Shown: one piece after another, positions 1-64,000 of the stretch
How the letters are laid out: every line of letters begins with the position of its first letter
How positions within the stretch are numbered: position 1 is the stretch's first letter
From: an uncultured cyanobacterium
GTDB lineage: Bacteria > Cyanobacteriota > Cyanobacteriia > CAKZMO01
Length of the DNA stretch: 64,000 nucleotides
Reading direction: 5' to 3'
NCBI GenBank assembly: GCA_963719515.1
Contig: CAVRCJ010000011.1
Span: 64,001-128,000 of the forward strand
Made by a program: the position numbers and the translations under genes
The notes under the pieces: model-generated
The model's database searches: none
What the model saw: only the letters and a program-made list of their open reading frames with translations
What the model was told of the DNA's origin: nothing

Positions 1-1
1 C

Positions 2-559
2 CAAACGCCTATACTAAAACCCCTGTCCTATCTACTGATTGAGCACGAAAATCTCTATCAATTTAATTTTGTAATACCCAGTATACTGACATCTACTTTT
101 GCATTACTTTTTATTGTCCTAGAACCTTATGTAATTATTTTTGGCTCAGGAGGGCTTGTTGAATCAATAAATAGCTCAATAGGAGCTTTAATAGGATTTT
201 ACATTGCTGCTTTAGCAGCTATTGCTACCTTTGAAAATAAAAGGCTAGATAAAATAATAGTAGGGCGACCAGCAACCTTAACTTACTTCAGTGCCGGCAA
301 AGAATATACTGAGAAGCTGACTCGGCGTAGGTTTCTGTCATTTTTATTTGGATATTGCTCGTTTACTTCAATTGTTTTATTTGTAGTTGGCACCTTTGCC
401 AATGCGTTTTATACAGGCGTTAAGCTTTTGGTTCCGCTTCAAGCTCACATGCCATTAACTCTTATATTCGCTTGCGGTTATATCTTTGTTTTCTTCAACC
501 TTATAATAACTACATTTTTAGGCCTATTCTACCTATCTGATCGTCTTCATCGAGATTGA
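2..559 (+). CDS. Partial (5' end outside window) AT-rich membrane protein with about 4 TM helices, not in the ORF track
   Basis: Frame 2 is open from the window start to TGA at 557-559. Translation QTPILKPLSYLLIEH...GFYIAALAAIATF...LTRRRFLSFLFGY...TFLGLFYLSDRLHRD has four hydrophobic segments. Visibly lower GC than the backbone and no HIP1. Confidence 0.75.
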   Translation, partial: QTPILKPLSYLLIEHENLYQFNFVIPSILTSTFALLFIVLEPYVIIFGSGGLVESINSSIGALIGFYIAALAAIATFENKRLDKIIVGRPATLTYFSAGKEYTEKLTRRRFLSFLFGYCSFTSIVLFVVGTFANAFYTGVKLLVPLQAHMPLTLIFACGYIFVFFNLIITTFLGLFYLSDRLHRD

Positions 560-705
560 GCTATCAACTGCTCAAGCAATCGCGCATTTTATACCCATCA
601 TCAGCGCCAATACAGATTTTGGTGCCTATGCAATTCAGAGAATCCGGACGTAGATAGAGAAGTCAAAAATTGGCAGTCGACTGGCTTCAATCTCAATGAC
701 TACGG

Positions 706-2041
706 CAGGGTAAGCGCAAGAAAAAAACCGATATAAGATGCTATGGGGGAACGCAGGGACAACCACCATAGGCAGAGACATGACGAGCAAAGGATTTGGT
801 AAATCTACACCGCCCAATGAAGCGTGCAACCGAGCCCAGGGAGTGCCAGTCTTTGTCGATGGAGACAACAGCGTACAGCAGCAGTGGCTGGGTACCTTTA
901 GTGAGCTGAAAGACCCACGAGGGCCACAGGGGATAGAGCATCCGTTTTTGAGCATTGTGATGATAGCAATTTTGGCGACTATCGGCGGCGCAAGGGGATG
1001 GGAGGACATCGAAACCTATGGGGAAAGCCACGAGCAGTGGCTGGGGCAGTTTCTTGAATTGCCTAAAGGGGTGCCTAGTGCTGACACCTACAGACGGTTA
1101 TTCGAGCGCATCGAGCCAGAGGCGCTAGAGCGGTGCTTTTTGTTATGGGTGAAGCAGATTGCCCAAGTGACAGGAGCTCAGGTGATTCCGATTGATGGCA
1201 AGAGCGTGCGCGGCTCCTACGACCGAGGCAAAAAGCAGTCGGCATTGCACCTAGTAAGTGCCTGGAGCAGTGAGCACCAGCTGCTGCTAGGGCAAGTGAA
1301 GGTAGAGAGCAAGAGCAATGAGATCACGGCTATTCCAGCGCTATTGGAGCTGCTCGACATCAGTGGGTGTATCATCACGATTGACGCAATGGGCACTCAG
1401 CACGAGATTGCTAAGCAGATTGTTGCCAAAGGCGGGGACTATGTTTTGTGCCTGAAGGCGAACCATCCGACCCTCTCAAAGCAGGTGAGTGACTGGTTCG
1501 ATAAAGCTCAGGCAACGGGATTTGAAGGCATTGAGCACAGCTACGACCGGCGATGTGACGGAGCTCATCAGCGCATTGAGCATCGGCAGGTGTGGGCAGT
1601 GCCTTTGAGTGCGATTGAACCTGTGCATGGTCAAGCCCAGTGGTCAGGGCTGCAAAGCATCGTCATGGTCAAGCGCGTGCGGCACCTGTGGAACAAGACG
1701 ACTCAAGAGACGATGATGTATTTGACCTCACTCCCTTGTGATGCCGTCGCCATTGGCCGGGCAATTCGCACCCATTGGAGTATCGAAAACCAGCTGCACT
1801 GGGTACTCGATGTGACTTTTGGCGAGGATGCTTCTCGCATTCGCTCGGGGCATGCCCCACAGAATATAGCCCTACTGCGGCGCATGGCTATCGGTATGCT
1901 CAACCAGGAAACCTCTAAGAAGCGAAGTCTAAGTCAGAAGGCGAAGCGAGCCTCGATGAGTCCTGACTATATGCTCACAGTCCTCTCCGCCGCACTCTCG
2001 CCATAGCACATTTTTATGATGTTTTTCTTGCGCTTACCCTG
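706..2041 (+). mobile_element. Complete ISAs1-family insertion sequence (1336 bp)
   Basis: Perfect 20-bp terminal IRs CAGGGTAAGCGCAAGAAAAA (706-725) and its reverse complement (2022-2041). 10-bp direct repeat ATGACTACGG at 696-705 and 2042-2051. Encloses the transposase. Confidence 0.95.
738..2006 (+). CDS. ISAs1-family DDE transposase (true start may be downstream, e.g. 780)
   Basis: Motifs DPR, IDGKSVRGS, KSNEITAIPALL, TIDAMGTQ, HWSIENQLHWVLDVTFGED. Confidence 0.95.
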   Translation: MLWGNAGTTTIGRDMTSKGFGKSTPPNEACNRAQGVPVFVDGDNSVQQQWLGTFSELKDPRGPQGIEHPFLSIVMIAILATIGGARGWEDIETYGESHEQWLGQFLELPKGVPSADTYRRLFERIEPEALERCFLLWVKQIAQVTGAQVIPIDGKSVRGSYDRGKKQSALHLVSAWSSEHQLLLGQVKVESKSNEITAIPALLELLDISGCIITIDAMGTQHEIAKQIVAKGGDYVLCLKANHPTLSKQVSDWFDKAQATGFEGIEHSYDRRCDGAHQRIEHRQVWAVPLSAIEPVHGQAQWSGLQSIVMVKRVRHLWNKTTQETMMYLTSLPCDAVAIGRAIRTHWSIENQLHWVLDVTFGEDASRIRSGHAPQNIALLRRMAIGMLNQETSKKRSLSQKAKRASMSPDYMLTVLSAALSP

Positions 2042-2111
2042 ATGACTACGGCGATCTCTATAGCTTTCTCAAGATCAAGTGTTCGCTCAAAAGTCATAGC
2101 ATTTGCTAGTC

Positions 2112-2148
2112 ATGCCGAGGCGATCTCGCTGCGAGATCGCCTCGGCAT
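2112..2148. repeat. Perfect palindrome with 18-bp arms and a 1-nt centre
   Basis: ATGCCGAGGCGATCTCGC-T-GCGAGATCGCCTCGGCAT. Confidence 0.85.
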
Positions 2149-2216
2149 TCTATTCGCCCTCAAACAACAAGCTACAATTCACGTAGTGTCCAGAGAGTTT
2201 CAGGTAAAAGCTCCTC

Positions 2217-2453
2217 ATGATCCAACCTACACTCTTAGAAAAGCTAGAAGCTTTGCCCGAGCACCTTCAGGTCGAAGTGCTCCACTACGTTGAGTTCTTG
2301 CTAGAAAAGAAAGTTAACGGCAAAGCTATCCCTATACATGAATCACCTAAGGCGCAGGACGAAAACCGCTACGGCTATGGCAGCATGGCTGGACAAATTA
2401 CCATGTCAGATGATTTCGATAAGCCTCTAGAAGAATTAGCGGAATACATGTAG
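2217..2453 (+). CDS. DUF2281-like antitoxin (VapB-type)
   Basis: LEALPEHLQVEVLHYVEFLLEK and a C-terminal GSMAGQITMSDDFDKPL. Directly upstream of a PIN-toxin start. Confidence 0.8.
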   Translation: MIQPTLLEKLEALPEHLQVEVLHYVEFLLEKKVNGKAIPIHESPKAQDENRYGYGSMAGQITMSDDFDKPLEELAEYM

Positions 2454-2454
2454 C

Positions 2455-2607
2455 ATGGCAGCGCTTTTAGATACCCATGTGCTGCTGTGGTACGTGATGG
2501 CTGATGACAGGTTAAGCGATCGCGCTAAATCACTCGTCGACACGCGGTCAGACCTATTTTTCAGTACCGCTAGCCTATGGGAAATTTCAACAAAGATCAG
2601 CGGCAAA
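2455..2607 (+). pseudogene. Truncated VapC/PIN-domain toxin (N-terminal ~50 aa)
   Basis: MAALLDTHVLLW...LS..A...FFSTASLWEISTKIS is a PIN N-terminus. The rest of ORF 2455-2739 is antisense of the Uma2 fragment. Confidence 0.8.
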
Positions 2608-2799
2608 AATCGCGTAGGGCTGCTTGCGAAGCGCTGCCTTGAGCAGAAAAATCAGCGTCGTGATGATCTCATTATGCTCAGGCGCGCCGCCAGTCATCGG
2701 AACAATTTCTCCAGCGCGGTATTCGCTGCGGGTCTCTGACGCGACCTCCAAAGCAAGGTAGTCTTCAGCCGTGTAGGTTTTACCGGCAGCAATAACCAT
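2587..2799 (-). pseudogene. Truncated Uma2-family endonuclease (N-terminal ~70 aa)
   Basis: YTAEDYLALE..SETRSEY..GEIVPMTGG.PEHN.I is a typical Uma2 N-terminus. It ends before the PD-(D/E)xK core. Confidence 0.8.
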
Positions 2800-2970
2800 A
2801 GCGTTCCCTGTGTATTGCCCCTCAGCCCCGAGGAGAGCTATCGCTATCCTAGCAAGCTAACGAAAGGGCCATTGACCCAACCGCCCCCCATGCTGTAACG
2901 TGATACGCCATAGCCCTAATACAGCTATACGCCTATGTAACGAACCAACGCAACAAGCCATTATTACGCT

Positions 2971-3112
2971 CCCTGGAAGTGCAGCAACACGACCAGAGAG
3001 CTAAGCCCCAGCGCTGAAGGAAGCAGCACGGAGGCCTACGAGGCATTATGCCACTCCCGTAGCGCCACCCTGTTTGTCCTGCCCAATTTTTACGGGCACC
3101 AGCGGGGTGGCT
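2971..3112 (+). ncRNA. Putative structured leader RNA, copy 1 (homologous to 52445-52563)
   Basis: Shares CCCTGGAAGTGC..CAACAC..CCAG, CTAA.CCC, CGCTGAA..CAGC.CGGAGGC and a terminal GC-rich stem with the minus-strand copy. Confidence 0.6.
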
Positions 3113-3185
3113 TGATTGTTTTTGGCCCATCATCGGCGATCGCCGTTCGATCGATAAACCATCGCATCGATACGGCATCGGCACG

Positions 3186-3213
3186 GTAGGGCCATGGCAT
3201 GCCATGGCCCTAC
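3186..3213. repeat. REP-like perfect 28-bp palindrome starting with GTAG; a degenerate relative lies at 3314-3341
   Basis: GTAGGGCCATGGCATGCCATGGCCCTAC; second unit GTACGGGCACAGCACGCTGTGCCCCAAC. Confidence 0.7.
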
Positions 3214-3254
3214 AAAAATATCGGACCCATCCAAAACAATTCGGGAGAAACCCC

Positions 3255-3563
3255 ATGACCGCGACGAATTACAGCGATCGCTCCAATCAATCCGATCATC
3301 ACCCCAACCCCCCGTACGGGCACAGCACGCTGTGCCCCAACCCAACCAATCGCCCCAATCCCTTTCCCCAGCCTCAAGACCCCAACAACGACGTTCTGCA
3401 AATCATCGCCATCGGCCCCCGCACCACCGTCGACCACTACATGATTCGCCAGCACCAGCTCGGCTACGCAGAACCCAAAGAGTGGAGCCCTCCCCTTCCC
3501 GCCCCCGACGGTATCAACACCATGCGCATCCTCACCAAGCGCTTCCCCAAACGGCGAGACTAG
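3255..3563 (+). CDS. Small hypothetical protein, 'HQLGYA..WS.P' family, copy 1
   Basis: GGAG RBS before ATG 3255. Core LQIIAIG...V......HQLGYAEPKEWSPPLPA....MRILTK aligns with 52167-52406. Confidence 0.75.
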   Translation: MTATNYSDRSNQSDHHPNPPYGHSTLCPNPTNRPNPFPQPQDPNNDVLQIIAIGPRTTVDHYMIRQHQLGYAEPKEWSPPLPAPDGINTMRILTKRFPKRRD

Positions 3564-3634
3564 CCGCGCCTGCGCAATAGCCTGAGCGATCGCTGCCGTG
3601 AAAGAGCGGCGATCGCTCAATCTAAACCGAGAAA

Positions 3635-4813
3635 CTACTGGCCCTGACTAGGCAGATAGCGCTGCAGCAAAGACGACCAATCTGATTCACTCAACTCCTG
3701 CAAAATCTGCTGGTTTAACGATTCTCGCAGGGGGGAATTGTTGGGGAGCGCAAATGCGTACTGACTAGCTTGAATGCCCGTGCTTTCTATCTGAAGACGC
3801 TTTTGAAAATCGTCTTGATTTAGCGTCTGCAGCGTCGTCGCGCCATCTACAAAAGCGTCAATTTCGCCGCTGGCAACCGCTTCTAGGCCCGCTTTGGGAG
3901 CAGAAAAGGTCTGAAACTGAATTTGCTCCTGCTTCAGGTACTGAGCTGCAGTAGAGTTCTCGATGCTGCCCACCTGCATCGACGTCAAATCCTCTATTGG
4001 AAGAGGCTGAATTCCCTCATTAAGCAATAAAACCGAGGTGATTGACGAAGTAAGACTTGCCGTAAGTCCCATCGCCACAAGCATCCAGATCAGGGCTAAA
4101 ATACGCCCCAGAACGGTTTGGGGCGCTTTATCCCCATAGCCAATTGTCGTCATAGTGACGCCAGCCCACCAAAAGCCATCCCAAATGCCTTTGATCGGAG
4201 ACTTGCTGTACATATTCTCGTTGGAGCTCCGCTCAAAAAGCCAGCACAGCAGCCCCACCACAAATAAGATCATAGACAGCCCAAGGCAAATTTTCAGGAA
4301 CTGAGGCGACACGACGGCTTTGACAACTTCCCACAGCCGCTGTCTCCGTTTCGTGGCAATGCCCAACGTCGTGGCGAAGTAGCTCTGAGTAAAGTTCACC
4401 CGCTGCTCCCTAGCGACAGTGGCGGTCATTAGGGCGACGTCTAGGGTGCCGGATTCTAGCTGGGCAACTGCCTGCTCCGGCTGAACTTCGCGCCACTGAT
4501 AGTCAAGGTTGAGTTCGTAGGCCATTTCGCGCCAGAGCTGCACACCAATGCCATCCCAATCGGTATCGCCCTGATTGTTGCTGGATTTGATAACGAAGGG
4601 TGGGGCAGAGAGCAGTCCCACCGTCAGGGTTCGCCCTTCTGAGCCTATTGGACTGGCGGGAGCCGCTTGGGGAGCTTCGCGAGACGCCTCCGGCGTTTGG
4701 GCTACGGTGAACGCTCTAGGAAGAACAAGAAGCAGACAGACTATCAGCGCACTTAACACATAAGATAGAGGCCTCATTCTGCAAGCAATCGCTCGCTGCT
4801 TTCTTGCTCCCAT
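3635..4813 (-). CDS. GluR0-like ligand-gated K+ channel (split periplasmic binding domain plus pore)
   Basis: SBP family 3 halves flank a TM-pore-TM segment with WWAGVTMTTIGYGD. Confidence 0.85.
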   Translation of the reverse strand: MGARKQRAIACRMRPLSYVLSALIVCLLLVLPRAFTVAQTPEASREAPQAAPASPIGSEGRTLTVGLLSAPPFVIKSSNNQGDTDWDGIGVQLWREMAYELNLDYQWREVQPEQAVAQLESGTLDVALMTATVAREQRVNFTQSYFATTLGIATKRRQRLWEVVKAVVSPQFLKICLGLSMILFVVGLLCWLFERSSNENMYSKSPIKGIWDGFWWAGVTMTTIGYGDKAPQTVLGRILALIWMLVAMGLTASLTSSITSVLLLNEGIQPLPIEDLTSMQVGSIENSTAAQYLKQEQIQFQTFSAPKAGLEAVASGEIDAFVDGATTLQTLNQDDFQKRLQIESTGIQASQYAFALPNNSPLRESLNQQILQELSESDWSSLLQRYLPSQGQ

Positions 4814-4980
4814 TGCTGCTTAACCGTTCCAGTACGGTTTAACCTTGACTGGTAAAGGTAACGTTCTGCCACCGCCAGAAGAGGGAGACGATGCCTTTGA
4901 AATGCCCATCGACCAGTTACCTGGCCCTGCTTCACCTTGCGCCCGGCAGAGATACGCCTACACTCAAACGGAACAACTCT

Positions 4981-5085
4981 ATGAGCGAATTACAGCCTGC
5001 CGCGATCGCTGCGCTGGAGGCTCCGGCGCGGGCACGTTCGAACTACCCGGAGCCCTTTGCCTCAAGGATGGCGGGGCGAGAAAAG
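4981..5085 (+). pseudogene. N-terminal remnant of a cupin-domain protein
   Basis: MSELQPAAIAALEAPARARSNYPEPFASRMAGREK resembles the conserved start of a cupin family. The sequence then runs into the dcd 3' end. Confidence 0.6.
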
Positions 5086-5098
5086 TTCTACAGCAGGG

Positions 5099-5731
5099 CT
5101 ACACCTTCGCCAACGTCACGGCCTGGGGCTGATCTTGGTACTTACCCCGCCGCTTTTCGTAGCTCACCTCGCAGGGCTCCCCCTCAAAAAACAGCAGCTG
5201 CACGATGCCCTCCCCAGCGTAGATACGGCAGTCGGCGCTAGAGGAATTAGAGAATTCTAAGGTGAGGTGGCCGCGCCACGCCGCCTCTGCCGGGGTCAAG
5301 TTAGCGATAATGCCGCAGCGGGCATAGGTGCTCTTGCCAATGCAGATAACGCTAATATTCTCAGGGACTTCTAGGTGCTCCAGCGCCACCCCGAGCCCGT
5401 AGGAATGGGCCGGTAAAATAAAGAACTCTCCCTGTTCGTCTTGGTGAAGCTCGGTCTGCACCAGATTGTCGGGATTGAAGCATTTGGGGTCGACCACCGT
5501 GCCGGGAATATGGCGGAAGATGCGAAACTCAGCGGGGGAAAGCCGGATGTCGTAGCCATAGGACGACAGGCCGTAGCTGATCACGAGGCGCGACGCTGGG
5601 TCCGGGCTGGGGGCGATCGCCTGCGGCGGCGAGGTTTCCGGCTGCGACAGCCGACGGACTAGAGCGGGCTCGAACGGGCTAATCATCCCAGACTGCGCCA
5701 TCTGAGTGATCCAGGCGTCGTTTTTAATCAT
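5099..5731 (-). CDS. dcd: dCTP deaminase
   Basis: SYGLSSYGYDIR, GKSTYARCG, TPAEAAWRGHLTLE, GKYQDQ. Confidence 0.95.
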   Translation of the reverse strand: MIKNDAWITQMAQSGMISPFEPALVRRLSQPETSPPQAIAPSPDPASRLVISYGLSSYGYDIRLSPAEFRIFRHIPGTVVDPKCFNPDNLVQTELHQDEQGEFFILPAHSYGLGVALEHLEVPENISVICIGKSTYARCGIIANLTPAEAAWRGHLTLEFSNSSSADCRIYAGEGIVQLLFFEGEPCEVSYEKRRGKYQDQPQAVTLAKV

Positions 5732-5762
5732 GGAGAATTCCCTATCCGTGAACGGTATGACA

Positions 5763-6311
5763 TCAAAAGCGATGGGTACGGCGTAGCTCGGTTACCTGGT
5801 CCGCCACCTGCAGAACCGCCGAGGGCATATCGGGGCCGGTGAGCACAACATCCACATGGGGCGGACGCTGCTTCAGAAATATCAGCAGCTCGTCTACAGG
5901 AATAAAGTTGAACTTGATGGCGAGGCTCAACTCGTCTAGAACCACCAGCGAGTAGCGGCCTTGACGAACCACCGTTTGAGTATGCTGCCAAAGGTGCCGG
6001 AGCGCTTCAACGTCACCTTCGCTCAGCTGGCTATCGAGATGGGAGGCGTCGACGCAGTGGGTAAGGCCGCAGCGGAGCCAATCTAGATGCTGCCCCAGCT
6101 GAACCGGATGCTCGGGGCCTTGAGCAATGCCCCCCTTGAGAAATTGCACCACCAAAACAGGTGCGCCTTGACCCGCTGCCCTCAAAGCTTGAGCCATGAC
6201 GTCGGTAAAGAAGCTGCGGTAGGCGCTGGTGAAGACCTGAATTTGGCCGTCAATCACGTGAAGATGACGCGGAGTAGGGGGGCGATCCAATCGGGAGAGC
6301 TGGGAGACCAT
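5763..6311 (-). CDS. Cob(I)alamin adenosyltransferase-like (CobO/BtuR fold) P-loop protein
   Basis: ALRAAGQG..VLVVQFLKGG, YSLVVLDEL, DVVLTG, ADQVTELR. The Walker A motif is degenerate. Confidence 0.8.
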   Translation of the reverse strand: MVSQLSRLDRPPTPRHLHVIDGQIQVFTSAYRSFFTDVMAQALRAAGQGAPVLVVQFLKGGIAQGPEHPVQLGQHLDWLRCGLTHCVDASHLDSQLSEGDVEALRHLWQHTQTVVRQGRYSLVVLDELSLAIKFNFIPVDELLIFLKQRPPHVDVVLTGPDMPSAVLQVADQVTELRRTHRF

Positions 6312-6776
6312 CTTGTGCTTCTAATGACGATAACTCAAAAACGAGGCCGCTTCGGGGATCTTTCGGCGGGGCGGGACAAAGGTAAGTGTAGCGTGCGCCT
6401 CCGCCATTCTACCCGCATCTGACCCCATATCTATTAAAATCCACGGCTTCGTTCTGTCAAGATTACGGCGAAGTGCTGTCGAGAGTTTCACGCGGGCGAT
6501 CGCCCAAGCTGCTGATGCCTATCACCATTTTCCTTTTCTTAAGAGAAGTTTTACAATTCTTAAGCAAGCCTTAAATCCTCCGCATTATCCCCCCCCTTAG
6601 GATTGAATTTCTAGAGAAATTGTCGTTCTATGAGCCATAAGCCCCGAATTCGTCAGCTCAACCTCCTGAGGCGCTGCCGATCAAAATCCTCTACCGCCGT
6701 GCTGTCTAACCGTAAGCGGATAATAGTGGAGAAAGCCTTGAGCTACGGGGTGTGCACTTATTCAAATGGTTTAGTG

Positions 6777-7661
6777 ATGAGAAAGCTACTTAATCCTCGC
6801 TGCGGCCTGTCGCGCGCAGCGGTGATTGCCGTCAGTTTAACTGGGCTAGCTGCTGTGAGCTGCACTCAAGCAGAGCCTGACCCAACTGCGACTGCCCCCC
6901 AAGAGGTTTCGGCGGAGACAGGGACGCTAGAGTTTCGCGCCAACGGCGAAGATTTTGTGCGCCAAGGATTTGTTAGCAAAGACGGCTGGCAGATCGACTT
7001 CGAGCATCTCTACGTCACTCTTTCTGATATCAAGGCCTACCAGAGCGACCCGCCCTACGACCCAAGCTCCGACGATGCCATCAGCGCTAGCCCAGACGCT
7101 GAGGTTCCGCAGGAGATTACGGTTGATTTAGCGGCAGGCGATGAGCAGGCAAAGCCTGTATTGATCGACTCTGTCGCAGCGCCTGCTGGACAGTACAATG
7201 CCCTCTCCTGGACGATGTCTCCGGCAACCTCAGGGCCTGCGGCGGGTAGCACCTTGATGCTGGTGGGGGCGGCCACCAAAGATGGCGAGACGGTTCCCTT
7301 TACCATTCAGCTTGACCCTGAGTACACCTACACCTGCGGCGAGTACGTCGGCGACGCTCGCAAAGGGATTTTAGAGGCGGAAGGACAGGCCGACATGGAG
7401 ACAACGTTTCATTTTGACCACGTTTTTGGCGACGGAGAAGCCGCGGCAAGTGACCCCATTAATACTGGAGCGGTGGGGTTTGAGCCGTTCGCAGCCTTGG
7501 CAAATGGCGGAACCCTGGTGACCGATATGGCGGCTTTAGAGCAAGCCCTATCGCCGCAGGTCTACAGCACTTTAGAAGAGGCTCTCCTTGGGTTAGGGCA
7601 TGTCGGAGAAGGCCACTGTTCCGAAATTTCGGCACATTCTGACCATGGCCAAGAGGGTTAA
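6777..7661 (+). CDS. DUF4382-like lipoprotein, putative metal-binding partner of the ECF transporter
   Basis: Lipobox-like LAAVSC; ANGEDFVRQGF, TFHFDHVFGD, His-rich end (GHVGEGHC..HSDH). Start moved from 6630 to ATG 6777 to give a signal peptide. Confidence 0.65.
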   Translation: MRKLLNPRCGLSRAAVIAVSLTGLAAVSCTQAEPDPTATAPQEVSAETGTLEFRANGEDFVRQGFVSKDGWQIDFEHLYVTLSDIKAYQSDPPYDPSSDDAISASPDAEVPQEITVDLAAGDEQAKPVLIDSVAAPAGQYNALSWTMSPATSGPAAGSTLMLVGAATKDGETVPFTIQLDPEYTYTCGEYVGDARKGILEAEGQADMETTFHFDHVFGDGEAAASDPINTGAVGFEPFAALANGGTLVTDMAALEQALSPQVYSTLEEALLGLGHVGEGHCSEISAHSDHGQEG

Positions 7662-7778
7662 GTCCAAATCTATTGATATAGACATAGATAGAGTGTGCTG
7701 AACTCAAAACTGCATCACATTGGTCAAGGTTAAGCCTCTGTATCTAGACCTGATAACGCCAACCTCAAACCGCAAACT

Positions 7779-8276
7779 ATGATGAGACAATGTGTCCCTC
7801 TTTTAGCGCTGTTAGCTGCGATCGCCACCTTTAAGCCGCCGGCAGCGATCGCTCACGGCGTCGATCTTGCGGTGGAGCCGCTGCAGTCGCTGCGGGTAAG
7901 GGCGGCCTATGACTCTGGTGAAGCGATGACAAACGCCGCCGTCGTGGTCTACGCCCCGGACAATCCGGCCGAGCCCTGGACCACCGGCACGACCGACGAC
8001 CAGGGGTACTTCACCTTTGTCCCCGATGCGGCGATCGCCGGCAATTGGGACATTCAGGTGAGGCAGGCGGGCCACGGCGATATCGTGTCTGTGCCCCTCT
8101 CCTCGAATTCGGTGGGAGGGGCCGCTAGTGACGTCAACAATGGCTCAGCCGCAGTTCCACTGGCCTCGTCTACCCTGCAGTCACCCCTACAAAAGGGGCT
8201 AATGATTGGCTCAGTTTTTTGGGGCTGTCTGGGCACTGCACTCTTCTTCTCGACTCGGACGCGACAATCGAACTAA
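7779..8276 (+). CDS. CbiL/NikL-like accessory protein (signal peptide, beta-sandwich, C-terminal TM)
   Basis: AIA|HG cleavage site exposing a His, GTTDDQGYFTF, C-terminal TM. Directly upstream of cbiM. Confidence 0.7.
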   Translation: MMRQCVPLLALLAAIATFKPPAAIAHGVDLAVEPLQSLRVRAAYDSGEAMTNAAVVVYAPDNPAEPWTTGTTDDQGYFTFVPDAAIAGNWDIQVRQAGHGDIVSVPLSSNSVGGAASDVNNGSAAVPLASSTLQSPLQKGLMIGSVFWGCLGTALFFSTRTRQSN

Positions 8277-8290
8277 GGATTTTCTACAGA

Positions 8291-8980
8291 ATGCACATTC
8301 CCGACGGAATTTTGCCCGCTCAAGTTTGCGCTGCTGGTTATGCGATCGCCGCTCCTGTGACCTGGTATTCTCTGCGAAAAATCAACCGCCAGCCTGATCC
8401 GACCGCAGGCATTCCCAAGGCCTCACTGCTAACCGCCGCTTTTTTTGTCGCCTCCTCAATCCACATTCCTCTCCCTCCCACCAGCGTCCACCTAGTCTTC
8501 AACGGCCTGCTAGGAGCGGTGCTGGGGTACTATGCCTTTCCCGCGATTCTAGTAGGTCTGTTTTTTCAGGCGGTGATGCTGGGCCACGGGGGCCTCACCA
8601 CCTTGGGGGTTGACGCCGTGATGATGGGGGTCCCGGCCCTAGTGGCCTATCAGCTGTTCACCTTGAGGCACCGGCTGCGGCGCTCCCTCGGCGATCGCCT
8701 CTCTGACGGCGTTTGCGGCTTTCTGGCGGGGTCGGTGGGATTGGGGCTTGCGGCCCTAATTTTCTTTGGGCTCATCGTGACGACGCTCCCGGCTGAATTT
8801 AATACTCTTACCGAGCGGCAGGCCATCTATGGGCTCACCATTGCTCACCTGCCCCTAGCGCTAATTGAGGGAAGCTTCACGGCCATGCTGGTGCTGTTTT
8901 TGCAGCGCGCCAAGCCGGAAATGCTCCAGGATTATCGACCTTCCCCCAAGTGTGACTTGAGGTCGTGGGTGACCAAGTAG
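8291..8980 (+). CDS. cbiM: Co/Ni ECF transporter substrate component CbiM
   Basis: Diagnostic N-terminus MHIPDG at ATG 8291; TSVHL, GHGGLTTLG. Confidence 0.92.
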   Translation: MHIPDGILPAQVCAAGYAIAAPVTWYSLRKINRQPDPTAGIPKASLLTAAFFVASSIHIPLPPTSVHLVFNGLLGAVLGYYAFPAILVGLFFQAVMLGHGGLTTLGVDAVMMGVPALVAYQLFTLRHRLRRSLGDRLSDGVCGFLAGSVGLGLAALIFFGLIVTTLPAEFNTLTERQAIYGLTIAHLPLALIEGSFTAMLVLFLQRAKPEMLQDYRPSPKCDLRSWVTK

Positions 8981-9047
8981 GCGCTCAGCATGCGGTGTCC
9001 CACACCCTCCCTACTTCACCCTTGGCCAATTCATCAACGCGATCGCA

Positions 9048-9917
9048 ATGCAAATTCAGATTGACGAATATGCCCATCTCGACTCTTGGATTCATCGCTG
9101 GGATCCTCGCTACAAGCTGGTGGCGATCGCCTGCCTGATTTTTGCCTTTGCCTGGGTCGAGAGCCTGTGGCTGCTGCCGCTCATGGTTGTGATTACCGTA
9201 GGGCTATACGGAAGTTCGCGTCTGCCGGTATCGTTTTTGCGGCAGCGGCTGCGCTATCCCGGCATTTTCCTGCTGGGAATTGTGGTGCTGCTGCCTTGGC
9301 AGGCGGGGGAGACCGTGCTGTGGCAGTGGGGCGTTCTGGCGCTGCGGCAGGAGGGGCTAATGGCAATGGTGCTGATTGCCTGCCGCTTTCTCTGCATCAT
9401 CACCGCAGGGCTAGTGCTGTTGGGCAGCATGTCTTTTTTAACCACCATCAGAACAATGCGCGCCTTGGGTCTCCCGAGGGTGCTGTCAGATATGACCCTG
9501 CTCACCTACCGCTACCTGTTCGAGGTCACCGACAATCTGCGGACCATGCAGCGGGCCATGCGGCTGCGGGGATTTGCCCTAGGACATCAGGCCCAACCTG
9601 CCTCTGAGCGCGCCTCTAAACAGGCGCGAGGACACACCCACAGCCATGGCCCACAAGCCTCCCACCGCCGACTCCCCTCTTTGCGGGACATCAACCGGAT
9701 TGCGTCTTTGACCGGGACGCTGTTCATCCGCAGCTACGAACAGTCAGAGCGTATCTATAGCGCCATGAAGCTGCGGGGCTACGGTAGCCGCTACAAGCCT
9801 CAGCTTGCGGCTATGGCTCCCTCTACCACCGACCTGTCGCCTCGATGGAACGCGATCGCGACGGCGGCTACCATCACGGCGGCGGTGGCGCTCGTGGTGC
9901 TGGAGGTAGCGTTCTAA
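9048..9917 (+). CDS. cbiQ: ECF transporter T component CbiQ
   Basis: IHRWDPRYKL, LTYRYL, AMRLRGF, RSYEQSERIYSAMKLRGY. Confidence 0.9.
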   Translation: MQIQIDEYAHLDSWIHRWDPRYKLVAIACLIFAFAWVESLWLLPLMVVITVGLYGSSRLPVSFLRQRLRYPGIFLLGIVVLLPWQAGETVLWQWGVLALRQEGLMAMVLIACRFLCIITAGLVLLGSMSFLTTIRTMRALGLPRVLSDMTLLTYRYLFEVTDNLRTMQRAMRLRGFALGHQAQPASERASKQARGHTHSHGPQASHRRLPSLRDINRIASLTGTLFIRSYEQSERIYSAMKLRGYGSRYKPQLAAMAPSTTDLSPRWNAIATAATITAAVALVVLEVAF

Positions 9918-9977
9918 CCCCCCTTTTTCAGAATCCCTGTCGAAACCTGCTGTTGCCTTCACTACTCCATTGCATCT

Positions 9978-10781
9978 ATGACTCAGTCTGACTTCGCGGC
10001 CCCATCTGAATTTATCCCTCAGCCCCGGACGACGCCTACAGTGGCGATCGCGGCCCGTGACCTGTGGTTTTCCTACCCCGACCACACCCCCATCCTTAAG
10101 TCTCTCTCAGTGATGGTGGGTGCAGGGGAGCGCGTCGGGGTGATTGGTCCTAACGGGGCCGGAAAGACGACCTTTTTTATGTCGCTGTGCGGCATCTTGA
10201 CGCCGACCGGCGGGGACGTGACGCTCTTTGATAAGCCTGTTGAGCCCGGAATGTTTCGCCCCGAGGTTGGTCTGGTATTTCAAAACCCAAACGACCAGCT
10301 GTTTTGCGCCTCAGTGCGGGAGGACGTCGCCTTTGGCCCTGAGAATATGGGGCTAGCCCCCGATGAAGTCGCCCCTCGGGTTCACGACGCCCTGCGCATC
10401 ACCGGGATGTCAGACTACGTCGATCGCAGTCCCTATCACTTATCTGGTGGGGAGAAGCGGATGGTGGCGATCGCGGCGGTGCTGGCCATGCAGCCGCGAC
10501 TGGTAATCTACGATGAGCCCTCTGCCAGCTTAGACATGAGGGCGAGACGACGGCTGATTCAGTTCCTACAGCAGGCTCCTGAAACCATGCTGATCTCGTC
10601 CCACGACCTGGAGTTTTTGCTGGAGGTGTGCGATCGCGTCCTGCTGCTGGACGACGGGCAGATTATTGCTGATGGGGAGCCGCAGGAAATCATGGGGAAC
10701 GTGGAGCTGATGCTGGCCCATGGCCTTGAGAAGCCCCATTCCCTAGTGCCCCACGTAGATCCTCACCACGACTTACCGTGA
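9978..10781 (+). CDS. cbiO: ECF transporter ATPase CbiO
   Basis: GPNGAGKT, VFQNPNDQLF, LSGGEK, DEP, SHD. Confidence 0.92.
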   Translation: MTQSDFAAPSEFIPQPRTTPTVAIAARDLWFSYPDHTPILKSLSVMVGAGERVGVIGPNGAGKTTFFMSLCGILTPTGGDVTLFDKPVEPGMFRPEVGLVFQNPNDQLFCASVREDVAFGPENMGLAPDEVAPRVHDALRITGMSDYVDRSPYHLSGGEKRMVAIAAVLAMQPRLVIYDEPSASLDMRARRRLIQFLQQAPETMLISSHDLEFLLEVCDRVLLLDDGQIIADGEPQEIMGNVELMLAHGLEKPHSLVPHVDPHHDLP

Positions 10782-11168
10782 CCTTGTGTCTATCGGAAAG
10801 TGAATCGCGTTCGAGTTGGGGGGCTTATTCTCCTCGATTTGTTGGCGCGGGCTAGTGATGGTTTCGTCGAGCATAAAAATCAGCGTGGGCTCGTCTTCGA
10901 CCCTGATAGAATCGGGCTGAGCGTTGGGCAGCTGGAATGTCGAGGTCTGGGCGGGCTGAGTGACCAGAGCTTCGCTACCGGCGGGCAGCGGCGACTCTAG
11001 AGTCACGGTTTCGCCGGGCTCTGAGGCGACTGCGGCTGAGGCGATCGCGGCTGCGGCGATCGCAAGGGCGGTGGCTAGACCAACCCCTAGGGCGGGGACG
11101 GTCCGGATAGGCCAGCTTATAGAGGATTGAAGCGCGGGGGATTGAAGTGTGAGGCGCATGATCGTCAA
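10773..11168 (-). CDS. Hypothetical exported protein
   Basis: Ala-rich hydrophobic signal-like segment; no family recognised. Confidence 0.5.
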   Translation of the reverse strand: MTIMRLTLQSPALQSSISWPIRTVPALGVGLATALAIAAAAIASAAVASEPGETVTLESPLPAGSEALVTQPAQTSTFQLPNAQPDSIRVEDEPTLIFMLDETITSPRQQIEENKPPNSNAIHFPIDTRSR

Positions 11169-11502
11169 GGAGTGTAAGGTGTACAGCTCGAGGGGGCAAG
11201 CAAGAGGTTCACTGAACCTACTCTCAACGTAATTTGCTCGCCTTAACTACTGATGAGCGTAGAGTAAATTCTAGGGCTAGAGCATCATTCTTGAGCTGTA
11301 AATTTCTTCGGATGGTCACGAGCGGGCGCTGCTGACCTAAATCACAAGTTCTGTTGAGAGGGCGCGCTGCAGCCCCCCAATTTTGCTCCAGTGCTTTGAG
11401 ATATACTGCTGAAGGCAGCGCTCCTGCAAGGTGTTCTAGAGGGCGCAGCGCTTAACTTTAGAAATTCTTGCTCTAGATCTGCGGTTTCACCTCTCCAGTT
11501 CC

Positions 11503-12372
11503 ATGACTCCAGTCCAAAATATCTTGCACGCGCGCGCTCGTTTGGGTGAAGGTCCAGTTTGGAGCGCCCCCTCATCGCGCCTTTACTGGGTTGATATCTA
11601 CAACCACCGCGTCCACTGGCTGGATCTTGAAACGCAGAAGGCGCAGTTCTACGACGTGGGCTACACGGTAGGGGCGATCGCCACCACCACCGCCAACCGG
11701 CTGATTATGGCTCAGCAGCACCGTCTGGCGTTCCTAGATCCCCAGATGGGACGCATCGATCCTATTCGCGATATTGAGGCAGACCTGCCCCACAATCGCT
11801 TCAACGATGGCAAGTGCGATCCCGCTGGGCGCTTTTGGTTTGGCTCGATGTCGAGCATTGGCCCCCAGGGCAGCCTCTACCGCTACGACCCTGACGGTAC
11901 GCTGCACACCTTGGAAACTGGGCTGACGGTCTCCAACGGGCTGGGCTGGAGCCCCGACCAGCGGAAGTTTTACCTGGCCGACTCGCCGCTCCGGCAAATT
12001 TATGTCTATGACTACGACGTAGCGACGGGCGCGATCGCCAACCGCCGCGTCCATGTTGACCTGACGGCGGAGTCCTTTTTCCCCGATGGTTTAACGGTCG
12101 ACGCTGAGGGCTGCCTTTGGGTGGCGATGTGGGACGGCTGGTGCATCCAGCGATTCGACCCCGCCGGCACATTCATGGAAGCGGTGAATATGCCGGTGCA
12201 GCGGCCCACGTCCTGTACCTTCGGTGGCCCTGACCTAAAAACCCTCTACATCACGTCGGCTTCTGTTGGCCTCAGCGAAGCCGAAATTGAGCAGAGCTTC
12301 TTCTCCGGCGACCTGTTCGCTCTCCATACCGAGACACGGGGGCTCCCCACGTCGGCGTTCCAAGAACCGTGA
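11503..12372 (+). CDS. SMP-30/gluconolactonase/LRE family protein
   Basis: LGEGPVW, RFNDGKCDPAGRFW, SNGLGWSPD, PDGLTVDAEG. Confidence 0.93.
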   Translation: MTPVQNILHARARLGEGPVWSAPSSRLYWVDIYNHRVHWLDLETQKAQFYDVGYTVGAIATTTANRLIMAQQHRLAFLDPQMGRIDPIRDIEADLPHNRFNDGKCDPAGRFWFGSMSSIGPQGSLYRYDPDGTLHTLETGLTVSNGLGWSPDQRKFYLADSPLRQIYVYDYDVATGAIANRRVHVDLTAESFFPDGLTVDAEGCLWVAMWDGWCIQRFDPAGTFMEAVNMPVQRPTSCTFGGPDLKTLYITSASVGLSEAEIEQSFFSGDLFALHTETRGLPTSAFQEP

Positions 12373-13352
12373 GTCGGCGACACTCTAGCGCTGATCTCAC
12401 CCTATCGTCTCTCTTAGGCTTAGCGCTAATTGTCGTCGGCATCGGCTGGCTTCCAGCGGTTATGGAAGCTGTTCCTGATGACCGGGCTCCCGTTATGCTG
12501 GACGGCCAAGAGGTGTTGTTCCTAGAGGGAATCGACGGCTTTTCGGCCCAGAGGCGCGCCGACCTCGCCGGCAGCCTGCTGGCTGAAGCGGTGCAACAGA
12601 CCAGCGTAGACGCACCGCCGCTGTGGGTACAGATTTCCCAGCGCGATCGCCTTGTCACGCTCCGGCTCCGGGGCCGACATCTGCTCACCGTCACCGATGC
12701 TGACGCCGTGATGGGGGTGCGAAACCGGAAGCAGGCCGAGATTTGGGCCGGTAGTCTAGAGCCCCGCCATCAGCTGCAGGTGCGCAGCGACCTCTACTAC
12801 CTGCTAGAGGCCAACCTGCGGCGCTACGATATTGAGATCCCCTTCCCGCAGCGGGACATCCGTCTGCGATGGTCGAAGACCGGTCCCGAGGGACCATTGC
12901 CTCAGCTCGACGACATCAGGGCAGCGGCGCAGAAGGACTATAGCCTCCATGACCGCGACGCTTCCCTGGATGACGCCATCCCCACCGACCTGCTAGCTGA
13001 CCTATCGGATTTGGCCGACTGTACGCTGCTCATCCAGCAGCAGGAAAGCTTATCCGAGTCAGAGCTGCGCGAGCTATCCCGAGGAATGCATGGCGTCGTC
13101 GAGCGTCGCGATCGCCGCTACCGACTGCGGCTTTACCGAAACTGCTTCGTGGGCAGCGAGGCGGTGACCTGGCTCGCTCAAACCCAAAAAACCACCCGAG
13201 AGCAGGCGGTCACCATTGGCCAGCAGCTGGTGGAGAACTGCATCATTCACCCTATTGCCGACGAGCACCCGTTTATGGACGACTATTTCTTTTACCGATT
13301 CTACGAGGATTCCCGCAATGAGCCCCAGCGTAAGTCCCAGATTAAGTCCTAA
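12369..13352 (+). CDS. MscS-associated DEP-domain protein with an apparent in-frame deletion of the channel core
   Basis: N-terminal periplasmic segment (LLTVTDAD..AEIWA) joined directly to the MscS C-terminus (RSDL....IEIPFPQRD), then DEP (RDRRYRLRLYRNCFVGSEAVTWL...HPF.D..FFYRF). Confidence 0.7.
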   Translation: MSRRHSSADLTLSSLLGLALIVVGIGWLPAVMEAVPDDRAPVMLDGQEVLFLEGIDGFSAQRRADLAGSLLAEAVQQTSVDAPPLWVQISQRDRLVTLRLRGRHLLTVTDADAVMGVRNRKQAEIWAGSLEPRHQLQVRSDLYYLLEANLRRYDIEIPFPQRDIRLRWSKTGPEGPLPQLDDIRAAAQKDYSLHDRDASLDDAIPTDLLADLSDLADCTLLIQQQESLSESELRELSRGMHGVVERRDRRYRLRLYRNCFVGSEAVTWLAQTQKTTREQAVTIGQQLVENCIIHPIADEHPFMDDYFFYRFYEDSRNEPQRKSQIKS

Positions 13353-14118
13353 CCCCTCGCCCCCCGACCTGCTCGCCTTCGACTTTGACGGCGTGATTTG
13401 CGACGGCCTGGTGGAGTATTTTCAAACCGCTTGGCGGGCCTACTGCCGGGTGTGGTCCCCCCAGGACAAGACGCCGCCATCGGGTCTGGCAGAACGGTTT
13501 TATCCCCTACGCCCGGTGATTGAAACGGGGTGGGAAATGCCCGTGCTGCTGCGATCGCTTGTGCTAGGCACCGCTGAAGAGCAGATTTTGGCGGACTGGC
13601 CGGCGATCGCTCGGGGGCAGGTTGCCTCAGAGGGGCTAGAGGCCCAATCCCTAGCGGCGGCGCTCGACGGCGTCCGGGACGAGTGGATTCGCGAGGATTT
13701 GGACGACTGGCTCGCCCAGCATCGGTTTTACCCCGGCATGGTGGAGACGCTGGGGCGACTGCTCCAGTCTGATAGAACCCACGTTGTGATTATCACTACG
13801 AAAGAAGGCCGGTTTGCAAAGCAGCTGCTAGAGCGCTCTGGAGTGACGATGCCCGAGGCGCAAATCTTTGGCAAAGAGGTGAAGCGTCCCAAGTATGACA
13901 TCTTGAGAGATTTGATTGAGGAGCATCAGGCCCAGTCGGCGTGGTTTATTGAAGATCGGCTCAAAGCGCTGCTGGCCACGGCCCAGCAGTCTGATCTCCA
14001 GCAGGTGCGGCTGCTGCTGGCGGACTGGGGCTACAACACGGCGGCGGACCGACAGCAGGCAGCTGATCATCCAAAAGTTGAGCTAGTGTCATTACAAGAT
14101 TTCACGGCGGCCCTTTGA
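13318..14118 (+). CDS. HAD-family hydrolase
   Basis: FDFDGVICD, LRPVIETGWE, TTK, FIEDRL, LADWGYN. Confidence 0.9.
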   Translation: MSPSVSPRLSPNPSPPDLLAFDFDGVICDGLVEYFQTAWRAYCRVWSPQDKTPPSGLAERFYPLRPVIETGWEMPVLLRSLVLGTAEEQILADWPAIARGQVASEGLEAQSLAAALDGVRDEWIREDLDDWLAQHRFYPGMVETLGRLLQSDRTHVVIITTKEGRFAKQLLERSGVTMPEAQIFGKEVKRPKYDILRDLIEEHQAQSAWFIEDRLKALLATAQQSDLQQVRLLLADWGYNTAADRQQAADHPKVELVSLQDFTAAL

Positions 14119-14182
14119 CGATGCTCCCCACCATCACGCCCACCACCTTACAGGGGCCGCGATCGCACCATACATCACCCCC

Positions 14183-14950
14183 ATGCGCCTCACAACTGTC
14201 CTTTCGCTGTTAGCCCTCGGGGCAGGAGCGATCGCCTGCGCCGCATCCCCCGCTGACGACTCGCCCCAGCTAACGGTGGCGGCGGCAGCCAGCACCCAGG
14301 AGGTCATGCAGGCGATTCAGACCGCTTACCAAGCAGAAGCCCCCGTCGCTATCACCTACAGCTTTGGCTCATCCGGTTCTCTAGCCCAGCAAATTGCTCA
14401 AGGAGCTCCGGTAGACGTCTTTCTGTCGGCGTCGCCTCAGTGGATGGACGAGCTAGAAACTCAGGGTCTTGTCAAAGCGCCGCAGGCGCTGCTGCAAAAC
14501 GCCATGGTGCTAGTGACGCCCCTCGCGAAAGTCGGGGTCAGCAGCTTTGAAGACCTGGCCACCGACGCCGTTGCCAGAGTTGCCGTAGGCGAGCCGGAGA
14601 GCGTCCCGGCGGGGCGCTACGCCCGGGAGACCTTGACCGCCATGGCCCTGTGGGAGGCCCTGACGCCCAAGCTAGTGTTCGGTAAAAGCGCGCGGCAGGT
14701 TTTGGCCTATGTGGAGACGGGTAACGTAGACGCGGGGCTGGTGTACGCTACGGACGTGCTTGCGTCAGAGCAGGTTAAGGCGATCGCCACCGCGTCCGCA
14801 GAGACCCATTCTCCTATCGTCTATCCGGTGGCCGTGGTGGTCGGCTCGGGGGCGCGTCAGCCGGAGGTAGCCCAAGACTTTGTTGATTTTTTGGTCACTG
14901 AGGCTGCCGCCGATATCTTTCGCGCCCACGGCTTTGAGTTGGCCCATTAG
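14183..14950 (+). CDS. modA: Molybdate ABC transporter substrate-binding protein
   Basis: VAAAAS, FGSSGSLAQQI.QGAP.DVFLSA, VPAGRYA, DAGLVYATD. Confidence 0.92.
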   Translation: MRLTTVLSLLALGAGAIACAASPADDSPQLTVAAAASTQEVMQAIQTAYQAEAPVAITYSFGSSGSLAQQIAQGAPVDVFLSASPQWMDELETQGLVKAPQALLQNAMVLVTPLAKVGVSSFEDLATDAVARVAVGEPESVPAGRYARETLTAMALWEALTPKLVFGKSARQVLAYVETGNVDAGLVYATDVLASEQVKAIATASAETHSPIVYPVAVVVGSGARQPEVAQDFVDFLVTEAAADIFRAHGFELAH

Positions 14951-14979
14951 TAGAGAGCCGCTGTCTGGAGTAGAGCACT

Positions 14980-15708
14980 ATGCCATTTGAGCTAGAGACC
15001 ATCGTGCCTTGGGGCCGCTCTTTTGATGAATACTGCCAAATGTTCGGCCTCAGCGAATCAAACCTCAGCGAACCAAACCTCAGCGAACCGGAATCCCGTC
15101 GAATTTTGGGCTGCGGTGACGGCCCCGCTAGCTTTAACGCTGAGGCCACGCGGCGAGGATACTCGGTAACCTCTTGCGATCCGCTCTATCGCTTCTCTGC
15201 TGCCGACATTGAGGCGCGCATTCAGACCACCTATGACAAGGTGATGCAGCAGGTCACCGCCAACCAAGACGCCTACCGGTGGCAGACGCTGCGATCGCCT
15301 GCCCACCTGGGCGAGGTGCGGATGGCAGCGATGCGGGAATTTTTGGAGGACTACGAGAAGGGGAAGGCCCAAGGGCGCTACCTCGACGCACAGCTGCCCC
15401 AGCTGCCGTTTGGCCGTCAGTTTGATTTGGCCCTATCGTCTCACCTGCTGTTTACCTATACGGCGCAGCTCTCGGCGGAGTTCCATCTCGCGTCAATTCT
15501 AGAGCTGTGCCGCGTGGCGACAGAGGTGCGTATTTTTCCGCTGGTAGATTTGGCGGGCTGTGCTTCAGCCTATGTAGAGCCCATCACCTCAGCGCTTCAG
15601 CGTAGAGGGTACGCCGTAGCGCAGGTCGAGACGGCGTACGAGTTTCAAAAGGGCGCTCGTACCCTCATGCTCGTCTCGACATCGGGACAATCGGCAGCGT
15701 CTCCCTAG
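14980..15708 (+). CDS. SAM-dependent methyltransferase-like protein
   Basis: VPWGRSFDEY..MF, ILGCGDGPASFN, FDLALSSHLLF, YEFQKG. Confidence 0.8.
   Translation: MPFELETIVPWGRSFDEYCQMFGLSESNLSEPNLSEPESRRILGCGDGPASFNAEATRRGYSVTSCDPLYRFSAADIEARIQTTYDKVMQQVTANQDAYRWQTLRSPAHLGEVRMAAMREFLEDYEKGKAQGRYLDAQLPQLPFGRQFDLALSSHLLFTYTAQLSAEFHLASILELCRVATEVRIFPLVDLAGCASAYVEPITSALQRRGYAVAQVETAYEFQKGARTLMLVSTSGQSAASP
15048..15089 (+). repeat. 15-bp in-frame tandem repeat, about 3 copies
   Basis: CCTCAGCGAA(T/C)CAAA units encoding LSESN/LSEPN/LSEP. Confidence 0.8.
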
Positions 15709-15713
15709 CAGGG

Positions 15714-15746
15714 TACAGCAAATGTCCTGATGCATTGGGACATTTG
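15714..15746. repeat. 33-bp dispersed hairpin repeat, copy 1 (copy 2 at 45048-45080)
   Basis: TACAGCAAATGTCCTGATGCATTGGGACATTTG vs TATAGCAAAGGTCCTGATGCATTAGGACCTTTG. Confidence 0.75.
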
Positions 15747-15891
15747 ACTAGTGGCCGACACAACGTCACGCTTTCAGCCGATTCTGATGTCCTGAGCAGC
15801 TGAACCAACTCAATCTTAGATCGTCAGCTGTCGGAGCAGCGATCGCCCTGTGATCCCTATAGTGGTAGAGACTAGCTGGTTTTTCCCCACC

Positions 15892-17106
15892 ATGACCCCT
15901 ACTCCTGCGATCGCTTCTCTGACTTGGCCTGAGCTTGAGGCTTTGGCCAAAGACGTCAACCCCGACTCCGTCAACGGCCCCACCAACCCCCAAGCCCGCC
16001 TGCGGCTGTTTGGCCAAACCGAGGCCGACGTGCGGGTTACCCTCTATCGTGATAACCACGCTTGGTGCCCCTACTGCCAAAAGGTGTGGCTTTGGCTTGA
16101 AGAAAAGCGGGTGCCCTACCGCATCGAGAAGGTGACCATGTTTTGCTATGGCAATAAAGAGCGCTGGTACACCCAAAAAGTTCCTTCAGGGATGCTGCCC
16201 GCCCTAGAGCTAGATGGGCAGATGATTACTGAGAGCGACGTCATCTTGATGGCCTTAGAAGAGGCCTTTGGTCCTCTAGTCTTGGGCATGGAAGACCCCA
16301 AAGTGATGCCCCTCCGGCAGCTAGAGCGACAGCTGTTTCGCGCCTGGTGTAGCTGGCTCTGCTACCCAGCGCGGGGGCAGCAAGAGCAGCGTAACCGGCA
16401 GCAGTTTATCGCCGTCGCTAACGAGGTAGAAACCGCCCTTAGCCGCACGTCAGGCCCCTATTTTCTAGAGGACTTTAGCACCGCAGATGTGGTGTTTGTG
16501 CCCTACGTTGAGCGCATGAACGCCAGCCTTTACTACTACAAAGGCTACTCGCTGCGCGAAGAGCACCCCCAACTGCGGGACTGGTTCGATGGCCTAGAAA
16601 CCCGCCCTACCTATCGCGGCACCCAAAGCGACTTTCACACCCATGCCCACGACCTACCGCCCCAGATGGGGGGCTGCTACGAGAACGGCGAGCCCCAGAC
16701 GGTAGCGAGCAAGGCGCGGGTAGACCAAGGGCCATGGATGTCGCTGCCCGACGTAGCCTACCCTGAGCCGGAGACCTCCCGCGCTGAAGCCCTCTATCAG
16801 GTAATCAAGCACCGCGACAGTATTCTCCGCGCTAATCCGTCGGGGCAGAAATTTGACGAACCGCTGCGCTGCGCCTTAACCCGCCTAGCTACGGGAGAGT
16901 CTTGCACCCCTCCGCGCGGCTCAGACCGGGCGCTGAGATATCTGCGCGATCGCATCAACGTGCCTCGGGATATGTCAATTTACGCGGCAAAGCGGCTGCG
17001 AGAGGCGCTAGAAGAGACGGCAGCTTTGGTCGGCGATAGGCAAGGGGAGCCGATTCCGATGAAGCATCGGCGGGATCAAGATCCGGCCCGGTTCGCGATG
17101 CGATAA
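15892..17106 (+). CDS. Glutathione S-transferase family protein
   Basis: [27 protein letters not shown]. Start placed at ATG 15892. Confidence 0.9.
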
Positions 17107-17110
17107 ATAA

Positions 17111-17374
17111 GCTCTAATCGCTTCTCGAGCGGAAGACTTTGTTGCCCGTACGGGAGGCGATGAGTTTGCAGTCTTGTGTGTAGATTGTGACCTTGATACC
17201 GGGACAGAGACCGTCCGAAGTATTGAGACGGACCTGGGCCGGGCTGGCGTAAGCGCTAGCATCGGATTAGCCCTACGAAAGCCCCAGTTGGGCTTGTCTA
17301 AAGCTTGGGAAGAGGCAGAGGCAAACCTGTATTCTCACAAGCGGAGCAAGCGCGCTGCGCGATCGCTTCTGTAA
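17111..17374 (+). pseudogene. C-terminal fragment of a GGDEF diguanylate cyclase
   Basis: Reading in frame upstream of ORF 17174 gives RAEDFVARTGGDEFAVL...VSASIGLA...AE.NLY.HK. It follows a TAA at 17108-17110 with no N-terminal half. Confidence 0.8.
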
Positions 17375-17378
17375 GGCG

Positions 17379-19097
17379 TTAACGGGGCCGGATGCTCCGG
17401 TAGCGATCGCCCCGAATCTTATCTAGCACATCGTACACCTGCCGCTCACCGACCCCCATCGTCAGCAGCACGTGGGCTCCTAGCTCTAGCGCCGCCTCAA
17501 ACTCCGGCTGTACCACCTCACGCGCGCCCATCTGCGCCAGTAGGTCAATCTCCTTGTCGGTGTGGGAGCGGGCAATCACGTCCAAATCGGGGGCCACCTC
17601 CAGCGATCGCTGCAGCAGCCGCCGGGTACTGCCAGGGTCAGGGAGGGCGATCGCTAGCGCCTTGGCCGTCTCCAAGTGGGCGCGCTCCATCACAGGCTCA
17701 GCGTCCGCGTCGCCAAAGATATAGGGAATGCCCTGCAGCCGCAGCCGCTGCACCGCCGCCTCGCTGTTTTCGATGACCAGCAGCGGATAGCCCTGGCTCC
17801 GCAAGATGTTGACGATCACCTGGCCGACGCGCCCGTACCCCGCCACGACGACATGGTCTCGAATCGCGTCGGGAATTAGCAGATCTTTAGGCTCCGAGAG
17901 CCGCTTGAGATAGCGGGGAAGCGGAATCTTGTCGAGGTGGGGATTAATCAGAGTTGCCGCATTGATCCAGGCGGGAGTGAGGATTAGGGTAATAGCGGTG
18001 GTGCCCAGCAGCAGCAGGTATTGCTGCTCCTCAATTAGACCAGTTTGACGTCCCATCAAGGCCAGCACGAAGGAGAATTCGCCAATTTGGTTAAGGCCAA
18101 AGCTGCTGGTGAGGGCCGTGCGGGGGGAGTAGCCAAAGCTGAGAATAATCGGCAGAATGATGGCCGCTTTCCCAATCATGGCGAGGGAAACCAAGCCAAG
18201 AATTAGGGCAAAATTTTGCACCAAAATGTCGGGGTCAATAAGCATGCCGATGGAGGCAAAAAACAGGCTGGCGAAGGTATCCCGCAAAGGCAGCACTTTG
18301 ACCAGCGCATGGTCAGAATAGTCCACCTCAGACAGCATTAGCCCCGCGACAAACGCGCCCATTTCAATGGATAGCCCTAGGGCCGCAGTCACTAGGGCGA
18401 CGCCCAGGCACAGGGCAATCGTTGTCAGCAAAAATAGCTCGCTGCTCTCGGTAGCCGCCACGGCCCGAATCACCCGAGGCACGACCCACCGCCCAAAGGC
18501 GATCGCCCCCACCAAAAACAGCGAAATCTTCAGCAGCGCCCCCCCCAGCGCGCTCCAAAAGTCCTCCGGCTGATTGAGCGTAGGCAGCAGGGCCAGCATC
18601 ACCCCTAGGGCCAAGTCCTGAGCAATCAGTAGGGCCAGCATGATTTGGCCATGGAGGGTATTGGTTTCGCCCCGCTCTGCTAGAGTCTTGAGCACTACGG
18701 CAGTAGAGGAAAGAGAGAGCACCGCTCCCAAAAAGATGCCCTCTGAAATTCGGTCAACCCAGCCAAAGCCCACGACGGCAGTTGCCACTAGCGCAATGGT
18801 GAGCCCAATCTGCATTAGGCTGCCCTGAAGAGCGATGCGCCGCACCCGGCGAAAGTTGGCGATGGAGAATTCCACACCCAGGGCAAATAGCAAAAACGCC
18901 ACCCCTATTTCCGCTAGGGATTGAATTTGCGTAACGTCGTTGAGTAGCCCTAAACCAAAAGGACCAACCACCGCGCCGCTGATGATGTAGCCCAGTAGGG
19001 CAGGCTGGCGCAGCCGATGAGCTAGATAGCCCCCTGCCGCGGAGGCTCCCAGGACAAGCGTAAAATCTAAAAGAAGGTCATGTCCGGTTGAAGCCAT
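17379..19097 (-). CDS. CPA2/Kef-type cation:proton antiporter with TrkA-N domain
   Basis: LSSTAVV, QDL, NQIGEFSFVL, VVVAGYGRVG. Confidence 0.92.
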   Translation of the reverse strand: MASTGHDLLLDFTLVLGASAAGGYLAHRLRQPALLGYIISGAVVGPFGLGLLNDVTQIQSLAEIGVAFLLFALGVEFSIANFRRVRRIALQGSLMQIGLTIALVATAVVGFGWVDRISEGIFLGAVLSLSSTAVVLKTLAERGETNTLHGQIMLALLIAQDLALGVMLALLPTLNQPEDFWSALGGALLKISLFLVGAIAFGRWVVPRVIRAVAATESSELFLLTTIALCLGVALVTAALGLSIEMGAFVAGLMLSEVDYSDHALVKVLPLRDTFASLFFASIGMLIDPDILVQNFALILGLVSLAMIGKAAIILPIILSFGYSPRTALTSSFGLNQIGEFSFVLALMGRQTGLIEEQQYLLLLGTTAITLILTPAWINAATLINPHLDKIPLPRYLKRLSEPKDLLIPDAIRDHVVVAGYGRVGQVIVNILRSQGYPLLVIENSEAAVQRLRLQGIPYIFGDADAEPVMERAHLETAKALAIALPDPGSTRRLLQRSLEVAPDLDVIARSHTDKEIDLLAQMGAREVVQPEFEAALELGAHVLLTMGVGERQVYDVLDKIRGDRYRSIRPR

Positions 19098-19162
19098 AGG
19101 ATCTCTTGAGGAGGGTGACGGTCACACAACGATATCTAACCCGGACTGTAGCGGACCCAACT

Positions 19163-20542
19163 TCACAGCGGTTTTGGTACTTTAGGTACCATCTTAGTCA
19201 ATTGCCAAAATCGCCATGTGAGCGCTCCCGCTGCGATCGCCAACCCCACTGCGAGCCCCCACCACAACCCTACGCCTCCCCAAGCCAGGCTAAACCCAGC
19301 GCCATAGCCTGCTGGAACGCCTACCATCCAATAGGCAAAGCCCCCAATGGCCATCGGGATGCGGGTGTCTTTTAATCCTCTGAGCGCCCCGGCTGCGATG
19401 ACCTGTAGGCCGTCTGCAACCTGGAAGACAGCGCCCACCGTCAGCAGCGTCACCGCCATAGCGATCACCTCTTGGTTGGCTGGGTCTAAGAGGTCGATGT
19501 ATACCGATACAATCTGCCTGGGCAACAGCAAAATGAGCAGTCCCATCAGTCCCATAAAGCCGCCGCCGAGGCATAGGCAGGCGATACCTGCCCACTGCGA
19601 TGCTCGCCAATCACCCCGACCTAGAGCCTGTCCGACGCGCACCGTAGCCGCTTGAGCGATGCCCAAGGGCACCATGAAGGTGGTGGCCACGGTCTGCAGC
19701 GCAATCTGGTGCGCGGCCAACACCAAGACGCCCATCTGCCCTGCAAAGATTGTCATGATGGTAAACAGTCCCGACTCTAGGGCAGAAAGAATGCCTACCG
19801 GAATGCTGATCCGCAGAAGCTCCTGCAGCTTGTCAAACTGTGGCCGGTGTAGGGTTTGTAGAGGCCGATAGGGCCGGTACCGACGGCCTAGGCTATAGAG
19901 CAGCAGCCCTAGGGTCATGGTCCAGTGAATTACGGTGGTGGACCAGCCAATGCCGGACAGGCCCATCGCCGGAAACCCCCACCGTCCTAGGGCAAGGGCT
20001 TCGTCAGCGATCGCGTTTAGGGCGACCCCTCCCAGGGTAACCACCAAAACAATTCTGGGCTGGGATAGGGCAGAGACAAAGCTGCGCAGGGCTACAAAAA
20101 TTAGCGCCGGGGCATAGGCGGCGGCAGTAGCCCTGAGGTAGAGGCTGGCCAAGGGCACCACTTCCGGAGGCTGCCCCAAGAGCCGCAAAAGGGGAGCCGA
20201 ATTCCACATCAGTAGGCTTACGGGAGCAGCGATCGCCAGCGCGAACCAAATGCCCTGATCGAGCCAGCGGCCTGCCCGCTCGGGTTTTCCTGCGCCATGG
20301 GCCTCAGCAATAAAGGGGCTGATCGTCGACACCAGACTCGTACCCACCACAAGAAACTGCAGGTACAGCACGGCTCCCAAGGCACCTGCTGCTAGGGACT
20401 CGCTGCCCAGGCGGCCCATTACCAGGGTGTCAACAAATCCTGTGGCAGCTTGAGCAAGCTGCGCGCCTGCAAGGGGAAGCGCTAGGGACAGGCATCGCCG
20501 CCCCTCTGTGATCAAAGGATGCTGTCCCATTGGGTGTGGCAA
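19163..20542 (-). CDS. MATE family efflux transporter (NorM-like)
   Basis: GFVDTLVMGRLG, LAAHQIA, ATVRVG, FQVADGLQV..AGALRGLKDT. Confidence 0.93.
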   Translation of the reverse strand: MPHPMGQHPLITEGRRCLSLALPLAGAQLAQAATGFVDTLVMGRLGSESLAAGALGAVLYLQFLVVGTSLVSTISPFIAEAHGAGKPERAGRWLDQGIWFALAIAAPVSLLMWNSAPLLRLLGQPPEVVPLASLYLRATAAAYAPALIFVALRSFVSALSQPRIVLVVTLGGVALNAIADEALALGRWGFPAMGLSGIGWSTTVIHWTMTLGLLLYSLGRRYRPYRPLQTLHRPQFDKLQELLRISIPVGILSALESGLFTIMTIFAGQMGVLVLAAHQIALQTVATTFMVPLGIAQAATVRVGQALGRGDWRASQWAGIACLCLGGGFMGLMGLLILLLPRQIVSVYIDLLDPANQEVIAMAVTLLTVGAVFQVADGLQVIAAGALRGLKDTRIPMAIGGFAYWMVGVPAGYGAGFSLAWGGVGLWWGLAVGLAIAAGALTWRFWQLTKMVPKVPKPL

Positions 20543-20585
20543 TATCTCTAGAAGCGGTGGCGGTAGCGCTACCGCCGACTAAACC

Positions 20586-20810
20586 CTAACTTTCGACGGC
20601 CATAGAATCGTCATCGTCCTCGAAGTTATCTTCGTTGCCCATCAGCTCGTTGATCTCAACGTCTTCTTTGGGCACGTCTTGATCTTCTTTGTCTCGCTCC
20701 ATGAGGCGACCCGACTGCTCTAGCCACTCCAGAATTGTGACCTGACGCTCATTGGAAATAACGCCAGCGGGCTGATTACGGGGATAGTCTCGTAGTGCGG
20801 GGTTCTTCAT
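20586..20810 (-). CDS. Conserved cyanobacterial small protein (DUF3134-like)
   Basis: NPALR..PR.QPA.VI.....ILEWLE.SGRL..R with an acidic tail. Confidence 0.75.
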   Translation of the reverse strand: MKNPALRDYPRNQPAGVISNERQVTILEWLEQSGRLMERDKEDQDVPKEDVEINELMGNEDNFEDDDDSMAVES

Positions 20811-20976
20811 GTTGTTTGCGGTGTAAGACTGTTGTTATAGAGTTCTACGAAGAGGATTTGCACGGCTCTTGTAAAGAGCATTGTGGCAGTACTCTATGGT
20901 AACGCACCCTCAAGGAGATCACCCTACAGAGTCAGTACAATAGGGGCAAGGCCCAACAAGCGTAGGGAAGGCAAAA

Positions 20977-21564
20977 ATGGCGATGAAAGAAGCATTGCTC
21001 GGGGCGATCGCAGGCACAAATCGGGGACTGCTGGCCGACGCTCAAACTCGAGGTGAAATAGAGCGTACCGTGGCTCAGCTCGAAGCCCAATCTCCCACCC
21101 CAGAGCCGCTGCAGTCGAGCCATCTAAACGGGGTTTGGCGGCTCCTCTACACGACCAGTCAAGAGCTCCTGCAAATTGACCGGTTTCCGCTGTTTAAGCT
21201 CGGTCAGATTTATCAGTGCGTGTTCACCGAGACGGCGACGATATACAACATTGCCGAAGTGCCAGGTCTCCCTTACCTAGACGGTATTGTCAGCGTCTCA
21301 GCAAAGTTTACGGCGGTGTCTTCCCAGCGGGTTAACGTTGCGTTTGACCGGGCCGTCTTCGGCTTGCAGAGCTTAATTAATTACCAGTCTCCCGCTAATC
21401 TAGTGGAGCAGATGCGCTCAGGCTCCCTCACCGCGATCGATTTTCCAATTCGCCAGGGGGAGCAGCAGGGCTGGCTAGAGGTCACCTACCTGGACGCCGA
21501 CCTGAGGGTGGGGCGGGGCAATGCCGGTAGCCTTTTTGTGCTCTCTAAGCGGCCGAGGGACTGA
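20977..21564 (+). CDS. PAP/fibrillin family protein
   Basis: LL.AIAGTNRGL, G.WRLLYTTS, GWLEVTYLD.DLRVGRGN.GS.FVL. Confidence 0.92.
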   Translation: MAMKEALLGAIAGTNRGLLADAQTRGEIERTVAQLEAQSPTPEPLQSSHLNGVWRLLYTTSQELLQIDRFPLFKLGQIYQCVFTETATIYNIAEVPGLPYLDGIVSVSAKFTAVSSQRVNVAFDRAVFGLQSLINYQSPANLVEQMRSGSLTAIDFPIRQGEQQGWLEVTYLDADLRVGRGNAGSLFVLSKRPRD

Positions 21565-21599
21565 GCTGCGCCTGTTCGTTCTAGGACTTCTGCTCTCTT

Positions 21600-21663
21600 C
21601 TAGTAAGCCCAGACTCTAGCAAGCCCAGACTCTAGCAAGCCCAGACTTTAGTAAGCCCAGACT
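21600..21663 (+). repeat. 16-bp tandem repeat x4
   Basis: (C/T)TAG(T/C)AAGCCCAGACT repeated head to tail with no spacers, ending 6 nt before the next ATG. Confidence 0.9.
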
Positions 21664-21669
21664 GCCGCC

Positions 21670-22428
21670 ATGCCCCTCCGGCTCTCCCAAACGCACCTCA
21701 GCGTCCTAACGCTGTGTCCGCGCAAATTTCAGTACCTCTACCTCGACCAAATCGGCGGCATTGCGCCGCCAACCCAGCAGCAAGTTTGGGGAAATCAGTT
21801 TCATCAGCTGATGCAGCAGCAGGATTTGGGACTCCCTCTGATTCAGTCTCCCGATCCTCACCTGGCCCGCTGCGTCACTGCGCTGCAGGCCGCCGCGCCC
21901 CACCTATTCGACCGTACGCTAGACCGGCAGAGCGAGTATCGTCTCGGACTGAGGCTGGGCAGTCACGTTCTCGTCGCCGTCTGCGATCGCCTCGTGGTGC
22001 AGAGCGATCGCGCTACCCTCTATGACTGGAAGACCTACGCCCGGCCCCTTTCTTCTCAGCAGCTGGCTCAGAGTTGGCAAACGCGGCTTTACCTGTACGT
22101 TTTGGCGGAAGCGGGGCCATATTCCCCGAGCGCTCTGTCAATGGTCTACTGGTTTGTGCGTCTTACCCCAGACCACCCAGCGCCACAGTCGGTGACGCTG
22201 CCCTACAGCGCCGAGCAGCACCAGCGCACCCACGCTGAACTCACCCGGCTCGTTCAGCAACTTGACCAGTGGCTAGAGCGCTACGACCAGCAGTCCCTGC
22301 CTCAGCTGCCCCTGACATCACCCCACTGCACCACCTGCCCTTTCGCGCTGTGCTGCGATCGCCTCCCTCAGCAGCGTCAGGCCCAGCGTCTGCTGTCGAT
22401 TGACGAGGTGGAAGAGGTGCCGCTCTAG
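21670..22428 (+). CDS. PD-(D/E)XK nuclease family protein (RecB/Cas4-like)
   Basis: LSQ..L.....CPRKFQY, G..FH, D.L...YDWKT, Q.RLY, C-terminal CxxC.F..CC. Confidence 0.85.
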   Translation: MPLRLSQTHLSVLTLCPRKFQYLYLDQIGGIAPPTQQQVWGNQFHQLMQQQDLGLPLIQSPDPHLARCVTALQAAAPHLFDRTLDRQSEYRLGLRLGSHVLVAVCDRLVVQSDRATLYDWKTYARPLSSQQLAQSWQTRLYLYVLAEAGPYSPSALSMVYWFVRLTPDHPAPQSVTLPYSAEQHQRTHAELTRLVQQLDQWLERYDQQSLPQLPLTSPHCTTCPFALCCDRLPQQRQAQRLLSIDEVEEVPL

Positions 22429-22629
22429 TTCACCCTTTGAGGGTCTGCAATGTGAAAATCTACATGAGAATTGTAAAAAAATATGTTGAAAATCTTAAGA
22501 AATATTGCTAGATTGCAGTAAGAGCCCCTTTAAAGTTGGCAAGCAAAGGTTTTCTATCAAAGAGAAAATCGACGTCCCAACTCGATTCCGGCTCAAAGTT
22601 TTCTCACACACTCATACCCTATCTGCACT

Positions 22630-23001
22630 ATGGTCAATACTGCTAATCCGTTTCCCCTGCCTCCAGGGGTTAAGCCCAAGGTTCGTGTCTATGACCTTAA
22701 AGCCCGTCTAGATTGGGGAGAGCCTGCACTGACAATCCTGGACGTCCGCGATCGCCATCAGTTTAATCAAGAGCACATTATGGGCGCAATTTCCATGCCC
22801 GCTGATGAGCTCAAGGGACAGGTGAAGGCGCTGGAGATGAGCCGCGATATCTACCTCTACGGCGAGACAGACGACGAGACGGCGGTTGCCGCGATCGCAC
22901 TGCGCGAAGTGGGCTACGCTAACGTAGCCGAGCTGCGGGGCGGCTTGGCGGCCTGGAAAGCCGTTGGATATCCGTCTGAGTCGATTGAACCTGCCCGGTA
23001 A
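22630..23001 (+). CDS. Rhodanese-like domain protein
   Basis: ILDVRDR..FN.EHIMGA, ELRGGLAAW. Confidence 0.88.
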   Translation: MVNTANPFPLPPGVKPKVRVYDLKARLDWGEPALTILDVRDRHQFNQEHIMGAISMPADELKGQVKALEMSRDIYLYGETDDETAVAAIALREVGYANVAELRGGLAAWKAVGYPSESIEPAR

Positions 23002-23066
23002 GCGGCGTCTACAGCTCAGACAAACTAGGTCAGCGGGTGAGTAAGGGGGACAGCATGCCTATCCCC

Positions 23067-25136
23067 CTATTCTTCGATGCGCCAGACGCCGATGGTCGTA
23101 CTCCCCTTGCCGCCCGCGATAATTTGCCAATAGGGATTGCCTGACCGGGCTACGAGGGCGTCAATTAAGGTACCGTCCCAGGGTATCGAATAGCCTAGCT
23201 CTTGGTGCTTCAGGCTCCACACGTTGATCGTCATATCGGCGCTGCTGCTCACCAGGGTTTGGCCATCAGGGCTAACCGCAATAGCGTTGACGTACCCCTG
23301 ATGCCCTGTGAGTCGTCCTGCGGACGTCTGGTCCGCTAGGTTCCACAGGGCAATATCGCGATCTGCGCCGGCGCTGGCCAAAAGCTCGCCATCGGGGGAA
23401 ATGGTGATGTCGTTGATGTATGCCTTGTGATGTGACAGCGACGTCGATTCTTTGGTCTCGATGTCCCAAAGGCGAATGGTTTTGTCCGCCGAGCCGCTAA
23501 TCAACGTGTTGCCGTCGGGCGTAAAGGCGATCGCGTTGACGTAGCTGTAATGTCCTTCTAAAACGTCCAGCGACTCACCCGTGTTTAGGGTCCACAGCCG
23601 AATAGTGTTGTCGGCACTGGCGCTACCGAGAACCCGGCCATCGGGAGTTACTTTGAGGTCGTTGATGGCGCTGCGATGGCCTGTCAACGTCTTGACTAAT
23701 TCTCCGGTGCGGGCGTCCCAAACGCTGATATCGCCGCTAGTGCCGCCGCTGATGATGTAGCGTCCGTCTGGGCTAAAGGTCACCGCCTGAACCCGATTGC
23801 CCTCGTGCCAAAGCGATCGCTGCTCTTGTCCCGTTTGCCAATTCCAGAGCTTGACGGTTTGGTCATCGCTGGCGCTGGCCAGCAGGGTCTGGTCGGGGTT
23901 GAGGGCGAGATCGTTGATTTTGGCACTATGCCCGGTGAAGGTCGCCATGCTGGTATAAGGCGCTTGAGCCTGGCTTGGGGGCGACCCTATGGTCCAAGGC
24001 CAGCGCTGAACCGCAACCCCCGCTACGCAGAGCCCCGCAGCGCCTAAGGCGACCAGCCAGAGCGAGGGGCGCTGGCGGCGCTGCAAAACCGTATTTTGGT
24101 TTTTCAGGCTGGGGTGGGGCGCGGCTTGGGGCGGCTCAGTGATGCTAGACTCTGGCTGGGCTGAGCCATCGGGATGGGAGGCGTTTGAGCCTGTGCCCTG
24201 CGAAGCAACGGGGCGGGCGGGATCCACCGCTATTTGGGCCAGGCGCTGATGCAGCGCCTGGGTATCTTCGGGGCGATCGATGGCGCGAGCCGCCGTCAAA
24301 TCGTCAATTAGATCTGCGAGATCGGACGGAACGTGGGGCGCATAGGGCCGCCAGCTGAATTGATTGGTGAGGGCGTCGTAAATGTCCGGCTCCATAGGCC
24401 GCTGTCCGGTCAGCAAGAACATAAACGTGCAGCCCAAAGCATAGAAATCTGACTGCGGTACGGCCCTGCCTCGCTCCTGCTCTGGGGGGGTGTATCCAGT
24501 AGAACTTACCCGAGTTATGCCGCCGTTTTCTTCTAGACGCGCAAAGTAGGTGCAGGTCATTTCGCGGGCGGCCCCGAAGTCTACCAGTACCAGCTCGCCG
24601 CTGGATCTGAGCATGATGTTTTCGGGCTTGATATCCCGATGAAAATAGCTGTGCTGATGCACTAAGTGTAGGATTTCGACAAGCTGCGTGAGCCAGTCAA
24701 GCGCCAGCACAGCATTGATAGGATGGCTGCCCTGCTGCTGCATCCACTCTCGCAGGTTAGGCCCGTCAATTTTTTCCATGACGATGCAGTGCAGCGTCGG
24801 ACCACCGGACGCTGGACAAAACTGGAAGCAGCCCGTCTCCTCAATATGGGGAATGCCCGGGTGCTGTAGCTGACTCAGCACTCGGGCCTCCTGCTCAAAT
24901 AGCTCCACGACTTTAGCACTGTCGTTGTGAGTTTCTTTGAGCACCTTTAGGAGCTTGGGAACGTCCTGCTCAAAGGCTTCGTAGACGGTGCCAAACCCGC
25001 TGTGGTCGCTTAGCAGCCGCATGATGCGGTAGCGGTCCTGCAAGATCAAAGCCGCACCACACCGCTGACAAACCTGCTGAGTTTGGTTATCAGGGTGGTT
25101 CGGCTCCGGGCAGTGGGGGTTGATGCACAGACTCAT
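23067..25136 (-). CDS. Ser/Thr protein kinase with N-terminal Cys knuckle, TM and WD40 repeats
   Basis: CINPHC..CQRCG, HRDIKPEN, DFG, GYTPPE, several GH...WD-type repeats. Confidence 0.93.
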   Translation of the reverse strand: MSLCINPHCPEPNHPDNQTQQVCQRCGAALILQDRYRIMRLLSDHSGFGTVYEAFEQDVPKLLKVLKETHNDSAKVVELFEQEARVLSQLQHPGIPHIEETGCFQFCPASGGPTLHCIVMEKIDGPNLREWMQQQGSHPINAVLALDWLTQLVEILHLVHQHSYFHRDIKPENIMLRSSGELVLVDFGAAREMTCTYFARLEENGGITRVSSTGYTPPEQERGRAVPQSDFYALGCTFMFLLTGQRPMEPDIYDALTNQFSWRPYAPHVPSDLADLIDDLTAARAIDRPEDTQALHQRLAQIAVDPARPVASQGTGSNASHPDGSAQPESSITEPPQAAPHPSLKNQNTVLQRRQRPSLWLVALGAAGLCVAGVAVQRWPWTIGSPPSQAQAPYTSMATFTGHSAKINDLALNPDQTLLASASDDQTVKLWNWQTGQEQRSLWHEGNRVQAVTFSPDGRYIISGGTSGDISVWDARTGELVKTLTGHRSAINDLKVTPDGRVLGSASADNTIRLWTLNTGESLDVLEGHYSYVNAIAFTPDGNTLISGSADKTIRLWDIETKESTSLSHHKAYINDITISPDGELLASAGADRDIALWNLADQTSAGRLTGHQGYVNAIAVSPDGQTLVSSSADMTINVWSLKHQELGYSIPWDGTLIDALVARSGNPYWQIIAGGKGSTTIGVWRIEE

Positions 25137-25240
25137 GTAATATCGACAGCGGTACGGGGTGGGCAGCCTTGGGCTACCCGTATTTTATCTGAGCCCGTCT
25201 CCACTAGCGGTAAGGCGACATGCCTTGTCACATAGCCTTC

Positions 25241-25689
25241 GTGACATACTCCCGACGCTCATCTTTTAGATAGAGCGCGGGCTTCTTGGCTCACGCACCA
25301 CAATTTAATGGATGCCGCGCAAGAAGGTTTCCTGCTTCATCTGGTCCTGTCTAGTTACGCAGCAAGCCGTGCAACCCCGATTAGATCCCATCGACAGGCG
25401 ATTTGTTTAATGTCCAGGCAATGACCAACCTCAGACAGTGACGAGTATTCAATTTCCAGCTACGTTTTCTACCGTCTGCACTGTTCACCAGCCAAGGGCT
25501 GTACGTTTGTGTCAGGATAGCAGGCCGCCGCCATGAAATAGTTTGAGCTTGGTTCAATTGTACCCTTTGCTCGCCTCGGCGCTGCCCTTAATTGCCGCCT
25601 TCGGCATCCAGTCAAGGGCGCACCTCGACTCGCTCGCTTACATCCCGACGCTGATGCTGCGCATACAGCGCGGGGCTTTCACGAACTAG
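25241..25689 (-). mobile_element. Non-autonomous IS200/IS605-type element (449 bp, no transposase or TnpB ORF)
   Basis: Two same-strand subterminal hairpins (AAGCCC(C)GCGCT...AGCGTCGGGA). Right end GTCAC at 25241. Left end preceded by TTAG, which contains the stop codon of the upstream gene. Confidence 0.8.
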
Positions 25690-26379
25690 CTAAAAGGCGA
25701 AGTCGGAGCGTAGGGACACCGCCAGATCGCGGCTCGGCTCGACAACCACCACTTCTACCTCCTCATCACCCCCGCCAAATACCAGAATGCCAAGCGCACC
25801 TAAGCCCGCTCCCCCTAGCACTTCGAGGATGTCAATGTCCCCAATAATCTCAGCTAGCACTGCGGCGGCGGCGGCGCCAATCACAGCGCCCTTAATGAAG
25901 TCGGGGTCTTTACCTTCAGTAATCACCTCGGTGCGGGTTACCGGGCCAGACACTGCGTCAATGTCGTAGCTCTGGCCATTGGGAAGCGCAACGCGCTCAG
26001 AGACGAACTGAGTTCCCGGCGTATCGCCCTCTAGGGGTCGCAGTTCGCCCTCAAGCGTGCTCCCAACGGGAATAATCACGGTTCCCGCCCTTGAGCGAAT
26101 ATCCTGGGTCACCGTTAGGGAGAGGGGGGCCGTCTCATCGGGCAAGACGACAATTCGCTCTACAGAATTGCCCTCGTCGTCAACCCCCTCGTAGACCGTC
26201 TCGATGGGCGTCCCCGTCGGTAGCATTACCCGAGCTGAGTCAAACAGCTGGCTCACTCTGACCGGAGAGCGTAGGGATTGGGCTGCGGCAGGCTGCGCCA
26301 TTAAAGGAGCGATCGCGGTTGAGGATACTCCCGCCGCCACTAAAACTGCCGTCATCGATCGCCAATAGGCTGTAAGCAC
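25690..26379 (-). CDS. Conserved cyanobacterial exported hypothetical protein (often loosely labelled TrbI-like)
   Basis: Signal peptide, IP.GS.LEGELRP, Gly-zipper GAVIGAAAA...GGAGLG. Confidence 0.7.
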   Translation of the reverse strand: MLTAYWRSMTAVLVAAGVSSTAIAPLMAQPAAAQSLRSPVRVSQLFDSARVMLPTGTPIETVYEGVDDEGNSVERIVVLPDETAPLSLTVTQDIRSRAGTVIIPVGSTLEGELRPLEGDTPGTQFVSERVALPNGQSYDIDAVSGPVTRTEVITEGKDPDFIKGAVIGAAAAAVLAEIIGDIDILEVLGGAGLGALGILVFGGGDEEVEVVVVEPSRDLAVSLRSDFAF

Positions 26380-26595
26380 GGCGAACCTCCTTGCGTTGTC
26401 GTAAAAAATAAGAGCCTTGGCCTAGGTGCGAGCAGTGCGACACACCAGCCGCGACGTCCCTAGACCTTACTTAACCCTTATAGAAGATTTTGCAGCAGCC
26501 TATAGAGGGCCTTGGTCCAGAGCCTCAGCCGTCCCTACCCTTATGCCACCTCAGAAAACTACGCTTTCCCCGCGTGAAGCGAGCTACAAAGCTCG

Positions 26596-27078
26596 TTACG
26601 CCGCCGGAAACTCCGCCGCTAGCGCATCGTCTTGCTCGTCTGCAAGCGTGGCCACAATTGTGATGTTGCGGGAGATTTCTTCTGGCGAGAGATCCACCAC
26701 GGTTCGCATTGTCGAGATGGCTACGCGATCGCCTTGGTCGCTGTTGAGAATGCAAAAGCAGGCTTCGAAGGTGCTAGACCAGTTCATCTCCAGCAGCTTC
26801 CGCATGAGCTTTGACTCCTCCTGTACCGGTAGAGGCAGGACGTCTGACCACACGGTGAAGGTATCGTCGTCTGTCGTGCCGGTGAGCTGCACAAAAACAT
26901 CGACGCTGCCATACTTAAACGTCCAGGTATGCCCCCCTTCGATGCGGCGAACCATAGCGCTGTCGTCTTGCTCCAGGCTACTGATGATAGTTTCGATCAT
27001 GACGACAAGGTCGTCGGGCGTTCTATCGTCTTCCATGTCGGGCTTGGTCGTCATTTCGGCGTCGGCGTTGTATGTCAT
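26596..27078 (-). CDS. YbjN/CesT-like domain protein
   Basis: IETIISSL, WTFKYGSV.VFVQL, KLLEMNW, EISRNIT.VATLAD..D. Confidence 0.8.
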   Translation of the reverse strand: MTYNADAEMTTKPDMEDDRTPDDLVVMIETIISSLEQDDSAMVRRIEGGHTWTFKYGSVDVFVQLTGTTDDDTFTVWSDVLPLPVQEESKLMRKLLEMNWSSTFEACFCILNSDQGDRVAISTMRTVVDLSPEEISRNITIVATLADEQDDALAAEFPAA

Positions 27079-27199
27079 CGTTGGGAAGTGAAGATCAAAA
27101 GCACCTCCGTCAGTATAACCCTCTGCCGGAGAGCGTCTAAAGTGCCGCAGCTAAAATTCAGTATTCGAAATGCCGTCTCTCAAAGCCTGCATCCTGGTG

Positions 27200-27254
27200 A
27201 AAAAAAATCCCCGACCAAAAGCTGGTCAGGGATTGAATCAGGGTGCATCTACCA
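27200..27254 (-). ncRNA. NsiR1-like small RNA (about 55 nt) with intrinsic terminator
   Basis: Minus strand TGGTAGATGCACCCTGATTC, then hairpin ATCCCTGACCA-gcttt-TGGTCGGGGAT and a T-run. The 5' segment matches my recollection of the NsiR1 5' end. Confidence 0.55.
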
Positions 27255-27350
27255 CTTCACTATTCCAGGAGAGTAGGGGCGGTCAGGACAAAACGTAAGC
27301 TGTTCGTTTTGTTCAGGGCCAAAGGGTGCGGCATGTCACCCTGGCAGTCG

Positions 27351-28169
27351 TCAATTTGACAGGAGCGATCGCGGGCGAGTGAACAATATCACCAGTCCGA
27401 CACCGCCGAAATATAGCCCCAACACCGCCCCTGCCAACAGGCTTTGGGTGATTGGGTCCGTCGATGGCGTGAGGACAGCCCCCAGCACAACCGCCCCCAA
27501 CAGCACAAACCGCCACCCCGCCAGCATCTGCTTCGCTGAGACAATCTTGAGCGTTCCCAGAAGCAGCTGCACGATGGGAATTTGAAACGCTAGCCCGGTG
27601 CTAAACAGCAGCAGCAGGACAAACTCGAAGTAGCGGTCGATGGACCACAGCTGCTCGACCACGTCGGCCCCATAGCTAATGAAAAAGCTGAGCGCTGCTG
27701 GAATGAGAGCAATGTAGGCAAACCCCAGCCCCGCAAAAAACAGCACGCTAGACCCCATCACAATGGGACCGATGAGGCGACGCTCTCGGCGCGTTAGCCC
27801 CGGCAGTACAAAGCGAATGATGTGATAAAGAATGATGGGGCTAGCCAGCAGTATGCCGCTGTACCCCGCGACCTTCACGGAGACAAAGAAATATTCGCCG
27901 GGGGAAAGCTGTAGAAACTTTGCGCCTTGAGCCGGAACTTCCAGCAGTTCCACAATGCGGTTGACAAACGCAAAGCAGCCCACAACCGAAATCACAACGG
28001 CAATCAGCGCGTAAAAAATCCGCTGGCGCAGCTCCTCAAGATGGTCGAAGAGCGACATCTCGGCGTCTTCAGGAAGTTCGCTCCAGTAATCACCGTTGCT
28101 GTCCGTTTGGGATGCGATCGCATCTGACGGTTCTGCTGACGTTTGCTTGAGGTCGGATGAAAGCGGCAT
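27351..28169 (-). CDS. tatC: Twin-arginine translocase subunit TatC
   Basis: [18 protein letters not shown]...E, FQIP, TPSTDP. Confidence 0.96.
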
Positions 28170-28253
28170 AGTCTGAGCAGGGTTGATAAGGGATTTGGGT
28201 TGAAGGGGACTTAGAGCGCCCCGATTGAGCGCGGCTTCAGGAAGGCGACTAGA

Positions 28254-29177
28254 TTACTCACCGGCTGCGTCGACCCCGCTAGGCTGAGGGACCTCCTCGC
28301 CTGAGGTCTCGCTGGAGTCCTCGCCAGCGGGGATAGCCCCAGGGGTTGGCTCTGGGCTATCGGTGGCTGTACTGCTGGGAGTAGCCGTGGCAGCATCTGC
28401 CGCCGCCAGTCGATTGATTTCGTCTTTGTAATCGGGGGGTGCTAGTTCAGCCGCTTTAGTGAACAAGGGCTGGGCCTCGACAGTGCGGCTTTGGGCCTGA
28501 AGCACAAGGGCTTTACTCAGCGGCGGGCGAAAGTCTTCGGGATGGCTGGCGATCGCTTCATCATACAGCGCCATAGCCTCGTCGTCTTGGTCCATCTCGA
28601 CGTAAACCTGACCCAGCAGCAGCTGCACTGCCGCGACGTCGACGCTATCGGGCTGAACCAGATTGGTGTCATCTGCCGTCTGCAGCGTGTCCTGCAATAG
28701 GCCCACCGCCGCCTGAGGGCGCTCCTCCTCTAGCAAAAGAGCCACCAGCCCCTGCAGCGCGTTCATATCGCCCGGACTTGTCGAGAGCACCTCCCGATAC
28801 ACCTGGGCTGCTCCGTCGCGATCGCCCGTCTGCTGACGCGCTTGGGCAAGCAGCACCTGATACTCCGTTTGCTCTGGATTAAGTTCGGCCAGCTTTTCCA
28901 GCGGCTCAATGGCCGCCTCCAAATTTCCAAGCTGAATTTGAGTTTGCAGCAGTCCCTGCAGCGCCGTTTGGTTATCTGGCTCCCGCTCAAGGACAAGCTC
29001 GTAGCCCCTGGCCTGAGCTTCTAGATCGTTTTGCTCAGCCGTATTGACTGCATCTGCGGTTGACTCTGTCTGCTGCTGAAAGAAAGACCCAAACGGCAGC
29101 GCGGCAATCCCAATGAAAGCGAGTACGGCAACCAGCAAAACAATGTTAACGAACCAGCGTTTGCGCTTGTCAAACAC
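28254..29177 (-). CDS. Membrane-anchored TPR protein
   Basis: N-terminal TM, GYELVLEREPDNQTAL, several TPR helix pairs. Confidence 0.85.
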   Translation of the reverse strand: MFDKRKRWFVNIVLLVAVLAFIGIAALPFGSFFQQQTESTADAVNTAEQNDLEAQARGYELVLEREPDNQTALQGLLQTQIQLGNLEAAIEPLEKLAELNPEQTEYQVLLAQARQQTGDRDGAAQVYREVLSTSPGDMNALQGLVALLLEEERPQAAVGLLQDTLQTADDTNLVQPDSVDVAAVQLLLGQVYVEMDQDDEAMALYDEAIASHPEDFRPPLSKALVLQAQSRTVEAQPLFTKAAELAPPDYKDEINRLAAADAATATPSSTATDSPEPTPGAIPAGEDSSETSGEEVPQPSGVDAAGE

Positions 29178-29437
29178 GCCTTAACCTCCCAAACTCTACT
29201 GCCATTATGAAGTGGATTGGTGAGAATGGGGCCGATTTAGCCGCGAGCTACGGTGAGCTTAAGCCATGAAGTTATGGTGAAAAGTACCTGAGGTCAGGTA
29301 TTTCAGATGTATAAACGAAAAGTAAGATGCAGCAACTGCCAATGAGTCAAGGTACTGACTCAGTTGCCACATTTCGTCACTCATCCATCCCAACAGAGGC
29401 CGCATGACGAATGCTAACCTAGTGGGTATCTCGATTT

Positions 29438-30919
29438 GTGACGAGTGGTAAGGGAGGCCAGGATTCGTTGGAAGGAAAAGACGACAATTCCCCAAAGGAT
29501 GGCTTTCAAAGTCGACCCGATGGTGCTGCATCTGAAAAAGATGCCCAGCAGATGTCCGATACGTCTGTTCAGGATTCAGCGGACGTTGAGATGAACCAGC
29601 ACTCACAAACGACGAGCGATATGACGGTTTCGAAATCAGTAGAGGTCGAACAGCAGCGGTCAGAACAAGCGCTACCGCCCTTGGACAAAGCGGTGCAGCC
29701 TCAGGCCATGGGCGCAGAGCCCAGCGCAACCGAAATTGCCGAGACTAGTATGCCCACGGCCACCGATGCGTCAGAGGCCAGTATCTCAAAATCAAGCACG
29801 GCTGATTTAGACAGCGAGGCAGCTTTGCGCCAAGTTCCCATTCCTCCAGCTAGTGAACCCCTGCAGTACCGGGCCATTGGTCTGATACGGGGCGTTTACG
29901 AACCCTCAGAGGAGCAGTTTACTCGCGGAAATATCACCACCGAAGATGAGATTCCCATTGACGCTGTTCTGCTCGGACGCGTCATGAGTCTGGTCAAAAA
30001 GCACATCGACCTGACTCAGCCTCACCTGTGGGTGGTCTATCCACGCACGCGACCCAACAATAGCGATCTGCATGCTCAGATCGTCGGGATTTGGGAGCCA
30101 GAAAACCTCAATCAAGTCGACTAGGATGACGATAGCTTCGAAGACAGCGCTGATGACGATGCCGAATTCGGCGCTGATGATGCCGACCTGGGCGACGTCG
30201 TCGCTGGTAATTGGGGCGCTGATGACGATGATTTAGAGGGCCGTACCAGCAGCGCGGCAGCGGATGAGGCGTCGGCAGCGCTAGGCCAACCCATGGGCCA
30301 AGCGCCAGAACCGACGGCGGACTACAGCGCCGATGAAGGCCCGTCAACCCTGACCGGAGGATCTGACGAGCCGCCTCACGCCACAGATTCGGTGGAGGGG
30401 GACGAAGCCGCCGAGGCAGGCTCTAGAGCAGCTGTTCCGCAAGCCCCTAAGAAACCGACGCCTAGCGCCCCGTTGGAGTCCTCAGAAAATTCTAGCGGCA
30501 CGGATGACACACAGGACGACGGCTACTTCTCGATTCGAGGGGAGGTGATCCGACAGGCTCGCGGCGGCCAAGATCTGACGATTAAAATTTGTCAAGCTCC
30601 CCGTAAAGGAGAAAGTCGCGGCCGGGCCTTTAAGCTGCTGCTGAGGGGAACCGTCAACCGCCGCGCAGTAGGCTCGTTCTGGGATATGCACGTCCAGCGT
30701 CAGGGCAACGACCTCGTCATCCAAGAGGCAATCTTTATCAAAGACATGCCGCCAACGAAGCGGCGAGGGCGGAGTGGTCCGCCTCGCCGCGGACAAAGTG
30801 GCCCGCCTAGGCGGCGTCAAGATCGGCCCACGCCCGCCGTGCAAAGACAGGGGGCAGCGCCCGCTCGCCCGGTGCCCAAACCCGTCAAGCGGCAAAATCA
30901 CTCTACGCCCACCGAATAA
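29438..30919 (+). pseudogene. Conserved cyanobacterial hypothetical gene interrupted by one in-frame TAG (30122-30124)
   Basis: ORFs 29438-30124 and 30293-30919 share a frame, and the 56 intervening codons are open and Asp-rich. Conserved-looking blocks QYRAIGL..HLWVVYPRT and DGYFSIRGEV lie on either side. Confidence 0.75.
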
Positions 30920-30939
30920 AGTCAGGCCTATTGGCTCCG

Positions 30940-32139
30940 TTAGCTCCCCGTAGTCTTGCCCCCCCAGCTCTCTTGGGCCATAAACGCCCGGTCTTTTGGG
31001 AGGGGTGCTACAGGCTGGCTGAGGTAAAATTCACCCAGCTCAATTTGGGCCTTGAGCGCTTCAGAGATCTGTTGAGAATAGGCCAAGCTGGCTAGAGGGG
31101 CGCTGCGGACAACGCGTCCGTCAATCATAATTTTGCCGGACTTGAGCTGCCGGTAGCTGACGAGTCCAAACGTGGGACGCACCCGCCTGGGAATCGAGAA
31201 GTCCACCACGGGGGCGACAATGTCTTCATCCTGGACGGCGCAGCGGGTCACCACCTGCTCGTTGAGCACCGGTAGCGCCACCCCTACCCCAAGCATCAGC
31301 GACGGACCGTAGCCGCGCAGATAGCAGCCTCGGACCCACCGGGGCGACATTTGCTTGGCATCCCCAACCAGGGCAACGGTCGCCGCTGGGCCGATGGGCG
31401 TTCGGTTGGGCAGGCGGCGCTGCACGGGAAAGTGCTGTGTCCCTTCCCAAGTGACATATCCCTCTGCCCCACCCAGCCAAATACGGCTGCCGATGCCGAT
31501 CAGGTCAAGATCGGGGTCGTTCCACAGGGGGGAAATGGCGCCTGGGTTAGAGTACACCGCGTTGCCCAAGCGCGGCTGCAGCGGGCCTAAGTAGGTGAAT
31601 AGCGGGCGATCGCCCCCGTTTACGCCAACGATAAAATTTTGGTAGAGGTTGCGCGGGTTGAAGAGATAGAACTGGTTGATGGAGCTGCGGGTGATGGTGG
31701 TTTCTAGGGAGGCGCGGGGATAGCAGTCTGTCATCTGCCCGATGGCGCGCAGCTGGACGGACTTGTCGGCCACCAAGTCGGCAATCACGTGGCCGCCGCC
31801 GCGCTCTTTCCCCTCGTCACTATCCAGCGCATCCCCAGAGCGCGACCCTTCGGCCATTTGAGTGGCCCCTAAGTACAGGTCCACTGCGCCAAAGCCCGAA
31901 TAGGCCAGCACGCCGTCCAGCCAGCACTGACGAATTTTTATGGGGGGGTCGGTGTGGCCCAGGTTGATGATTGCCCCAGAAGATTCCATGGGCTCGAAGG
32001 TGCCGCAGGTGATCACGTCAACGATCTGAGCAATCGCCGCCGCTCCGCGCTCGGCGACCTGGGCTTTGACCTGCTCGACGGTCCACACTGTGGCCTGACG
32101 GTCAGAAATTTTAGCGTTAATGTCGTCTAATGTGCGCAT
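30940..32139 (-). CDS. Homocysteine biosynthesis protein (DUF39-like)
   Basis: MRT..DIN.KI, VDVITCGTF.PM.SSGA, GGGHVI.DL, NPRN.YQN. Start placed at ATG 32139. Confidence 0.85.
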   Translation of the reverse strand: MRTLDDINAKISDRQATVWTVEQVKAQVAERGAAAIAQIVDVITCGTFEPMESSGAIINLGHTDPPIKIRQCWLDGVLAYSGFGAVDLYLGATQMAEGSRSGDALDSDEGKERGGGHVIADLVADKSVQLRAIGQMTDCYPRASLETTITRSSINQFYLFNPRNLYQNFIVGVNGGDRPLFTYLGPLQPRLGNAVYSNPGAISPLWNDPDLDLIGIGSRIWLGGAEGYVTWEGTQHFPVQRRLPNRTPIGPAATVALVGDAKQMSPRWVRGCYLRGYGPSLMLGVGVALPVLNEQVVTRCAVQDEDIVAPVVDFSIPRRVRPTFGLVSYRQLKSGKIMIDGRVVRSAPLASLAYSQQISEALKAQIELGEFYLSQPVAPLPKDRAFMAQESWGGKTTGS

Positions 32140-32156
32140 TGTTTGCTCGTACTGAC

Positions 32157-32336
32157 CTAACGCTGCGCCTGCCACCCCATCCACAGGGCTACGCCAGCAA
32201 CAGGAGTAAAGATAATGGTGAGCGCCGCAGCGCCAGTGGCGGGCAGCGGCACCAAAGGGCCTCCGTATTTAATCAATGCGGCGATGGCCGCAGAGGACAG
32301 CATGAGCTTAATTAGGAAGCGGATGTCTTCAGGCAT
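32157..32336 (-). CDS. Small two-TM hypothetical protein
   Basis: MPEDIRFLIKLMLSSAAIAALIKYGGPL...ALTIIFTP. Confidence 0.65.
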   Translation of the reverse strand: MPEDIRFLIKLMLSSAAIAALIKYGGPLVPLPATGAAALTIIFTPVAGVALWMGWQAQR

Positions 32337-32487
32337 GATGAAAGGGACCAGTAGCTGTCGCTGACCTGCCTGCACAGTATACCGGCCGGCGATCGCCTAC
32401 GGGAAATTCGAGCTTTTGGCGATCGCCAAAAGCTTGCTACTCGGCCTGCGGCTCGGCTGTGTCAGCGTCTTCCTAGGGCTGATTTAG

Positions 32488-32879
32488 CTACTAGACAGGA
32501 AGCCCCGCGCTCTACCCGTCAGGGTGAGCGTCGGGATGAGAGTCGCGCTAGCCGAAGTGCGCCCGCAAAATGATGCACAGCGGATAGTGCGCTCAGCGCT
32601 GAGGCTAGCAGTTGGTATGATAGAGATAGCAAGGTGATACACCCCGCAAAGAGTGTGACGGGCCCGTAGGCAAAAGCTGCAAGTCACCCGTTCCTCAGTT
32701 TGCAAATGTATCTGCGACACATAGTGCGTATCCTCCCTCGCGGAGATGAAAATTCAAAACTCTGCCGTGGGGCATCAGGCGGAGTATAAACCTATCTCAG
32801 GATATGTCTCGGCAATAGCTGGGAGTCACTGAGGAAGCCCGCGCTGTACAGCTTGCTGTCAGCGTCGGGAGGATGTCAC
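32488..32879 (+). mobile_element. Non-autonomous IS200/IS605-type element, copy A (392 bp)
   Basis: TTAG at 32484-32487, left hairpin AAGCCCCGCGCT..AGCGTCGGGA, right hairpin AAGCCCGCGCT..AGCGTCGGGA, end GTCAC. Near-identical inverted copy at 36052-36442. Confidence 0.88.
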
Positions 32880-32924
32880 TAGGACGCTTGCTATACCAGC
32901 AAACGCAAGCCCCAATAGAGCAAG

Positions 32925-32950
32925 AAAAAAGCGCCCCAATATGGGACGCT
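32925..32950 (-). terminator. Intrinsic terminator of the DUF4278 gene
   Basis: Minus strand AGCGTCCCA-tat-TGGGGCGCT followed by a T-run. Confidence 0.75.
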
Positions 32951-33009
32951 GACAGTCTGAGCATCGCTATTAGCCCACGGCCTTAGCGCTCAAAAAGGTA
33001 TGCTGCGGC

Positions 33010-33189
33010 TTAGTTTACCCGAGCACCGCGATACTGGAGGTGAACATCCGACCGCTTAGGCTGAACTGCCTGAGCCGGGTGAATTTTCCAGGTTGCACCT
33101 CGGTAGTGACCAATCGTTTCGGCAGTGTCGACTGCGTCAACTGGCGCGTCAATGGAATCGTAGGCAACGCCGCGATAGTGTAGAGACAT
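33010..33189 (-). CDS. DUF4278-domain small protein (59 aa, below the ORF-track cut-off)
   Basis: MSLHYRGVAYDSIDAPVDAVDTAETIGHYRGATWKIHPAQAVQPKRSDVHLQYRGARVN has three YRG motifs. GAGG RBS upstream. Confidence 0.9.
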   Translation of the reverse strand: MSLHYRGVAYDSIDAPVDAVDTAETIGHYRGATWKIHPAQAVQPKRSDVHLQYRGARVN

Positions 33190-33262
33190 AGTAAACCTCT
33201 AAAGTCGTTAAGTAGTGAACCGTTAGTGGAACGCCTCTTCAAAAACTGAAGCGAGGCGAAAA

Positions 33263-33365
33263 TGCGTTCCTTCAGGGCGAACCCTACTTCCGTCTTCGGG
33301 TTTTCGTTGAATCAGGCTCTTGAGATAAAGCGAGCTGATTCAAGATGAACCAGAAGATGAACGTT
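33263..33365 (-). promoter_or_regulatory. Glutamine riboswitch (glnA motif, class I) with extended P2
   Basis: Minus strand CGTTCATCTTC...GAAGACGGAAGTAGGG-ttcg-CCCTGAAGGAACGC, upstream of a DUF4278 gene, the known context. Confidence 0.88.
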
Positions 33366-33374
33366 TGCGTTTCT

Positions 33375-33410
33375 GTATCTATTGTTACGGAAATGCCCTG
33401 GTTTTGTCAA
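33375..33410 (-). promoter_or_regulatory. Sigma70-type promoter with an NtcA box over the -10 region
   Basis: GTA-TCTATTGT-TAC (GTA-N8-TAC) at 33375-33388. TTGACA on the minus strand at 33410-33405, 17 nt before TAACAAT. Confidence 0.8.
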
Positions 33411-33698
33411 GGGGTAATGAATTTTTTTAGATTTAGCCTTGGGATTGAGGACGGGCGGGAAGACGGCTGCAGCAGAATACCCGCAATTTTCTGGGTGTCC
33501 TCAATCGAATGAGCAACACCGCCGCGTTCACCCAATCGCTCTCAAGGGGGCGATCGTGGGCTAAGCTAGTCTGTTGTTTGGGCGCTGTCTCAGCTGACCT
33601 GATAGAGCTAGCCAAAAAATACAGCGGATTGCAGCGATGGCGACAGCCTATTCCAGCGGCAAATCTTATAATGAGCCCGCCTTATTAGGCAATTTTCT

Positions 33699-34754
33699 AT
33701 GCAGCGATCGTTCCAGCGCATCGTCACCGGCGGCATCTTTTTTTGCCTGACCATCGTGGTGGCGGTGATTGGCTACACCCTATTTGGCTGGAGTTTGAGC
33801 GACGCCTTCTACATGGTGATTATTACCATCTTTGGCGTTGGCTACGGCGAAGTTCAGCCCCTAGATTCACCGGCTGAGCGCTTCTTCACCGTCTTGGTTA
33901 TCCTAGCGGGCTTTATTTCAGTTGCTTATATTGTTGGAGGCTTCGTTCAAATGTTGATGGAGGGGGAGATCAACCACGCCCTTGACGCTCGCCGGAAAGC
34001 CCAGGGTCTTGAGCAACTCACAGATCACGTCATTATCTGCGGATTTGGGCGTACCGGGCAGGTCTTAGCCCGGCAGCTTCAGCAAGAAAATAAGGCGTTC
34101 ATCTTACTCGACCAAGATATAGACCGCGTCAGCCGGGCTGAGGCGCTGGGCTATATGGCCCACATGGGTAACGCCACCGATGAAGACGTTCTGCAAACCG
34201 TGGGAATTGCCCGTGCCCGCACCTTAGCCACTGTGCTGCCGGATGATGCGGTGAATGTCTTTATCACCCTGACGGCACGGGAGCTAAATCCTAAGCTGAC
34301 CATCGTGGCTCGGGGCGAGCTGCCCGCTACCGAAAAGAAGCTGCGGCTGGCGGGGGCAAATCACGTCGTCCTGCCCGCTTCCATTAGCGCTCAGCGCATG
34401 GCCAACTTGATTATCCGCCCTACGGCAATCGACTTCCTAGAGCAAAACAGCGAGCGCAGCCAGCTCGACGAACTGCTCTCCCAAATCGATATTCAAATTG
34501 ACGAGCTGAGTCTTCCTTCAGACTCTCAGCTCATAGGGAATACCCTAGGAGAGCTAGAGATTCAGGGAAATCGCGGTATTTTGGTGGTGGCGGTGCGGAG
34601 CGCGGGCGGCGGCATCACCATGAACCCTGGACCGTCTTACAAAATCTGTGGCGGCGACACTCTAATTCTTATGGCCCACCGGGGGGATATTCCCCAGCTT
34701 GCCCAGCTGTATCGCCTCAAGCAGACGCTGCGCTATCGGGGTGCTCGCGCTTAG
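33699..34754 (+). CDS. Potassium channel protein (two-TM pore, TrkA-N, TrkA-C)
   Basis: ITIFGVGYGE filter, HVIICGFGRTG, RCK C-terminal domain. Confidence 0.92.
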   Translation: MQRSFQRIVTGGIFFCLTIVVAVIGYTLFGWSLSDAFYMVIITIFGVGYGEVQPLDSPAERFFTVLVILAGFISVAYIVGGFVQMLMEGEINHALDARRKAQGLEQLTDHVIICGFGRTGQVLARQLQQENKAFILLDQDIDRVSRAEALGYMAHMGNATDEDVLQTVGIARARTLATVLPDDAVNVFITLTARELNPKLTIVARGELPATEKKLRLAGANHVVLPASISAQRMANLIIRPTAIDFLEQNSERSQLDELLSQIDIQIDELSLPSDSQLIGNTLGELEIQGNRGILVVAVRSAGGGITMNPGPSYKICGGDTLILMAHRGDIPQLAQLYRLKQTLRYRGARA

Positions 34755-35878
34755 TTAGGAGGGCCTTTTGCCCTCGCAGCGTTGTCAGAATTGATGATCT
34801 CCTGCAGCCAGGCGTCAACCCGTTCTCCCAACGCCGATAGAGAGTATTTTTCCTCAGCCTCCCGCCGACAGGCTGCCCGATCGACTTCCGCCACTTTGGC
34901 GATCGCCGCCACCAGTCCTTCAACGCTGTCAGGCTTCACCAGCCAGCCCGTTTTGCCATGACTCACTAGCTCTGCCGGACCGCCCCGTTCGTAGGCCAGC
35001 ACCGGTACGCCGCAGGCCAGGGCTTCTACCACCACGTTGCCAAAGGCCTCCACCCATTTGGGCGTCACCAGCAGCGCTCGGCACCGGCCCACCTCTCTTT
35101 GCAAGTCCTGCAGGCCCATAAAGCCCCGGTAGCGCATGGGAGCCTGGGGATACTGCCGCTGTAGGTCTTCCCAATACTCAGGGTCAGAGACGGTTCCAAA
35201 AATATTGAGGACGCTGCCGCATTGTGACGCCGCAGCGATCGCATCTTCCAGCCCTTTTTCCGGGGAAATGCGGCCCATCCAGGCCAGCTCGGGGCCGGGC
35301 GAGGGCTGAAAGTCATATTGGGACAGATCAAACCCGTTTTGCAGCAGGTGCAGGCGATCGCCAAACGGAAAGGTGTCAGCCTGAGTTTGGGTATAGACAC
35401 CAACGCTGCGGGGAAACTGAGCCAGGATTTGGGCGATCGCCTTGTCTATAGCATCCGTCAAAGATCCCATACTGATCCAATGAGCCACCGGACGGCTCAG
35501 CCAGGGCGTGAGATAAAGGGGCAGCCAGTCGTAGGCAAAGTTGAGCAACAGGTCGTAGTTCTGTTGCTCTTGGCGGGCGTAGTCCCACATATGGCCCAGC
35601 ACCGCGTCGGCAGGCAGGTAGATTGACGCGTCGCGGCTCTGAGTTTGGGCTGGGGTTTGTAGGGCCCCGGAAACCAAAGTGAGCGGAACGCCCTCTAGCC
35701 GTGAACCTGCAGGAGCTACGACTTGAATCCGGTGTCCGCGCTGCTGCAGGGCGCTAGCCGTATTTGCCAAAATCAGCTCGACGCCCCCTCCTAAGCCAGA
35801 GCCAAGAGGACCGACCGGAGTGGATAGAAACAGTAGATTCACAGCAGTGGAGTGCGGAACGGAAAATACGTCATGCAA
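34751..35878 (-). CDS. Glycosyltransferase family 4
   Basis: GRISPEKG, EAFGNVVVEALACGVPV. Confidence 0.92.
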   Translation of the reverse strand: MHDVFSVPHSTAVNLLFLSTPVGPLGSGLGGGVELILANTASALQQRGHRIQVVAPAGSRLEGVPLTLVSGALQTPAQTQSRDASIYLPADAVLGHMWDYARQEQQNYDLLLNFAYDWLPLYLTPWLSRPVAHWISMGSLTDAIDKAIAQILAQFPRSVGVYTQTQADTFPFGDRLHLLQNGFDLSQYDFQPSPGPELAWMGRISPEKGLEDAIAAASQCGSVLNIFGTVSDPEYWEDLQRQYPQAPMRYRGFMGLQDLQREVGRCRALLVTPKWVEAFGNVVVEALACGVPVLAYERGGPAELVSHGKTGWLVKPDSVEGLVAAIAKVAEVDRAACRREAEEKYSLSALGERVDAWLQEIINSDNAARAKGPPN

Positions 35879-36051
35879 TAAGCCTGTCTGTCAAGTAAAA
35901 CTACGCAGTATTTAGAATTCAAGGCTAGGGTCGGTAAAATTAAGCCACTTGTCAAGACAATATTAAATCCTATACGAGCCCATAAACCGCTTCCCTAAAA
36001 GCGGTTTTTCTTGAAGAGACATGCTGTCTGGACCTTGATGGGGATTAACGA

Positions 36052-36442
36052 GTGACATCCTCCCGACGCTGACAGCAAGCTGTACAGCGCGGGCTTCCTC
36101 AGTGACTCCCAGCTATTGCCGAGACATATCCTGAGATAGGTTTATACTCCGCCTGATGCCCCACGGCAGAGTTTTGAATTTTCATCTCCGCGAGGGAGGA
36201 TACGCACTATGTGTCGCAGATACATTTGCAAACTGAGGAACGGGTGACTTGCAGCTTTCGCCTACGGGCCCGTCACACTCTTTGCGGGGTGTATCACCTG
36301 CTATCTCTATCATACCAACTGCTAGCCTCAGCGCTGAGCGCACTATCGGCTGTGCATCATTTTGCGGGCGCACTTCGGCTAGCGCGACTCTCATCCCGAC
36401 GCTCACCCTGACGGGTAGAGCGCGGGGCTTCTCGTCTAGTCG
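36052..36442 (-). mobile_element. Non-autonomous IS200/IS605-type element, copy B (391 bp)
   Basis: Reverse complement of 32488-32879 with a handful of differences. TTAG precedes the left end (36446-36443). Confidence 0.88.
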
Positions 36443-36755
36443 CTAAAAATTATTAGCTGTCCTGCCCTTCATCATCCACCTCGCCCCCTACAATCCCGGG
36501 CTAGCTTGTCGGAGGTGAGGATGCCTAGCCCATGGTCTCAGCCACAAAAAGCCGGTATCAGCTGGTTTCAGCCGCTAGCCGCAGCGCTGCTTTCAGGATC
36601 TTCTGGGGCTGGCGATCGCCTTTCTTGGCGCTGACATCGGGAACTGGGTCGCGGGAGTCACCCTGAGCCTCAGCTAACCAGTCTCCCAAACCCGCTAAGA
36701 TTCAAGAGCAAGCACTGCTTCGCTCAGCCCACCACCGACACGGCCCAATTCCGCT

Positions 36756-37823
36756 ATGACCCTATTGACTTCCGCCGCTATTCTTGACGTCTTAAAGCCG
36801 GTACAGGATCCGGAGCTACGCCGCAGCCTGGTAGAGCTCAATATGATTCGCGATGTGACGGTTGAAGGCGGACAGGTAAGCTTTACCCTCGTGCTCACCA
36901 CGCCCGCCTGCCCGCTGCGGGAATTTATCGTCGAAGACTGCGAGAAGGCGGTTAAAACCTTACCTGGCGTGGAGTCAGTGGACGTGGCGGTGACGGCGGA
37001 GACGCCGCAGCAGAAATCTTTGCCCGATCGCCAGGGTATCGCTGGGGTAAAAAACATCTTGGCGGTTTCTAGCGGCAAAGGGGGAGTAGGCAAGAGCACC
37101 GTAGCGGTCAATATCGCCGTGGCCCTGGCGGACAGCGGCGCCAAGGTGGGCCTGATAGACGCCGATATTTATGGCCCCAACACGCCGACTATGCTGGGGT
37201 TAGCTGACGCTGGGGTCACTGTCCAGGATGGCTCTGACGGCCAGATTTTAGAGCCTGCTTTTAACTACGGCGTCAAGCTAGTGTCTATGGGCTTTTTGAT
37301 AGACAAAGACCAGCCCGTAATCTGGCGGGGACCGATGCTCAACGGCATCATTCGCCAGTTTCTCTACCAGGCCAACTGGGGCGAGCTGGATTACTTGATT
37401 GTCGATATGCCCCCCGGTACCGGAGACGCCCAGCTAACGATGGCCCAGGCGGTGCCCATGGCCGGGGCGGTGATTGTCACTACCCCTCAAAATGTGGCCC
37501 TGCAGGACGCTCGCCGGGGGCTAAAGATGTTTCAGCAGCTGGGGGTGTCGGTACTGGGCATTGTGGAGAATATGAGCTACTTTGTGCCCCCCGACCTGCC
37601 CGATCGCCAGTACGACATTTTTGGGTCGGGCGGCGGGCAAAAGACTTCAGAAGAGCTGGGGCTACCGCTGCTGGGCTGCATTCCGTTAGAGATGGGGCTG
37701 CGGGAAGGGGGCGATCGCGGAGTTCCTATTGTGCTAGACCAGCCTGACTCTGCGTCGGCAAAGGCGCTGAAAGCGGTAGCGCAGCAGGTCGCGGCGCGGG
37801 TATCGGTAATGGCGCTGACTTAG
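36756..37823 (+). CDS. mrp: Mrp/NBP35 Fe-S cluster carrier ATPase
   Basis: DPEL, TTPACP, SGKGGVGKST, DADIYGP, WRGPM, DMPPGTGD, ENMS. Confidence 0.95.
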   Translation: MTLLTSAAILDVLKPVQDPELRRSLVELNMIRDVTVEGGQVSFTLVLTTPACPLREFIVEDCEKAVKTLPGVESVDVAVTAETPQQKSLPDRQGIAGVKNILAVSSGKGGVGKSTVAVNIAVALADSGAKVGLIDADIYGPNTPTMLGLADAGVTVQDGSDGQILEPAFNYGVKLVSMGFLIDKDQPVIWRGPMLNGIIRQFLYQANWGELDYLIVDMPPGTGDAQLTMAQAVPMAGAVIVTTPQNVALQDARRGLKMFQQLGVSVLGIVENMSYFVPPDLPDRQYDIFGSGGGQKTSEELGLPLLGCIPLEMGLREGGDRGVPIVLDQPDSASAKALKAVAQQVAARVSVMALT

Positions 37824-37996
37824 AGACACCCCCCAAAAATCCGGCTCCTGATACTCTGCTGCGGAGATATTGGGAGCCTGGTGATCTATGCAAGGCAAAG
37901 CCACCCTCGACTTCATAGCGCTGTTGAGCGGCTGTGACGCCAAGAGCGGCGGAAAGAGACTACAGCTCGGCTGCAGCGTTGCGGCTAGTCCGAGCC

Positions 37997-39967
37997 TTAC
38001 GTGACGGCGATCGCCCCTTGAGGCTGCTCTGCCTCCTCGGACTTGATGACGGCAATCGACTCTAAGTGGATATCCCGCTGTCCTTCCGGCAGCTCCGTGT
38101 ATTCCGCCACAATCTTGCGGAACGTGTCGCCGTCGATGGTTTCCTGCTCAATGAGCACGTCAGCCAGGTGGTCCATCAGGGAGCGGTTCTCCCGGATGAT
38201 TTGGCGGGCCTGGTCGTAGCACTGAAAGGCAATGTCTCGAATGCGGCGGTCGATTTTGGTTGCCATTTCCTCTGAGTATTCCTGGTTGCGGGGCATTAAG
38301 TCCCGCCCTAAAAACACCTCATTGCTGGCAGTTTCTAGCGCAAAAGTACCCAGGTCAGACATCCCGTAGCGGGTCACCATCTTGCGGGCGCTGTCCGCCA
38401 CTTTTTGAATGTCGGACATTGCCCCGCCTGTGACTTCATCTGGGCCAAACACCTCCGCTTCAGCGGCCCGTCCGCCCAAGGCCATCGTAATTTCGTCAAG
38501 CAGGCCCGCCCGCGTCTCCAGCCCGTCGTCGACGCCCGCGCGGCGCAGGAGCGGCATCGCAAAGCCGAGGGTGCCCCCCGAGCGCGGGATGATGGTCACC
38601 TTGTCTAGAGGGTCGGTGTGGTTGAGCAGCGTCATCAGCAGCGCGTGCCCTAGCTCGTGGTAGGCAATCAGCCGCTTCTTCTTGCCGTCCAGGAGCGGAT
38701 TCATCGTCAGGCCGACAAGAATTCGGTCAATGGCGTCCTCCACCTCCAAGTGGGTGATGGCGTCTTTGCGGCGACGGGCCGTCAAGATGGCGGCCTCATT
38801 GAGCATGTTGGCTAGGTCCGCCCCTGAAAAGCCGGGGGTCCGCTGGGCTACCGCATCCAGCGACACGTCAGGCGACAGCTTTTTGTTGCGGGCATGCACC
38901 TCTAGGATGCCGAGGCGTCCCTTGTAGCTGGGCAGGTCTACCACCACCTGACGGTCGAAGCGCCCGGGGCGCAGCAGGGCCGAGTCCAGCACGTCGGGGC
39001 GGTTGGTGGCCGCAATAATAATGATGCCGGTGTTGTTCTCAAAGCCGTCCATCTCGGTGAGCAGCTGGTTGAGGGTCTGCTCTCGCTCGTCGTTGCCACC
39101 GCCGATCCCCGCGCCCCGCTGTCGGCCCACCGCATCAATCTCGTCGATAAAGACGATGCAGGGCGCACTTTCCTTGGCCTTTTTGAACAGGTCGCGGACC
39201 CGTGAAGCGCCCACCCCCACAAACATCTCCACAAACTCAGAGCCGGAGATGGAGAAGAAAGGCACCCCCGCCTCTCCAGCGATCGCCTTTGCCAGCAGGG
39301 TTTTACCCGTACCCGGAGCCCCAATTAGCAGGACGCCGTTGGGAATCTTGGCTCCCACCGCCGTAAATTTCTCGGGCTGCTTCAGAAAGCCAACCACCTC
39401 CTGCAGCTCTTCTTTCGCTTCTTCAATGCCCGCCACATCCTCAAAGTTGACGCCGGTCTTGGCCTCCATCTGGAAGCGAGCCCGCGACTTGCCAAAGTTC
39501 ATGGCTTGCCCCGAAGCATTGGCGGAGCGGCGCAGCAGCAGCATCAGGCCGCCAATGACCAAGAACGCCACCAGCAGGTTGGTCAGCAGCCAGGCGATCG
39601 CCGACGTGTCGGCAGCGGGCTGCACCTCAATCTCGATATTGCGATCGGTGGCCCGCTCAATTATCTCTTGGTTTTGGCTGCCTTCAAATAGCACCACGTC
39701 CTGGGGATCTTCTTCACCCCGCAGCTCGACGCTGGCGCTTCCCGCCGGATCGATTTCTAGCCGGGTGACGTCCCCCGAGTCGATTTTTTCTAGCAATTCG
39801 CTGTAGCTTAGCTCATCTTTTTCTTCGGCTGCGCTTTGAGCGATCGCCGGTAGCGAAAGACTTTGCAGCAGCATCCAGGTGAAGGTAATCAGACCTGCGG
39901 TAACCGAGGCGCGGCGCGGCCCAAACCGTCGGGACGTCCGTGATGAGGCGTGGCTAAACTGCGTCAT
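37997..39967 (-). CDS. ftsH: ATP-dependent zinc metalloprotease FtsH
   Basis: Two TMs, [37 protein letters not shown]. Confidence 0.96.
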
Positions 39968-40078
39968 GTTCCTGTATCTGAATCGTATGTGAGTTAATGC
40001 TAAGGCTGTAGCGGTGATACTACTTTACCCAGTGTAGCTCTCCCAATCGGGAAAAGGCCTTTACAGCCGCCGCACCCA

Positions 40079-40158
40079 ATAGCGCCCTCTGCCGCCCCTT
40101 CTCCCGATAGCGCCCTCTGCCGCTCTTTCTCCCGATAGCGCCCTCTGCCGCCCTTTCT
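40079..40158 (+). repeat. 28-bp tandem repeat, about 3 copies
   Basis: ATAGCGCCCTCTGCCGC(C/T)C(C/T)TTCTCCCG units in the ftsH-glyS divergent intergenic region. Confidence 0.85.
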
Positions 40159-40214
40159 ATAGACAGGGTTAGCAGATGGGGTTATTTTTGAGCTTGATAT
40201 TGTGACGGGGCACC

Positions 40215-42368
40215 ATGGCGACGTTTTTACTTGAGGTTGGGACGGAAGAACTTCCCGCTGAGTTCCTAGACACGGCGTTTTCCCAGTGGCGATCGCAGAT
40301 TCCAGCCAGCCTCGCCGAGGCGTTTTTGACCCCCGAGGCGATTCACATCTACGGCACCCCGAGGCGGCTGGTGCTGCTGCTGGAAGGCCTGCCCGAGCAG
40401 CAGCCCGACCGCACAGAAGAGGTCAAAGGTCCCCCGGCCCAGGCGGCCTTTAAGAACGGCAAGCCCACCAAGGCGGCAGAGGGGTTTGCCCGCTCTCGGG
40501 GGGCAACGGTGGAGGACTTAGAGGTGCGTGACACGGGCAAAGGCTCGTTTGTATTCGTCATTCAGCGGATTGCGGGCCGCAGCGCGGCGGCGGTGCTCGC
40601 CGAGCAAATTCCCGACTGGGTGCTGGGGCTTGAAGGCAAGCGGTTTATGCGCTGGGGGGACGGCGACCTGCGCTTTCCGCGCCCCATCCGCTGGCTCATG
40701 GCCCTGCTGGACGACCAGCTCTTGCCCATCACCCTAGAAAACGGCTCCGAGGTCATCCACAGCGATCGCCTGTCCTACGGCCACCGGGTGCTCTCCCCCG
40801 GCGCGATTGAGATTGCCCAGGCCGAGGGCTACTTGAGCGCCATGCGGGCCGCCCGCATTGAAGTGGACCCCGAGCGACGGCGAGAGGCGATCGCCGAGCA
40901 GACCCAGCGGGCCGCCAAGTCTGTGGGGGGAGTAGCCCGCATGTCGCCGGAGCTGCTGCAGGAGGTGGTGAATCTGGTGGAAACCCCCACCGCCGTTGTG
41001 GGCACCTTTGCCCCCGAATTCTTGGAGGTTCCCTCAGAGGTGAGCATTACGGAGATGGAGAGCCACCAGCGCTACTTCCCGGTGCTGGCGTCTGAGTCCT
41101 CGGGTACCCTGCTGCCCTACTTCATCACTATTTCCAACGGCGACCCCGACAAGGCCAAAATCATCGCGGCGGGCAACGAGCGCGTGATTCGCGCCCGGCT
41201 CTCCGACGGCAAGTTCTTTTTTGACCTCGATCGCAAGCAGACCTTGGAGGCCTACTTACCCCAGCTGGAAACGGTCACCTTCCAGCAGGACATTGGCTCA
41301 GTGCGCCAAAAAGCCGCGCGTATTGAGGCGATCGCGGAGCTGATTGGGGGCCAGCTGGGCATCGCCGAACCGGAGAAAACCCAGGTGCAGCGGGGGGCGC
41401 TGCTGTGCAAAGCGGACCTCGTGACCCAAATGGTGGGGGAGTTTCCGGAGCTGCAGGGGGTAATGGGGCAAAAGTACGCCCTGGCCAGCGGCGAGGACGA
41501 GGCCGTGGCCACCGCCATCATGGAGCATTACCTGCCTCGGGGCGCGGACGACGCCATGCCCCAAACCCTAGTGGGCCAGGTGGTGGGTCTGGCCGACCGC
41601 CTCGATACCCTGGTGAGCATCTTTAGCCTGGGCCGGGTGCCCTCGGGCTCCTCCGACCCCTTTGCTCTGCGGCGCGCCGCCAACGCCGTCGTCAGCATTA
41701 TCTGGCAGGGAAACCTGGCGCTCAACCTGCGGCAGCTGATGGCAGAGGCCATCACCAGCTTCACCCAGCACAACGCGATCAAAGCGGGCGATGCCGCCTC
41801 CCTGCAGGGACAGCTCGAAGCCTTCTTTCAGCAGCGGCTGCAGACCCTGCTGGCCGAGATGGGCATCGACTACGACCTGATCAACGCCGTGCTGGGAGAA
41901 GGCGATCCCGAGTACGCCGCCCGCGCCCTCAGCGACCTGCTCGACGGACGCGATCGCGCCCGGTTCCTGCAGCAGATTCGCCAAGATGGCATTCTGGAGA
42001 GCATCTACGAAACGGTGAACCGCGCCTCCCGGCTGGCGGCCCAGTCGGACTTTGACACCGCCCCGCTGGACCCCGCCCAGGAAATCGACAAGGCCCTGTT
42101 TCAGCAGGATTCGGAGCAGGCTTTCTACGACGCCCTGGTGACCCTAATGCCAAAGACTCAGCAGGCCCAGGCCAGCCGAGACTACGGGGCGCTGGTGGCA
42201 GCCTTGGGGGAAATTGCCCCCGTGGTGAGCCAGTTTTTCGACGGGCCGGACAGCGTTTTGGTGATGGCCGACGACCCGGCGGTGCGGCGCAACCGGCTCA
42301 CCCTGCTGGGGCTGCTGCGCAACCATGCGCGGGTGCTGGCGGATTTTGGGGCGATCGTCAAGCAGTGA
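40215..42368 (+). CDS. glyS: Glycine-tRNA ligase beta subunit
   Basis: [19 protein letters not shown]...[41 protein letters not shown]. Confidence 0.97.
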
Positions 42369-42669
42369 GCGTTGGCCGTTGTGTAGCAAATCTTACGGCT
42401 GGCGGCAAATTCTGACGTCGGTATTACAGTGCTAAAAGTCATAGGGTTTCCCGTTTGGTTTAATACTGGGCAATTCCCTAAGCGCTTAAATGCCTTGCTT
42501 ATCGGTGCCGCCGATTACTGGTTCAGAATTTGTGCAAGTAATAACTTATGTAAAACTAAAGCTTTATTTATGTCTTTAGACAGTCTTAAAAGCTTACTAT
42601 GCTTCGCTATATTTTAGACATGGAAGAAGTCGCGACTGTTCATCAAAATACCTTACTTTGGAGACAAGC

Positions 42670-42942
42670 ATGAACATTTTAGCCTGGGCTATATTGGGTT
42701 TAATTGCTGGTGCAATTGCTAAAGCTATCTACCCCGGTCATCAGAGTGGTGGCATTTTAGGCACATTAATTTTGGGCGTGATTGGAGCCTTTTTGGGCGG
42801 TACTCTTTTCACGCTCTTGACTACCGGCTCATTAGCCTTAACGGCGTCTAGCCTAAGTATCGGCGGCGTTTTTGTTGCTGTTTTAGGCGCGATCATCGCC
42901 CTGTTCATCTACTATGCAGCAACTAAGCGCACAACGGTGTAG
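42670..42942 (+). CDS. GlsB/YeaQ/YmgE family stress-response membrane protein
   Basis: MNILAWAILGLIAGAIAK.IYPG..GG..GT..LGVIGA.LGG. GGAG RBS before ATG 42670. Confidence 0.88.
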   Translation: MNILAWAILGLIAGAIAKAIYPGHQSGGILGTLILGVIGAFLGGTLFTLLTTGSLALTASSLSIGGVFVAVLGAIIALFIYYAATKRTTV

Positions 42943-42965
42943 CTAGAGATTGCCAATAGCTTAGC

Positions 42966-43007
42966 AAAGCCTTGAAGCCGCTTATTGGAGCGGCTTCAAG
43001 GCTTTTT
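42966..43007 (+). terminator. Intrinsic terminator
   Basis: AAAGCCTTGAAGCCGCT-tattgg-AGCGGCTTCAAGGCTTTTT. Confidence 0.85.
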
Positions 43008-43050
43008 CACGTCACAATAGTTGTACCTTTAATTCTAGTAAGTTATCCGA

Positions 43051-44406
43051 ATGAAGCTTAACGTGAGCAATCGAGAACGGTGTAAAGCTCTAAAGCAAGC
43101 GCTGAGCACTTTTGTGCTAGATGCCGAAGGAGACTTGGCGATCGCTTTAGAGACATACAGTTCCCGACGTTTGAGGCAGTGGTCAGACGCAAAGCTTCAA
43201 GGCATTGATTGTTCTGGTTTAGCAATTGATATGTTTATCACCGAAGGTCAAGTTAATGGCCAATCGGTGCTAGATATTTTTGCAGCGAACCAGCCCAGAC
43301 TATCTGAGACAGATCAAGCGCTTGTTAAGGGCTGGAAGGACACTTTCAACGGTCTGTTTGTCGTTCTTCAGGTCACCCCGCAGGGCTATGAGCTCATGAA
43401 CTGGCTGACTGAAAAGCAGTATTGGGTGCAGTCTAGCGGCCTACAATCAGAGGAACGGCTGGCTCGATTGTCTCCTGGTGAGATCGTTGCCGTTCGGCTG
43501 TCGCCCGTTCCAGAAGCTGATTGGATATTTTCAGGGCCTTTGCTGCTGTTAGGAAAGCTAGGAAAACCCAAGCTAGCTGTTGCTATTGGTAACTTTAAAA
43601 ACTGGTTCCCCAACTATCTTTATGGAGATGCCCCTGACCTTTTGGAGGAGGCCTGGAAATCGGTAAAGCACTACCACGATGAGTTTGTACAGTTCTTTGA
43701 AGCAGAGCGGGTTACGCTTTCAGGGTATGAGCTCAACAAAAAGCTGAACGCGTATCAAGAATTTGCTACTCAGCGCCAGCTAGAACGCACAGGGATAGAC
43801 AGCTCTAAGTCTTTGAAAGACCTGATGGACCAGGCTGGTGTGTCACAGGAAGAGGTTTCCGAATCGGTTGAATCCCTCGGGGCGGAGGGCCGCCAGGTGA
43901 AGCGCCTACTAGAGAGTTCAAAATCGGTGAAGATGGTGATGCCGCCTCTCAAGCTTCCAGATGACCTGCGCAAGGCGGAGGCGGTTACGGTGTTTGTCCA
44001 TCCGCGCTGGGGACAGATGATGTTGAAAGACTACGGGCAGATGACTCAGCTGCTTGAAGCCGCAGACGAGGCATCGCTAGCCAAGCTAGATCTGTTCGTC
44101 CATCGGTACCTCAAAAACGAGGCCGCGACTGCCTACGTTTGGCAATCCTTGGCTGAGGAGAATCCGGAGGCGCTAGAAGCGGCGCTCAGCCGGGTTCTTG
44201 ACCGCCCAGTTTCCCTTCAAGATGACCTAGAGAAGATTTTACTCGAGTTTGGAAAGTCCCTTGAACCGAAGCTTCCAGAGGTTGCCAGTGTCCCTGTTCA
44301 CCTGCACAACCTGTTTCAAGAGGCGCTGCAGGAGGTGAACGGTAGTTCATCGAAGAAAAAGGCAAAAGGCAAGCGGAAGCAAAAAGCTGGTTTTGCGGCT
44401 CTTTAG
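43051..44406 (+). CDS. Hypothetical protein (451 aa)
   Basis: Long ORF with a basic tail ending KAGFAAL; no family confidently recognised. Confidence 0.8.
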   Translation: MKLNVSNRERCKALKQALSTFVLDAEGDLAIALETYSSRRLRQWSDAKLQGIDCSGLAIDMFITEGQVNGQSVLDIFAANQPRLSETDQALVKGWKDTFNGLFVVLQVTPQGYELMNWLTEKQYWVQSSGLQSEERLARLSPGEIVAVRLSPVPEADWIFSGPLLLLGKLGKPKLAVAIGNFKNWFPNYLYGDAPDLLEEAWKSVKHYHDEFVQFFEAERVTLSGYELNKKLNAYQEFATQRQLERTGIDSSKSLKDLMDQAGVSQEEVSESVESLGAEGRQVKRLLESSKSVKMVMPPLKLPDDLRKAEAVTVFVHPRWGQMMLKDYGQMTQLLEAADEASLAKLDLFVHRYLKNEAATAYVWQSLAEENPEALEAALSRVLDRPVSLQDDLEKILLEFGKSLEPKLPEVASVPVHLHNLFQEALQEVNGSSSKKKAKGKRKQKAGFAAL

Positions 44407-44492
44407 CAAGGTTTAAGTCGCCCTTATTGACGGAGGTTGGGCTATCTCACTTTCGCCAAATTCGGCGATCGCGGCTTGATGACTGGCAGTAC

Positions 44493-44783
44493 TCACGCAG
44501 CACGTTGGATCTTGCTGAAGCAGAGCTCTAAGCCCTTTTTTAGGGCAGGCCCCAGGCTCACCTTGACCCCTGGTGCATCGGGGTACTCCAGCCACATCGA
44601 TGAGTCGGGAGAGAGCGAGCTCCACCCATATTGCTCTAATTGGCTTTGGCCTTTGTCGTTGAGGGTGTAGATTCTCTGCGATGTCCTCAAAACCACCAGC
44701 GCCTCTAAGCCGTAGTAGTCCGCATTGCGCTGCGTGTTGACTACTGCGTTGCCTTCGCTGTCGGACGACTCGAAGCCTACCAA
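44493..44783 (-). CDS. Possible hypothetical protein or gene fragment
   Basis: Protein-like composition; its upstream region abuts the glyS remnant. Confidence 0.35.
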   Translation of the reverse strand: MVGFESSDSEGNAVVNTQRNADYYGLEALVVLRTSQRIYTLNDKGQSQLEQYGWSSLSPDSSMWLEYPDAPGVKVSLGPALKKGLELCFSKIQRAA

Positions 44784-44814
44784 CCCACCTATCTTGACTC
44801 CCGCCTCGATCGCG

Positions 44815-45043
44815 AAGCCGAAGCGCCAACGGCAGACTGCAGCCCAAACTCAGCAGGCGGCCAAATCGGTGGGAGGGGTGGCCCGCACGGCACCGGAGCT
44901 GCTGCAGGAGGTGGTCAACCTGACAGAAACCACCACCGCCGTTGTGGGCACCTTCGTCCCTGACGTTAAGCAGTGAGCGCTGCTCGTTGTGTAGAAAATC
45001 TTACGGCTGGTGGCAAATTCTGACGTCGGTATTACAGTGTTAA
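44815..45043 (+). pseudogene. Degenerate, internally deleted second copy of glyS (internal piece plus 3' end) and its downstream flank
   Basis: [37 protein letters not shown] matches glyS at about 40895-41015. GTTAAGCAGTGAGCG...GTATTACAGTG matches 42357-42431. Confidence 0.88.
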
Positions 45044-45198
45044 CAGATATAGCAAAGGTCCTGATGCATTAGGACCTTTGCGCGTCTGGTTGCCTAGGCG
45101 ATGTCTAGCTTTAAGCCGAAAGCGTTGTCTTAAGCAACCCGGCCAGCGCAACCAATCGCCCAGCGCCCCAAGCAAGCTGCCCAAACCACCACCCCGCG

Positions 45199-45865
45199 AT
45201 GTGCCCCCAGACGATTTTGATTCTGTCGGCAAATCCTAAAGGCACCCCGGCCCTGCGCCTCGACGAGGAGGTGCGGGAAATCAAGGCGGGCCTAGAGCGA
45301 TCGCCCCACCGCGATTTGTTTCGCATTGAGCAGGCGGAGGCGGTGACGCCGCGAGACGTGCAGCGGGCGATGCTGAAGCATGAGCCGCAGAATTGTACAT
45401 TTTTGCGGCCACGGCAAGGGGGAAGACGGCATCTTGATGGAGGGCGTCGGCGGTCAGCCGCAGCTGGTGAGCGAGCGGGCGCTGTCGAAGCTGTTTGAGC
45501 TGTTTGCCGACGAGATTGACTGCGTGCTGCTCAACGCCTGCTACTCGGCGGTGCAGGCGCGGGGCATCGCTCAGCATATTGGCTCGGTGGTGGGGATGAG
45601 CAAGGCCATCGGCGATCGCGCGGCAATTGAGTATGCGGTGAGCTTTTACGATGCGCTGGGGGGTGGGCGAGATTTTGAGTTTGCCCATCGGCTGGGGTGC
45701 AATGCGATCGAGCTGATGGGGATTGACGAGGCGCTGGTGCCGGTGTTGGTTCAGAAGGGTGATGGCCTCCTTTCGTCTTCTGCGGCTGATACCGCTGGCG
45801 AAAGGTTGGGCGAAGGCTGCTCAGTCCCCCAAAATTGGGGGACTTTGACATTGGAAGCCCTCTAA
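45199..45865 (+). pseudogene. CHAT (caspase-like) domain gene with a frameshift near 45391
   Basis: ILILSANP...LRLDEE.REI in frame 1 continues as IVHFCGHG...VLLNAC...VVGM in frame 2. CCGCAG-A-ATTGTACAT carries one extra A. Confidence 0.85.
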
Positions 45866-45915
45866 ATCCCCCAATCGACGACCTTCGGTCACGCTCCGCG
45901 AAGGGAGACTTTGAC
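45824..45915. repeat. Cyanobacterial CCCCCAA/TTGGGGG hairpin repeat cluster
   Basis: GTCCCCCAAAATTGGGGGAC palindrome, GACTTTGAC twice, and a second CCCCCAA unit. Confidence 0.6.
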
Positions 45916-45928
45916 GTAGCTGACCCGC

Positions 45929-47527
45929 TTGAGCGGCCAGACTGCCCATGTCTTCGTCAGCTACAAGCGCGGCGTGGAGCCAGATGAGCGGGTGGCCAAG
46001 GCGATTTACGAGGCGCTCTCGCCTCAGCATGAGGTGTTCATTGACCAGACGATGCCGGTGGGCACCCGGTGGATGGAGCGCATCGATGCGGAGATTCAGC
46101 GATCGCACTTTATGGTGGTGCTGCTGTCAGCGCATTCGGTGCAGAGCGAGATGGTGATCCTGGAGCTGGAGAAGGCGCAGCACAACGCGAGCCATGCGGG
46201 ACGACCTAAGCTGCTGCCGGTGCGGCTGGGGTATCGGGAGCCGTTTCAGTATCCGCTGAGCGAGTATTTGAACCCGATTAACTGGGCTTTTTGGCAAGAC
46301 GAGGGGGATACGGCGCGGCTGGTGCAGGAGCTGGAGGGGGCGATCGCGGGGCAGCCGCTCACCATTGAGACCCAGGCGGCGAAAGACGAGCTGGTGACGC
46401 CGGAGCCGGACGCGGAGCCTATTGAGGCCCCGCCGCCCCCCATCGCTCAGCCCCATCAAGCTAGAGCCCATCAAGCTAGGGCCCATCAAGCTAGGGGCCA
46501 TCAAGCCAAAGCCCCAGAAAAGCTGGAGCTGCCGGAAGGCACCATGACCGTGGAGTCGCAGTTTTACGTGGCGCGGCAGGCAGACCGCATTGCCCTAGAG
46601 ACCATTGGCGAACGGGGGGTGACGCTGACGATTAAAGGGGCGCGGCAGGTGGGCAAAAGCTCGCTGTTGATTCGGGTGATGGCGGCGGCGCGGCAGGCGG
46701 GAAAGCGGGTGGCGTTTCTGGATTTCCAGATGTTTGACAAGACCACGCTGCACAGCGCCGACGCGTTTTTCTATCAGTTTTGCCTGTGGCTGAGCGATGC
46801 GCTGGAGGTGGAGGACGAGGTGGACGCCTACTGGCAGCGCCCGGAGGGCAACCGCCAGCGCTGCACCCGCTATATGCGACGGCACATTTTGCCGAAGCTG
46901 ACCGGGTCGCTGGTGCTGGCCATGGATGAGGTGGAGAGCATTTTTGATACGCCGTTTCGCACGGATTTCTTTGGCATGCTGCGCAGCTGGCACAACCAGC
47001 GGGCCAGTAGCGACTCCTGGCGCAAGATCGACCTGGCGCTGGTGACCTCTACCGAACCGTATCAGCTGATTGACGACCTGAACCAGTCGCCCTTCAACGT
47101 GGGGGAGGTGCTGGATTTGGAGGATTTCTCTATGGCCCAGGTGCTGGAGCTAAACCAGCGCCACGGCGAGACGCTGACGCCCGCTCAGGCGCAGCAGCTG
47201 ATGGGGCTGGTGAACGGCCATCCGTATTTGGTGCGCAAGGCGCTGTATCTGGTAGCGCGGGGGCGGATGACGGCGGCAGAGCTGTTTGACCAGGCGGCGC
47301 AGGAGCGCGGCCCGTTTGGCGATCACCTACGCTATCACCTGTTTCGCGTTTACGATAAGCCGGAGCTGGTGGCGGCGCTGCTAAAAATCATTCGCCAGCG
47401 CAGCTGCCCGGATGAGCGGCTGTTTTTCCGGCTGCGGGGGGCGGGGCTGGTGCGGCGCGACGGCCAGGCTATTGCGCCTCGGTGTGAGCTGTATGGGATT
47501 TATTTTCAGGAGCATTTGCGTGGGTAA
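45929..47527 (+). CDS. TIR domain plus AAA_35-type (STAND-like) NTPase
   Basis: HVFVSYKR..VFID...G..W...I...VVLLS..SV.SE.V..E; Walker A GARQVGKSS; Walker B LAMDEVE; QSPFNVG; GHPYL. Confidence 0.9.
   Translation: MSGQTAHVFVSYKRGVEPDERVAKAIYEALSPQHEVFIDQTMPVGTRWMERIDAEIQRSHFMVVLLSAHSVQSEMVILELEKAQHNASHAGRPKLLPVRLGYREPFQYPLSEYLNPINWAFWQDEGDTARLVQELEGAIAGQPLTIETQAAKDELVTPEPDAEPIEAPPPPIAQPHQARAHQARAHQARGHQAKAPEKLELPEGTMTVESQFYVARQADRIALETIGERGVTLTIKGARQVGKSSLLIRVMAAARQAGKRVAFLDFQMFDKTTLHSADAFFYQFCLWLSDALEVEDEVDAYWQRPEGNRQRCTRYMRRHILPKLTGSLVLAMDEVESIFDTPFRTDFFGMLRSWHNQRASSDSWRKIDLALVTSTEPYQLIDDLNQSPFNVGEVLDLEDFSMAQVLELNQRHGETLTPAQAQQLMGLVNGHPYLVRKALYLVARGRMTAAELFDQAAQERGPFGDHLRYHLFRVYDKPELVAALLKIIRQRSCPDERLFFRLRGAGLVRRDGQAIAPRCELYGIYFQEHLRG
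46452..46511 (+). repeat. 15-bp in-frame tandem repeat x4 in the TIR-NTPase linker
   Basis: CCCATCAAGCTAG(A/G)G units encoding HQARA-like peptides. Confidence 0.8.
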
Positions 47528-50500
47528 GCCAAACCGCAATATCTACACCCCTGGAGGCACGGTGCAGGCAGGGCAGGGCATCTATTTAGAGCGGCAGGCC
47601 GACGCGCAGCTGCTGCAGCTTTGCCAGGAGGGGGTGTTTGCCTATGTGCTGACTTCGCGGCAGATGGGCAAGTCGAGCCTGATGGTGCATACGGCGCGGC
47701 GGCTGGCGACCGAAGGGGTGGTGACCCTAATTGTGGACCTGACGGATGTGGGGGTGCAGGATGTGACGGCGGATGCCTGGTATCGGGGCTTTTTGCTGGA
47801 GATTGAGGCGAAGCTGGAGTCGCAGGAGCGGTTTTTGGATACCGATGTGTATGCCTGGTGGGAGGCGCACCACTATTTGACGGTGTCGCAAAAGCTGTCG
47901 CGGTTTTTCCGCCATGTGCTGCTGGAGGAGGTGGAGGGGCCGGTGGTGGTGTTTGTGGATGAGATTGACACGACCTTGAGCCTGGATTTTACGGACGACT
48001 TTTTTATTACGATTCGCTCGTTTTATACGGCGAGGGCGCAGGATGCGGCGTTTCAGCGGCTGTCGTTTGTGCTGATTGGGGTAGCGACGCCGGGGGATTT
48101 GATTGTGGACTCGAAGCGAACGCCGTTTAATATTGGCCAGCGGGTGGAGCTGACGGATTTTGGCTATGGGGAGGCGCTGCCGCTGGCGGCGGGGCTAGCG
48201 CTGGGGGGGACGGCTCTGGCTGGAGACGGGCCTGGAGGGACAAGCGCAGCGGGGCGGGAGCGGGAGGTTTTTGAGCGGGTGCTGCACTGGACGGGGGGGC
48301 ATCCGTATTTGACGCAGCGGTTGTGCATTGAGCTGGCGCGGTATGGAGGTGGGGGTGAGCCGACTGGTCTTACCCCCCTTAGTCCCCCCTTAGAAGGTGT
48401 GATAGAGCCTACACAAGCTGGTTTTACCCCCTCTAACTCCCCCTTAGAAGGTGTGATAGAGCCTACACAAGCTGGTTTTACCCCCTCTAACTCCCCCTTG
48501 CTAAGGGGGAGAACTGGAGGCTTCCGCGCAGCGCGTCCGCAGGATGCAGGGGAGTTAGAGGGGGTGAACCCGAACGCTGAACTCTCGGCCAAAACCGTTG
48601 ACCAAGTTGTCAGCCGCACCTTCTTTGGTGAGAAGAGCGAGCAGGACAACAATCTGCAGTTTGTGCGGGATATGCTGACTACTCGATCGCCTAACGTGCT
48701 GGAGGGGCTGGCGATTTACCGGGCGGTTTGGCGGGGGCGGCGGCCCGTGGTGGATGAGGAGCAGTCGATTGTTAAGTCGCATTTGAAGCTGTCGGGGGGG
48801 GTGAAGCGGCAGGGGCAGCGGCTGGTGGTGCGCAATGAGATTTACCGGCGGGTGTTTGATGGGCGGTGGGTGCGGGAGCATTGGCCGGAGGGGGTGTGGG
48901 AGCGGCTGAGGCCGGCGATGCCGTTGATTGCGGGGCTGACGGTGGTGGCGCTGGGGATGAGCGGGCTGGCGGCCTATGCAGTGGGGCAGCGGAACCGGGC
49001 AGAGCAGCAGACGGCACTTTTAGAAGAGGCACTACTGCGGGAAGAAGAGCAGCGGGAGTTTGCCTTGAATAAGGCAGAAGAGGCCGAGGCAAATGCGAAA
49101 CAAGCCAGGCAGAACGAAGCAGAGGCGACGCGGCAATCAACGCGGGCTGAGAAAAATTTGAAAGACGCCCAACTGGCTCAGCAGCAGGCGGAAGCGGCGA
49201 AGCTGGCGGAGCAGGGGCAGCGGCAAGAGGCTGAAACACAAACGGCTATTGCGCAAGAACAAACCACAATTGCGCAGGAGCAAACCGTTTTGGCAGAGCA
49301 GCGGCTTGAGGAAGCAGATTCTGCAACGCTCTTGGCAAAGCAACGGTTGAGTGAAGCCGATGCGGCGAAGCTGCAGGCTGAACAAGAAAGCCGCATTTCG
49401 CTGGCGCGGCAGCTTGCGGCACAATCAGAATACTCGCGACGTCAGCGACTTGATCTGTTCCCTCGAAGCATCTTGCTGGCAGTCGAATCGATGAAGCGGC
49501 TGATGGACTCATCCACATCCACCGCAGACACCCACCAAGCGCTCCATAGCCTAAAAACCTTGCCCCCCAAAGCATCCCGCATTGCCCATGAGGGGGCTGT
49601 CTATGACGTGCGGTTTAGCCCCGACGGGCGCTACCTGGCAACCGGCAGTAGGGACAATACGGCGCGGGTGTGGGACGTTGCGGCAAACCAAGAGGTGGCC
49701 CGCATTGCCCATGAGGGGTGGGTCGTTGACGTGCGGTTTAGCCCCGACGGGCGCTACCTGGCAACCGGCAGTGAAGACGGTACGGCGCGGGTGTGGGACG
49801 TTGTGGCAAACCAAGAGGTGGCCCGCATTGCCCATGAGGGGTCGGTCGTTGACGTGCGCTTTAGCCCCGACGGGCGCTACCTGGCAACCGGCAGTGAAGA
49901 CGGTACGGCGCGGGTGTGGGACGTTACGGCAAACCAAGAGGTGGCCCGCATTGCCCATGAGGGGTGGGTCGTTGACGTGCGGTTTAGCCCCGACGGGCGC
50001 TACCTGGCAACCGGCAGTTTGGACAATACGGCGCGGGTGTGGGACGTTGCGGCAAACCAAGAGGTGGCCCGCATTGCCCATGAGGGGTCGGTCTATGACG
50101 TGCGGTTTAGCCCCGACGGGCGCTACCTGGCAACCGGCAGTGAAGACGGTACGGCGCGGGTGTGGGACGTTGTGGCAAACCAAGAGGTGGCCCGCATTGC
50201 CCATGAGGGGTGGGTCGTTGACGTGCGCTTTAGCCCCGACGGGCGCTACCTGGCAACCGGCAGTGAAGACGGTACGGCGCGGGTGTGGGACGTTGCGGCA
50301 AACCAAGAGGTGGCCCGCATTGCCGAGGGGTCTGTCGTTGACGTGCGGTTTAGCCCCGACGGGCGCTACCTGGCAACCGGCAGTAGGGACAATACGGCGC
50401 GGGTGTGGGACGTTGCGGCAAACCAAGAGGTGGCCCGCATTGCCCATGAGGGGTGGGTCGTTGACGTGCGGTTTAGCCCCGACGGGCGCTACCTGGCAAC

Positions 50501-51800
50501 CGGCAGTTTGGACAATACGGCGCGGGTGTGGGACGTTGCGGCAAACCAAGAGGTGGCCCGCATTGCCCATGAGGGGTCGGTCGTTGACGTGCGCTTTAGT
50601 CCCGACGGGCGCTACCTGGCAACCGGCAGTAGGGACAGCACCGCCCGGGTGTGGGACATTGCGGCAAACCCAGAAGTCGCCCGCATTGCCCATGAGGGGT
50701 ATGTCGAAGACGTGCGCTTTAGCCCTGACGGGCGCTACCTGGCAACCGGCAGTAGGGACAATACGGCGCGGGTGTGGGACGTTGCGGCAAACCAAGAGGT
50801 GGCCCGCATTGCCCATGAGGGGTGGGTCGTTGACGTGCGGTTTAGCCCCGACGGGCGCTACCTGGCAACCGGCAGTTTGGACAATACGGCGCGGGTGTGG
50901 GACGTTGCGGCAAACCAAGAGGTGGCCCGCATTGCCCATGAGGGGTCGGTCTATGACGTGCGGTTTAGCCCCGACGGGCGCTACCTGGCAACCGGCAGTA
51001 GTGACAATACGGCGCGGGTGTGGGACATCGCGGCAAACCAAGAGGTGGCCCGCATTGCCCATGAGGGGTGGGTCGTTGACGTGCGGTTTAGCCCCGACGG
51101 GCGCTACCTGGCAACCGGCAGTAGTGACAATACGGCGCGGGTGTGGGACATCGCGGCAAACCAAGAAGTCGCCCGCATTGCCCATGAGGGGTATGTCCTT
51201 GACGTGCGGTTTAGCCCCGACGGGCGCTACCTGGCAACCGGCAGTTTGGACAATACGGCGCGGGGGTGGGACGTTGCGGCAAACCAAGAGGTGGCCCGCA
51301 TTGCCCATGAGGGGTCGGTCTATGACGTGCGCTTTAGCCCTGACGGGCGCTACCTGGCAACCGGCAGTGAGGACAACACGGCGCGGGTGTGGGACGTTGC
51401 GGCAAACCAAGAGGTGGCCCGCATTGCCCATGAGGGGAATGTCCGTGACGTGCGCTTTAGCCCCGACGGGCGCTACCTGGCAACCGGCAGTTGGGACAGC
51501 ACGGCGCGGGTGTGGGACGTTGCGGCAAACCAAGAGGTGGCCCGCATTCCGCATGATGAGAGCGTAGGAAGCGTGCAGTTTCACCCCACAAAACCCTACC
51601 TGCTCACCCGCAGCGGCAACGTCGCCGAAGTCTGGATGCTCGACCCCAACGACCTGATGGCCGAAGCCTGCCGCCGCCTCACTCGCAACCTCACCCTTGA
51701 CGAATGGCGACAGTACCTCGGCGACGAACCCTACGAGGCCACCTGCCCCGACCTCCCCCGCCTCGATCGCGAAACTGAAGCCCCAACCGCAAGTCGCTGA
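47520..51800 (+). CDS. AAA_35-type NTPase - TM - coiled coil - WD40 repeat protein
   Basis: GTG 47520 overlaps the upstream stop. Y.PGG.V, TSRQMGKSS, VFVDEID, RTPFNIG, WTGGHPYLTQRLC; one TM (LIAGLTVVALGMSGLAAYAV); E/Q/A-rich coil; 17 WD40 units; tail C..L.RNLT..EW..Y. Confidence 0.92.
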   Translation: MGKPNRNIYTPGGTVQAGQGIYLERQADAQLLQLCQEGVFAYVLTSRQMGKSSLMVHTARRLATEGVVTLIVDLTDVGVQDVTADAWYRGFLLEIEAKLESQERFLDTDVYAWWEAHHYLTVSQKLSRFFRHVLLEEVEGPVVVFVDEIDTTLSLDFTDDFFITIRSFYTARAQDAAFQRLSFVLIGVATPGDLIVDSKRTPFNIGQRVELTDFGYGEALPLAAGLALGGTALAGDGPGGTSAAGREREVFERVLHWTGGHPYLTQRLCIELARYGGGGEPTGLTPLSPPLEGVIEPTQAGFTPSNSPLEGVIEPTQAGFTPSNSPLLRGRTGGFRAARPQDAGELEGVNPNAELSAKTVDQVVSRTFFGEKSEQDNNLQFVRDMLTTRSPNVLEGLAIYRAVWRGRRPVVDEEQSIVKSHLKLSGGVKRQGQRLVVRNEIYRRVFDGRWVREHWPEGVWERLRPAMPLIAGLTVVALGMSGLAAYAVGQRNRAEQQTALLEEALLREEEQREFALNKAEEAEANAKQARQNEAEATRQSTRAEKNLKDAQLAQQQAEAAKLAEQGQRQEAETQTAIAQEQTTIAQEQTVLAEQRLEEADSATLLAKQRLSEADAAKLQAEQESRISLARQLAAQSEYSRRQRLDLFPRSILLAVESMKRLMDSSTSTADTHQALHSLKTLPPKASRIAHEGAVYDVRFSPDGRYLATGSRDNTARVWDVAANQEVARIAHEGWVVDVRFSPDGRYLATGSEDGTARVWDVVANQEVARIAHEGSVVDVRFSPDGRYLATGSEDGTARVWDVTANQEVARIAHEGWVVDVRFSPDGRYLATGSLDNTARVWDVAANQEVARIAHEGSVYDVRFSPDGRYLATGSEDGTARVWDVVANQEVARIAHEGWVVDVRFSPDGRYLATGSEDGTARVWDVAANQEVARIAEGSVVDVRFSPDGRYLATGSRDNTARVWDVAANQEVARIAHEGWVVDVRFSPDGRYLATGSLDNTARVWDVAANQEVARIAHEGSVVDVRFSPDGRYLATGSRDSTARVWDIAANPEVARIAHEGYVEDVRFSPDGRYLATGSRDNTARVWDVAANQEVARIAHEGWVVDVRFSPDGRYLATGSLDNTARVWDVAANQEVARIAHEGSVYDVRFSPDGRYLATGSSDNTARVWDIAANQEVARIAHEGWVVDVRFSPDGRYLATGSSDNTARVWDIAANQEVARIAHEGYVLDVRFSPDGRYLATGSLDNTARGWDVAANQEVARIAHEGSVYDVRFSPDGRYLATGSEDNTARVWDVAANQEVARIAHEGNVRDVRFSPDGRYLATGSWDSTARVWDVAANQEVARIPHDESVGSVQFHPTKPYLLTRSGNVAEVWMLDPNDLMAEACRRLTRNLTLDEWRQYLGDEPYEATCPDLPRLDRETEAPTASR
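48376..48566. repeat. In-frame repeat insertion: 54-bp tandem duplication plus inverted repeat
   Basis: CCCCTTAGAAGGTGTGATAGAGCCTACACAAGCTGGTTTTACCCCCTCTAACTC twice; ACCCCCTCTAACTCCCC pairs with GGGGAGTTAGAGGGGGT. Confidence 0.8.
49578..51542 (+). repeat. 16 near-identical 123-bp WD40-coding repeats (unit 7 lacks one codon); a divergent 17th unit follows
   Basis: Consensus RIAHEGxVxDVRFSPDGRYLATGSxDxTARVWDVAANQEVA. Confidence 0.97.
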
Positions 51801-52166
51801 GCTATGGACGGAACCATTGGCCCACCGTACCGCCAATAGACTGTCTCATCCCGCATCACGCTGATTGGCTACGCTTCGCGATCGCCCGCAGCTCAAGCGC
51901 GGGCTATTGAACGCCGTCCGCTCAAGCGGACTCCTGAGGGGAGGTCGATGCTCAGAATTTGGGCCAGAAGGTGCTTCAACCCACTTGAGTGGGTGTTTTC
52001 AGCTAGCCCACGATTTGTCTGCGGGTGGAGGTGAACGCACAGCCAAGCTGCTCATGAAAGGCCCACCCCCTATTTCCCAGCAGCGTCTTTATAGTCGTGG
52101 GTGCCCTAACAGAACGCGATCGCCAAGGGCAGGGCGCGACAGCAACGCCCCACCCTCTAGCCCGTT

Positions 52167-52406
52167 TTACTCCTCAACAGCAGGCGGCGCTGGCGGCAAG
52201 ATCTTCGTCAACACCCGCATCACCTTCCCCGACCCTGCAGGCTGCGGATCGCTCCAGTCCCCCGCATCCGCATAGCCCAGCTGGTGCAACCGGTGACGAC
52301 AGGTATTCACCGCCCGCAGCGAGCCGATCGCCATCAGCAGCAGCGCATCCTCCTCCGGCAAAAACTCCGAGAAGTTGATCGGGCTGCAGTTCGCTTCATG
52401 TGTCAT
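52167..52406 (-). CDS. Small hypothetical protein, 'HQLGYA..WS.P' family, copy 2
   Basis: AGGAG RBS; LLLMAIGS..AV....HRLHQLGYADAGDWSDPQPA...VMRVLTK. Confidence 0.78.
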   Translation of the reverse strand: MTHEANCSPINFSEFLPEEDALLLMAIGSLRAVNTCRHRLHQLGYADAGDWSDPQPAGSGKVMRVLTKILPPAPPAVEE

Positions 52407-52444
52407 GGATGTCTCCTAGATAATAGAGGAGAGCGCCAAACAAA

Positions 52445-52563
52445 GCAGCCGCCCCACGCCATGACAAAGCGGGGCGGCTACTCTAAAATCTTGAGAGCCT
52501 CCGCGCTGGTTTGTTCAGCGTTCCGGGGTTAGTCTCCTGGCGGTGTTGGTAGCACTTCCAGGG
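52445..52563 (-). ncRNA. Putative structured leader RNA, copy 2
   Basis: Stems CCTGG/CCAGG with inner GTG/CAC, CGCTG/CAGCG and AGCCGCCCC/GGGGCGGCT. Homologous to 2971-3112. Confidence 0.6.
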
Positions 52564-52916
52564 GACGCTAGGTTTTAAGGCCGATCTCTTGAGGCGTTCT
52601 CCTCGGTGGTTATAGAACAAATGGACCCAATTGCGTCCATGGGTTGGCAGTGTAGCGGGTTTTAGGCACAAACACAACCATAATTAAAGAGTTTTTTAGG
52701 GCCGCGATCGCTCCCCTAAGCGCACAAACCATAAATGCTATGCTAGACAAAATTAACGCCCCTGCTTCCCGGTCCTGTGTTTTACACCCCCCTTCCCTAG
52801 GCTAGATGCAGTTCATTCAACCCAACCCCGATGCTCCGACCAGCCGCAATCGCATCCCTTAAGAGTTTGGAGAACTGCTAGCAACCTATTCGTTTAGTTG
52901 CCGCGTCTAACCGCCT

Positions 52917-54899
52917 ATGGATAACTCCTTTGAAATTACGCTGCAGATGGTGCTGGTTACCCTCTCGGGAATCACCGCCCAGGTTTTAGGAGACTACCTC
53001 AAGCTCCCCAGCATTGTTTTCCTTCTTATGTTCGGCATCCTGCTGGGCTCAGACGGCCTCGCCCTGCTTCACCCTAGCGTGCTGGGGGTGGGGCTAGAAG
53101 TGATTGTGGCCCTCTCCGTCGCGCTGATCCTCTTTGAGGGCGGGCTCAACCTAGAGCTGCGGGATTTGGGACGCGTTTCCGGCAGCCTGCAAAACCTCGT
53201 CACCTTTGGCACCCTCATCACCCTCATCGGGGGCGGCATGGCGGCCCACTGGTTCAGCGAGTTTCCCTGGACCCTAGCCTTTTTATACGCGTCGCTGGTG
53301 GTGGTCACCGGCCCCACCGTAATTACGCCCCTGCTGAAACAGGTGCAGGTGGAGCGGCGGGTGGCCGCCATATTAGAAGGTGAGGGGGTCTTAGTAGACC
53401 CCGTGGGAGCCATCCTGGCCGTCGTCGTTCTCGACGTGATCTTGAACGGCGACGCCGATCCGCTCATGGTGGTCAGCGGCCTGCTGCTGCGCCTCGGCAT
53501 CGGCGGCGCGATTGGGGCCGTGGGGGGCTGGCTGCTGGGGCTGTTTTTGAAGCGGGCCGACTTTTTATCAGAAGACTCCAAAAACCTCGTCGTGCTGGCG
53601 GGAGTGTGGGGGCTGTTTGGCCTAGCCCAGGTGGTGCGCAGCGAGTCGGGGCTGATGACTGTGGTGATTGCGGGCATCGTGCTCCGCGCCTCGTCGCTGC
53701 CCGAAGAGAGACTGCTGCTGCGGTTTAAAGGGCAGCTGACGGTGCTGGCGGTGTCGGTGCTGTTTATTTTGCTGTCCGCAGACCTCTCAATTGCCAGCCT
53801 GTTTGCCCTGGGGTGGGGGGCGATGGCGACGGTGCTGACGCTGATGTTCGTCGTGCGCCCCATCAATATTTGGGTCTGCACCTGGAATAGCGACCTCAAC
53901 TGGCGGCAAAAGCTCTTTTTGGCCTGGGTCGCCCCCAAGGGCATCGTCTCGGCCTCGGTGGCCTCCCTATTTGCCCTGTTGCTCACCGACCGGGGCATCA
54001 GCGGCGGCGACGCCATCAAAGCGCTGGTATTTTTGACCATCATCACCACCGTTGCGGCCCAGGGCCTGACGGCGGGCTGGGTAGCCCGGTGGCTGGGCAT
54101 CACCTCCACCCAGGCCACGGGCGCTGTCATTGTGGGCTGCAACCCCATGAGCAAGCTCATTGCCCGCCTGTTCCAGGACCGAGGCGAGACGATTGTCTTG
54201 ATTGACACTGACGAGGAGGCCTGCATCCAGGCCGAGAAAGAGGGGCTCACCGCCATCGCCAGCAGTGCCCTAGAAGTAGAGGTTCTGGAGAAAGCGGGTC
54301 TCGACACGGCGGGGACGTTTTTGGCAATGACCAACAACAGCGAGGTCAACGCCGTTTTGGCCGGGCGGGCAATCGAAGAATTCAAGCCGCCTCGGGTGCT
54401 GGCGGTCACCACAGGAGACCTGAAGACCGATTTAGAGCTGGTGGAAGACAGCAGCGGCAAGCCGCCCAAGCCACCCGCCGCCAAAGTTCAGCAGGCCTTC
54501 GTGCAAAAGCTGCCCCTCAAGGCTTGGAACGGCTACCTGCAAGAGGGGGCCATCAAGCTAGGGGAAACCACCCTCAAGGAGCCCGGCTTCTTGTTCCAGC
54601 AGGCCCACCTCAAAGCGCTAACGCGGGCGGGTGAGCTGGTGCCCATCATGGTAGAGCGCGACAAGCGTCTGCAGGTCGTGCGCGCCCAAGAAGACTGGCA
54701 GTCAGGCGATCGCATCTTTTATCTCCTTCATGATCCCCGACCGAAGCTGCTGCGGCGGCTCTCAGGGGGCTCCACCCCTTCCCGGCTGGCCGTCGAGAAG
54801 CTACCCGCCGTCGAGGAAATTCCTATTCCCAAACCCGCCGGCCTAGAGGGCGACGCGACCCTACTGCCCCTGCCGCCCCAGGCGCAGCAAACCACGTAG
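52917..54899 (+). CDS. NhaP/CPA1-type Na+(K+)/H+ antiporter with TrkA-N domain
   Basis: ILFEGGL, VTGPTV, LEGEGVLVDPVGA, APKGIVSA. Confidence 0.92.
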   Translation: MDNSFEITLQMVLVTLSGITAQVLGDYLKLPSIVFLLMFGILLGSDGLALLHPSVLGVGLEVIVALSVALILFEGGLNLELRDLGRVSGSLQNLVTFGTLITLIGGGMAAHWFSEFPWTLAFLYASLVVVTGPTVITPLLKQVQVERRVAAILEGEGVLVDPVGAILAVVVLDVILNGDADPLMVVSGLLLRLGIGGAIGAVGGWLLGLFLKRADFLSEDSKNLVVLAGVWGLFGLAQVVRSESGLMTVVIAGIVLRASSLPEERLLLRFKGQLTVLAVSVLFILLSADLSIASLFALGWGAMATVLTLMFVVRPINIWVCTWNSDLNWRQKLFLAWVAPKGIVSASVASLFALLLTDRGISGGDAIKALVFLTIITTVAAQGLTAGWVARWLGITSTQATGAVIVGCNPMSKLIARLFQDRGETIVLIDTDEEACIQAEKEGLTAIASSALEVEVLEKAGLDTAGTFLAMTNNSEVNAVLAGRAIEEFKPPRVLAVTTGDLKTDLELVEDSSGKPPKPPAAKVQQAFVQKLPLKAWNGYLQEGAIKLGETTLKEPGFLFQQAHLKALTRAGELVPIMVERDKRLQVVRAQEDWQSGDRIFYLLHDPRPKLLRRLSGGSTPSRLAVEKLPAVEEIPIPKPAGLEGDATLLPLPPQAQQTT

Positions 54900-54924
54900 C
54901 CTCAGCGCTGGCCCAAATGGAAAC

Positions 54925-54969
54925 CCCACCGCGCCGCCTAGACCCCACCGCGGCGCGGTGGGTTTTTTT
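54925..54969 (+). terminator. Intrinsic terminator
   Basis: CCCACCGCGCCGC...GCGGCGCGGTGGG followed by T7. Confidence 0.85.
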
Positions 54970-55235
54970 GTCGGCAATGTTGTATTACTTAACACGTCTG
55001 GCTTCGGGACGACAACCCTAAAGAAAACCCTAAAGCTTTGGTGGGACTGGGAAACCATCACTACAGTGGAGAAGGTAGAGGCCTAGCTCTACAACGGCCC
55101 TCAAGAAGTAGCGGCTCCGCCCTTGGATCGGTTTTGTTACTCGCGGCATTCTGACACCGCTGAGCCCATCCGCCCCAGGCCCAACCCCCAAAAGGCCCGC
55201 TTCAACCGACCCAACATCTGTCTCAAGAGGTCTTC

Positions 55236-56198
55236 ATGGCTAATTTTGCTCAGTGGCCGACCCATCGCTCCGGCCAGACGACAGCGGCTAGCCCAAAGCC
55301 CCCTAACCCGGCGGCAGTCCAGCAAATTCGTCGCCTGGTGTGGAAGATGGCGATCGCCACCTTTATTTTGATGGCCATTGGCAGCGCGACCCGCGTGATG
55401 AATGCTGGATTGGCCTGCCCCGATTGGCCCCTGTGCTACGGCACCTTGATCCCCACCCAGCAGATGAACCTGCAGGTATTTTTGGAGTGGATTCACCGCC
55501 TAGACGCTTCCCTCATCGGCCTGATGGCGATCGCCCTGGTGGGGCTGTCCTGGCGACAGCGGGCCGGGGTTCCCCAGTGGCTCCCCTGGGCCTCGGTGCT
55601 GGCGCTGGCGCTGGTGCTGGTTCAAGGTCTGCTGGGCGGCCTGACGGTTACCGAGCTGCTGCGCTTTGATATCGTCACGGCCCACCTGGGGACGGCGCTG
55701 CTGTTTTTCGTCACCCTGCTGACCATTGGGGTGCTGCTGATGCCTGCGTCCGAGACCCCAGCCCCGTCGTCCCGTCGTCTGGGAATTCTCAGCCTCCTCG
55801 CCGCCGCCCTGATTTACCTGCAGAGCCTCTCCGGCGGCTTAGTGGGCTCCCAGTGGGCGCTGCACCAGTGTCTGCAGCTCACCCAGCTGTGCTCGGTGGT
55901 CAATCTCCACCTGCTGGGGGTGATTCCCGCCAGCCTCGCCATCGGGGCGGTGGTGTTCTTCGGGTGGCGATCGCCCCAGGTCAAGCCCCTCGCTCAGACT
56001 GCCGGCGGGCTGCTGCTGGCGCAAATTTTTCTGGGCACCGCCACCTTTCGGCTGCACCTCCAGGTTGAGCTATTGACCATCAGCCACCAGGTGGTGGCGG
56101 CGGCGCTTCTCGGCAGCCTGGTGTGCATCGCGGCCCACAGCCTGCGATCGGCTCGCCGCCTAGACACCCCTCAAACCGATGGCCTAGCGAGCGCCTAA
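55236..56198 (+). CDS. ctaA: Heme A synthase (COX15/CtaA)
   Basis: GSATRVMNAGLACPDWPLC, EWIHR, VTAHL, ISHQ. Confidence 0.93.
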   Translation: MANFAQWPTHRSGQTTAASPKPPNPAAVQQIRRLVWKMAIATFILMAIGSATRVMNAGLACPDWPLCYGTLIPTQQMNLQVFLEWIHRLDASLIGLMAIALVGLSWRQRAGVPQWLPWASVLALALVLVQGLLGGLTVTELLRFDIVTAHLGTALLFFVTLLTIGVLLMPASETPAPSSRRLGILSLLAAALIYLQSLSGGLVGSQWALHQCLQLTQLCSVVNLHLLGVIPASLAIGAVVFFGWRSPQVKPLAQTAGGLLLAQIFLGTATFRLHLQVELLTISHQVVAAALLGSLVCIAAHSLRSARRLDTPQTDGLASA

Positions 56199-56245
56199 GT
56201 TTTTCCCTCTATCCCGCTGAATTACCCTAAACGACGCCAATTTTT

Positions 56246-57214
56246 ATGCAAAACGTTGCGACTCCTATCCGCCACCACCAAAATCTCTGGCAGCTCCTGC
56301 AGAGCTATTGGCAGCTCACCAAGCCGCGCATCATTCTGCTGCTGCTGATCACCACCGCTGGCAGCATGTGGATTGCGGCCTCCGGAGAAGTTGACCCCGT
56401 TTTACTCCTCTCCACCATTACCGGCGGAGCCCTAGCGGCGGCCTCGGCCAACACCATCAACTGCCTGTACGACCGCGACATCGACTACGACATGGAGCGC
56501 ACCCGCCACCGCCCTCTGCCCTCAGGCCGGGTGCAGCCCAAAGACGCCCTCCTGTTTGCCATCACCCTGGCCCTCCTCTCTTTTGGCCTGATCACGGCGA
56601 CCTCCAACCTGCTCAGCGCCCTGCTGGCCATGTCGGGAATCGTCACCTACGTCCTCGTCTACACCCATTGGCTCAAGCGCCACAATAGCCAAAACATCGT
56701 CATTGGCGGTGCGGCGGGCGCAATTCCGCCTTTGGTGGGCTGGGCAGCGGTAACCGGTGAACTGAGCTGGCCCGCCTGGATTTTGTTCGCCATCGTCTTT
56801 GTCTGGACCCCGCCCCACTTTTGGGCGCTGGCCATGATGATTCGTGAGGACTACGCCAAAGTCGGCGTCCCCATGCTGCCTGTGGTGAAAGGAGAAGCGG
56901 TCACCGCAAAGCAGATTCTCATCTACACGGTGCTGCTGCTGCCGACTACGCTGCTGCTGGTGTACCCGTTTGGCGTCTTGGGCATCGTTTATGCCATCAG
57001 CGCCCTCTACCTGGGCGGCGTCTTTATTGCCAAGTCCTGGGCGCTGCTGCAAAGCCCCTGCGACTTGGGCCTAGCGCGATCGCTGTTCAAGTACTCCATT
57101 GTCTACATGATGGTGCTCAGCGCCGCCATGGCCCTAGACAGCCTGCCGGTAACCCGTGATTTGGTGGCGCAGCTCAGCGCCCACATGGGCAGCTACCTCT
57201 CAGCGGTGCTCTAA
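56246..57214 (+). CDS. ctaB: Heme O synthase (protoheme IX farnesyltransferase)
   Basis: [35 protein letters not shown]. Confidence 0.95.
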
Positions 57215-57237
57215 CCCAGAAGCAATCCCCCACGGCC

Positions 57238-58095
57238 CTAGCGGCTCCGCTCAGCGGTTCTCAGCTTTGCGGAGCGGGCGCGGGGATTGTCTGCAATCTC
57301 AGCCTCGTCCGCGATCGCGGGCTTCTTGGTCATTACGATTAGATCTGGGTTGCCTCTAAAGCCGTGCTTTACCAGCCTATCTTCCAGGCTGTGAAAGCTG
57401 ATCACGGTTAGCCGTCCGCCGGGGCGCAGCCAGCGGGGAGCCTGCTCTAGAAAGATCTCTAGACGCTCTAGCTCTTGGTTGACGGCGATCCGCAGGGCCT
57501 GAAACGTCCGGGTCGCGGGGTGAATGCGCCCGTAGCGGTAGGAGCGGGGGACGCTTTGGGCGATCGCCTCTGCCAGCTGCACCGTATCGGTGAAGGGCCG
57601 CCGCTGCACGATTTGGCGGGCGATGCGCCGCGACAGGCGCTCTTCCCCGTACTGGTAGATCAAATTGGCCAGATCGGTCTCGCCTGTGTGGTTGACGAGG
57701 TCTGAGGCCGTCTTCTCTTGGGTTTGGTCCATGCGCATGTCGAGGGGGGCAGCCTGACGGAAGCTAAACCCCCGCTCGGGGCGATCGACTTGGGGCGAGC
57801 TGACGCCCAGGTCCGCCAGGATGCCGTCGAATAGCCCCTCGGGGACGTAGTCTGCAAAGTTGCTGTGGTGAAACTCGACGCGATCGCCGTAGCCCAGCAG
57901 CCGCTCTCGGGCCGCTGTCAGCGCGATTGGGTCGTGGTCTAGCGCCACTAGGCGGGTATCGGGTGCCGCGTCTAGAATCAGCTGGCTGTGCCCGCCGCCG
58001 CCCACGGTGGCATCTAGATAGCGCCCGCCGGGGCAAATGCTTAGACTGGCGATCGCGGCGTCAGCTAAAACGGGAATATGGTGGAATAAAACCAT
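57238..58095 (-). CDS. rsmH: 16S rRNA m4C1402 methyltransferase
   Basis: [57 protein letters not shown]. Confidence 0.96.
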
Positions 58096-58250
58096 GGCTG
58101 TCTAAGCTGACGTCAGTCCCTATAATAAAGTTAACAAGTGTCATAATTGCAGCCAGCGCAGCCATTAGTCTAGCTAGCGCCTGCGCGAGCCGTCACAAGT
58201 CTCAGCCGTCACGCTTGTTGGCCATCACACCTAGAGGAAATCTGCGACCC

Positions 58251-59435
58251 ATGTCAATGATCCAAACCAAGACCGAGCCCATGGTGATCAACATGGGCCC
58301 CCACCATCCGTCCATGCACGGCGTGCTGCGCCTAATTGTGACGTTAGATGGGGAGGACGTTGTCGACTGCGAACCCGTGATTGGCTATCTCCATCGCGGC
58401 ATGGAAAAGATTGCCGAGAACCGCACCAACACGATGTTTGTGCCCTACGTGAGCCGCTGGGACTACGCAGAGGGCATGTTTAATGAGGCCGTCACGGTCA
58501 ACGCCCCCGAGAAGCTGGCAAACATCGACGTGCCCAAGCGGGCGAGCTACATCCGCGTCATTATGCTGGAGCTCAACCGCATCGCTAACCACCTGCTGTG
58601 GCTAGGCCCATTTTTAGCCGACGTCGGCGCGCAGACTCCCTTCTTCTACATTTTCCGTGAGCGGGAGATGATCTACGACCTGTGGGAAGCGGCTAGCGGC
58701 GCGCGGCTGATCAACAACAACTATTTCCGCATTGGCGGGGTGGCGGCAGATCTGCCCTACGGCTGGATCGACAAATGCGAAGATTTCTGCGACTACTTTT
58801 TGCCCAAGGTCGACGAGTACGAGAAGCTGATTACCAACAACCCCATCTTTCGCCGTCGCGTCGAGGGCCTCGGCGTCATTACCCGTGACCAGGCCATCAA
58901 CTGGGGCCTCTCTGGGCCGATGCTGAGAGCCTCCGGAGTCAAGTGGGACTTGCGCAAGGTAGACCACTACGAATGCTACGACGAGCTCGATTGGGACATT
59001 CAGTGGGACACCGTCGGCGACTGCTTCGCCCGCTACGTGGTGCGCGTGCGGGAGATGCGCGAGTCGGTGAAGATTGTTCGTCAGGCCATCAAGCAGCTGC
59101 CCGGTGGCCCCTACGAGAACCTAGAAGCCAAGCGCATGTCCAGCGGCCCCAAGTCAGAGTGGAACGATTTTGACTACCAGTTCATCGGTAAGAAAATTCC
59201 GCCCACCTTTAAGATTCCTGAGGGCGAGCACTACGTTCGCGTAGAGAGCGGCAAGGGAGAATTGGGCATCTACCTGATTGGCAGCAACGACGTCTTCCCC
59301 TGGCGCTGGAAGATTCGGGCCGCCGACTTTAATAACCTGCAGATTTTGCCGGAGCTGCTGCGCGGGGTAAAAGTGGCCGACATTATGGCCATTTTGGGCA
59401 GCATCGACATCATCATGGGCTCCGTAGATCGGTAG
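58251..59435 (+). CDS. ndhH: NAD(P)H-quinone oxidoreductase subunit H
   Basis: [36 protein letters not shown]. Start corrected to ATG 58251. Confidence 0.97.
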
Positions 59436-59608
59436 GTTCCGCAAGCGGTAGGTTAGCGGGCAGTGGTGAGGGGCGATCGCAGCCGTCCCTCACCACCACC
59501 CGTAATCGCGCCAAACCTCACAAATTAACAACGTGCCCTAGACCTGGCCAAAACACGGATATACTACGCCATATGTAGTTCAGTATTTTGGCCAAAGCCG
59601 CATTGCCC

Positions 59609-61597
59609 ATGGACGTCCCTCGCCTCCATCCCGACACCATCGAGCAGGTCAAGCAGCGGGCCGACATCGTTGACGTTGTCTCCGAGCATGTCGTCCTCAA
59701 AAAGCAGGGCAAAGACTTTGTGGGCCTGTGCCCCTTTCACGACGACAAATCCCCCAGCTTTAGCGTCAGCCCCAGCAAGCAGTTCTACTACTGCTTTAGC
59801 TGCGGCGCGGGGGGCAACGCCATCAAGTTCCTCATGGAGCATGAGCAGCGCTCCTTTAGCGAGGTGGTGCTGGGGCTAGGACGGCGCTACGGCGTGACGG
59901 TGCAGACCCTAGAGCCGGCGCAGCGGCAGGCGTTCCAAAAGAAGCTCTCCCAAAGAGAAAAGCTCTACGAGATTTTGGCGATCGCCACCAGCTTTTATCA
60001 GCATGCCCTCCACCAGAGCGAGGGCAAAGCCGCCCTAGACTACCTCACGGGCCGCGACATCGAGGCTGCAACCCTTCAGAAATTTCAGCTGGGCTACGCC
60101 CCCGGCGGGTGGCAGACCCTTTACGGCTACTTGGTCGAGCAAAAGCGCTACCCTGTCGCTCTCGTCGAGCAGGCGGGCCTGATTGTGCCCCGTTCTGGCG
60201 GCAAGGGCTACTACGACCGGTTTCGCGATCGCCTGATGATCCCCATTGGCGACCCGCAGGGCCGGGTGATTGGCTTTGGCGGGCGCACCCTCACCGATGA
60301 GCAGCCCAAATACCTCAACTCCCCAGAAACCGAGCTGTTTGACAAAGGCCAAACTCTATTTGGCCTCGATAAGGCCCGCGCCGCCATCAGCAAAGCCGAC
60401 GCCGCCATCGTGGTGGAGGGCTACTTCGACGTCATTGCCCTACACACCGCAGGCATCACCCACGCCGTGGCCTCCCTGGGCACCGCCCTAAATCTGCAGC
60501 AGGTCAAGCAGCTCCTGCGCTATACCGAATCCAAGCAGGTGATTCTCAACTTTGACGACGACGGAGCCGGAACCAAAGCCACCGAGCGCGCCATTGAAGA
60601 AGTGACGGCCCTGGCCTATCGGGGAGACGCCCAGCTGCGGGTGCTAAATCTGCCCTCAGGGAAGGACCCAGACGAGTTTTTACGCAGCCACAGCCCAGAG
60701 GACTACCGGCAGCTAGCGGAACAGTCGCCGCTGTGGCTCGACTGGCAAATCAACCAGGCGTTTGCGGGCCGCGACCTCAACCAGGCCACCGACGTGCAGC
60801 AGGTGACCCAGCAGCTCGTGGCCTTCTTAGGGCAGGTGACCAACGCCACCACCCGCACCCACTACGGCCGCGTCTGCGCAGAGCGACTGAGCCAGGATGA
60901 CTCTAGGCTGGTGCCCCTGCTGGTGGAAAATCTGCTGGCCCAGGTGCGGCGTCAGCGGCGGCGATCGCCCACAGGGGACGAAATGCCCAAGCTCACGGTG
61001 CAGCCCACCAAAAGCCTGGACTGCGCCGAAGCGACGCTGCTGCGGATTTACATCCACGCTGGCTCCCACCGCAGCGCCATTGTGGAGTCCCTAGAGCAGC
61101 GGGATTTACAGTTTGGTCTCTCCCACCACCGGCTGCTGTGGCGCAAGATTTTGGAGCTAGAAGAGCAGTTCCCCGATCCTCAGCTCTCTGGCTTACAGCG
61201 TGACCCCCTAGCGGACGCCGCGACCCAGATGCCCTTGCTCACTCGCCTGCGGGACATCGCCGCCGAAACCGATGGTCTGCTGGATGCGGTGAGTCATCTG
61301 CTGCAGCTGGACGAAAAGACAAAGCGAGACGTGCTGCGAGCGCCGCTGGTGATCAGCCGCGCCGTAGACCGATTGGAGCGGGTGATGTGCGAAAAGCGCT
61401 GCCAGCATTTTCAGCGGCTGTGGGAGCAGACGGATTTGGGGGAAGAGCGCGAGCTAGCCCAGCACTACCAGGAACAGATCCAGTCAGAGAAGCGGCGCAT
61501 GCAGCAGCTCGATGAGCAGTACGCCGCCACCTTCGAAGATTTAGCAAAGGTGCCCTGGGTGGGGGAATACTATGCGGAGCTGGAGCGATTGTCTTAA
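59609..61597 (+). CDS. dnaG: DNA primase
   Basis: CPFH...CFSC zinc finger, DRFRDRLMIPI, KYLNSPET, VEGYFDV, FDDDGAG, KDPDE. Confidence 0.97.
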   Translation: MDVPRLHPDTIEQVKQRADIVDVVSEHVVLKKQGKDFVGLCPFHDDKSPSFSVSPSKQFYYCFSCGAGGNAIKFLMEHEQRSFSEVVLGLGRRYGVTVQTLEPAQRQAFQKKLSQREKLYEILAIATSFYQHALHQSEGKAALDYLTGRDIEAATLQKFQLGYAPGGWQTLYGYLVEQKRYPVALVEQAGLIVPRSGGKGYYDRFRDRLMIPIGDPQGRVIGFGGRTLTDEQPKYLNSPETELFDKGQTLFGLDKARAAISKADAAIVVEGYFDVIALHTAGITHAVASLGTALNLQQVKQLLRYTESKQVILNFDDDGAGTKATERAIEEVTALAYRGDAQLRVLNLPSGKDPDEFLRSHSPEDYRQLAEQSPLWLDWQINQAFAGRDLNQATDVQQVTQQLVAFLGQVTNATTRTHYGRVCAERLSQDDSRLVPLLVENLLAQVRRQRRRSPTGDEMPKLTVQPTKSLDCAEATLLRIYIHAGSHRSAIVESLEQRDLQFGLSHHRLLWRKILELEEQFPDPQLSGLQRDPLADAATQMPLLTRLRDIAAETDGLLDAVSHLLQLDEKTKRDVLRAPLVISRAVDRLERVMCEKRCQHFQRLWEQTDLGEERELAQHYQEQIQSEKRRMQQLDEQYAATFEDLAKVPWVGEYYAELERLS

Positions 61598-61658
61598 TGC
61601 TGGCGCCTAAGGTCAGAGCAGCGATCGCCCCCTACCGCCCCTTAATCACAAATAGCCT

Positions 61659-62111
61659 ATGGCCAGCCCTAAACGTCAACGCGCCCTTCAGCGGGGCCAA
61701 GAGGGAGAAGCTTTTGTGGCCCGCGTGCTGGAAAGCTGGGGCTGGCGCGTGCTTTGTCGCCGCTGGCACTGCCGCTGGGGAGAAATCGACTTAGTGGCTC
61801 AGGAGGGGGGCACAGCAGGCGAAGCTAGCGCCAGCCTGGTTTTTGTCGAAGTCAAAGTCCGCTCGTCTGGGGCATGGGACGACCAGGGTCTAGCGGTGAC
61901 TTGGCAAAAGCAGCAGCGGCTTCAGAGAACGGCCCAATATTTTCTGATGAGGCAAGAGGCAAAGGACAAAAGCCCATCCCCAAGCGCCGCCCTGCCCTGT
62001 CGGTTTGACGTGGCGCTGGTGCGCTGCCGACCCGCGCGGCCCAGCGATCCGGCATCCACAGCCGGATACTCGCTGCAGCAGTACATCAAAGGAGCCTTTG
62101 ACTCAGGCTAG
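61659..62111 (+). CDS. yraN: YraN family putative endonuclease
   Basis: G..GE, GEIDLVA, LVFVEVK.R, CRFDV. Confidence 0.88.
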   Translation: MASPKRQRALQRGQEGEAFVARVLESWGWRVLCRRWHCRWGEIDLVAQEGGTAGEASASLVFVEVKVRSSGAWDDQGLAVTWQKQQRLQRTAQYFLMRQEAKDKSPSPSAALPCRFDVALVRCRPARPSDPASTAGYSLQQYIKGAFDSG

Positions 62112-62150
62112 GAAATCGCTTTAACGGGGGTTTCAGCGATCGCTCTTTGC

Positions 62151-62984
62151 TTATCCCGCTGCCGCCTTAGCCGGAACTTTGGACGTCTTCACATGGGTTG
62201 CCCAGCCCAAAGCTCTAAACAAGCGGATGGTCTGCCAGGTGAGGTCGATTTCCCACCAGCGCGTCCCGGCCTGGGCTGAGGACTGGCAGGCGTGGTGATT
62301 GTTGTGCCAGCCTTCCCCAAACGTCAGCAGCGCCACCCACCAGCAGTTCGTTGAGTGATCAGGGACCTCGTGGCTGCGGTAGCCAAACATGTGGCAGACG
62401 CTATTGACGCAGCAGGTGCTGTGGAATCCAACAAACAGCCGGACGAAGATGCCCCAGACCACAAACGGGAGACCGCCCCATGCGTAAAGCAGAACGGCGA
62501 GCCCGAGCTGTAAGACGATGTATTGTTCGTGGCAAAACTGGTAGAAAGGGTCGTCACTGATGTCACGAATCTGTGACGTCATCTCTTTTCTGGAAGGCAC
62601 CTCGTGCATCAGCCAGGCAATATGGCTCCACCAGAAACCCTGGGTCGAGTCGTGGGGGTCTTGCTGCTGGTCGGTGTGGCGGTGGTGCAAGCGGTGGTAG
62701 CCAACCCAGCCAATGACGCCACCTTGCGCCGCCAAGGTGCCGCAGAGAATTAGGCTGTACTCCAGCCACTTAGGCACGCGCAGGCTGCGGTGGGTGGCAA
62801 GGCGGTGAAACCCCAGCGCGATACCGAGCCCAATGGTGATGCAGTGGAGGGCGATCGCAATGCCGACAGCGCCCCAGCTAAAGGTATTGGGTAAAAAGGC
62901 GAATAGGACACCTGCATGGAGGCCGACGGTGCTGAGAATAACGGACCAGCGTCGGCGAGGCGCGTGAAGCATACCAATGGTCAT
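62151..62984 (-). CDS. desC: Delta-9 acyl-lipid desaturase
   Basis: His boxes HRLATHRS, HRLHH, GEGWHNNHH. Confidence 0.88.
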   Translation of the reverse strand: MTIGMLHAPRRRWSVILSTVGLHAGVLFAFLPNTFSWGAVGIAIALHCITIGLGIALGFHRLATHRSLRVPKWLEYSLILCGTLAAQGGVIGWVGYHRLHHRHTDQQQDPHDSTQGFWWSHIAWLMHEVPSRKEMTSQIRDISDDPFYQFCHEQYIVLQLGLAVLLYAWGGLPFVVWGIFVRLFVGFHSTCCVNSVCHMFGYRSHEVPDHSTNCWWVALLTFGEGWHNNHHACQSSAQAGTRWWEIDLTWQTIRLFRALGWATHVKTSKVPAKAAAG

Positions 62985-63141
62985 GTAAACAGGATCCTAA
63001 GAATGGGCCAAAATTCAAGCTTTAGCCTAACTGACAGATTAATAGATTGGCTGTTTCAGCTTTCCGCAGCGAATCATCTACCTAAAGAATGAAGTTTTAA
63101 GCACGCGCATCTTAAGAAAAGTAAATTTAATAGCCTTCTTA

Positions 63142-63354
63142 TTAAAGCAGTCTTTGCAGTGCTTGGCGTCTTTGATACAGAATTTCTATGCACTTCGACA
63201 AATTGCTTAGTACATTCTTGCTAGGCGCGATCGCAAGTGATTGAGCTGGATCGCGAGTGGACTGCTCTTGCCGCACCATCTGTGCAGCCTCTTGGGAAAA
63301 GACAGCGGATGGGACTGAGGTGAGGAACTCTTTGTATTCGAGGTCTATTCGCAC
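63142..63354 (-). CDS. Possible small hypothetical protein
   Basis: ORF only; no motif recognised. Confidence 0.3.
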   Translation of the reverse strand: MRIDLEYKEFLTSVPSAVFSQEAAQMVRQEQSTRDPAQSLAIAPSKNVLSNLSKCIEILYQRRQALQRLL

Positions 63355-63572
63355 AGTTACGAGCTAACTTACTCGCAAGGTGCGTACTGGTAAAACAGGT
63401 AAGAGCGACGGATACTTTGCACCGCTGCTTCAACCGTTAAACCGCATAGGCTACGTCAGGCGATCGCCCCGCTTCGCAAACTGCTGCAATCTCTCCCTGT
63501 AGGCGGTCAAAATTAGTGCAAGATGAGACTGTGCGATCGCACAAATTAGCCTTTGGGAGAGCAACTGAGGTG

Positions 63573-64000
63573 ATGAAACAACTACGGGCCTTGGGGCTTG
63601 CCGCCGTGCTGCTGAGCGTCCTGCTCGCTGTGGCTCGGCCCGCGATCGCGGCTGAGGCGTCTCGTGCAGCTGTGGCTGAGGCATCGCCGGGAGAGTCTGC
63701 TATAGATGAACCGGCCCCCACCAACGCCCCGCCCAGCGCAAAACCGCTGCCCGACAGCGCAGCAGTTTTGCGCCCGCCCGCGCTGCCAGAAACCGCCAGG
63801 TTGCCCAAACCCAAAACCTACTTTTTGCAGGTGATGGCGGGCAGTCCAAAGCGTCAAATCACCCTCGACCCGCCCGCGACGAAGCTCGTAGTCACAGTTG
63901 AGGCCGGAGAGGCAGCCCTACGCTGCGGCGTTGACTCTAAAGGGCCGGTCAAGGGCAATGGTCAAAAACCGGCCCCTAAGAACCGTCGCCTACAGGCCTA
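63573..64000 (+). CDS. Partial exported hypothetical protein (runs off the window; not in the ORF track)
   Basis: GAGG RBS, ATG 63573, signal peptide MKQLRALGLAAVLLSVLLAVARPAIA|AE; frame open to 64000. Confidence 0.7.
   Translation, partial: MKQLRALGLAAVLLSVLLAVARPAIAAEASRAAVAEASPGESAIDEPAPTNAPPSAKPLPDSAAVLRPPALPETARLPKPKTYFLQVMAGSPKRQITLDPPATKLVVTVEAGEAALRCGVDSKGPVKGNGQKPAPKNRRLQA

Follow-up and report, generated by a model that had tools for sequence, protein, structure and literature searches.

A predicted SymR-like antisense RNA and a predicted mRNA switch upstream of a multicopy cyanobacterial small protein: a candidate type I toxin–antitoxin-like cassette

Introduction

SymR is a 77-nt RNA encoded on the strand opposite symE's 5' end and transcribed from a promoter inside symE, as described by Kawano et al. 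(2007, PMC1891008). In the account of hok/Sok given in PMC9841398, antisense binding leads to decay by RNase III. According to the report on the Microcystis pair MsoT1/MsoA1 (PMC12390103), toxin–antitoxin (TA) systems of type I have so far been almost unknown in cyanobacteria; that pair is a candidate type I system, called there the first in the phylum Cyanobacteria.

Here we describe a locus that recalls these systems, found twice in a 64,000-nucleotide stretch of DNA (the window) from an uncultured cyanobacterium. An initial annotation, made from the sequence alone, had proposed that the window holds an RNA-controlled small-protein system without a name. Our analysis supports that proposal, and a literature search, with most subscription journals outside its coverage, found no description of the family.

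Results

Two copies in the window

Both ORFs of the proposed system are present, one on each strand (Table 1), and their protein homology was confirmed (26 of 56 residues identical, E 7e-15). Every stem that had been named upstream of them is there as well, including an A-T to G-C change in stem 3, and both leaders fold more stably than any of 200 shuffles (z -3.7/-4.2 on the sense strand and -3.6/-4.8 on the antisense strand). The extent and nature of the element needed revision. It comprises leader and ORF, as first described, but also reaches upstream to promoters at 2872 and 52677. The stems of what had been read as a single sense-strand, three-stem leader are real, but they belong to two things: a predicted antisense RNA, formed by stems 1 and 2, and an mRNA switch, formed by stem 3 and a long-range helix between a 5' box and a 3' box that the first reading had missed.

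The two copies differ in detail. In copy 1 the register of the 5' box is atypical, its partner (3109-3118) overlapping the base of stem 3, and the distance from the leader motif to the ATG is 291 nt, with 288 nt in the one paralogue that shares its extra insertion, compared with 162-206 nt in the other type A copies. A stricter independent promoter scan called neither the sense nor the antisense promoter of copy 1. The copy 1 antisense RNA matched the Rfam symR model over positions 1-77 (33.4 bits, E 1.4e-4, cut-off 61), and the same search gave no match for copy 2; against our own model, R1, for which both were themselves training sequences, they scored 76.5 and 81.1 bits, respectively. A HIP1 site stands just outside the copy 2 sense promoter (52704-52711). 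The hairpins downstream of the two ORFs show no sequence conservation between copies. The N-terminal extension of the copy 1 protein (window 3300-3350) holds a dispersed palindromic repeat that also occurs outside family ORFs, for example at G000:C6:482279-482438.

Table 1. Predicted features of the two cassette copies, in window positions.
Feature	Position	Strand	Details
Copy 1 sense promoter	2872-2901	+	-35 2872-2877, 18-nt spacer, -10 2896-2901; predicted start near 2908
Copy 1 5' box	2946-2959	+	Sequence inspection; family-level helix
Copy 1 SymR-like antisense RNA (predicted, about 75 nt)	2959-3037	-	Stem 1 2968-3001, stem 2 3011-3029
Copy 1 antisense -10 box	3045-3050	-	CATAAT type, TG before it; position fixed in 34-row alignment
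Copy 1 stem 3	3062-3111	+ (mRNA strand)	Folding, RNAalifold, strand test, covariation
Copy 1 extra hairpin-rich insertion, ~115 nt	3120-3235	+	Between leader and ribosome-binding site; one paralogue has it too
Copy 1 ORF, 102 aa	3255-3563	+	Variable Pro-rich N-terminus, ~55-aa conserved domain; SD 3243-3248
Copy 1 downstream hairpin, possible 3' end	3583-3619	+	Contains HIP1 sites
Copy 2 sense promoter	52649-52677	-	-35 52672-52677, -10 52649-52654
Copy 2 5' box (anti-anti-SD)	52589-52601	-	Pairs with 52427-52440 in whole-leader MFE fold
Copy 2 predicted SymR-like antisense RNA	52496-52575	+	Stem 1 52532-52568, stem 2 52504-52520
Copy 2 antisense promoter	52461-52489	+	ATGACA-17-TAAAAT; sole promoter called by the independent scan, 10/12 matches
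Copy 2 stem 3	52444-52482	- (mRNA strand)	Terminator-like in copy 2
Copy 2 3' box/anti-SD and SD	52412-52440	-	3' box/anti-SD 52427-52440, SD 52412-52417
Copy 2 ORF, 79 aa	52167-52406	-	Predicted beta-alpha-beta-beta fold, homodimer
Copy 2 downstream hairpin, possible 3' end	52127-52155	-	

A large cyanobacterial family

The module had been taken to occur twice. Both window copies are real, but the 5.28-Mb genome holds 77 loci rather than two: an iterated profile gave 78 domain hits, two of which are halves of one frameshifted locus. Elsewhere, a single 43-aa query picked up the family protein in 23 of 41 relatives, and a survey across the cyanobacterial phylum did so in at least 31 of 251 genomes. 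The family comprises 750 protein clusters at 50% identity, and every named homologue is cyanobacterial. Thirteen cyanobacterial plasmids carry it, and genes for ParG, Rep and HTH proteins lie close to the plasmid homologues; on an Anabaena variabilis plasmid (L175 1190-1920) the family gene lies between a divergent ParG gene and a Rep gene, with a hairpin ~350 nt apart from the family ORF. The protein had no match in 50,697 phage records. Many homologues have no long leader; what precedes them is a divergent HTH or RHH regulator or else a single hairpin. One natural protein (P0004) carries two tandem copies of the family domain, and a TIR-domain protein (P0124) ends in it, possibly as a read-through artefact.

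Anatomy of the cassette

We curated 62 leader-bearing copies from the 78 hits and sorted them into three subtypes, A (which includes the window copies), B and C. Left out were 13 hits without a motif match, some of which do have leaders, together with one false motif, one duplicate half and one hit without a start codon. A leader-bearing copy is a cassette of 550-750 bp that consists of a promoter, a leader of ~220 nt and the ORF, which is intact and in frame in 55 of the 62. Its parts follow in the order promoter, 5' box, stem 1, linker, stem 2, antisense -10 box, stem 3, 3' box/anti-Shine–Dalgarno (anti-SD), SD and ATG. The promoter pattern TTG-N3-N16/18-TA-N3-T was present within 110 nt in 60 of 62 copies, compared with 3.1% of random windows. 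The cyanobacterial LexA consensus was absent from all 61 sense promoters searched, other operators being possible, and no NtcA pattern was found in the family promoters.

In the 59 copies with a BLAST partner, homology between paralogues begins close to the -35 box (median -11 nt) and ends close to the stop codon (median -1 nt). The duplicated unit is therefore the gene itself. Inspection by eye showed neither terminal repeats nor target duplications in the flanks. At G000:C11:319563-319641 there is an orphan promoter and antisense RNA region without a family ORF.

Stems 1 and 2 belong to a predicted antisense RNA

We aligned 34 type A leaders from this genome and its relatives with MAFFT, blind to structure, and asked on which strand each helix tolerates G-U pairs. 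Stems 1 and 2 held 58 A-C or C-A cells, each a G-U pair when read on the opposite strand, and 2 G-U cells. The bias was the other way in stem 3, with 36 G-U cells and 5 A-C or C-A, and in the long-range helix, with 23 and 10. Stem 1 of subtype B agreed with the opposite strand even on the sense-derived structure (12 against 4). Subtype C agreed for lower stem 2 and the SD hairpin, its stem 1 being ambiguous according to the structure strand used (26 against 3 one way, 29 against 5 the other).

An antisense -10-like hexamer occupies a fixed place in all 34 rows (29 TAnnnT, 5 CATAAT or AATAAT), 7-9 nt before the predicted RNA start; the alignment showed no conservation of an antisense -35 element. 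A looser test for TAnnnT over all 62 copies found it in 50, compared with 45% of shuffled sequences. The predicted RNA is 69-86 nt long. Compared with Rfam, the leader resembles symR. The best three of four genome-wide symR hits are family leaders, all antisense, and 5 of 20 type A leaders match, all antisense and over the full model, with scores of 25-39 bits (best 38.9) that lie under the gathering cut-off of 61. Position 1 of the symR model coincides with the start predicted from the -10 box. The RNA is symR-like but under the gathering score, so the control RNA would be a distant version of a known kind. Taken together, opposite-strand structure, -10 box and SymR likeness show computationally a predicted SymR-like antisense RNA. 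Both it and the mRNA would be transcribed, and antisense control of the family protein is, on these sequence features, very probable. In a single RNA run, 4% of words were present; the six assembled contigs came from relatives, give neither strand nor level and may contain DNA. Six short motifs compared with part 1 of 11 of Table S3 of PMC4734099 gave no recognisable family member in that part.

A covariance model built for the antisense RNA (R1) gave 23 full-length hits in the genome with E below 4e-8, 20 of them training sequences, and matches in two sets of genomes (18 of 41, 16 of 151). These matches bear on the possibility, raised at the outset, that the leader is a generic repeat unlinked to the protein. 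Among 30 R1 loci, a family ORF lies downstream on the opposite strand in 25, the ORF is truncated in one, two lie at a contig edge and two are orphans; a further 22 loci comprise 15 with a family ORF, two with a full leader and a 197-aa protein, two of a short form and three apparent chance matches (the weak hits L098, L120 and L121). RNA and ORF are therefore linked, as the 25 of 30 and 15 of 22 loci attest.

The same RNA module also fronts two unrelated protein families. At L116 (~1500-2387) and L119 a full leader precedes an unrelated 197-aa cyanobacterial protein without a Pfam family. L118 (~1162-1580, minus strand) and L127 hold the short, SymE/SymR-like form, in which SD and ATG directly follow stem 2; it fronts a 110-aa protein and is duplicated 5 kb apart in a mobile-element-like operon.

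A predicted switch in the mRNA

For the 34 type A leaders RNAalifold predicted the three stems, and also a long-range helix in which the 5' box pairs with the 3' box. With the helices extended by hand, compensatory changes occur at 24 of 36 pairs, a number reached by none of 500 shuffles, with slid controls giving 6-15. In 59 copies the 3' box has two possible partners, the 5' box and the SD region, and would use overlapping bases for them. Cognate box pairings beat non-cognate ones in each subtype (permutation p 5e-5 to 0.045, uncorrected for relatedness); because the copies are related, the shuffle and permutation values overstate the case.

We then compared the predicted cost of opening the ribosome site in the 52 intact copies. 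It was 7.6 kcal/mol in the full leader and 10.1 kcal/mol with the 5' box blocked (up in 41 copies, down in 3). In the 3' fragment left after cutting out the antisense-covered part it was 10.5 kcal/mol (46 up, 3 down), and with that part merely blocked, without cleavage, 8.4 kcal/mol (32 up, 15 down). Prediction and covariation thus point to an SD hidden by mRNA structure, with an alternative open fold. There is no conserved upstream ORF in the leader, where 27 of 62 copies have no ATG and frames are even. Nor is there a conserved terminator at stem 3: a U-tract follows it in 22 of the 53 copies with a located stem 3.

Recognition loops differ between copies

All 17 readable stem 1 loops of type A differ from one another. 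We compared loops in 16 of the 17 closest disjoint paralogue pairs, excluding one pair with a synonymous difference of 0.56. The antisense loops differ at 117 of 216 sites (54%), compared with 147 of 623 (24%) in the mRNA-only loops and linkers; the stem 1 figures may be inflated by gaps, and the stem 2 loop alone, which is mostly of fixed length, differs at 54 of 110 sites. The mean synonymous difference of the same pairs is 0.31. Two pairs with identical control regions (0/38 and 0/32) differ at 8/13 and 6/13 loop sites. An antisense RNA's longest possible perfect duplex with another copy is 24 nt (median). Copies that gain by escaping each other's antisense RNA would be expected to diverge in this way.

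The protein is a predicted soluble homodimer

The family protein is 79-158 aa long, with a variable N-terminus and a mildly basic core domain (median pI 8.7). Its near-invariant residues are only W, G, A, S, P, M and L, and pooled dN/dS is 0.31 over 25 of 27 pairs, which marks the ORF as coding and the protein as conserved. No membrane helix was found in 54 proteins of 79-158 aa, in which the maximum 19-residue hydropathy is 1.2. AlphaFold2 gave a beta-alpha-beta-beta monomer (pLDDT 88.6) and a homodimer (pLDDT 83) with an ipSAE of 0.76, against 0.01 for the best control, and with runs agreeing in 100% of contacts; in calibration, 20 of 30 solved homodimers and 1 of 23 monomers came up to the mark for a dimer. 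We therefore describe the protein as a predicted soluble homodimer.

Sequence searches of Pfam, NCBIfam, PHROGs, PADLOC and the PDB gave no family, and the ESM Atlas returned only unnamed cyanobacterial clusters (0.85-0.86). Foldseek, which had been suggested as a check, was run on the predicted structure and, like the other fold searches, returned only generic alpha/beta arrangements with no clear fold match (best Z 4.4 for the monomer); the natural tandem protein reached Z 5.8, its second half being modelled poorly. For an AbrB/MazE-like fold, too, these searches gave no clear match to the beta-alpha-beta-beta model. MinE was rejected as a relative (hhalign probability 0.4% and E 0.16 against the genome's own MinE; Foldseek rank 4, E 1.0), as was SymE, for which the genome has no PF08845 SymE_toxin match while the E. 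coli control was positive. The name 'peptide ABC transporter substrate-binding protein', used by one source, has no support in the family searches.

Genomic context

The accessory or defence-like borders reported for both copies hold for their local neighbours, but each copy also abuts an ordinary gene (a K+ channel and a cation:proton antiporter), and the pattern is not genome-wide. Upstream of copy 1 (window 2-2799) lie a PDC-M53B-like membrane protein, an ISAs1-type transposase, a DUF2281 protein with a truncated PIN partner, and a Uma2 fragment; on its other side is a GluR0-like ligand-gated potassium channel (3635-4813, minus strand; SBP_bac_3 and Ion_trans_2). Beside copy 2, window 45380-51800 encodes a CHAT fragment, a TIR+AAA_35 protein and an AAA_35+WD40 protein in a defence- or signalling-like block with near-identical repeats at the DNA level. 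The window also contains, above Rfam cut-offs, an NsiR1 sRNA (27200-27254, minus strand) and a glnA glutamine riboswitch (33261-33365, minus strand), which, like the cyanobacterial named homologues, mark the host as a cyanobacterium.

Across 40 sampled regions, in which 148 of 258 ORFs were scanned, neighbours are a mixture of housekeeping, IS, restriction–modification and type II TA genes, including psbA (four times), enolase, psaL, chlH, purU, gcvP and several DNA-repair genes, with no conserved partner gene. The four copies adjoining psbA genes are L137, L139, L152 and L155; others adjoin the repair genes recQ, ada, photolyase, XPB, priA and ligase. Of the 62 copies, 30 have HIP1 within 90 nt upstream and 18 have it downstream, against a background of 12%. 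At all nine congeneric loci with orthologues of the neighbour genes, the flank examined held no family ORF, which fits turnover without demonstrating clean insertions. Clean empty sites were not found among the relatives, whose contigs are short, because synteny with them is poor.

Discussion

Among the options first offered for this system, a type I TA-like pair fits best; the layout, in which an RNA from the opposite strand would keep a small protein silent, is one often seen in TA pairs. We envisage a stand-alone, self-propagating type I TA-like cassette working in five steps. First, a sigma70-type promoter, whose conservation is observed, would produce an mRNA with a ~220-nt leader. Second, the 3' box would either hide the SD (off) or pair with the 5' box and free it (on); both pairings are conserved and covary, from which we infer the switching. 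Third, a convergent promoter within the leader would yield a SymR-like antisense RNA that spans the interval from one box to the other, as predicted from the -10 box, the strand-specific folding and the symR likeness. Fourth, the antisense RNA would pair first through its two loops, which differ between copies, making each copy's own RNA its main silencer; the duplex would then be cut, probably by RNase III, so that the 5' box is removed and the SD stays hidden. This step is drawn by analogy with hok/Sok and agrees with the folding simulation. Fifth, and least certainly, the small soluble homodimer would inhibit growth by binding a cellular target rather than by forming pores, and each copy would therefore be retained as an independent addiction unit. 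We hold the first three steps jointly with high confidence; for the statement as a whole our preference is slight, and so is it for the toxicity of the protein.

A different role for the protein is the most serious competitor, although an unlikely one. Under the same antisense switch, the protein may be not a toxin but a factor that spreads the cassette, or an early function of a mobile element. RNA-OUT limits IS10 and countertranscripts limit plasmids; here the antisense RNA would limit the protein, and loop divergence would let new copies escape inhibition by residents. The sharp cassette boundaries, the HIP1 enrichment at the edges, the nine family-free congeneric loci, the plasmid homologues near ParG, Rep and HTH genes and the two unrelated protein families behind one RNA module all speak for it. 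However, a 55-aa domain without conserved catalytic residues is unlikely to be a recombinase, and neither terminal repeats and target duplications in the flanks nor clean empty sites have come to light.

Less probable still is that the antisense RNA controls transcription attenuation instead of translation, as it does in pT181 and pIP501, with stem 3 as a terminator whose U-tract is hidden by the 5' box. Stem 3 of copy 2 was called terminator-like, the 3' box includes a U-run, and the 5' box reaches into the base of stem 3 in copy 1 and in the paralogue closest to it. We nevertheless give this proposal little credence, since most of the stems 3 that we located lack a U-tract and the hairpin between 3' box and SD is conserved and cognate-specific.

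A purely cis-acting leader without a functional antisense RNA (a riboswitch, a thermometer or a protein-binding switch, possibly bound by the encoded dimer) is very improbable. A two-state SD switch needs no trans factor, and the core domain is mildly basic, but such a leader would leave unexplained the opposite-strand G-U tolerance of stems 1 and 2, the antisense -10 box, the strand-consistent symR hits, and the hypervariable loops, which a ligand-binding RNA would keep.

C4 antisense RNA lies on the same strand as the operon it regulates, and type III TA systems carry tandem RNA repeats upstream of a ToxN/CptN/TenpN nuclease. A C4-like control RNA or a type III pair, both raised in the initial annotation, or a generic dispersed repeat unlinked to the protein, would account for a multi-stem RNA upstream of a small ORF and for the few orphan RNA copies, but these ideas are already largely refuted and deserve scarcely any weight, given that there is no C4-family Rfam match, that structure is selected on the strand opposite the ORF, that the leader is single and non-repeated before a protein with no ToxN-like or other Pfam family, that RNA and ORF are tightly linked, and that the phage records hold no match.

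On the boldest reading, the family would be the first large type I TA family of cyanobacteria and a new class of soluble dimeric toxin, with dozens of copies per genome, private specificity through diversifying selection on two recognition loops, and a SymR-like RNA serving as a portable control module before unrelated proteins; we advance this larger claim tentatively, at a little under even confidence. It would extend the SymR architecture beyond Proteobacteria and beyond SymE. Since one genome offers dozens of natural cassette variants with complete predicted anatomy, three questions become directly testable: whether cyanobacteria make wide use of type I TA systems, how the specificity of the antisense RNAs diversifies to let many copies live side by side, and what the small dimeric protein targets. 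Even if the protein is harmless, the family is a ready library of potentially orthogonal antisense switches.

The closest described relative is SymE/SymR (RF01809). Like SymE/SymR as published (PMC1891008), the family has a cis-antisense RNA of ~77 nt, here a predicted one, over the 5' end of the mRNA and a convergent promoter inside the unit, and is multicopy and scattered, SymE/SymR having at least 14 copies in Erwinia; the two also have in common a two-hairpin layout, linker and loop motifs, and a soluble rather than a membrane protein. Unlike SymR, the family RNA scores below the symR cut-off, and the protein is neither SymE nor AbrB-like by sequence. The family antisense promoter lies in the leader, not in the coding sequence, and the RNA, about 90-220 nt ahead of the start codon, covers neither SD nor AUG; only in the short variant L118/L127, which has a different protein, are both covered. 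The family promoters also lack the cyanobacterial LexA-box pattern.

The switch finds its parallels elsewhere. In hok/Sok, as set out in PMC9841398, a 5' element (tac) traps an anti-SD box (ucb) and opens translation, much as predicted here, whereas the family has no conserved mok-like leader peptide, no conserved 3' fold-back element (homology stops at the stop codon) and no membrane peptide. timPR, by its description (PMC13000454), likewise has a long 5' UTR, whose SD-sequestering hairpin is opened without processing by a long-range interaction, but there the proteins are unrelated to ours, and the family differs in that its antisense gene overlaps the leader. Ibs/Sib, in the account of PMC2943612, resembles the family in its multiple chromosomal copies and in repression mainly between cognate pairs; it differs in its hydrophobic peptides, its five copies and an antisense RNA that spans the gene. 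MsoT1/MsoA1, with one or two predicted membrane helices against none here, is set apart by its description (PMC12390103), and most type I families encode a short hydrophobic membrane peptide, which by its hydropathy the family protein is not. The best reading of these likenesses is that the system would work like a type I TA system that combines a SymR-type antitoxin with a hok/timP-type activator switch, without being a member of SymE/SymR.

Follow-up and report, generated by a model that had tools for sequence, protein, structure and literature searches.

The locus extends from 45199 to 51800 on the forward strand of the window, the whole 64,000-nt stretch of DNA analysed here. It is composed of two genes, the first encoding CHAT, TIR and NTPase domains and the second an NTPase followed by a putative transmembrane helix, a coil and WD40 repeats. 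This domain architecture agrees with the initial annotation, but gene 1 does not form the single ORF assumed there, because a frameshift at 45388 and two stops divide it into three pieces. The caspase-like CHAT domain begins at ATG 45199, and its N-terminal piece (45199–45387) aligns with the N-termini of fused homologues at 47–79% identity. An extra base at 45388 introduces a +1 frameshift within CHAT, which has no continuous reading frame in the present copy; the base is absent from one sediment-metagenome contig (depth 3.7). The C-terminal piece (45389–45763) is matched by Pfam CHAT (E 1e-4), the PADLOC chat model (E 2e-13) and 8TL0 (E 1e-4). It harbors both residues of the catalytic dyad proposed earlier, the His of GHG (45410-12) and the Cys of NAC (45539-41), and this Cys is present in 51/51 homologues having the His motif. 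Programmed frameshifting at 45388 was rejected, since there is no slippery run and the base is missing in a relative. CHAT is also unlikely to be a naturally separate gene, as fusion is seen in all four of its nearest full-length homologues (P0002-P0005).

The linker between CHAT and TIR (45764–45928) is over-long, with 139 codons from NAC to TIR compared with 80–137 (median 102) in 53 fused homologues. The CHAT frame terminates within it at TAA 45863-65 and then at TAG 45917-19, and the linker contains a short dispersed repeat, a 38-42 nt piece found twice more elsewhere in the same genome. The TIR–NTPase ORF (45929–47527) lies in the frame of the CHAT C-terminal half and has a possible TTG start at 45929 without a close Shine-Dalgarno motif. 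Its TIR domain (45929–46330) is identified by TIR_2 (E 5e-20) and by the Cat1 TIR 9MUD, the closest solved TIR to the family profile (E 9e-7); a PDB sequence search with the TIR alone gave no match. The conserved glutamate reported for this domain is retained as Glu79 (46163-65), and it is found in 103 of 120 homologues, 15 others being unmatched by the pattern and two having another residue. A 15-nt tandem repeat encoding four copies of HQARA (46452–46514), one copy more than in relatives, links TIR to the executor-type AAA_35 STAND-like NTPase (46523–47527), which contains Walker A (GARQVGKS), Walker B (LAMDEVE) and GHP motifs and includes helical and winged-helix domains. No sigma-70 promoter match was found within 44700–46100. 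Upstream of gene 1, the 3' end of gene 2 recurs in degenerate form (44760–44835; 76% over 67 nt, E 1.5e-6), which creates a direct repeat flanking the locus, and a joint 44817-51775 was seen in one contig.

Gene 2 starts at GTG 47520, located 8 nt within the end of gene 1 (GTGGGTAA) as previously noted, with AGGAG 7 nt upstream (47508–47527 for the motif, start and overlap together). The identical 8-nt overlap occurs on an Abditibacteriota plasmid. An alternative start at ATG 47412 was rejected, because it would give a 108-nt overlap and has no homology, while AGGAG precedes GTG 47520. The gene is open over 1426 codons to the stop at 51800. Its sensor-type AAA_35 STAND-like NTPase (47520–48899; Walker A TSRQMGKS, Walker B FVDEID) contains an in-frame insertion of dispersed repeats, with a 54-nt tandem and inverted arms (48345–48585). 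This insertion has 45 BLAST matches in its own genome, self-hits counted, and is disordered in the structure model (pLDDT <50 at residues 284–342). A predicted single transmembrane helix, N-in/C-out, follows at 48927–48983; it is the one hydrophobic 19-mer of gene 2 (residues 470–488, KD 1.86). The Ala/Glu/Gln-rich stalk (48984–49575) is likely a coiled coil, judged by its composition, and leads to 16 near-identical WD40 repeats (49576–51556; 16.1 copies of a 123-nt repeat, 92% matches), among which repeat 7 is one codon short. A divergent last blade and a C-terminal cap with two cysteines (51557–51800) complete the protein. A reverse-strand ORF at 49551–51836 was dismissed because it only shadows the repeat array.

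The assignment of both NTPases to AAA_35 in the initial annotation holds, with Pfam E-values of 1e-109 for gene 1 and 1e-28 for gene 2. The domain, motif, overlap and repeat matches are not due to chance. Walker A and B motifs are conserved among homologues of both NTPases, and GHP is invariant, corresponding to the helical-domain GxP motif that precedes the winged helix in STAND NTPases. The model of the executor NTPase (pLDDT 93) resembles the archaeal STAND-type ATPases 2QEN (Z 21.4, rmsd 4.2, 309 aligned) and 2FNA (Z 20.7) most closely, followed by plant NLRs and CED-4 (Z 16-17.5); these matches to archaeal ATPases, NB-ARC and CED-4 extend over the whole model and agree with the AAA+/Orc-Cdc6-like fold expected of STAND NTPases. 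The NTPase of gene 2 has the same top two fold matches, and Avs3, Avs4 and Avs5 are also among the matches, whereas a PDB sequence search with the NTPase returned RecA Walker-A matches only. The two NTPases are 27% identical over 326 columns. One subfamily-specific residue is Arg200 of gene 2, a position occupied by Arg in 17 of 25 sensors and by Gln in 21 of 25 executors.

Because of this fold resemblance, both NTPases fit the MNS clade, whose nearest relatives are archaeal SSO/MJ-type ATPases; likewise, the nearest solved folds to the modeled NTPases are the archaeal ATPases SSO1545 and PAB2304. The MNS clade of STAND NTPases, with its Npun2340/2341 family, was reportedly described by Leipe et al. 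in 2004. That family presumably comprises two paralogous subfamilies encoded by adjacent cyanobacterial genes, as its name implies, and many Nostoc homologues of the pair were found. The locus likewise has two paralogous STAND-like NTPases in a cyanobacterium, AAA_35 in both genes, and thus fold, Pfam family (PF14516) and pairing fit membership of the Npun2340/2341 family. Excerpts of PMC8195603 name this family and list it with TIR, caspase, trypsin, kinase and EAD domains; these excerpts do not describe a pairing mechanism, an outward topology or repeat diversification. Our literature search found the family named once and no experimental study of it.

The pair appears from its homologues to be very common and part of this already named family. 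AAA_35 is present in 52 of 81 cyanobacterial genomes, small ones among them, and 3654 of the 7996 scored candidates were hits; within the genome itself, scanning with gene 1 turned up no more than 2 loci. A hand count over 10 genomes found a partner in the same orientation, no more than 2.5 kb away, for 23 of 28 executor genes. Executor and sensor NTPases form separate clades in a quick tree (100% SH-aLRT). Partner distances are correlated (Spearman 0.81, 25 pairs), a value that 0 of 2000 within-genome shuffles reach, although co-divergence of partners is expected from linkage alone. Both NTPase types occur within one chain in P0021 and P0041, while 118 of 120 executor homologues have no second NTPase attached; in G076 a single executor accompanies four sensors. 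Pairing of the two NTPases looks obligate. A complex prediction for the two NTPases scored 0.02 against a mark of 0.32, which is evidence neither way as controls were not folded. The coupling of the two NTPases put forward earlier is upheld insofar as effectors lie on one gene and the repeat domain on the other, with adjacent and co-diverging partners. Among the 120 closest relatives, CHAT–TIR–NTPase is fused in 58, TIR–NTPase lacks CHAT in 55 and TIR is present in 115; effectors of the near subclade also include trypsin, PNP, EAD7 and cyclase. Moreover, 44 plasmid records carry relatives, plasmid carriage spans phyla at 61% identity, and the distribution is patchy and mobile. No match was found in 50,697 phage records.

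The helix of gene 2 is conserved, a hydrophobic helix being found in 45/45 WD40-type close homologues compared with 5/45 for the NTPase body. Excess K/R flanks it on the N side in 28 cases and on the C side in 2, with 15 ties. In addition, two tail cysteines are retained in 45/47 homologues, whereas the propellers are almost Cys-free, and solute-binding or CHASE2 domains stand after the helix in some relatives. These features are in line with the original suggestion that the WD40 domain lies across the membrane from the NTPase, and the domain is predicted to face outside the cytoplasmic membrane.

The WD40 repeats have a mean identity of 94% to their consensus, and amino-acid variation is concentrated at four sites. 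Non-synonymous changes number 16 on the 10 sites of these four codons and 4 on 65 sites elsewhere, giving by a rough count-based estimate an omega of about 3.5 and 0.14, respectively. The associated p value of 0.001 is post hoc, because the four sites were first spotted in this array. Three other arrays (10-14 repeats) have an omega of 2.6-2.9 at the same four codons. Of the seven other arrays, three gave p values of 0.01-0.05, two with 6 repeats each had no excess, and in two there were too few near-identical repeats. The spacing of the four sites (0, +2, +18, +20) corresponds to HET-E positions 12, 14, 30 and 32 (PMC12222747), and the repeats look diversified like those of fungal HET-E. In both cases, as in the HNWD receptors HET-D/HET-E generally, WD40 repeats more than 80% identical carry a few equally spaced, diversified surface sites (PMC12222747). 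However, HET-E consists of one NACHT protein located in the cytoplasm (PMC12222747), and its positions 10 and 11 show no variation in the present array.

The system shares a STAND switch, a repeat sensor and a TIR or protease effector with Avs/bNACHT, which are described in PMC13581612 and PMC10907252 as single-chain, cytoplasmic proteins in a defence context. In contrast, effector and sensor here reside on separate chains, with a membrane helix predicted between NTPase and sensor, so that the one-chain arrangement of effector, NTPase and sensor is absent from this locus. The analogy with paired NLRs drawn initially holds in part. Like NAIP/NLRC4, RRS1/RPS4 and the NRC network, the locus links sensor and executor NTPases, and one executor can accompany several sensors; nevertheless, the STAND clade differs, leucine-rich repeats are absent and the sensor is predicted outside the membrane, which makes the likeness an analogy only. 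The closest solved CHAT to the CHAT family profile is 8TL0 (E 2e-16), which we take to be a SAVED-CHAT filament protein. Oligomerisation activates the 8TL0 CHAT and the Cat1 TIR of the 9MUD filament, both from CRISPR-linked systems gated by cyclic oligonucleotides. Here, by contrast, the effectors are joined to an NTPase pair.

Sequence and comparison show the domains, intact Walker motifs, a STAND-like fold, obligate-looking pairing and co-divergence of the two NTPases, a conserved hydrophobic helix and non-random repeat variation. We interpret the locus as a partly broken two-gene STAND-type ATPase pair, in which a WD40 sensor predicted outside the cell would act through TIR and caspase-like domains that kill or arrest it. 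Binding of a ligand to the propeller top faces would cluster or reorient the gene-2 protein, and this change could pass through stalk and helix to the cytoplasmic NTPase, which may nucleate an ATP-dependent mixed oligomer with the gene-1 NTPase. Clustering would turn on the TIR domain, for NAD+ cleavage or production of a signal nucleotide; relatives that are intact would have their CHAT protease activated as well. The trigger is likely a periplasmic or cell-surface protein, candidates being phage tail or ejection proteins, a predator or competitor effector, or a non-kin surface protein. For such a transmembrane sensor/executor relay, with cell death triggered by non-self in the present subclade, we consider the case evenly balanced.

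The chief rival, somewhat unlikely in our judgment, is that the pair relays signals across the membrane for general purposes, as a STAND counterpart of two-component systems, with CHAT processing a specific target without cell death and TIR serving as an adaptor or second-messenger maker. The TIR may be an adaptor because it is constant while the preceding domain varies. Outputs and inputs of the wider family are consistent with signalling: 20 wider executor genes include 6 Ser/Thr kinases, 2 HTH, 1 GGDEF, 1 CHAT and 1 TIR (with kinase), 10 having no N-terminal Pfam match; cyclase is a further output; CHASE2 occurs in 3 of 7 non-WD40 sensors scanned, besides the solute-binding fusions; and a TIR executor (L097) has a PAS-GAF partner. 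The occurrence of AAA_35 even in small genomes points the same way, as does the apparent lack of a defence-island context, with PADLOC matching 10 of 66 neighbouring genes, mostly partially or by generic-looking models and with no control set. No Avs or bNACHT model passed in NCBIfam or PADLOC (dated libraries). According to Lee et al. (PMC13581612), STAND clades that act in defence are interspersed with others that do not, and seven searched files of that work contain no AAA_35 or Npun entry. The wider family looks like signalling, which counts against pure immunity. The present subclade, on the other hand, combines TIR with caspase, trypsin, PNP or EAD7, a type of effector set listed for conflict systems in excerpts of PMC8195603, and its surface-site diversification and cross-phylum plasmid carriage also speak against a relay for signalling alone. 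Far less probable is that the hydrophobic helix spans no membrane and that the two genes together encode one divided receptor of the cytoplasm, Apaf-1-like or Avs-like. The KD here is modest, 6 of 21 sensor genes in a wider set lack any 19-mer at KD 1.7, and bacterial STAND receptors tested so far sense intracellularly (PMC13581612); conservation of the helix, its charge bias, the Cys pair and the solute-binding and CHASE2 fusions nonetheless point to a membrane span.

Whatever its relatives do, the locus might instead be a decaying pseudogene pair without present function, a reading we find improbable. Besides the lesions of gene 1, both genes carry repeat insertions and one WD40 repeat is short. 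Moreover, all 4 pairs of this genome are broken, with 7 events where about 1 is expected from control orthologues (5/80), and a same-genus copy (L035) has a stop inside TIR. However, the controls were conserved rather than accessory genes, two breaks in C10 coincide with 5-base runs and could stem from faulty assembly, and a population contig is without the extra base. The reading frames of TIR–NTPase and gene 2 are uninterrupted and their motifs intact, and the TIR–NTPase form without CHAT is common among homologues. In this assembly, as read from its sequence, CHAT cannot be made whole, while translation from TTG 45929 might still yield TIR–NTPase; the copy would therefore be half-disarmed or dead.

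Beyond this copy, the sensor/executor relay would open a broader, tentative possibility, that of widespread bacterial surface immune receptors combining an outward, disulfide-capped and diversified WD40 domain, a heteromeric STAND pair, TIR/caspase-like killers and shared executors. If so, bacteria would possess a receptor detecting enemies or non-kin cells prior to entry and a counterpart to sensor/helper NLR networks, STAND ATPases would act as a two-chain switch that relays signals over the membrane, and surface receptors under diversifying selection would exist in filamentous bacteria. The locus is one damaged member, and its importance rests with a family of thousands of relatives, among which intact natural copies (L032, P0003) exist.

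The locus consists of an executor gene (gene 1) and a sensor gene (gene 2) on the forward strand. The parts named in the initial annotation, namely the CHAT and TIR domains, two AAA_35 NTPases, a hydrophobic helix and a WD40 array, were all found in the sequence. The GTG start of gene 2 at 47520, 8 nt inside gene 1, was likewise borne out and is preceded by AGGAG; the same overlap is present on an Abditibacteriota plasmid. As read from the frames, gene 1 is broken in this copy. The CHAT region opens with ATG 45199 and changes frame at 45388, and its second piece, containing the His and Cys, runs to a stop ending at 45865. Another stop lies at 45917-45919, and the TIR-NTPase ORF (45929-47527) shares its frame with the second CHAT piece. 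Base 45388 is absent from one low-depth sediment-metagenome contig (contigs of four runs from one study). The CHAT-TIR linker contains a short dispersed repeat; NAC and the TIR start lie 139 codons apart, compared with 80-137 in 53 fused homologues.

Both NTPases match Pfam AAA_35 and are paralogues, sharing 27% identity over 326 columns. Their AlphaFold models (pLDDT 93 for gene 1, 80 for gene 2) have the archaeal ATPases 2QEN and 2FNA as top fold matches (Z 21.4 and 20.7 for gene 1), followed by plant NLRs, CED-4 and Orc/Cdc6. The modelled folds are consistent with the MNS clade of STAND NTPases. The accessible passages of Kaur et al. 2021 (PMC8195603) refer, in the context of conflict systems, to an "MNS clade (Npun2340/2341 family)", listed alongside TIR, caspase, trypsin, kinase and EAD domains. 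From fold and pairing we infer that AAA_35 corresponds to this family, and the locus is a damaged member of it. No experimental test of the family was found in the literature reached by searching, and the pair is not described in the accessible portions of Kaur et al. 2020 (PMC7159879) or PMC11119718. At a subfamily-specific position preceding the PFN motif, gene 2 has Arg200 (48118-48120) and the gene-1 NTPase Gln188. This residue is Arg in 17 of 25 sensors and Gln in 21 of 25 executors, and judging from this pattern Arg200 is possibly a one-way trans-acting arginine.

Of 81 cyanobacterial genomes, 52 have AAA_35; none of 14 controls does. By hand count in 10 near-complete genomes, picked for having AAA_35 matches, a sensor-type gene lies in the same orientation within 2.5 kb of 23 of 28 executor-type genes, and one further executor-type gene has a divergent sensor-type neighbour. 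The two types form separate clades in a quick tree of 25 pairs. Partner distances are correlated (Spearman 0.81; within-genome shuffles average 0.42, 0 of 2000 as high), which could arise from linkage alone. The pair is a unit, and a common one. In P0021 and P0041 both types are fused into one chain, and a single executor adjoins two sensors at L034. Tandem sensor-type NTPases occur in 40 of 120 sensor-type matches. Proteins P0121-P0156 and P0159, several from Chloroflexota, have two or three of them, with a hydrophobic helix and TPR, WD40 or FGE-sulfatase domains downstream. At L094 (G076 C1:4596000-4615999), an HTH-bearing executor precedes four tandem sensors, three with long WD40 arrays. 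Plasmid matches comprise 44 records, the best three (61%) in Abditibacteriota and Chloroflexota, and on one plasmid the gene order is reversed.

The initial annotation had placed the WD40 propeller across the membrane from the NTPase, and the homologues lend this good support. Among 118 new gene-2 homologues, 109 have the NTPase end motif, and a motif count classes 45 of the 109 as WD40-type. All 45 possess a 19-mer of KD at least 1.6 after the NTPase (5 of 45 have one inside it), with Lys/Arg excess on the N side of the helix in 28 and on the C side in 2. Moreover, 45 of 47 short-tailed WD40 proteins carry at least two Cys in the tail; since the propellers are nearly Cys-free, this points to a disulfide formed in an oxidising compartment. 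The WD40 domain is predicted on the outer and the NTPase on the inner side of the cytoplasmic membrane. Judging from source names and sequence reading, P0200, P0211, P0213 and P0228 have a solute-binding domain after the propeller, and other sensor homologues carry CHASE2. In a wider set, the helix (KD 1.7) is found in 15 of 21 sensors and is missing in 6. The idea of an outward-facing sensor on a STAND protein is not new: Dore et al. (PMC10907252, in the part accessible) predicted that a NACHT protein carries a lectin sensor in the periplasm.

The WD40 array contains sixteen 41-residue repeats with 94% identity to their consensus. Variation is concentrated at repeat sites 7, 9, 25 and 27, with 5, 5, 5 and 3 different residues, respectively. 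Over 33 of 41 codons, a minimum-change count finds 16 non-synonymous changes on 10 sites for these four and 4 on 65 elsewhere. The resulting omega (about 3.5 versus 0.14) is post hoc, because the sites were first noticed in this same array. At the same sites in seven other arrays, five of which were scored, omega is 2.6-2.9 in three (p 0.014-0.054) and about 1 in two arrays that have six repeats each. The spacing equals that of HET-E positions 12, 14, 30 and 32, which the accessible part of PMC12222747 lists as having high dN/dS. Dyrka et al. (10.1101/2020.01.06.895854, likewise in part) report conserved repeats of this kind in bacterial NLRs and suggest that they diversify in a similar way.

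The most likely reading, to which we give an even chance, is a STAND relay of two chains that spans the cytoplasmic membrane. The outer propeller would bind a ligand, the inner NTPase of gene 2 would nucleate a mixed oligomer with the executor NTPase, and clustering would turn on TIR and CHAT. The comparison with paired NLRs in the initial annotation holds as an analogy, in that the pair may work like a sensor/helper NLR pair. The domains, their pairing, the fold and the pattern of the repeats are established by the analysis; binding, activity and cell death, as well as the trigger, we infer. By its architecture the pair is no member of the Avs or bNACHT systems. A signalling relay without cell death is a rather improbable alternative, on which the executor N-termini bear. 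In the near subclade, 115 of the 120 best homologues retain TIR, preceded by CHAT, trypsin, PNP, cyclase, kinase or EAD7, and the catalytic residues are conserved. These best 120 of 3654 matches comprise 58 CHAT-TIR-NTPase proteins, 55 TIR-NTPase proteins (some bearing a further domain ahead of TIR), 5 lone NTPases and 2 double-NTPase fusions. The wider family differs in its N-terminal domains: 20 scanned executors of the 28 (three CHAT or TIR executors of genome G036 lie outside the scan) include 6 kinases (one with TIR), 2 HTH, 1 GGDEF, 1 CHAT and 10 without match. PADLOC matches, mostly partial or generic-looking and counted without a control set, occur in 10 of 66 neighbours at 17 loci. 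In Lee et al. (PMC13581612), STAND clades with and without a role in defence are intermixed. At L011 (C11:225185-228956 of the same genome) a more distant two-gene arrangement is found, in which a TIR-ATPase gene precedes one for a multi-helix membrane protein bearing a second ATPase region.

All four AAA_35 pairs of this genome (5.28 Mb, 21 contigs, 100% complete) are broken. The window pair has two events, the C10 pair (C10:327852-334900) three frameshifts, and the two C3 pairs (C3:52755-55614 and C3:99275-102125) one each; the three further pairs correspond to records L001-L003, L005 and L007-L010. About one event is expected in four pairs from control orthologues (5 of 80 broken, the C10 pair among the five; Poisson p about 1e-4). 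The control set consists of conserved genes and two of the C10 breaks fall at 5-base runs, so assembly error is possible. A same-genus copy (L035) has a stop within TIR. One of the three further pairs joins a TIR executor with a TPR sensor; two have uncharacterised, possibly helix-turn-helix N-termini, one of them preceding a GAF gene.

The window genes are cyanobacterial, and the closest named record to gene 1 bears the title of an Elainellaceae cyanobacterium (L046, 97% identity). The locus is flanked by a small variable region on one side and, on the other, by a gene that is cation/proton-antiporter-like as far as its sequence indicates. The glyS gene lies upstream, and its internal piece and 3' end are duplicated directly before the locus (44845-45052 versus 40899-41017, 82%, and 42356-42444, 89%), bracketing a 2.5-kb region of lower GC. 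A search of four same-genus genomes (completeness 80-93%) did not find the stretch 43900-44850, which holds a DUF2511 gene and the end of a 451-aa gene that has no Pfam match. A single metagenome contig (depth 3.5) connects 44817 to 51775 at a degenerate direct repeat and may represent an allele that lacks the locus. A 28-nt repeat in three copies (40075-40158) is located between ftsH and glyS. In addition, short dispersed repeats, in part palindromic and present in many genomic copies, are located at 45036-45150, 48345-48585 and 51830-51940, one of which sits in frame within the second NTPase.
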